Virus record (IMG/VR): IMGVR_UViG_2737471819_000028
Coordinates: 1-3,646 of that record
Strand: one strand, 5' to 3'
Length of the DNA stretch: 3,646 nt
From: a virus
Lineage: Duplodnaviria > Heunggongvirae > Uroviricota > Caudoviricetes
The notes beneath the pieces were generated by a model that saw nothing but the letters and a program-made list of their open reading frames with translations, was not told the origin of the DNA and made no database searches. Made by a program: the position numbers and the translations under genes. This document shows, piece by piece, positions 1-3,646 of the stretch (position 1 is its first letter; every line of letters begins with the position of its first letter).

Positions 1-192
1 ATGATCGGACAAATATCAATTGTTAGACCGGGAGCATGTGACGATCGCGAAATACGAATAATTATTCGTCTGGCGATGGGGAAAACAATAACAGCTCTCA
101 TTACTCCAGAAAATCTCGCATTAGCGTTAACAGGAAAGTCAGACCTACCAGTAGACATAAAGCTGCGAAATATTGAGATTAAAGTGAAATAG
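1..192 (+). CDS. Hypothetical small protein, possibly the 3' end of a longer gene running off the window edge (63 codons visible)
   Basis: Open frame from position 1 to TAG at 190-192. An ATG sits at position 1, but the ribosome-binding site and any upstream extension are outside the window. The stop is 2 nt before the ATG of the next gene, suggesting translational coupling. No recognisable motif. Confidence 0.4.
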   Translation: MIGQISIVRPGACDDREIRIIIRLAMGKTITALITPENLALALTGKSDLPVDIKLRNIEIKVK

Positions 193-194
193 TT

Positions 195-1130
195 ATGAAT
201 ACTCTTACCAAAGAATGGTTACAGAACACGATTACCAGCATTGAGTCAGCACGGGATGAAATACCGTTCGGACTCGATGAAGATCAAAACAACATGCTTA
301 CCGCATTAAAAATTGCACTGGCATCGCTGGAAGCAAAACCAATAGGTGCTTTCCACATTGCAGAACAGCAGGTCGATGGCACAAGTGACTACATCAAGGA
401 TGGGGAATGGCCTATTGATAATGGGATTATTGAAGTATACGCCGCCCCTCCAATGCCAGTAGTACCTGAAGAAAAACCAATGCCCAACCCTCTTAAAATG
501 TACGCGGTCGATGCTGTTGCCGCTATTGCAGAGGTGAGAGGCTGGAATGCCTGCCGAGCCGCCATGCTTCATGCTGAGCCTGTAAGTAATAGTGATGAGT
601 TACCGCTGGACTATCTGCAAGGCCATAAAGACGGTCTGGAGTGGGCGGCGCAACAGGCAGAGGCCAATCATCCGCAAACAGGTGACTGGTTGTACGATGA
701 CCCAATCGAGCTTGCCAGGGCGATTCGCAAAGGTCCGGATATTCCTGAATTTAAGTCAGTATCTGTTGATGAGGATGATAACTTCTACTCGTGGTTTGGC
801 AGGTTCTGGTATGAAAATTATCAGAAAAATAATTACACAACATCTGCAAAACAGATGCTTGGTACGATGGCTGAATTTGCCTATAGGGCAGGTAGAGAGT
901 CGGCAGCGCTGGCTGGCAACTCTCCGGTAATTCCGGATGGTTGGATAAGCTGTAGTGAGCGAATGCCCGCTCAAGATGATTGGATTTTAATTTCTTCAAA
1001 GCACGGCGAGTATATGGCAGGACAGGTACAAGGGGAATACGTGGAGTTGAGCGACGGCACTTTATCGTGGTTAGGGAACGCCTTGTTCTGGATGCCTCTA
1101 CCAGAACCGCCTCGATTAAAGGAGCTATAA
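195..1130 (+). CDS. Phage-associated protein of unknown function, 311 aa, strongly acidic, with a C-terminal DUF551-like domain
   Basis: Longest non-integrase ORF, ATG at 195, tandem stops TAA TAG at 1128-1133. The C-terminal ~70 aa (DGWISCSERMPAQDDW...GEYVELSDG...WLGNALFWMPLPEPP) match my recollection of the DUF551 signature found at the C-terminus of enterobacterial prophage proteins. A Pro-rich linker (AAPPMPVVPEEKPMPNPL, about nt 441-494) separates an N-terminal region from the rest. A manual count gives about 49 D+E against 23 K+R. The Shine-Dalgarno is weak, consistent with coupling to the upstream ORF. Confidence 0.8.
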   Translation: MNTLTKEWLQNTITSIESARDEIPFGLDEDQNNMLTALKIALASLEAKPIGAFHIAEQQVDGTSDYIKDGEWPIDNGIIEVYAAPPMPVVPEEKPMPNPLKMYAVDAVAAIAEVRGWNACRAAMLHAEPVSNSDELPLDYLQGHKDGLEWAAQQAEANHPQTGDWLYDDPIELARAIRKGPDIPEFKSVSVDEDDNFYSWFGRFWYENYQKNNYTTSAKQMLGTMAEFAYRAGRESAALAGNSPVIPDGWISCSERMPAQDDWILISSKHGEYMAGQVQGEYVELSDGTLSWLGNALFWMPLPEPPRLKEL

Positions 1131-1244
1131 TAGTGAACTATTATATCTATTTGTATTAAAAGAGTTTTTATAAAATAAATCTTCCAAAGCATGTAAAAAC
1201 ACTGTTAATCTTAACGTGTGTGAAACGTGAAGAGAGGTGTTGAA
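1131..1244 (+). promoter_or_regulatory. AT-rich intergenic region with a strong Shine-Dalgarno and candidate promoter/operator elements for the downstream small gene
   Basis: Much more AT-rich than the flanking coding sequence (TATTATATCTATTTGTATTAAAAGAGTTTTTATAAAATAAAT). Contains TTGTAT (1151-1156) and TATAAAAT-like -10 candidates but with no clean 17-bp spacing. Direct repeat AACGTG at 1213-1218 and 1224-1229, 11 bp apart. GAGGTG Shine-Dalgarno at 1234-1239, 5 nt before ATG 1245. The promoter assignment is tentative. Confidence 0.3.
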
Positions 1245-1526
1245 ATGAGCATTCATGATTTGTGTGAAGATCAAGAGCAATGGGCTATGCAGACCCTTAT
1301 GGGATCAGGAGTTCTTGCAAGGTGCAGAATCCATAACGATGTAATTTTAGACAGCGGAAATGATGCTTCTTCTGCTTATAAATTAGGAACTTACCTATAT
1401 CAAAAAGATAATAGCTGCAACTTATTCAATACTCTTACTGAAGCCCGCGACGCAATAAAGGATGCATATGAATCGTATTGTGGGATCGATGATTGCCCAC
1501 AATGCTCAAAATACATTGACGATTAA
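1245..1526 (+). CDS. Hypothetical small acidic protein (93 aa) with a C-terminal CxxxxCxxC motif
   Basis: ORF in the track starts at GTG 1227, but the in-frame ATG at 1245 is preceded by a strong Shine-Dalgarno (GAGGTG, 5-nt spacer), so 1245 is the preferred start. Stop TAA at 1524-1526. The protein ends ...YESYCGIDDCPQCSKYIDD. Net acidic by manual count (about 16 D+E against 7 K+R). No family recognised. Confidence 0.6.
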   Translation: MSIHDLCEDQEQWAMQTLMGSGVLARCRIHNDVILDSGNDASSAYKLGTYLYQKDNSCNLFNTLTEARDAIKDAYESYCGIDDCPQCSKYIDD

Positions 1527-1545
1527 TAATATGAACAAGTAACTA

Positions 1546-1573
1546 TCCTCGCACTCGCGGGGATTTCTTTTAT
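1546..1573 (+). terminator. Intrinsic-terminator-like hairpin downstream of the 93-aa gene
   Basis: Stem 1546-1552 (TCCTCGC) pairs with 1557-1563 (GCGGGGA): 7 bp with one G-U wobble, loop ACTC. Followed by the T-rich tract TTTCTTTTAT (1564-1573). Lies 20 nt after the stop codon. Confidence 0.5.
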
Positions 1574-1576
1574 CTG

Positions 1577-1601
1577 AACTCGCTACGGCGGGTTTTGTTT
1601 T
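1577..1601 (+). terminator. Second, tandem terminator-like hairpin abutting the next gene's ribosome-binding site
   Basis: Stem 1577-1583 (AACTCGC) pairs with 1588-1594 (GCGGGTT), loop TACG. T-tract TTTTGTTTT runs to 1601. The core (CTCGC-N4-GCGGG plus T-run) is nearly identical to the hairpin at 1546-1573. The T-tract runs directly into the GGAG Shine-Dalgarno at 1604-1607. Confidence 0.45.
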
Positions 1602-1613
1602 ATGGAGATGATT

Positions 1614-1913
1614 ATGGCCTGTTCAACATTCAACCCTCTAACGTTACAGAAATACCAGCCAGACCCTGAAGATTTATGCTCACTGTGTGGCGGAAATCAT
1701 GGCAAAGCCGCCATGATCGAATGTAAAGACAAAATCCACATTTGCCTTAATTGCGTTGATGTCCTCGTTGATATCAAAAATGAGAGAGAAGATAAAAAGC
1801 GTAGCGAGGCTGTTCGCGCCTTAGATTCATGGATGCGAGATGGGTATAGTGCCGCGCAAATTTATGACTTAGCAATATCAAAAGGCGAAATACCAGGAGT
1901 GCGCATCGAATAA
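1614..1913 (+). CDS. Small zinc-ribbon-like protein (about 99 aa), function unknown
   Basis: ORF 1602-1913. ATG 1614 has the best Shine-Dalgarno context (GGAG at 1604-1607, 6-nt spacer); ATGs at 1602 and 1608 are in frame but lack one. Stop TAA at 1911-1913. Cys pattern CSLCGG-x12-C-x6-CLNC (CxxC...CxxC) is typical of a Zn-ribbon or treble-clef fold. Small Zn-binding proteins are common in this position in lambdoid prophages. Confidence 0.6.
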   Translation: MACSTFNPLTLQKYQPDPEDLCSLCGGNHGKAAMIECKDKIHICLNCVDVLVDIKNEREDKKRSEAVRALDSWMRDGYSAAQIYDLAISKGEIPGVRIE

Positions 1914-1953
1914 GACGTAACCAATATTCGAATTGAAGAACTGAAAGAACACC

Positions 1954-1978
1954 AAGCCGCCTGATGGCGGTTTTTTCT
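1954..1978 (+). terminator. Rho-independent terminator between the Zn-ribbon gene and xis
   Basis: GC stem CCGCC (1957-1961) / GGCGG (1966-1970), loop TGAT, extendable by A-T and G-U pairs to about 8 bp. Followed directly by TTTTTTCTT (1971-1979). Canonical intrinsic-terminator architecture, about 40 nt after the upstream stop and about 20 nt before the xis start. Confidence 0.65.
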
Positions 1979-1998
1979 TACACATGCAGAGGCAACTT

Positions 1999-2283
1999 AT
2001 GCGCGAGTTAGTAAACCAACATAACCATGGCATTCAGCCAGTCATCACACCTGTTGTACAGATAAATGCGAATGAATGGGTAACACTGGAGCTTTTAATG
2101 GCTGTAACAGGCCTGAGAAAAGGAACAATATTACGCGCCAGGGACAGTGCGTGGATGAACGGCAGAGAATATAAACAAATCGCCCCCGACGGAACGCCAA
2201 AGAAAAACAGCGAATGTCTCTATCATCTTCCTACCATCAACACTTGGATCAAAAACCAACCCTTACCATCTCAGGATGTTTAA
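1999..2283 (+). CDS. xis: Putative excisionase / recombination directionality factor (Rac XisR/YdaQ-like, DUF1233-type)
   Basis: Small basic protein immediately upstream of and co-directional with the integrase. The segment EWVTLELLMAVTGLRKGTILRARDSAWMNGREYKQIAPDG...INTWIKN resembles the conserved core of the putative-excisionase family typified by Rac XisR, as I recall it. ORF track start is ATG 1984; ATG 1999 is preferred because AGAGG (1988-1992) lies 6 nt upstream. Stop TAA at 2281-2283. Confidence 0.75.
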   Translation: MRELVNQHNHGIQPVITPVVQINANEWVTLELLMAVTGLRKGTILRARDSAWMNGREYKQIAPDGTPKKNSECLYHLPTINTWIKNQPLPSQDV

Positions 2284-2335
2284 TTCTTGTCCATAAGAGT
2301 ATAACCTGAGCGTGCTCTTGGACGCAGGAGGAACA

Positions 2336-3646
2336 ATGGCGAATTCAGCCTATCCAGCCGGCGTTGAAAATCACGGAGGAAAACTCCGAATAACGTTTAA
2401 GTACAGGGGTAAACGAGTGCGCGAAAATCTTCGCGTGCCCGATACACCGAAAAACAGAAAGATCGCTGGTGAGTTAAGGGCTTCGGTCTGCTTTGCAATC
2501 AGAACAGGAACGTTTGATTATGCCGATCGATTCCCTGACTCACCTAACCTGAAGCTATTTGGCCTGGTAAAAAAAGATATCACCGTCGGTGAACTGGCAC
2601 AGAAATGGCTTACTCTGAAAGCAATGGAAATCGGTAGTAACGCCTTAAATCGTTATCAATCAGTGATGAAAAATATGCTACCGAGGCTTGGTCCTGGCAG
2701 GCTGGCGTCATCGATTACAAAAGAAGATCTGCTGTTTATCAGGAAAGATTTACTGACCGGGGAAAAGGGAAGCAGGAAAACCAGCACGTCCCGAAAAGGA
2801 AGAACCGTACCCACAGTGAACTATTACATGACAACAACAGCCGGAATGTTCAGCTTTGCCGCCGAAAACGGGTATCTGGAGAAAAACCCGTTTAATTCAA
2901 TAACACCGCTGAGGAAATCAAAACCAGTGCCGGATCCACTGACCAGAGATGAGTTTAGCCGTCTCATTGATGCCTGCCATCATCAACAGACCAAAAACCT
3001 CTGGACAGTGGCTGTTTTTACAGGGATGCGACACGGTGAAATTGCCGCACTTGCATGGGAGGATATCGACCTGAAAGCTGGCACGATAACAGTGCGACGA
3101 AATTTTACAAAAATAGGTGATTTTACGCTACCAAAGACCGACGCAGGCACTAACCGGGTTATACATCTTCTGGCACCAGCAATTGAAGCACTTAAAAACC
3201 AGGCGATGCTTACTCGTCTTAGCAGGCAGCATCAGATCACTGTTCAATTACGCGAGTACGGAAGAACAATTTTGCACGAGTGCACTTTTGTTTTCTGTCC
3301 GCAAATCGTTCGCAAGAATCACAAGGCGGGTATTAACTACGCGGTAAGCTCCATCGGAGCGACATGGGATTCAGCAATAAAAAGAGCGGGTATCCGATCC
3401 CGTAAAGCGTATCAGTCACGCCATACCTATGCGTGCTGGGCTTTATCTTCCGGAGCAAACCCGACATTTATTGCATCACAGATGGGGCACTCCAGCGCCA
3501 GCATGGTCTACAATGTTTATGGTGCATGGATGCCTGAGTGCAGCGTGACTCAAGTTGCCATGTTGAATAATGTCCTTAATGCCCGTGCCCCAGACGTGCC
3601 CCAAAGTGACCAGGAGGATGAAATAAAATTATATTTTTCAAAATGA
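2336..3646 (+). CDS. int: Phage tyrosine integrase (site-specific recombinase) with N-terminal arm-type DNA-binding domain, Rac IntR-like
   Basis: Tyrosine-recombinase catalytic motifs are readable in the translation: TGMRHGE (Arg I), LPKTDAG (Lys), YQSRHTYACW (Arg II/His), QMGHSS (His) and MVYNVYGAW (Tyr nucleophile). The N-terminus GKLRITFKYRGKRVRENL...FDYADRFPDS is typical of the arm-binding domain of Rac/IntR-type integrases. ORF track starts at GTG 2312; ATG 2336 is preferred because AGGAGG (2326-2331) precedes it. Stop TGA at 3644-3646 is the window end. Confidence 0.93.
   Translation: MANSAYPAGVENHGGKLRITFKYRGKRVRENLRVPDTPKNRKIAGELRASVCFAIRTGTFDYADRFPDSPNLKLFGLVKKDITVGELAQKWLTLKAMEIGSNALNRYQSVMKNMLPRLGPGRLASSITKEDLLFIRKDLLTGEKGSRKTSTSRKGRTVPTVNYYMTTTAGMFSFAAENGYLEKNPFNSITPLRKSKPVPDPLTRDEFSRLIDACHHQQTKNLWTVAVFTGMRHGEIAALAWEDIDLKAGTITVRRNFTKIGDFTLPKTDAGTNRVIHLLAPAIEALKNQAMLTRLSRQHQITVQLREYGRTILHECTFVFCPQIVRKNHKAGINYAVSSIGATWDSAIKRAGIRSRKAYQSRHTYACWALSSGANPTFIASQMGHSSASMVYNVYGAWMPECSVTQVAMLNNVLNARAPDVPQSDQEDEIKLYFSK

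Follow-up and report, generated by a model that had tools for sequence, protein, structure and literature searches.

The exo-xis (or 'ea') region of phage lambda is composed of delayed-early genes that are transcribed from pL. Two studies report effects of the region on lysogenisation and induction, in particular during oxidative stress (PMC3824215, PMC4699033). The described proteins that come closest to the one considered here are (i) EaA of phage P22 and L0065 of phage 933W, (ii) Ea22 variant V2 of Stx phages, such as 933W L0140, and (iii) YfdS and YfdT of E. coli K-12. EaA and L0065 fall into phrog_60, and L0065, annotated as 'similar to EaA protein of bacteriophage P22', occupies the slot from the recombination genes to xis-int. 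In phage records, homologues go by the names EaA, Eaa1 or 'DUF551 domain-containing protein'. Ea22 V2 also contains DUF551, which is described as a portable domain, and the C-terminal domains of Ea22 proteins are acidic (PMC10834534). In multicopy, yfdQ-yfdR together with yfdS or yfdT inhibits DnaA-dependent replication initiation, with yfdS and yfdT being interchangeable in these assays; only YfdR bound DnaA, and deletion of yfdS leads to H2O2 sensitivity (PMC4776307). In the literature searched on DUF551, yfdS, EaA and lambdoid anti-defence screens, no functional study of the family was found beyond those on YfdS/YfdT and Ea22 V2.

The gene considered here lies at 195..1130 on the plus strand of a viral DNA stretch of 3,646 nt (IMGVR_UViG_2737471819_000028:1-3646), which is referred to as the window and was analysed over its whole length. 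Its product, a mosaic accessory protein of the EaA/DUF551 type with 311 aa, is an ordinary member of a very large family (DUF551, EaA, phrog_60) that is already catalogued, with no assigned function. The window covers the left arm of a lambdoid prophage of the 933W type that is integrated at wrbA, and it is 99.9% identical to a locus of E. coli 2014C-3061. The gene order in that strain is cIII, kil, gam, bet, exo, DUF1317, DUF1382, a hypothetical gene, a TraR/DksA-like gene, an Ea22-like pseudogene, a 63-aa ORF, the target, an Ea8.5-like gene, a 933W L0063-like gene, xis, int and wrbA. The slot of the target is that of the exo-xis region, downstream of exo-bet-gam. The initial annotation had called it the largest accessory gene next to xis-int. 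It is the largest ORF in the window apart from the integrase, but it is not adjacent to xis, from which it is separated by the Ea8.5-like and L0063-like genes.

Several features of the surrounding DNA deserve mention. The target is followed by a spacer with 27% GC (1131-1244) and by the Ea8.5-like gene (1227-1526, with a PGAP start at 1245), which matches PF20735 with an E value of 1e-15 and has a Cys-rich C-terminus. The 103-aa ORF at 1602-1913 is identical to 933W L0063 and belongs to PHROG 3680, a family of unknown function; it carries CxxC...CxxC motifs and matches the ClpX zinc finger below threshold (E 0.015). At the far end, the integrase stop overlaps the wrbA start in the host chromosome (window 3643-3646; L001 12449-12452), and the 5′ end of the wrbA reading frame therefore comes from the end of the prophage. 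The window is itself a patchwork, since similarity to the Stx2 phages EH2086 and F578 starts at 908-909, inside the target at the DUF551 junction, and similarity to 933W starts at about 1540.

The gene is real. Its frame is open from an ATG for 311 codons, a length whose freedom from stops by chance has a P of about 7e-9 at the base composition of the window, and its product differs from NCBI protein P0001 at a single residue (S267 vs Y267). PGAP nevertheless splits this frame into a pseudogene fragment covering aa 1-45 (window 195-356) and a 257-aa CDS that begins at an ATT at window 357 (9001-9135 and 9163-9936, respectively, in the L001 record). The 257-aa product is identical to the target over aa 56-311. 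In relatives that share the N-terminus of the target, the frame reads through uninterrupted (alignment A1). This read-through, together with purifying selection on the core of the protein (see below), indicates that the split into a pseudogene and an ATT-started CDS is probably an artefact that arose when homology guided the annotation of a mosaic gene.

The PGAP call is in line with a different reading, namely that the frame is a by-product of recombination, a chance in-frame chimera that as a whole has no selected function. The rarity of the full arrangement, found in only 5 of 5426 complete E. coli genomes, and the Ea22-like pseudogene just upstream agree with such an origin, as does the marking of the first 45 codons as a pseudogene fragment. 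The length of the open frame speaks against it, however, and so do the completeness of all five modules of the protein, the joining of the same N-terminus to the same downstream sequence in many relatives, the selection on the core and the coupling of the start to the upstream ORF. A by-product without function is thus judged quite unlikely.

The upstream ORF (1..192, plus strand) was read directly from the sequence. It encodes 63 aa, matches phrog_1222 and is annotated as the hypothetical protein WP_106904343.1. Its TAG stop at 190-192 leaves a 2-nt gap before the ATG of the target at 195, a spacing at which translation of the target would be coupled to that of the 63-aa ORF. The last 35 residues of the 63-aa product are similar to the C-terminus of a PHROG family that carries the label DNA methyltransferase (E 2e-5). 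No sigma-70-like promoter was predicted on the plus strand upstream of the target, and across the window as a whole 2 promoter-like sites compare with an expectation of 7.5 from shuffles. Downstream there are more terminator-like hairpins than expected, with a window total of 11 against 3.5 +/- 1.8 in shuffles. Two of them stand in tandem after the Ea8.5-like gene (1545-1595) and a strong one precedes xis (1954-1973). The excess of terminators and the scarcity of promoters fit an antiterminated early operon, and the 2-nt spacing, the absent promoter and the downstream terminators fit read-through from an early promoter further upstream. Its position and coupling suggest that the target is expressed early on infection or induction and, by analogy with lambda, it is presumably transcribed as a delayed-early gene from pL.

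This arrangement also bears on whether the target is a defence or superinfection-exclusion gene that the prophage expresses against other phages. Prophage accessory regions are known hotspots for such genes, and the target family is highly variable and multicopy, with up to 10 places per genome. Against this, the lack of a promoter-like site upstream on the coding strand makes expression in a repressed lysogen unlikely, the protein has no enzymatic or membrane domain, and the PADLOC-DB defence models returned 0 families at E ≤ 0.1. The absence of a PADLOC match and of an upstream promoter-like site led to rejection of the defence-system reading, which is considered very unlikely.

The protein is built from five modules, which were defined by the protein alignments of its relatives (A1 and A2) and by DNA breakpoints; the two agree. 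The first, module A (aa 1-80; 195..434, plus strand, as for all features below), is a variable N-terminal unit with a helical hairpin at aa 6-46 that ends in the motif IALASLEA.P and precedes a short strand region. Its aa 1-50 have a pLDDT of 62-82, and it matches phrog_3323 and phrog_5117. Alignment A1 contains several unrelated alleles of module A, all with the IALASLEA.P motif. The Pro-rich linker that follows (AAPPMPVVPEEKPMPNP, aa 83-99; 441..491), correctly recognised in the initial annotation, has 7 Pro in 17 residues, and Y82, P85, P86, V89, V90 and P91 are invariant in alignments A1 and A2. Module B (aa 100-127; 492..575) ends in the junction GWNACRAAML, is matched by phrog_14306 at aa 96-130, and is present, before or after module C, in 11 of the 150 best-scoring representatives (at 60% coverage). 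Module C (aa 128-185, AEPVSNSDELPLDYLQGHKDGLEWAAQQAEANHPQTGDWLYDDPIELARAIRKGPD; 576..749) is the constant core of the family, as judged from the relatives and from dN/dS. Module D (aa 186-240; 750..914) is an optional, aromatic-rich helical insert recognised by its presence or absence in relatives. It is missing from the common relatives of ~250 aa, such as P0065, which is found on 205 contigs, and occurs before or after module C in about 35 of the 150 best-scoring representatives.

Module E is the DUF551 domain (aa 249-306; 939..1112), which ends in WMPLPEPP and is supported by both Pfam and the predicted structure. PF04448 matches the target at aa 249-306 over profile positions 1-67 of 68 (E 3.2e-9), and its score of 37.9 bits passes the gathering threshold of 22. 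The suspected C-terminal DUF551 was thus borne out, as was the description of a multi-domain protein with no assigned function. The N-terminal remainder, for which family membership had been an open question, contains no other Pfam family but does match the function-unknown phrog_3323, phrog_5117 and phrog_14306.

At the DNA level, megablast pieces of the gene in E. coli genomes break at gene nt 117-141 (in module A), 241-261 (the linker), 346-380 (module B, at 346 and 377-380), 552-557 and 712-730 (module D), 773 and 917. These breakpoints coincide with the module borders of the protein. The most widely shared piece of DNA is the junction AGNSPVIPDGWISCSERMP (aa 238-258; gene nt 714-773; 908..967), of which a stretch of 45-60 nt, at 93-100% identity, is the sole match in about 23 of 60 records sampled across the ranking. 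The matched genes include some annotated as dATP/dGTP pyrophosphohydrolase. Because junction DNA is the sole shared stretch in many genomes, the junctions behave as recombination joints. A further trait of the protein is its richness in Trp (11 W, 3.5%), with most of these residues at conserved junction motifs (GWN, EW, DW, DGW, FWMP).

The family is large and its members are assembled in many ways. The whole target has more than 8000 relatives among proteins, and 2713 of 5426 complete E. coli genomes contain pieces of its gene. An exhaustive search with aa 96-245 yielded 886 clusters at 50% identity. Of the 150 cluster representatives that scored best, 148 contain module C, 78-97% identical and lying anywhere from residue 1 to 309 of proteins that are 137-491 aa long. 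Beside the usual orders B-C and C-D, the order C-B is found in 8 representatives and D-C in 4, and near-solo forms exist, such as P0215, which consists of D plus E. Pfam domains in 73 scanned relatives comprise DUF551 (34), Ead/Ea22 (4), the MazZ-type pyrophosphohydrolase (1) and the Lar zinc ribbon (1). About half of these relatives therefore carry DUF551, and several others end in a Cys-rich ribbon. In P0193, P0217, P0244, P0157 and others, DUF551 is replaced after the same GNSPV.PD junction by a different C-terminal module, a Cys/His-rich ribbon of the form C.C..CRPV...CP.CGNKRCPHANDHRNAC with a PAAPQQEVK tail. The most conserved part of these proteins is the 58-aa core C, not DUF551.

A member of the family also resides in a phi80-type prophage of E. 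coli EPI300 (L006 3668-4387), in the nin region just after replication gene P. This K-12-derivative match to module C was first taken as YfdT and is actually the phi80-type nin-region gene. With members in the nin as well as the exo-xis region, the family is represented in each of the two early accessory regions of lambdoid phages. Comparison of module C with the nin-region copy gives 10.5 synonymous and 5.5 non-synonymous differences (dS 0.36, dN 0.04), and the resulting dN/dS of 0.115, which represents one sequence pair only, indicates that the protein sequence of module C is under purifying selection. A suspected identity of module C with the '63 amino segment' described for Stx Ea22 variants (PMC10834534) was ruled out by comparison with 933W L0069 and L0140.

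By location, on the strand of the pL operon, and by sequence similarity, the target is an EaA-type ea-region protein. Like P22 EaA and 933W L0065, it has the AGNSPVTPDGW junction, a C-terminal DUF551 that ends in WMPLPEPPQEV, and an N-terminal module of the same kind with an IAL.SLE motif. It differs from L0065 in having modules B, C and D, and the DUF551 parts of the two are 40% identical over 82 aa. The tblastn matches that fall under EaA/Eaa1 features of Salmonella and Stx phages are module-wise only, covering aa 240-307 or aa 1-65. The target also resembles Ea22 V2 (933W L0140), an exo-xis-type mosaic with an acidic C-terminal part whose DUF551 is joined through the same GNSPVTPDGWISCSERMP junction. 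L0140 has PF13935, and in 4 of the 73 scanned relatives an Ead/Ea22 N-terminus is fused to the region of the core module C. The target, in contrast, lacks the Ead_Ea22 domain (no match to PF13935 at E ≤ 1) and the coiled coil, and its locus has a separate Ea22-like pseudogene upstream. The pro-lysogenic role of Ea22 cannot be transferred to it.

In CPS-53 of K-12 (L007 5512-6179), the building blocks of the family occur as separate, unfused small genes. YfdS is a stand-alone DUF551, and YfdT, which the literature describes as motif-less, is a stand-alone A-type module of another allele with the features MTTFTNKELIKEIKERISSLEVRD...EIALVSLEVEP...QQEVK, where QQEVK is the family tail. Both proteins are acidic like the target family (pI about 4.9). 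The alleles in the target are only marginally similar to them, with module A and YfdT sharing only the IALASLE motif (13 aa, E 0.37) and the match to YfdS having an E value of 4.3, and transfer of function from YfdT/YfdS to the target is therefore weak.

Structure prediction adds detail at the two ends of the protein. A full-length AlphaFold2 model made with 54 close relatives has a mean pLDDT of 48.6, and its confident parts are limited to the helical hairpin at aa 1-48 and five strands at aa 250-300 (pLDDT 78-82). For aa 96-245, modelled with 72 diverse representatives, the pLDDT was 50.4 and helices appeared without confident packing; module C is predicted, with low confidence, to be helical. 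Shallow alignments, and not flexibility, may explain the low pLDDT over aa 49-247. As model confidence in the middle region was low, it gave no meaningful fold search. Module C has no Pfam family and, in a search of PDB chains with a profile of 73 sequences, no PDB relative; the whole protein likewise matched no PDB chain. Foldseek against the PDB returned nothing at E ≤ 1e-3. Its weak top matches are to Hfq/Sm and Tudor folds, with a probability of about 0.9, about 50 aligned columns and a TM of 0.5-0.6 on the target, and on the basis of their length and all-beta nature they are assigned to the DUF551 domain. The model thus suggests that this domain is a small all-beta, SH3-like barrel. The top BFVD matches are DUF551 proteins from diverse phages (5 at E ≤ 1e-3), and a small beta-rich domain is common to them and the target. 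Beyond DUF551, no match was found in Pfam, NCBIfam or PADLOC, and in PHROGs the target and 73 diverse relatives matched only function-unknown families.

The composition of the protein had drawn attention to it in the initial annotation, which described it as strongly acidic. The underlying residue counts proved exact (49 D+E vs 23 K+R in 311 aa, beside 23 Pro), and the pI, which it had proposed to compute, is 4.40. Even so, 'strongly' overstates the case. Its net charge is -0.084 per residue, and of the 29 other proteins annotated within the 19-kb neighbourhood 3 are more negative, namely Gam (-0.102), the Ea8.5-like protein (-0.097, with a pI of 4.3) and YccJ (-0.093), although among these 29 only the Ea8.5-like protein has a lower pI. 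The target is moderately acidic, and its acidity is a conserved trait of the family (pI 4.11-4.63 among 120 relatives listed), in agreement with the acidic C-terminal domains of Ea22.

Acidity had also motivated the proposal that an anti-defence role, as for the DNA mimics and anti-restriction factors Ocr and ArdA, would be worth testing. In such a reading, the protein or one of its modules would block type I restriction-modification, BREX or another defence. T7 Ocr is likewise an early phage protein with a net negative charge. Its charge per residue, however, is -0.239 (calculated from the T7 record), of which that of the target is one third, and the most acidic 60-aa stretch reaches -0.17 in the target vs -0.33 in Ocr. 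By composition alone, and with Ocr as the comparator, the target would thus fall short of the density of acidic surface residues expected of Ocr/ArdA mimics. No similarity to Ocr in fold or sequence was found, and no DNA mimic or anti-restriction protein is among the fold or sequence matches listed. Composition does not set the target apart, nor does it exclude mimicry, as the charge density of Gam is similar.

Other observations keep an anti-restriction role under consideration. The pI of the target and its relatives and the early accessory position are compatible with it, and the heavy shuffling of modules is as expected of conflict genes. The relative P0246 combines module C with a fused zinc ribbon of the Lar restriction-alleviation type, and the phi80-type prophage that holds a module-C protein in its nin region has a Lar gene in the same region (L006 6529-6735). 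A 'Lar' protein of Ralstonia phage phiRSL1 (BFVD B2ZXW8) with a DUF551-like domain is a weak match (E 3e-3), and DUF551 is also fused to MazZ-type dATP/dGTP pyrophosphohydrolase domains. The Lar domain PF14354 is absent from the target itself, which has 2 Cys and no Pfam match to it. Nothing measured marks the target as a DNA-mimicking anti-restriction protein, and an anti-restriction or anti-defence role is regarded as unlikely.

The reading that we favour, and hold to be somewhat probable, is that the target is a rare recombinant member of the EaA/DUF551 family and an early protein of the beads-on-a-string type, whose modules would bind host factors. A string of beads is suggested by the free order of the modules, their stand-alone forms, the Pro-rich tethers and the absence of a confidently predicted overall fold. 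The protein would accordingly be not one fold but a string of five separately exchangeable modules (A, B, C, D and E) that Pro-rich or otherwise conserved junctions hold together, the same junctions acting, through their conserved DNA, as recombination joints. Each module may bind a host macromolecule on its own, as a small unit, and the protein, like other exo-xis proteins, may adjust the physiology of the host soon after infection or induction. In view of the published work on the exo-xis region, DUF551 and YfdQRST, a host-factor-binding modulator of early development is favoured. Replication or stress pathways are the best lead, for which YfdT and YfdS provide the only experimental handle. 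A point against this is that free module order could arise if many family members were non-functional recombination products.

A related precedent is offered by the polyvalent 'beads-on-a-string' proteins of phages and conjugative elements, reportedly described by Iyer, Aravind and colleagues in 2017. Like the target family, these consist of small modules that are fused in variable order and number and are also found alone. They are typically very large and carry recognisable enzymatic anti-host domains, whereas the modules here span 30-80 aa and have no known activity.

A broader possibility, which we deem rather unlikely, is that the EaA/DUF551 family constitutes a combinatorial cassette system in which modules are reshuffled via nucleotide-conserved junctions into new multi-target inhibitors. 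The pool of modules of 30-80 aa would include the alleles of A, modules B, C and D, DUF551, Cys-rich ribbons and Lar-like ribbons, and lambdoid prophages would use it to assemble inhibitors rapidly, whose targets may include restriction or other defence systems. The hub of the cassette system would be module C, which would bind one invariant host protein.

A constant core formed by module C and junctions conserved at the nucleotide level were not found stated in the literature searched. They are modest additions to what is known of the family and do not amount to a new kind of system. For annotation, the gene matters in that pipelines mis-split mosaic genes of this sort, as PGAP did here despite the open frame. 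For the biology of lambdoid prophages, the 58-aa core C, which recurs in hundreds of otherwise unrelated architectures, offers a small and concrete target for work on the partners of exo-xis proteins and on the role of the exo-xis region in the induction of Stx prophages.

Follow-up and report, generated by a model that had tools for sequence, protein, structure and literature searches.

Lambda's pL operon is interspersed with intrinsic terminators, namely tL1, the tL2 cluster, and tL3, which sometimes lie in tandem and are bypassed by N-modified RNA polymerase. Downstream of int lies another hairpin element, sib (tI), a long RNase III substrate that controls int expression according to whether the polymerase is N-modified. 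Besides such regulatory sites, lambdoid phages carry small accessory genes known as morons. Juhala and coworkers reportedly described these in 2000 as units of exchange that are flanked by terminators and bring along a promoter of their own.

The closest described counterparts of the element discussed here are found in the lambda exo-xis region, to which Bloch et al. (2014, PLoS One 9:e108233; PMC4195576, Table 4) applied ARNold. Their terminators t3 (TTACATAACAATCCTCGCA CT CGCGGGGATTTATTTTATCTG, -11.4), t4 (TTTTATCTGAACTCGC TACG GCGGGTTTTGTTTTATG, -9.2), and t5 (AAGAACACCAAGCCGCCTGATGGCGGTTTTTTCTTGCGTG, -11.2) were each found by both Erpin and RNAmotif; int expression and antitermination are not discussed in that work. 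The site known as tL3 is a different one, located just after exo (pKD46 description, PMC8402550). In phage HK022, a 1989 GenBank record of the int-xis region (X51962) names a "tL4 terminator" and also annotates the sib site.

The stretch of DNA that we analyzed (hereafter the window, 3,646 nt) is 100% identical over positions 1130-2000 (871 nt compared) to the prophage adjoining wrbA in E. coli 2014C-3061 (NZ_CP027548), whose locus numbering is given below as L001. In the RefSeq annotation, the + strand of this prophage encodes, in order, a cI-like repressor, cIII, kil, gam, bet, exo, DUF1317, DUF1382, TraR-like, Ea22-like, and DUF551 proteins, followed by two hypothetical genes that lie in the window (Ea8.5-like and Zn-ribbon), excisionase, and integrase, after which comes wrbA. 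A pL-like promoter (TTGACC-17-TATCTT) and a nut region together span L001 2738-2845. Within it, a nutL-like boxA/boxB site (L001 2814-2845, GCTCTTTAA ... GCGCTGACAAAGCGC) lies on the same strand, and its boxB part folds into a 5-bp stem with a 5-nt loop (-8.5 kcal/mol). We take this boxB, GCGCTGACAAAGCGC, to be a P22-type sequence. Next comes an N-like gene (L001 2966-3307; phrog_271 "anti-termination protein N-like", E = 1.4e-46). Promoter, nutL-like site, and N-like gene are situated about 6.6 kb upstream of the hairpins and on their strand, and all genes from pL to int are co-directional on the + strand. With an N-type gene at its head, a nut site between promoter and N, and a co-directional string of genes running to int, the + strand of the source prophage is a lambdoid pL operon (pL, nutL, N-like gene, cIII ... 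xis, int).

A scan of this prophage located eight terminator-like sites on the + strand between pL and int, and promoter-like sites on that strand at pL and inside int only, with no other before xis. Some of the terminator-like sites occupy places corresponding to those of lambda tL1, tL2, and tL3, namely a close pair just before cIII (L001 4077/4115) and a tL3-like site after exo (L001 6341). The pair that concerns us differs from these lambda sites in being the last cluster before xis and int.

This pair fills the 87-nt gap between the stop codon (TAA, 1524-1526) of the 93-aa Ea8.5-like gene and the RefSeq start codon (ATG, 1614; L001 9485) of the Zn-ribbon ORF. Hairpin 1 (+ strand; stem-loop 1545-1564, with its T-run 1545-1574) reads ATCCTCGC-ACTC-GCGGGGAT followed by TTCTTTTAT, and hairpin 2 (+ strand; stem-loop 1576-1595, whole feature 1576-1603) reads GAACTCGC-TACG-GCGGGTTT with the T-run TTTTGTTTT at 1593-1601. 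The Shine-Dalgarno motif GGAG of the next ORF, as read from the sequence, is at 1604-1607 on the + strand, 6 nt before the ATG. The initial annotation had thus placed the two hairpins and their T-runs correctly, and its remark that the second T-run ends 2 nt before GGAG is accurate as well. In what follows, we refer to the conserved segment 1540-1613 (+ strand; 74 nt), comprising hairpin 1, T-run, hairpin 2, T-run, and Shine-Dalgarno, as the block.

Folding and terminator scoring, two of the checks proposed in that annotation, both came out in favor of terminators. Folded alone, hairpin 1 reaches -12.1 kcal/mol (z = -4.9) and hairpin 2 reaches -10.6 kcal/mol (z = -4.6), far better than dinucleotide shuffles, none of which was as stable (0/200 in each case); the whole 94-nt intergenic stretch folds at -25.6 kcal/mol (z = -2.6). 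A simple terminator scan of the window called both hairpins, plus a third site at 1954-1973. Each has a stem of 8 bp and a loop of 4 nt, with five G-C pairs in hairpin 1 and four in hairpin 2. Both are stable, G+C-rich stem-loops of usual terminator size (taken as a stem of about 5-14 bp and a loop of 3-8 nt) with a U-rich tract directly 3', as is typical of intrinsic terminators. E. coli terminators have on average a stem of 7-8 bp and a loop of 3-4 nt, and resistance to processive antitermination is associated with very long stems (PMC10325885). The hairpins therefore match the E. coli average and are far removed from the resistant class. On the opposite strand they are weaker (-8.7 and -4.2 kcal/mol), and no T-run follows either stem.

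How alike are the two hairpins? The window contains exactly two occurrences of CTCGC-N4-GCGGG, spaced 31 nt apart, where 0.11 are expected (two or more were seen in 1/200 shuffles), and no further copy of the motif was found in 18.9 kb of the source prophage. The observation of a recurring core is thereby confirmed. Calling the hairpins near-identical, on the other hand, was an overstatement, as the match is limited to the 5-nt core arms (5 + 5 nt, the same U·G wobble included); the loops have nothing in common, and the outer pairs are not the same. In a global alignment, the two 31-nt units score 5, a value reached by 1/2,000 composition shuffles, whereas an alignment of hairpin 1 with an unrelated terminator elsewhere in this operon (L001 4115-4145) yields 8. 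The resemblance of the pair is thus within what terminators show each other, and the earlier suggestion of a small duplicated repeat is left without support: a duplication origin finds no backing in this control alignment. Tandem Repeats Finder (minimum score 30) reported no repeat, and a generic repeat search placed the hairpins in no repeat family. The degenerate pattern TCGCNNNNGCGRG...CTCGCNNNNGCGRG was poorly suited to a scan of genome contigs, all its matches being chance ones in genomes of high G+C content such as Streptomyces and Actinomycetes MAGs.

The same element is present in HK022 and, in the same place between ea8.5 and the next small ORF, in lambda. The block is identical to lambda at 71/74 positions (minus strand, about 29,360-29,287, between ea8.5 and orf55), and the 60 nt upstream of it at 37/60. 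Hairpin 2 has the same sequence as the lambda copy and corresponds to t4; hairpin 1, corresponding to t3, differs by 1 nt in the T-run (C here, A in lambda); the third site corresponds to t5. The ARNold calls cited here are the published ones on the lambda copies, carried over to the window by identity. In HK022, the tL4 feature of X51962 lies exactly over hairpin 1 and its T-run. The hairpin pair is therefore already known: t3 and t4 of lambda have been predicted in print, and hairpin 1 is tL4 of HK022. A literature search found no report measuring 3' ends, termination efficiency, or N-dependence at the pair; Term-seq in an Stx lysogen has been published (PMC7547250). HK022 uses put RNA rather than N (PMC9378689), and that it carries the same block is what one would expect of a generic terminator.

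The HK022 record has some further peculiarities. Separating the t5 hairpin from xis is an additional ORF of about 114 codons (X51962; L244 500-960). This ORF ends with another hairpin (CCGCATCAATGCGG) before the tail TTTTTCTTGCGTGTAATTGCGG, which in lambda follows t5, a pattern of "different stem, same tail" that also occurs at hairpin 1 (see below). In addition, the orf55 homologue of this record (L244 340-440) reads ATGCCTTCC where lambda has ATGCACTTCC, shifting the frame; this may be a sequencing error in an old record or a real frameshift.

Compared with lambda, the genes around the block have diverged or been replaced. The Ea8.5-like gene (1245-1526, + strand; Pfam PF20735 Lambda_ea8_5, E = 9e-16) encodes a protein with only 41% amino acid identity to lambda Ea8.5. 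On the other side, the orf55 of lambda and most relatives is replaced by the Zn-ribbon ORF (99 aa; 1614-1913, + strand), as in 933W-type Stx phages. This ORF matches phrog_3680 (E = 2e-69), which has no assigned function, and no Pfam family. The segment directly behind it (1914-1979, + strand) is identical to lambda at 66/66 positions and consists of the last 18 codons of orf55 plus t5, with a stem at 1954-1973 followed by TTTTTTCTT. The Zn-ribbon ORF is thus a cassette that takes the place of precisely the first two thirds of lambda orf55, the junctions being its start codon and the position directly after its own stop. In lambda, the orf55 stop codon sits inside the t5 loop. The third terminator, called by the scan mentioned above, folds at -14.2 kcal/mol (z = -4.0) over 1945-1980.

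Next in line is the excisionase gene (1999-2283, + strand; Pfam PF06806, E = 1e-30; "excisionase family protein" in RefSeq), which would be the first gene shielded by the three predicted terminators. The tyrosine integrase gene (2336-3646, + strand; Pfam PF12167 and PF00589, also annotated in RefSeq) is the last of the operon, with wrbA next to it. At the upstream end of the window, positions 195-1130 form one continuous ORF of 311 codons with a C-terminal DUF551 domain, which RefSeq splits into a DUF551 pseudogene fragment (L001 8066-8200) and a separate CDS (L001 8228-9001). The 114-nt gap between this ORF and the Ea8.5-like gene (1131-1244) is very A+T-rich and contains a 16-nt inverted repeat (1155-1170 / 1194-1209).

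The initial annotation also held that there is no room for an independent promoter, and the promoter scan agrees: no sigma-70-like site was found on the + strand in 1130-1620. Candidates for a promoter in 1131-1244 or overlapping hairpin 2 were considered and rejected, as none passes the scan and the best hexamers picked by eye are wrongly spaced. The only Rfam match in 1131-1244 is a chance microRNA. The cassettes around the block resemble morons in being small accessory genes next to predicted terminators, with sharp mosaic junctions at the gene edges; they differ in that the scan detects no promoter-like site before either the Ea8.5-like gene or the Zn-ribbon ORF, so that both appear to depend on pL. 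With sib, the pair has in common that it is an RNA hairpin element of the same operon, but it is located upstream of xis, and its short hairpins show no extended helix of the RNase III type.

We consider it likely that the two hairpins are tandem intrinsic terminators of a lambdoid pL operon, stopping unmodified polymerase before xis and int and being bypassed by N-modified polymerase. Here, termination at the sites is predicted from folding and terminator models, while the override by N follows from what is established for lambda and from the layout of the operon. Polymerase left unmodified by N at nutL would stop at hairpin 1 or else at hairpin 2, and any that passes both would be caught by the third terminator 360 nt downstream. 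The accessory ORF, xis, and int would receive no transcription from upstream unless N is active. Upon induction or infection, N-modified polymerase coming from pL would read through all three terminators, after which the Zn-ribbon ORF would be translated from the GGAG directly following the second U-run. The idea, already put forward from the DNA letters, that expression of the downstream genes relies on read-through or antitermination, in the manner of N-type lambdoid operons, is supported by the context: the N-like gene, the nutL-like site and pL-like promoter, the co-directional genes, the eight terminator-like sites with no other promoter-like site before xis, and the position of the block in lambda. 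In addition, the block is probably a shared joint at which neighboring gene cassettes have been exchanged among lambdoid phages.

That last role calls for a look at how the block is distributed, for which the census covered E. coli genomes and phage records. A 69-nt core is present in 2,226/5,426 complete E. coli genomes (about 41%), at 3,271 places and up to five times per genome; these copies are mostly 95-99% identical and unannotated in RefSeq. Phage records with the block number 316, from Escherichia, Stx-converting, Salmonella, and Shigella phages. When viral contigs were scanned with the anchor GTTTTATGGAGATGAT, 120 loci were obtained, and the block was present in 92. Three types of gene follow it at the viral-contig loci, namely orf55 (most loci), the Zn-ribbon ORF, and a 124-aa ORF (one locus). 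At least eight different gene ends precede it, among them Ea8.5, an ASCH-domain protein, and unrelated ORFs of about 74, 148, and 280 codons (stop to stop). With so many partners on either side, the block evidently sits at mosaic junctions; in 933W-type phages, for example, homology to the window begins at 1540. It had been proposed that membership in a longer repeat family would speak against a stop signal. The first half of this holds partly, in one sense, as the block of about 70 nt is a widely shared lambdoid intergenic module, yet such sharing is no argument against termination.

The variants among 96 related copies are informative about the hairpins themselves. Hairpin 2 folds at -7.6 kcal/mol or better in 91/96, and the hairpin, its T-run, and GGAG are almost invariant, the commonest variant being a change of the U·G wobble to U-A. 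Hairpin 1, on the other hand, is missing in nine copies and in some lineages is swapped for other stems before the same TTCTTTTATCTG tail. The replacements include ATCCTCG-CACTGA-CGAGGAT, AACCTCG-CACCGT-CGAGGTT, and AACCCGC-CGAGT-GCGGGTT, as well as a weak stem, CCGC-TTAAT-GCGG, with the upstream stop codon in its loop. This exchange of stems is suggestive of a need for a hairpin and not for one particular sequence.

Some phages carry partial copies, whose breakpoints fall at stem and T-run edges. In VT2phi_272 (L245 1200-1265), the stem of hairpin 2 is kept and its T-run is replaced, in front of an anti-repressor gene. In Stx2_111430 (L246 1205-1260), hairpin 1 and its T-run are all that is present of the block, and the junction follows TATCTGAA. 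Since hairpin 1 is absent in some phages and the T-run of hairpin 2 is lost in VT2phi_272, neither hairpin is indispensable. A related tandem pair, AACCCGCCGAGTACGGGTT-TTCTTTTATCTG-AACCCGCTGCGGCGGGTT, is found in Gifsy-2 (NC_010393, about 10,940-11,000; L247 about 1180-1245). It belongs to a different operon and lies between a hypothetical gene and dinI, upstream of the latter; the double-hairpin module is thus not confined to the exo-xis region.

This mosaic distribution invites another explanation, which we regard as unlikely, namely that the block is kept mainly as a recombination linker for cassette swaps by homologous recombination, with any terminator activity being secondary or weak. 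In its favor, the block is identical to lambda at 71/74 positions between an upstream gene with 41% identity (at the protein level) and an unrelated downstream gene, and one and the same block stands behind at least eight and before three different genes. Breakpoints also recur at the edges of the block and between its parts: ahead of hairpin 1, directly behind each of the two stems, behind TATCTGAA, and at the start codon. The related tandem pair of Gifsy-2 is found in another operon. Nevertheless, junctions at gene edges are also left behind by selection after random recombination, so that these data do not establish a hot spot, and diversity within the block equals that at neighboring synonymous sites. 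A linker would also leave unexplained why each unit has a textbook hairpin and U-run, and on the coding strand only. Finally, a linking role is compatible with termination and not opposed to it. A stronger version, in which the block of about 70 nt would be more than a passive stop signal and crossovers would occur preferentially at the boundaries of its hairpins and T-runs, making it a portable joint for recurrent swaps of accessory cassettes among lambdoid phages, is quite improbable in our judgment. If true, it would explain why breakpoints fall exactly at stem and T-run edges, and the related Gifsy-2 pair as well.

How strongly, then, is the block constrained? For 50 distinct copies with orf55 downstream, nucleotide diversity is 0.050 in the block versus 0.062 at third and 0.027 at first and second codon positions of orf55. 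As the value for the block is so close to that of third positions, its conservation needs no special selection. Variation falls mainly in the loop, in the wobble pair, and at one T-run base. In a pair count over 29 distinct copies, 97% of the cells are paired, with one double change, and 67/500 shuffles do as well; because these copies are 96% alike, the covariation is not significant. Conservation alone thus proves little, and the case for structure rests on thermodynamics, on geometry, and on the finding that other hairpins can stand in for hairpin 1.

Could the conserved pair belong to a regulatory RNA instead of being a simple stop signal, as had also been raised? Hfq-binding small RNAs typically consist of a hairpin, a U-rich spacer, and a terminator hairpin with a U-tail. 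The layout here (hairpin, UUUCUUUUAUCUGAA, hairpin, UUUUGUUUU) resembles such a module, and both hairpins would remain on any transcript that ends at hairpin 2. The pair might on these grounds serve as the 3' part of a small regulatory RNA, or persist as a stable fragment of a 3'-UTR, produced by cleavage of the ea8.5 message or by termination on it. We find this very unlikely. No Rfam family matches at its gathering score: for the whole window and E values up to 10, there were only sub-threshold chance matches, and the best one overlapping the pair is rsmX (16.5 bits versus a threshold of 56 bits, E = 6.8). Furthermore, the scan detects no promoter-like site upstream, and hairpin 1 can be exchanged or lacking. 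Across the upstream contexts, conservation is confined to the hairpins, which leaves no seed region. The regulatory-RNA proposal accordingly gains no support.

A/U-rich leaders are translation enhancers, and the U-run does abut GGAG, but it is scarcely credible that the hairpins act mainly post-transcriptionally with little termination, either as barriers to 3'-exonucleases that stabilize the upstream message (barriers which matter only with a nearby 3' end, the very thing that termination would supply) or by hairpin 2 and its U-run tuning translation of the next ORF, given that the helix masking the ribosome-binding site in the minimum-energy fold (AUUUCU, 1563-1568, with GGAGAU, 1604-1609) makes up 4% of the ensemble, is absent from the centroid, and is not conserved, lambda having A where the C of the window pairs with a G of GGAG; we have therefore rejected this helix between the first T-run and GGAGAU.

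Coming back to tandem termination as the preferred reading, its weight as a discovery is small: the element exists in lambda, where it has been the subject of a published prediction, and one half bears the name tL4 in a 1989 record. Its practical use is modest and lies in annotation and in what it says about lambdoid phages. RefSeq could label the block as a terminator pair marking the last barrier before xis and int. The mosaic surroundings of the block neatly illustrate how lambdoid phages exchange cassettes at gene edges. Lastly, the presence of three predicted terminators within 430 nt upstream of xis suggests how lysogens keep the excisionase silent.

What the first reader, a model, noticed from the sequence alone, without database searches (positions are those of the whole stretch)
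1954..2001. Canonical intrinsic terminator about 20 nt upstream of xis-int
A GC-rich hairpin plus T-run sits between the Zn-ribbon gene and the excisionase start, with no space for a promoter between them. This would keep xis-int silent from upstream transcription unless an antiterminator acts, or unless an internal promoter drives int alone. It points to an antitermination factor encoded elsewhere in the prophage and gives a testable model for how excision is controlled here.
Basis: partly seen in the sequence, partly recalled or inferred. Interest (0 to 1): 0.45.

Follow-up and report, generated by a model that had tools for sequence, protein, structure and literature searches.

The report
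Lambda-type terminator before xis-int
The hairpin is a real, canonical intrinsic terminator, but it is an ordinary and already described feature: a 67-base block identical to the one just upstream of xis in phage lambda, shared by many lambdoid phages at the border of their integration genes and normally read through by the phage N antiterminator.

Summary
There is a GC hairpin at 1954-1973 (core CCGCC/GGCGG, loop UGAU, about -9 to -12 kcal/mol). It is followed by T6CTT (1971-1979), 19 nt before the xis ATG at 1999.

The window is the int end of a 933W-type lambdoid prophage at wrbA. The hairpin lies in a 67-bp block (1913-1979) that is 100% identical to lambda 29103-29169, directly upstream of lambda pI/xis. 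It is 95-100% identical in HK022, 434, P22, L, Sf6, HK620, HK140 and many Stx phages: 169 phage records and 2487 of 5426 complete E. coli genomes.

The lambda copy was already predicted as terminator "t5" (Bloch 2014). Records of HK140 and L annotate it as a terminator. P22 assigns it to an antisense RNA. Phage 434 has a different hairpin, "t'-I", at the same place.

Flanks reassort freely: 4 upstream and 7 downstream classes in 15 combinations. It is therefore also a mosaic module joint.

It is present in 933W and in the O111:H- 11128 prophage. The only 100% matches in the collection searched lie in a 6-kb prophage remnant without N.

I found no lambda-type CII/pI site. The finding is ordinary and of low interest.

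The parts
1913..1979 (+). Conserved 67-bp block that carries the terminator. It is identical to lambda 29103-29169 and serves as the joint between the exo-xis (ea) region and the integration module.
   Evidence: 100% identity to lambda and 95-100% to HK022, 434, P22, Sf6, HK620 and HK140. Flanks fall into 4 upstream and 7 downstream classes in 15 combinations.
1954..1973 (+). Terminator hairpin: core stem 1957-1961/1966-1970 (CCGCC/GGCGG), loop UGAU 1962-1965, extended by one G-U and two A-U pairs.
   Evidence: All 42 cells pair across 7 related hairpins, with 2 double changes, both from 434 t'-I.
1971..1979 (+). U-tract TTTTTTCTT. Its first three T also form the base of the extended stem.
1989..1992 (+). 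Shine-Dalgarno GAGG of xis, 6 nt before the ATG at 1999.
   Evidence: Sequence. RefSeq places the xis start at window 1999.
1999..2283 (+). xis (excisionase, DUF1233 family).
   Evidence: Pfam PF06806, E = 1e-30. Annotated as excisionase.
2336..3646 (+). int, a tyrosine integrase (933W type, attB in wrbA).
   Evidence: Pfam Arm-DNA-bind_2 plus Phage_integrase. Annotation.
1614..1913 (+). Its stop codon abuts the conserved block.
   Evidence: No Pfam match.
1545..1595 (+). Second conserved terminator block: tandem hairpins 1545-1564 and 1576-1595. They match lambda t3/t4 and the 'tL4' annotated in 434 and HK022. Homology between the window and 933W begins here, at 1540.
   Evidence: Energies are -11.6 and -10.5 kcal/mol.

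Best explanation
The hairpin plus U-tract is a Rho-independent terminator on the leftward early (pL) strand of a 933W-type lambdoid prophage. It is the same sequence that precedes pI/xis in lambda, and the positional equivalent of the terminator annotated t'-I in phage 434.

**In an intact phage (inferred from the lambda paradigm)**
- RNA polymerase that starts at pL is modified by N at nutL.
- It then reads through this terminator, the tandem tL4 hairpins 350 nt upstream, and the other terminators of the operon. Xis and Int are therefore made together after induction.
- Polymerase that has not passed nutL stops 19 nt before xis. Stray transcription in a lysogen from constitutive promoters in the exo-xis region therefore cannot make excisionase.

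**Second role**
- Because the block is nearly identical in many otherwise unrelated lambdoid genomes, it also serves as a patch of homology where integration modules are swapped.

**Shown versus inferred**
- Shown here: the structure, its conservation, the reassortment of flanks, and the presence of N and nutL in close relatives.
- Inferred: termination efficiency, N read-through at this site, and the insulating role.
For: - **Structure.** Canonical hairpin plus U-tract.
- **Identity to lambda.** The block matches lambda 29103-29169, where its T-run runs straight into the CII box TTGCGTGTAATTGC of pI.
- **Prior prediction.** ARNold (Erpin and RNAmotif) predicted the same lambda sequence as terminator t5, at -11.2 kcal/mol (PMC4195576 Table 4).
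- **Record annotations.** HK140 and L annotate it as a rho-independent terminator on the same strand.
- **A different hairpin fills the same slot elsewhere.**
  - 434 t'-I: GCCGCA-TCAA-TGCGGC plus T4CTT, before pI.
  - TL-2011c type: CAACCGCC-TTCG-GGCGGT plus T6CTT, before the same 933W-type xis.
  - All 31 loci found with this xis leader have an intact hairpin and T-run.
- **Pairing.** It is kept in 100% of cells across 7 related hairpins, with two double changes.
- **Antiterminator.** N and nutL are upstream on the same strand in 933W and in O111:H- 11128. That operon has at least five other terminator-like sites on the coding strand.
- **No rival promoter.** No competing promoter or CII site lies between the hairpin and int.
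Against: - No experimental measurement of termination at this sequence was found in the accessible literature. The lambda t5 entry is a prediction only.
- The stem is short, with 5 G-C pairs, so termination could be partial.
- The covariation test is not significant (42 of 500 shuffles reach the observed score). The copies are almost identical, so conservation could reflect recent horizontal spread rather than selection for structure.
- About 8% of copies carry a single mismatch in the GC core.
- In the 100%-match genomes there is no N or nutL, so the read-through half of the model cannot operate there.
- How Int would be made for integration is unexplained, because there is no pI-like site.
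Confidence: 0.75

Rival explanations
1. The block is conserved mainly as a recombination linker or relic. It would be the 3' end of lambda orf55 plus its hairpin, kept because homologous exchange between lambdoid phages happens there. Termination would be weak or incidental to regulation of xis-int.
For: - In lambda the first 52 nt of the block encode the last 17 codons of orf55, and the stop codon lies in the hairpin loop.
- PMC8614690 notes 'a portion of orf55' near xis in 933W.
- Flanks reassort: 15 combinations of 4 upstream and 7 downstream classes.
- In TL-2011c-type phages the homology breakpoint lies inside the hairpin.
- Near-identity with no covariation points to recent spread.
- Boundary-sequence recombination is an established proposal. 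Sf6 annotates a 'boundary sequence' abutting the block.
Against: - The two roles are not exclusive.
- Where the block is absent, another hairpin plus T-run occupies the same position (434 t'-I, TL-2011c). A pure homology patch would not require that.
- The hairpin and T-run are the least variable part of the block.
Confidence: 0.15
2. The hairpin works mainly on the opposite strand. It would end an antisense RNA that starts inside or beyond xis, as annotated for the C1-activated aI RNA of P22. That RNA would damp leftward transcription into xis-int during lysogenisation.
For: - The P22 RefSeq record annotates exactly this hairpin (equivalent to window 1954-1974) as the terminator of the 485-nt aI RNA on the other strand.
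- The scan also lists the minus-strand hairpin 1970-1957 with tail CTTGGTGTTC.
Against: - The minus-strand tail is a poor U-tract (CUUGGUGUUCUUUC), whereas the plus strand has U6CUU.
- No promoter-like site and no CII/C1 box lies on the minus strand downstream, within xis, in this window.
- The P22 promoter lies in eaC, a gene absent here.
Confidence: 0.05
3. The 67-nt block is the body of a stable 3'-UTR-derived small RNA, or an Hfq-binding mRNA 3' end. A-rich A-R-N triplets (GAAGAACUGAAAGAACACCAAG) would sit ahead of a terminator hairpin and U-tail, with a function of their own beyond stopping transcription.
For: - A discrete left edge at about 1913-1917 is shared by two unrelated upstream classes, the L0063 type and the P22 eaG type.
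- The 40 nt upstream of the hairpin are as conserved as the hairpin, even where they are non-coding.
- The layout of ARN-like triplets, hairpin and U-tail resembles Hfq-bound RNAs. Prophage sRNAs of that design are common in EHEC.
Against: - No Rfam family matches.
- No orphan Hfq peak was reported near this position of Sp5 in Tree et al. 2014. The Sp5 peaks in the parts of the supplement I read map elsewhere.
- No promoter lies upstream of the block.
- Conservation of the 40 nt is explained by orf55 coding in the majority class, 100 of 131 loci.
Confidence: 0.05

Closest known systems
Phage lambda terminator immediately upstream of pI/xis (lambda 29103-29125; 't5' of Bloch et al. 2014, PMC4195576; positional equivalent of 434 t'-I)
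   Same: - 67 of 67 bases are identical, including hairpin, loop and T6CTT.
- It has the same strand relative to pL and the same position just before xis-int.
- The upstream neighbourhood is the same: an ea8.5-like gene, then the tL4 tandem hairpins, then one small ORF, then this block.
   Different: - In lambda the T-run merges into the CII box of pI (CTTGCGTGTAATTGC) and xis is the lambda type.
- Here it is followed by CTTACACATGCAGAGGCAACTTATG, with no CII box, and by a DUF1233-type xis and a 933W/Rac-type int.
- In lambda the block overlaps the orf55 C-terminus. Here it is non-coding.
N-antiterminated pL operon terminators of lambdoid phages (tL1-tL4, tI), including 933W/H-19B N-nutL
   Same: An intrinsic terminator inside a long early operon whose distal genes are expressed only by N-modified polymerase. 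N and nutL are annotated in 933W and present in O111:H- 11128.
   Different: - Read-through at this particular site has not been tested.
- In the remnant prophage that matches the window 100% there is no N or nutL.
Mosaic 'boundary sequences' or linkers of lambdoid phages (concept cited in PMC3029335; bsq features in the Sf6 record)
   Same: A short, near-identical sequence at a junction between modules that otherwise differ. The flanks reassort.
   Different: - The Sf6 bsq2 feature starts at the last base of this block and covers the downstream pI/gene 18 segment. It is not the block itself.
- I could not read the original HK620 and Sf6 papers to see whether this block is listed there.
P22 aI RNA terminator (NC_002371.2 23398-23418)
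   Same: The same hairpin sequence, 98% identical over 63 bp.
   Different: - It is annotated on the opposite strand, for an antisense RNA from a C1-activated promoter in eaC.
- That promoter and gene are absent from this window.

Membership tests
Rho-independent (intrinsic) terminator | GC-rich stem-loop of about 5-12 bp with a short loop | tested here: met
   5 G-C pairs, 1 G-U pair and 2 A-U pairs, with a tetraloop. Energy is -8.9 to -12.4 kcal/mol.
Rho-independent (intrinsic) terminator | U-rich tract immediately 3' of the stem | tested here: met
   T6CTT at 1971-1979.
Rho-independent (intrinsic) terminator | Location at the end of a transcription unit or between genes, on the transcribed strand | tested here: met
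   It lies between the stop codon of the L0063 homologue (1913) and the xis start (1999). It is on the strand that carries all genes of the window.
Rho-independent (intrinsic) terminator | Measured release of transcripts at the U-tract | not testable with these tools
   No experiment was found in the accessible literature. The lambda t5 entry is a prediction.
Lambda pL-operon terminator upstream of xis (t5 / t'-I position) | Sequence homology to the lambda element at 29103-29169 | tested here: met
   100% identity over 67 bp.
Lambda pL-operon terminator upstream of xis (t5 / t'-I position) | Same position and orientation: directly 5' of the excisionase-integrase pair, downstream of tL4 | tested here: met
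   The order ea8.5-like gene, tL4 tandem hairpins, small ORF, block, xis, int is found in both.
Lambda pL-operon terminator upstream of xis (t5 / t'-I position) | Adjacent CII-activated pI promoter (TTGC-N6-TTGC) | tested here: not met
   No box with up to 1 mismatch lies on the + strand of the window, and no TTG-N7-TTG at all. This is a feature of the lambda integration module, not of the terminator block.
N-dependent antitermination system | N gene and nut site upstream in cis on the same transcript | tested here: inconclusive
   Met in 933W and in O111:H- 11128. Not met in the remnant prophage of the 100%-match genomes. The 99.9%-match prophage in strain 2014C-3061 (locus L013) has no 933W-type N. 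The window's own source is unknown.
Mosaic boundary (linker) sequence | Near-identical short sequence flanked by unrelated sequence on both sides in different phages, with flank classes recombined | tested here: met
   131 loci fall into 4 upstream and 7 downstream classes in 15 combinations. Alignment.

The most novel reading that the evidence does not exclude
The terminator hairpins of the lambdoid exo-xis region (this block, tL4, and the CCGCC-TTCG-GGCGG hairpin) may not be passive homology patches. They may be the actual crossover points for module exchange. TL-2011c-type phages look like recombinants joined inside the shared CCGCC/GGCGG stem. The 31 loci found with the 933W-type xis carry one of two alternative hairpins that differ in the 5' flank and loop but share the 3' arm and T-run. 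If so, short GC stems plus T-runs would be preferred substrates for phage recombinases (Red/Erf type) or for template switching. Transcription punctuation and genome mosaicism would then be mechanistically coupled. A second, less likely novelty is that the block is released as an Hfq-binding 3'-end RNA.
Probability: 0.1. Interest if true: 0.45.

Novelty: already known. Interest (0 to 1): 0.12.

Why it matters
It matters little beyond correct annotation.

- It confirms that 933W-type Stx prophages keep the lambda logic. Excisionase and integrase lie behind terminators and are reached by N-modified transcription from pL.
- The same 67-bp terminator block is one of the commonest short phage sequences in E. 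coli, present in 46% of complete genomes. It marks the joint where integration modules are exchanged.
- For Stx-phage biology, one open point is how Int is expressed for lysogenisation. No lambda-type pI is visible behind this terminator.
- Prophage remnants such as the one that matches the window exactly retain xis-int behind terminators with no antiterminator in cis. That should keep them locked in place.

Tried and rejected
- **Covariation test of the hairpin.** The copies are too similar. Among 136 copies only a handful of single changes occur. Across 7 related hairpins the score is not significant. The test is uninformative rather than negative.
- **Rfam scan of the window at E ≤ 1.** Only a chance mir-277 hit appeared at 1159-1206, and nothing at the element.
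- **Search for a lambda-type CII box.** TTGC-N6-TTGC with up to 1 mismatch gives only two minus-strand hits, far from int. 933W has no exact box in its first 22 kb. Its pRE-region box reads TTGCTGTAACTTGT.
- **Lenient sigma-70 scan of 1880-2340.** Two weak 8/12 matches appear inside xis. I do not regard them as evidence for an int promoter.
- **Hfq-bound sRNA idea.** Tree et al. 2014 supplementary Table S2 has no orphan peak near the expected Sakai Sp5 coordinates, which I estimated at about 1.2477 Mb.
- **Literature.**
  - Plunkett 1999 (933W genome) is not held.
  - The classic lambda, HK620, Sf6 and P22 papers are not in the library. Names such as tL4 and t'-I therefore rest on GenBank record annotations.
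  - I could not confirm that the lambda copy itself was ever called t'I.
  - tL3 searches returned only vector papers.

Full report
**1. What the window is**

The 3646-bp window is the integrase end of a lambdoid prophage of the 933W type, inserted in wrbA.
- Positions 1540-3646 are 99.9% identical to phage 933W, VT2-Sakai, Min27 and dozens of other Stx phages.
- The whole window matches at 100% only two E. coli chromosomes, OkiPb01680 and OkiPb01700. It matches two others at 99.9%. O111:H- 11128 matches positions 312-3646 at 99.9%.

All genes are on the + strand:

| Coordinates | Gene |
|---|---|
| 195-1130 | DUF551 protein |
| 1245-1526 | ea8.5-like protein (Pfam PF20735) |
| 1999-2283 | xis (DUF1233 excisionase) |
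| 2336-3646 | int (Arm-DNA-bind_2 plus Phage_integrase) |

**2. The observation**

- The sequence at 1954-1979 reads AAGCCGCC-TGAT-GGCGGTTT-TTTCTT.
- The core stem has five G-C pairs (1957-1961 with 1966-1970). It can be extended by one G-U and two A-U pairs.
- The loop is UGAU and the tail is U6CUU.
- The pattern scan reports the site.
- ViennaRNA gives -8.9 kcal/mol for the core and -12.4 kcal/mol for the 8-bp stem.
- The 72-nt context folds better than 198 of 200 shuffles.
- Nineteen bases separate the last T from the xis ATG at 1999, and they contain the GAGG ribosome-binding site (1989-1992).
Its end coordinate, 2001, simply includes the xis start.

**3. What it is: a conserved lambdoid block**

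A BLAST of 1880-2120 showed that window 1913-1979 is a separate unit of homology.
- It is 100% identical to lambda 29103-29169.
- It is 95-100% identical in HK022, 434, P22, L, ST64T, Sf6, HK620, HK140, CUS-3, Stx2-86 and others, while the flanks do not match.
- It occurs in 169 phage records.
- It occurs at 3203 places in 2487 of 5426 complete E. coli genomes.

In lambda the block lies directly upstream of xis.
- Its T-run continues into the CII box of pI: TTTTTTCTTGCGTGTAATTGC.
- Its first 52 nt encode the C-terminus of orf55.

An exact-word scan of IMG/VR with an anchor upstream of the hairpin, added to the fetched records, gave 131 loci with both flanks.
- These fall into 4 upstream classes: L0063 type, P22 eaG type, lambda orf55 type and one singleton.
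- They fall into 7 downstream classes: 933W xis, lambda pI-xis, HK620/Sf6 pI-hkaC, HK140 AlpA type, HK022/434 ORF114 type, P22 eaC and one other.
- The classes occur in 15 combinations.
- The block is thus a joint at which the integration module is exchanged. This fits the 'boundary sequence' idea for phage mosaicism. The Sf6 record annotates such a boundary starting at the last base of the block.

**4. Prior descriptions**

- Bloch et al. 2014 (PMC4195576, Table 4) ran ARNold on the lambda exo-xis region. They list 't5_lambda AAGAACACCAAGCCGCCTGATGGCGGTTTTTTCTTGCGTG', predicted by Erpin and RNAmotif at -11.2 kcal/mol. This is the same hairpin.
- Their t3_lambda and t4_lambda are the tandem hairpins found here at 1545-1564 and 1576-1595.
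- GenBank records of 434 (M60848) and HK022 (X51962) call that tandem site tL4.
- The 434 record also annotates 't'-I' directly before the pI box. There it is a different hairpin, GCCGCA-TCAA-TGCGGC plus T4CTT. The 434 copy of the 67-bp block lies 430 bp further upstream, in front of ORF114, and has a weakened stem (GGAGG).
- HK140 and phage L annotate the block's hairpin as a rho-independent terminator on the pL strand.
- The P22 RefSeq record assigns the same hairpin to the opposite strand, as terminator of an antisense 'aI' RNA.
- PMC8614690 remarks that 933W has 'a portion of orf55' near xis, which is this block.
- The feature is therefore already known as a predicted or annotated terminator. 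I found no direct measurement of its activity.

**5. Evidence that a terminator, not just a sequence, is kept at this spot**

- The copies are too alike for a proper covariation test.
- However, the slot in front of the integration genes is filled by a hairpin plus T-run even when the sequence differs. Examples are 434 t'-I and the TL-2011c-type hairpin CAACCGCC-TTCG-GGCGGT.
- An exact-word scan for the 933W-type xis leader found 31 loci. Fourteen have the lambda-type hairpin and 17 the TTCG-loop hairpin. All are intact, and sequence identity resumes inside the 3' arm and T-run.
- On an alignment of seven such hairpins all 42 cells pair, and two pairs show double changes: C-G to A-U, and A-U to G-C against the commonest pair. 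The shuffle control is not significant, at 42 of 500.

**6. Mechanism**

*The antiterminator*
- 933W carries N (9065-9448) and an annotated nutL (9614-9680) on the same strand as xis-int.
- The O111:H- 11128 prophage has both at 100% identity.
- Between N and int that prophage has at least five other terminator-like sites on the coding strand, including tL4.

*Most likely function, from established knowledge of lambda*
- N-modified polymerase from pL reads through intrinsic terminators and expresses xis and int together.
- On that basis the most likely role of the hairpin is to stop any unmodified polymerase 19 nt before xis while letting the induced pL transcript through.

*Caveat: the remnant*
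- In the genomes that match the window exactly, the prophage is a 6.1-kb remnant (L001 17542-23646).
- It carries ant, traR/orf73-like, DUF4752 and frameshifted ea22 genes, followed by the genes of the window.
- It lies between the two halves of wrbA, with no N or nutL within 20 kb.
- There tL4 and this terminator would simply shut xis-int off from transcription of the upstream genes.

*Caveat: no int promoter*
- Lambda, HK620 and Sf6 have a CII-activated pI right behind the block.
- This window has no TTGC-N6-TTGC-like site on the + strand and no convincing sigma-70 promoter before int.
- 933W's own pRE-region box is TTGCTGTAACTTGT.
- How Int is supplied for lysogenisation is therefore not explained by what I can see.

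**7. Rivals**

1. *Linker or relic only.* This is plausible as a second role, but it does not explain the functional replacement by other hairpins.
2. *Antisense terminator, as in P22.* The minus-strand tail CUUGGUGUUCUUUC is poor. No promoter or C1/CII box lies downstream on that strand in this window.
3. *Hfq-binding 3'-end RNA.*
   - There is no Rfam hit.
   - No orphan Hfq peak was reported near the expected Sp5 position in Tree et al. 2014.
   - That data set comes from uninduced cells, so it is weak negative evidence.

**8. Verdict**

The element is a well-distributed, previously predicted terminator block. Novelty: already known. Interest: low (0.12).

The residual points of interest are the apparent crossovers inside the hairpin, the lack of a recognisable pI in the 933W-type module, and the N-less remnant context.

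Noticed in passing
window 1540-1600 (hairpins 1545-1564 and 1576-1595, + strand): There is a second conserved terminator block: tandem hairpins identical to lambda t3/t4 (Bloch 2014), annotated tL4 in the 434 and HK022 records. Homology between the window and 933W starts exactly here (1540), so it is another mosaic joint at a terminator. The block continues through the GGAG ribosome-binding site of the next ORF.
   Followed up: partly
L010 (TL-2011c) 1470-1545; loci L137-L161: The 933W-type xis is preceded in nature by one of two hairpins: AAGCCGCC-TGAT-GGCGGTTT in 14 loci, or CAACCGCC-TTCG-GGCGGTTT in 17 loci. Identity resumes inside the 3' arm and T-run, which looks like recombination within the shared CCGCC/GGCGG stem. 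The TTCG version equals the phi24B 't3' stem-loop of Bloch 2014.
   Followed up: partly
L001 17488-23646 (E. coli OkiPb01680): In the only 100%-identical genomes the wrbA prophage is a 6.1-kb remnant (ant, traR-like, DUF4752, frameshifted ea22, then the genes of the window). It has no repressor, N, nutL or late genes. A promoter-like TTGACA-N18-CATACT and hairpins lie upstream of ant (about 17826-17900).
   Followed up: partly
window 3643-3646; L001 23643-24221: The int stop codon overlaps an ATG (ATGA). RefSeq uses that ATG as the start of a hybrid wrbA (MINHILRHVETMARAV...). The phage end replaces the first 18 native codons (MAKVLVLYYSMYGHIETM), which remain at the other prophage end (L001 17488-17541).
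   Followed up: partly
window 1980-2340: There is no lambda-type pI (CII box) or convincing sigma-70 promoter for int behind the terminator, unlike lambda, HK620 and Sf6, where pI abuts the same block. The 53-bp xis-int spacer has only a strong AGGAGG ribosome-binding site (2326-2331).
   Followed up: partly
window 195-1130: The 311-aa ORF with a C-terminal DUF551 domain is annotated by RefSeq as a short DUF551 pseudogene fragment plus a separate DUF551 gene. It may be a fusion or duplication junction. Homology to other Stx phages begins at about 908.
   Followed up: no
L016 (phage 434) 2069-2132: The 434 copy of the block has GGCGG changed to GGAGG in the 3' arm, weakening the hairpin from -13.0 to -7.3 kcal/mol in the same sequence context. 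It is followed by ORF114 and then a second, intact terminator (t'-I) before pI.
   Followed up: partly
L014 (O111:H- 11128) 4386-4766: tblastn finds a full-length copy of 933W N at 100% identity. RefSeq annotates only a 69-bp partial 'regulator' pseudogene at 4701-4769 in this stretch, so this is probably an annotation gap.
   Followed up: no
Tree et al. 2014 Table S2 (Sakai chromosome 1255628-1255753, minus strand): The orphan Hfq-binding peak EcOnc20 in Sp5 lies about 9.6 kb from the int end by my estimate. That would correspond to the nutL region of 933W (9614-9680).
   Followed up: no
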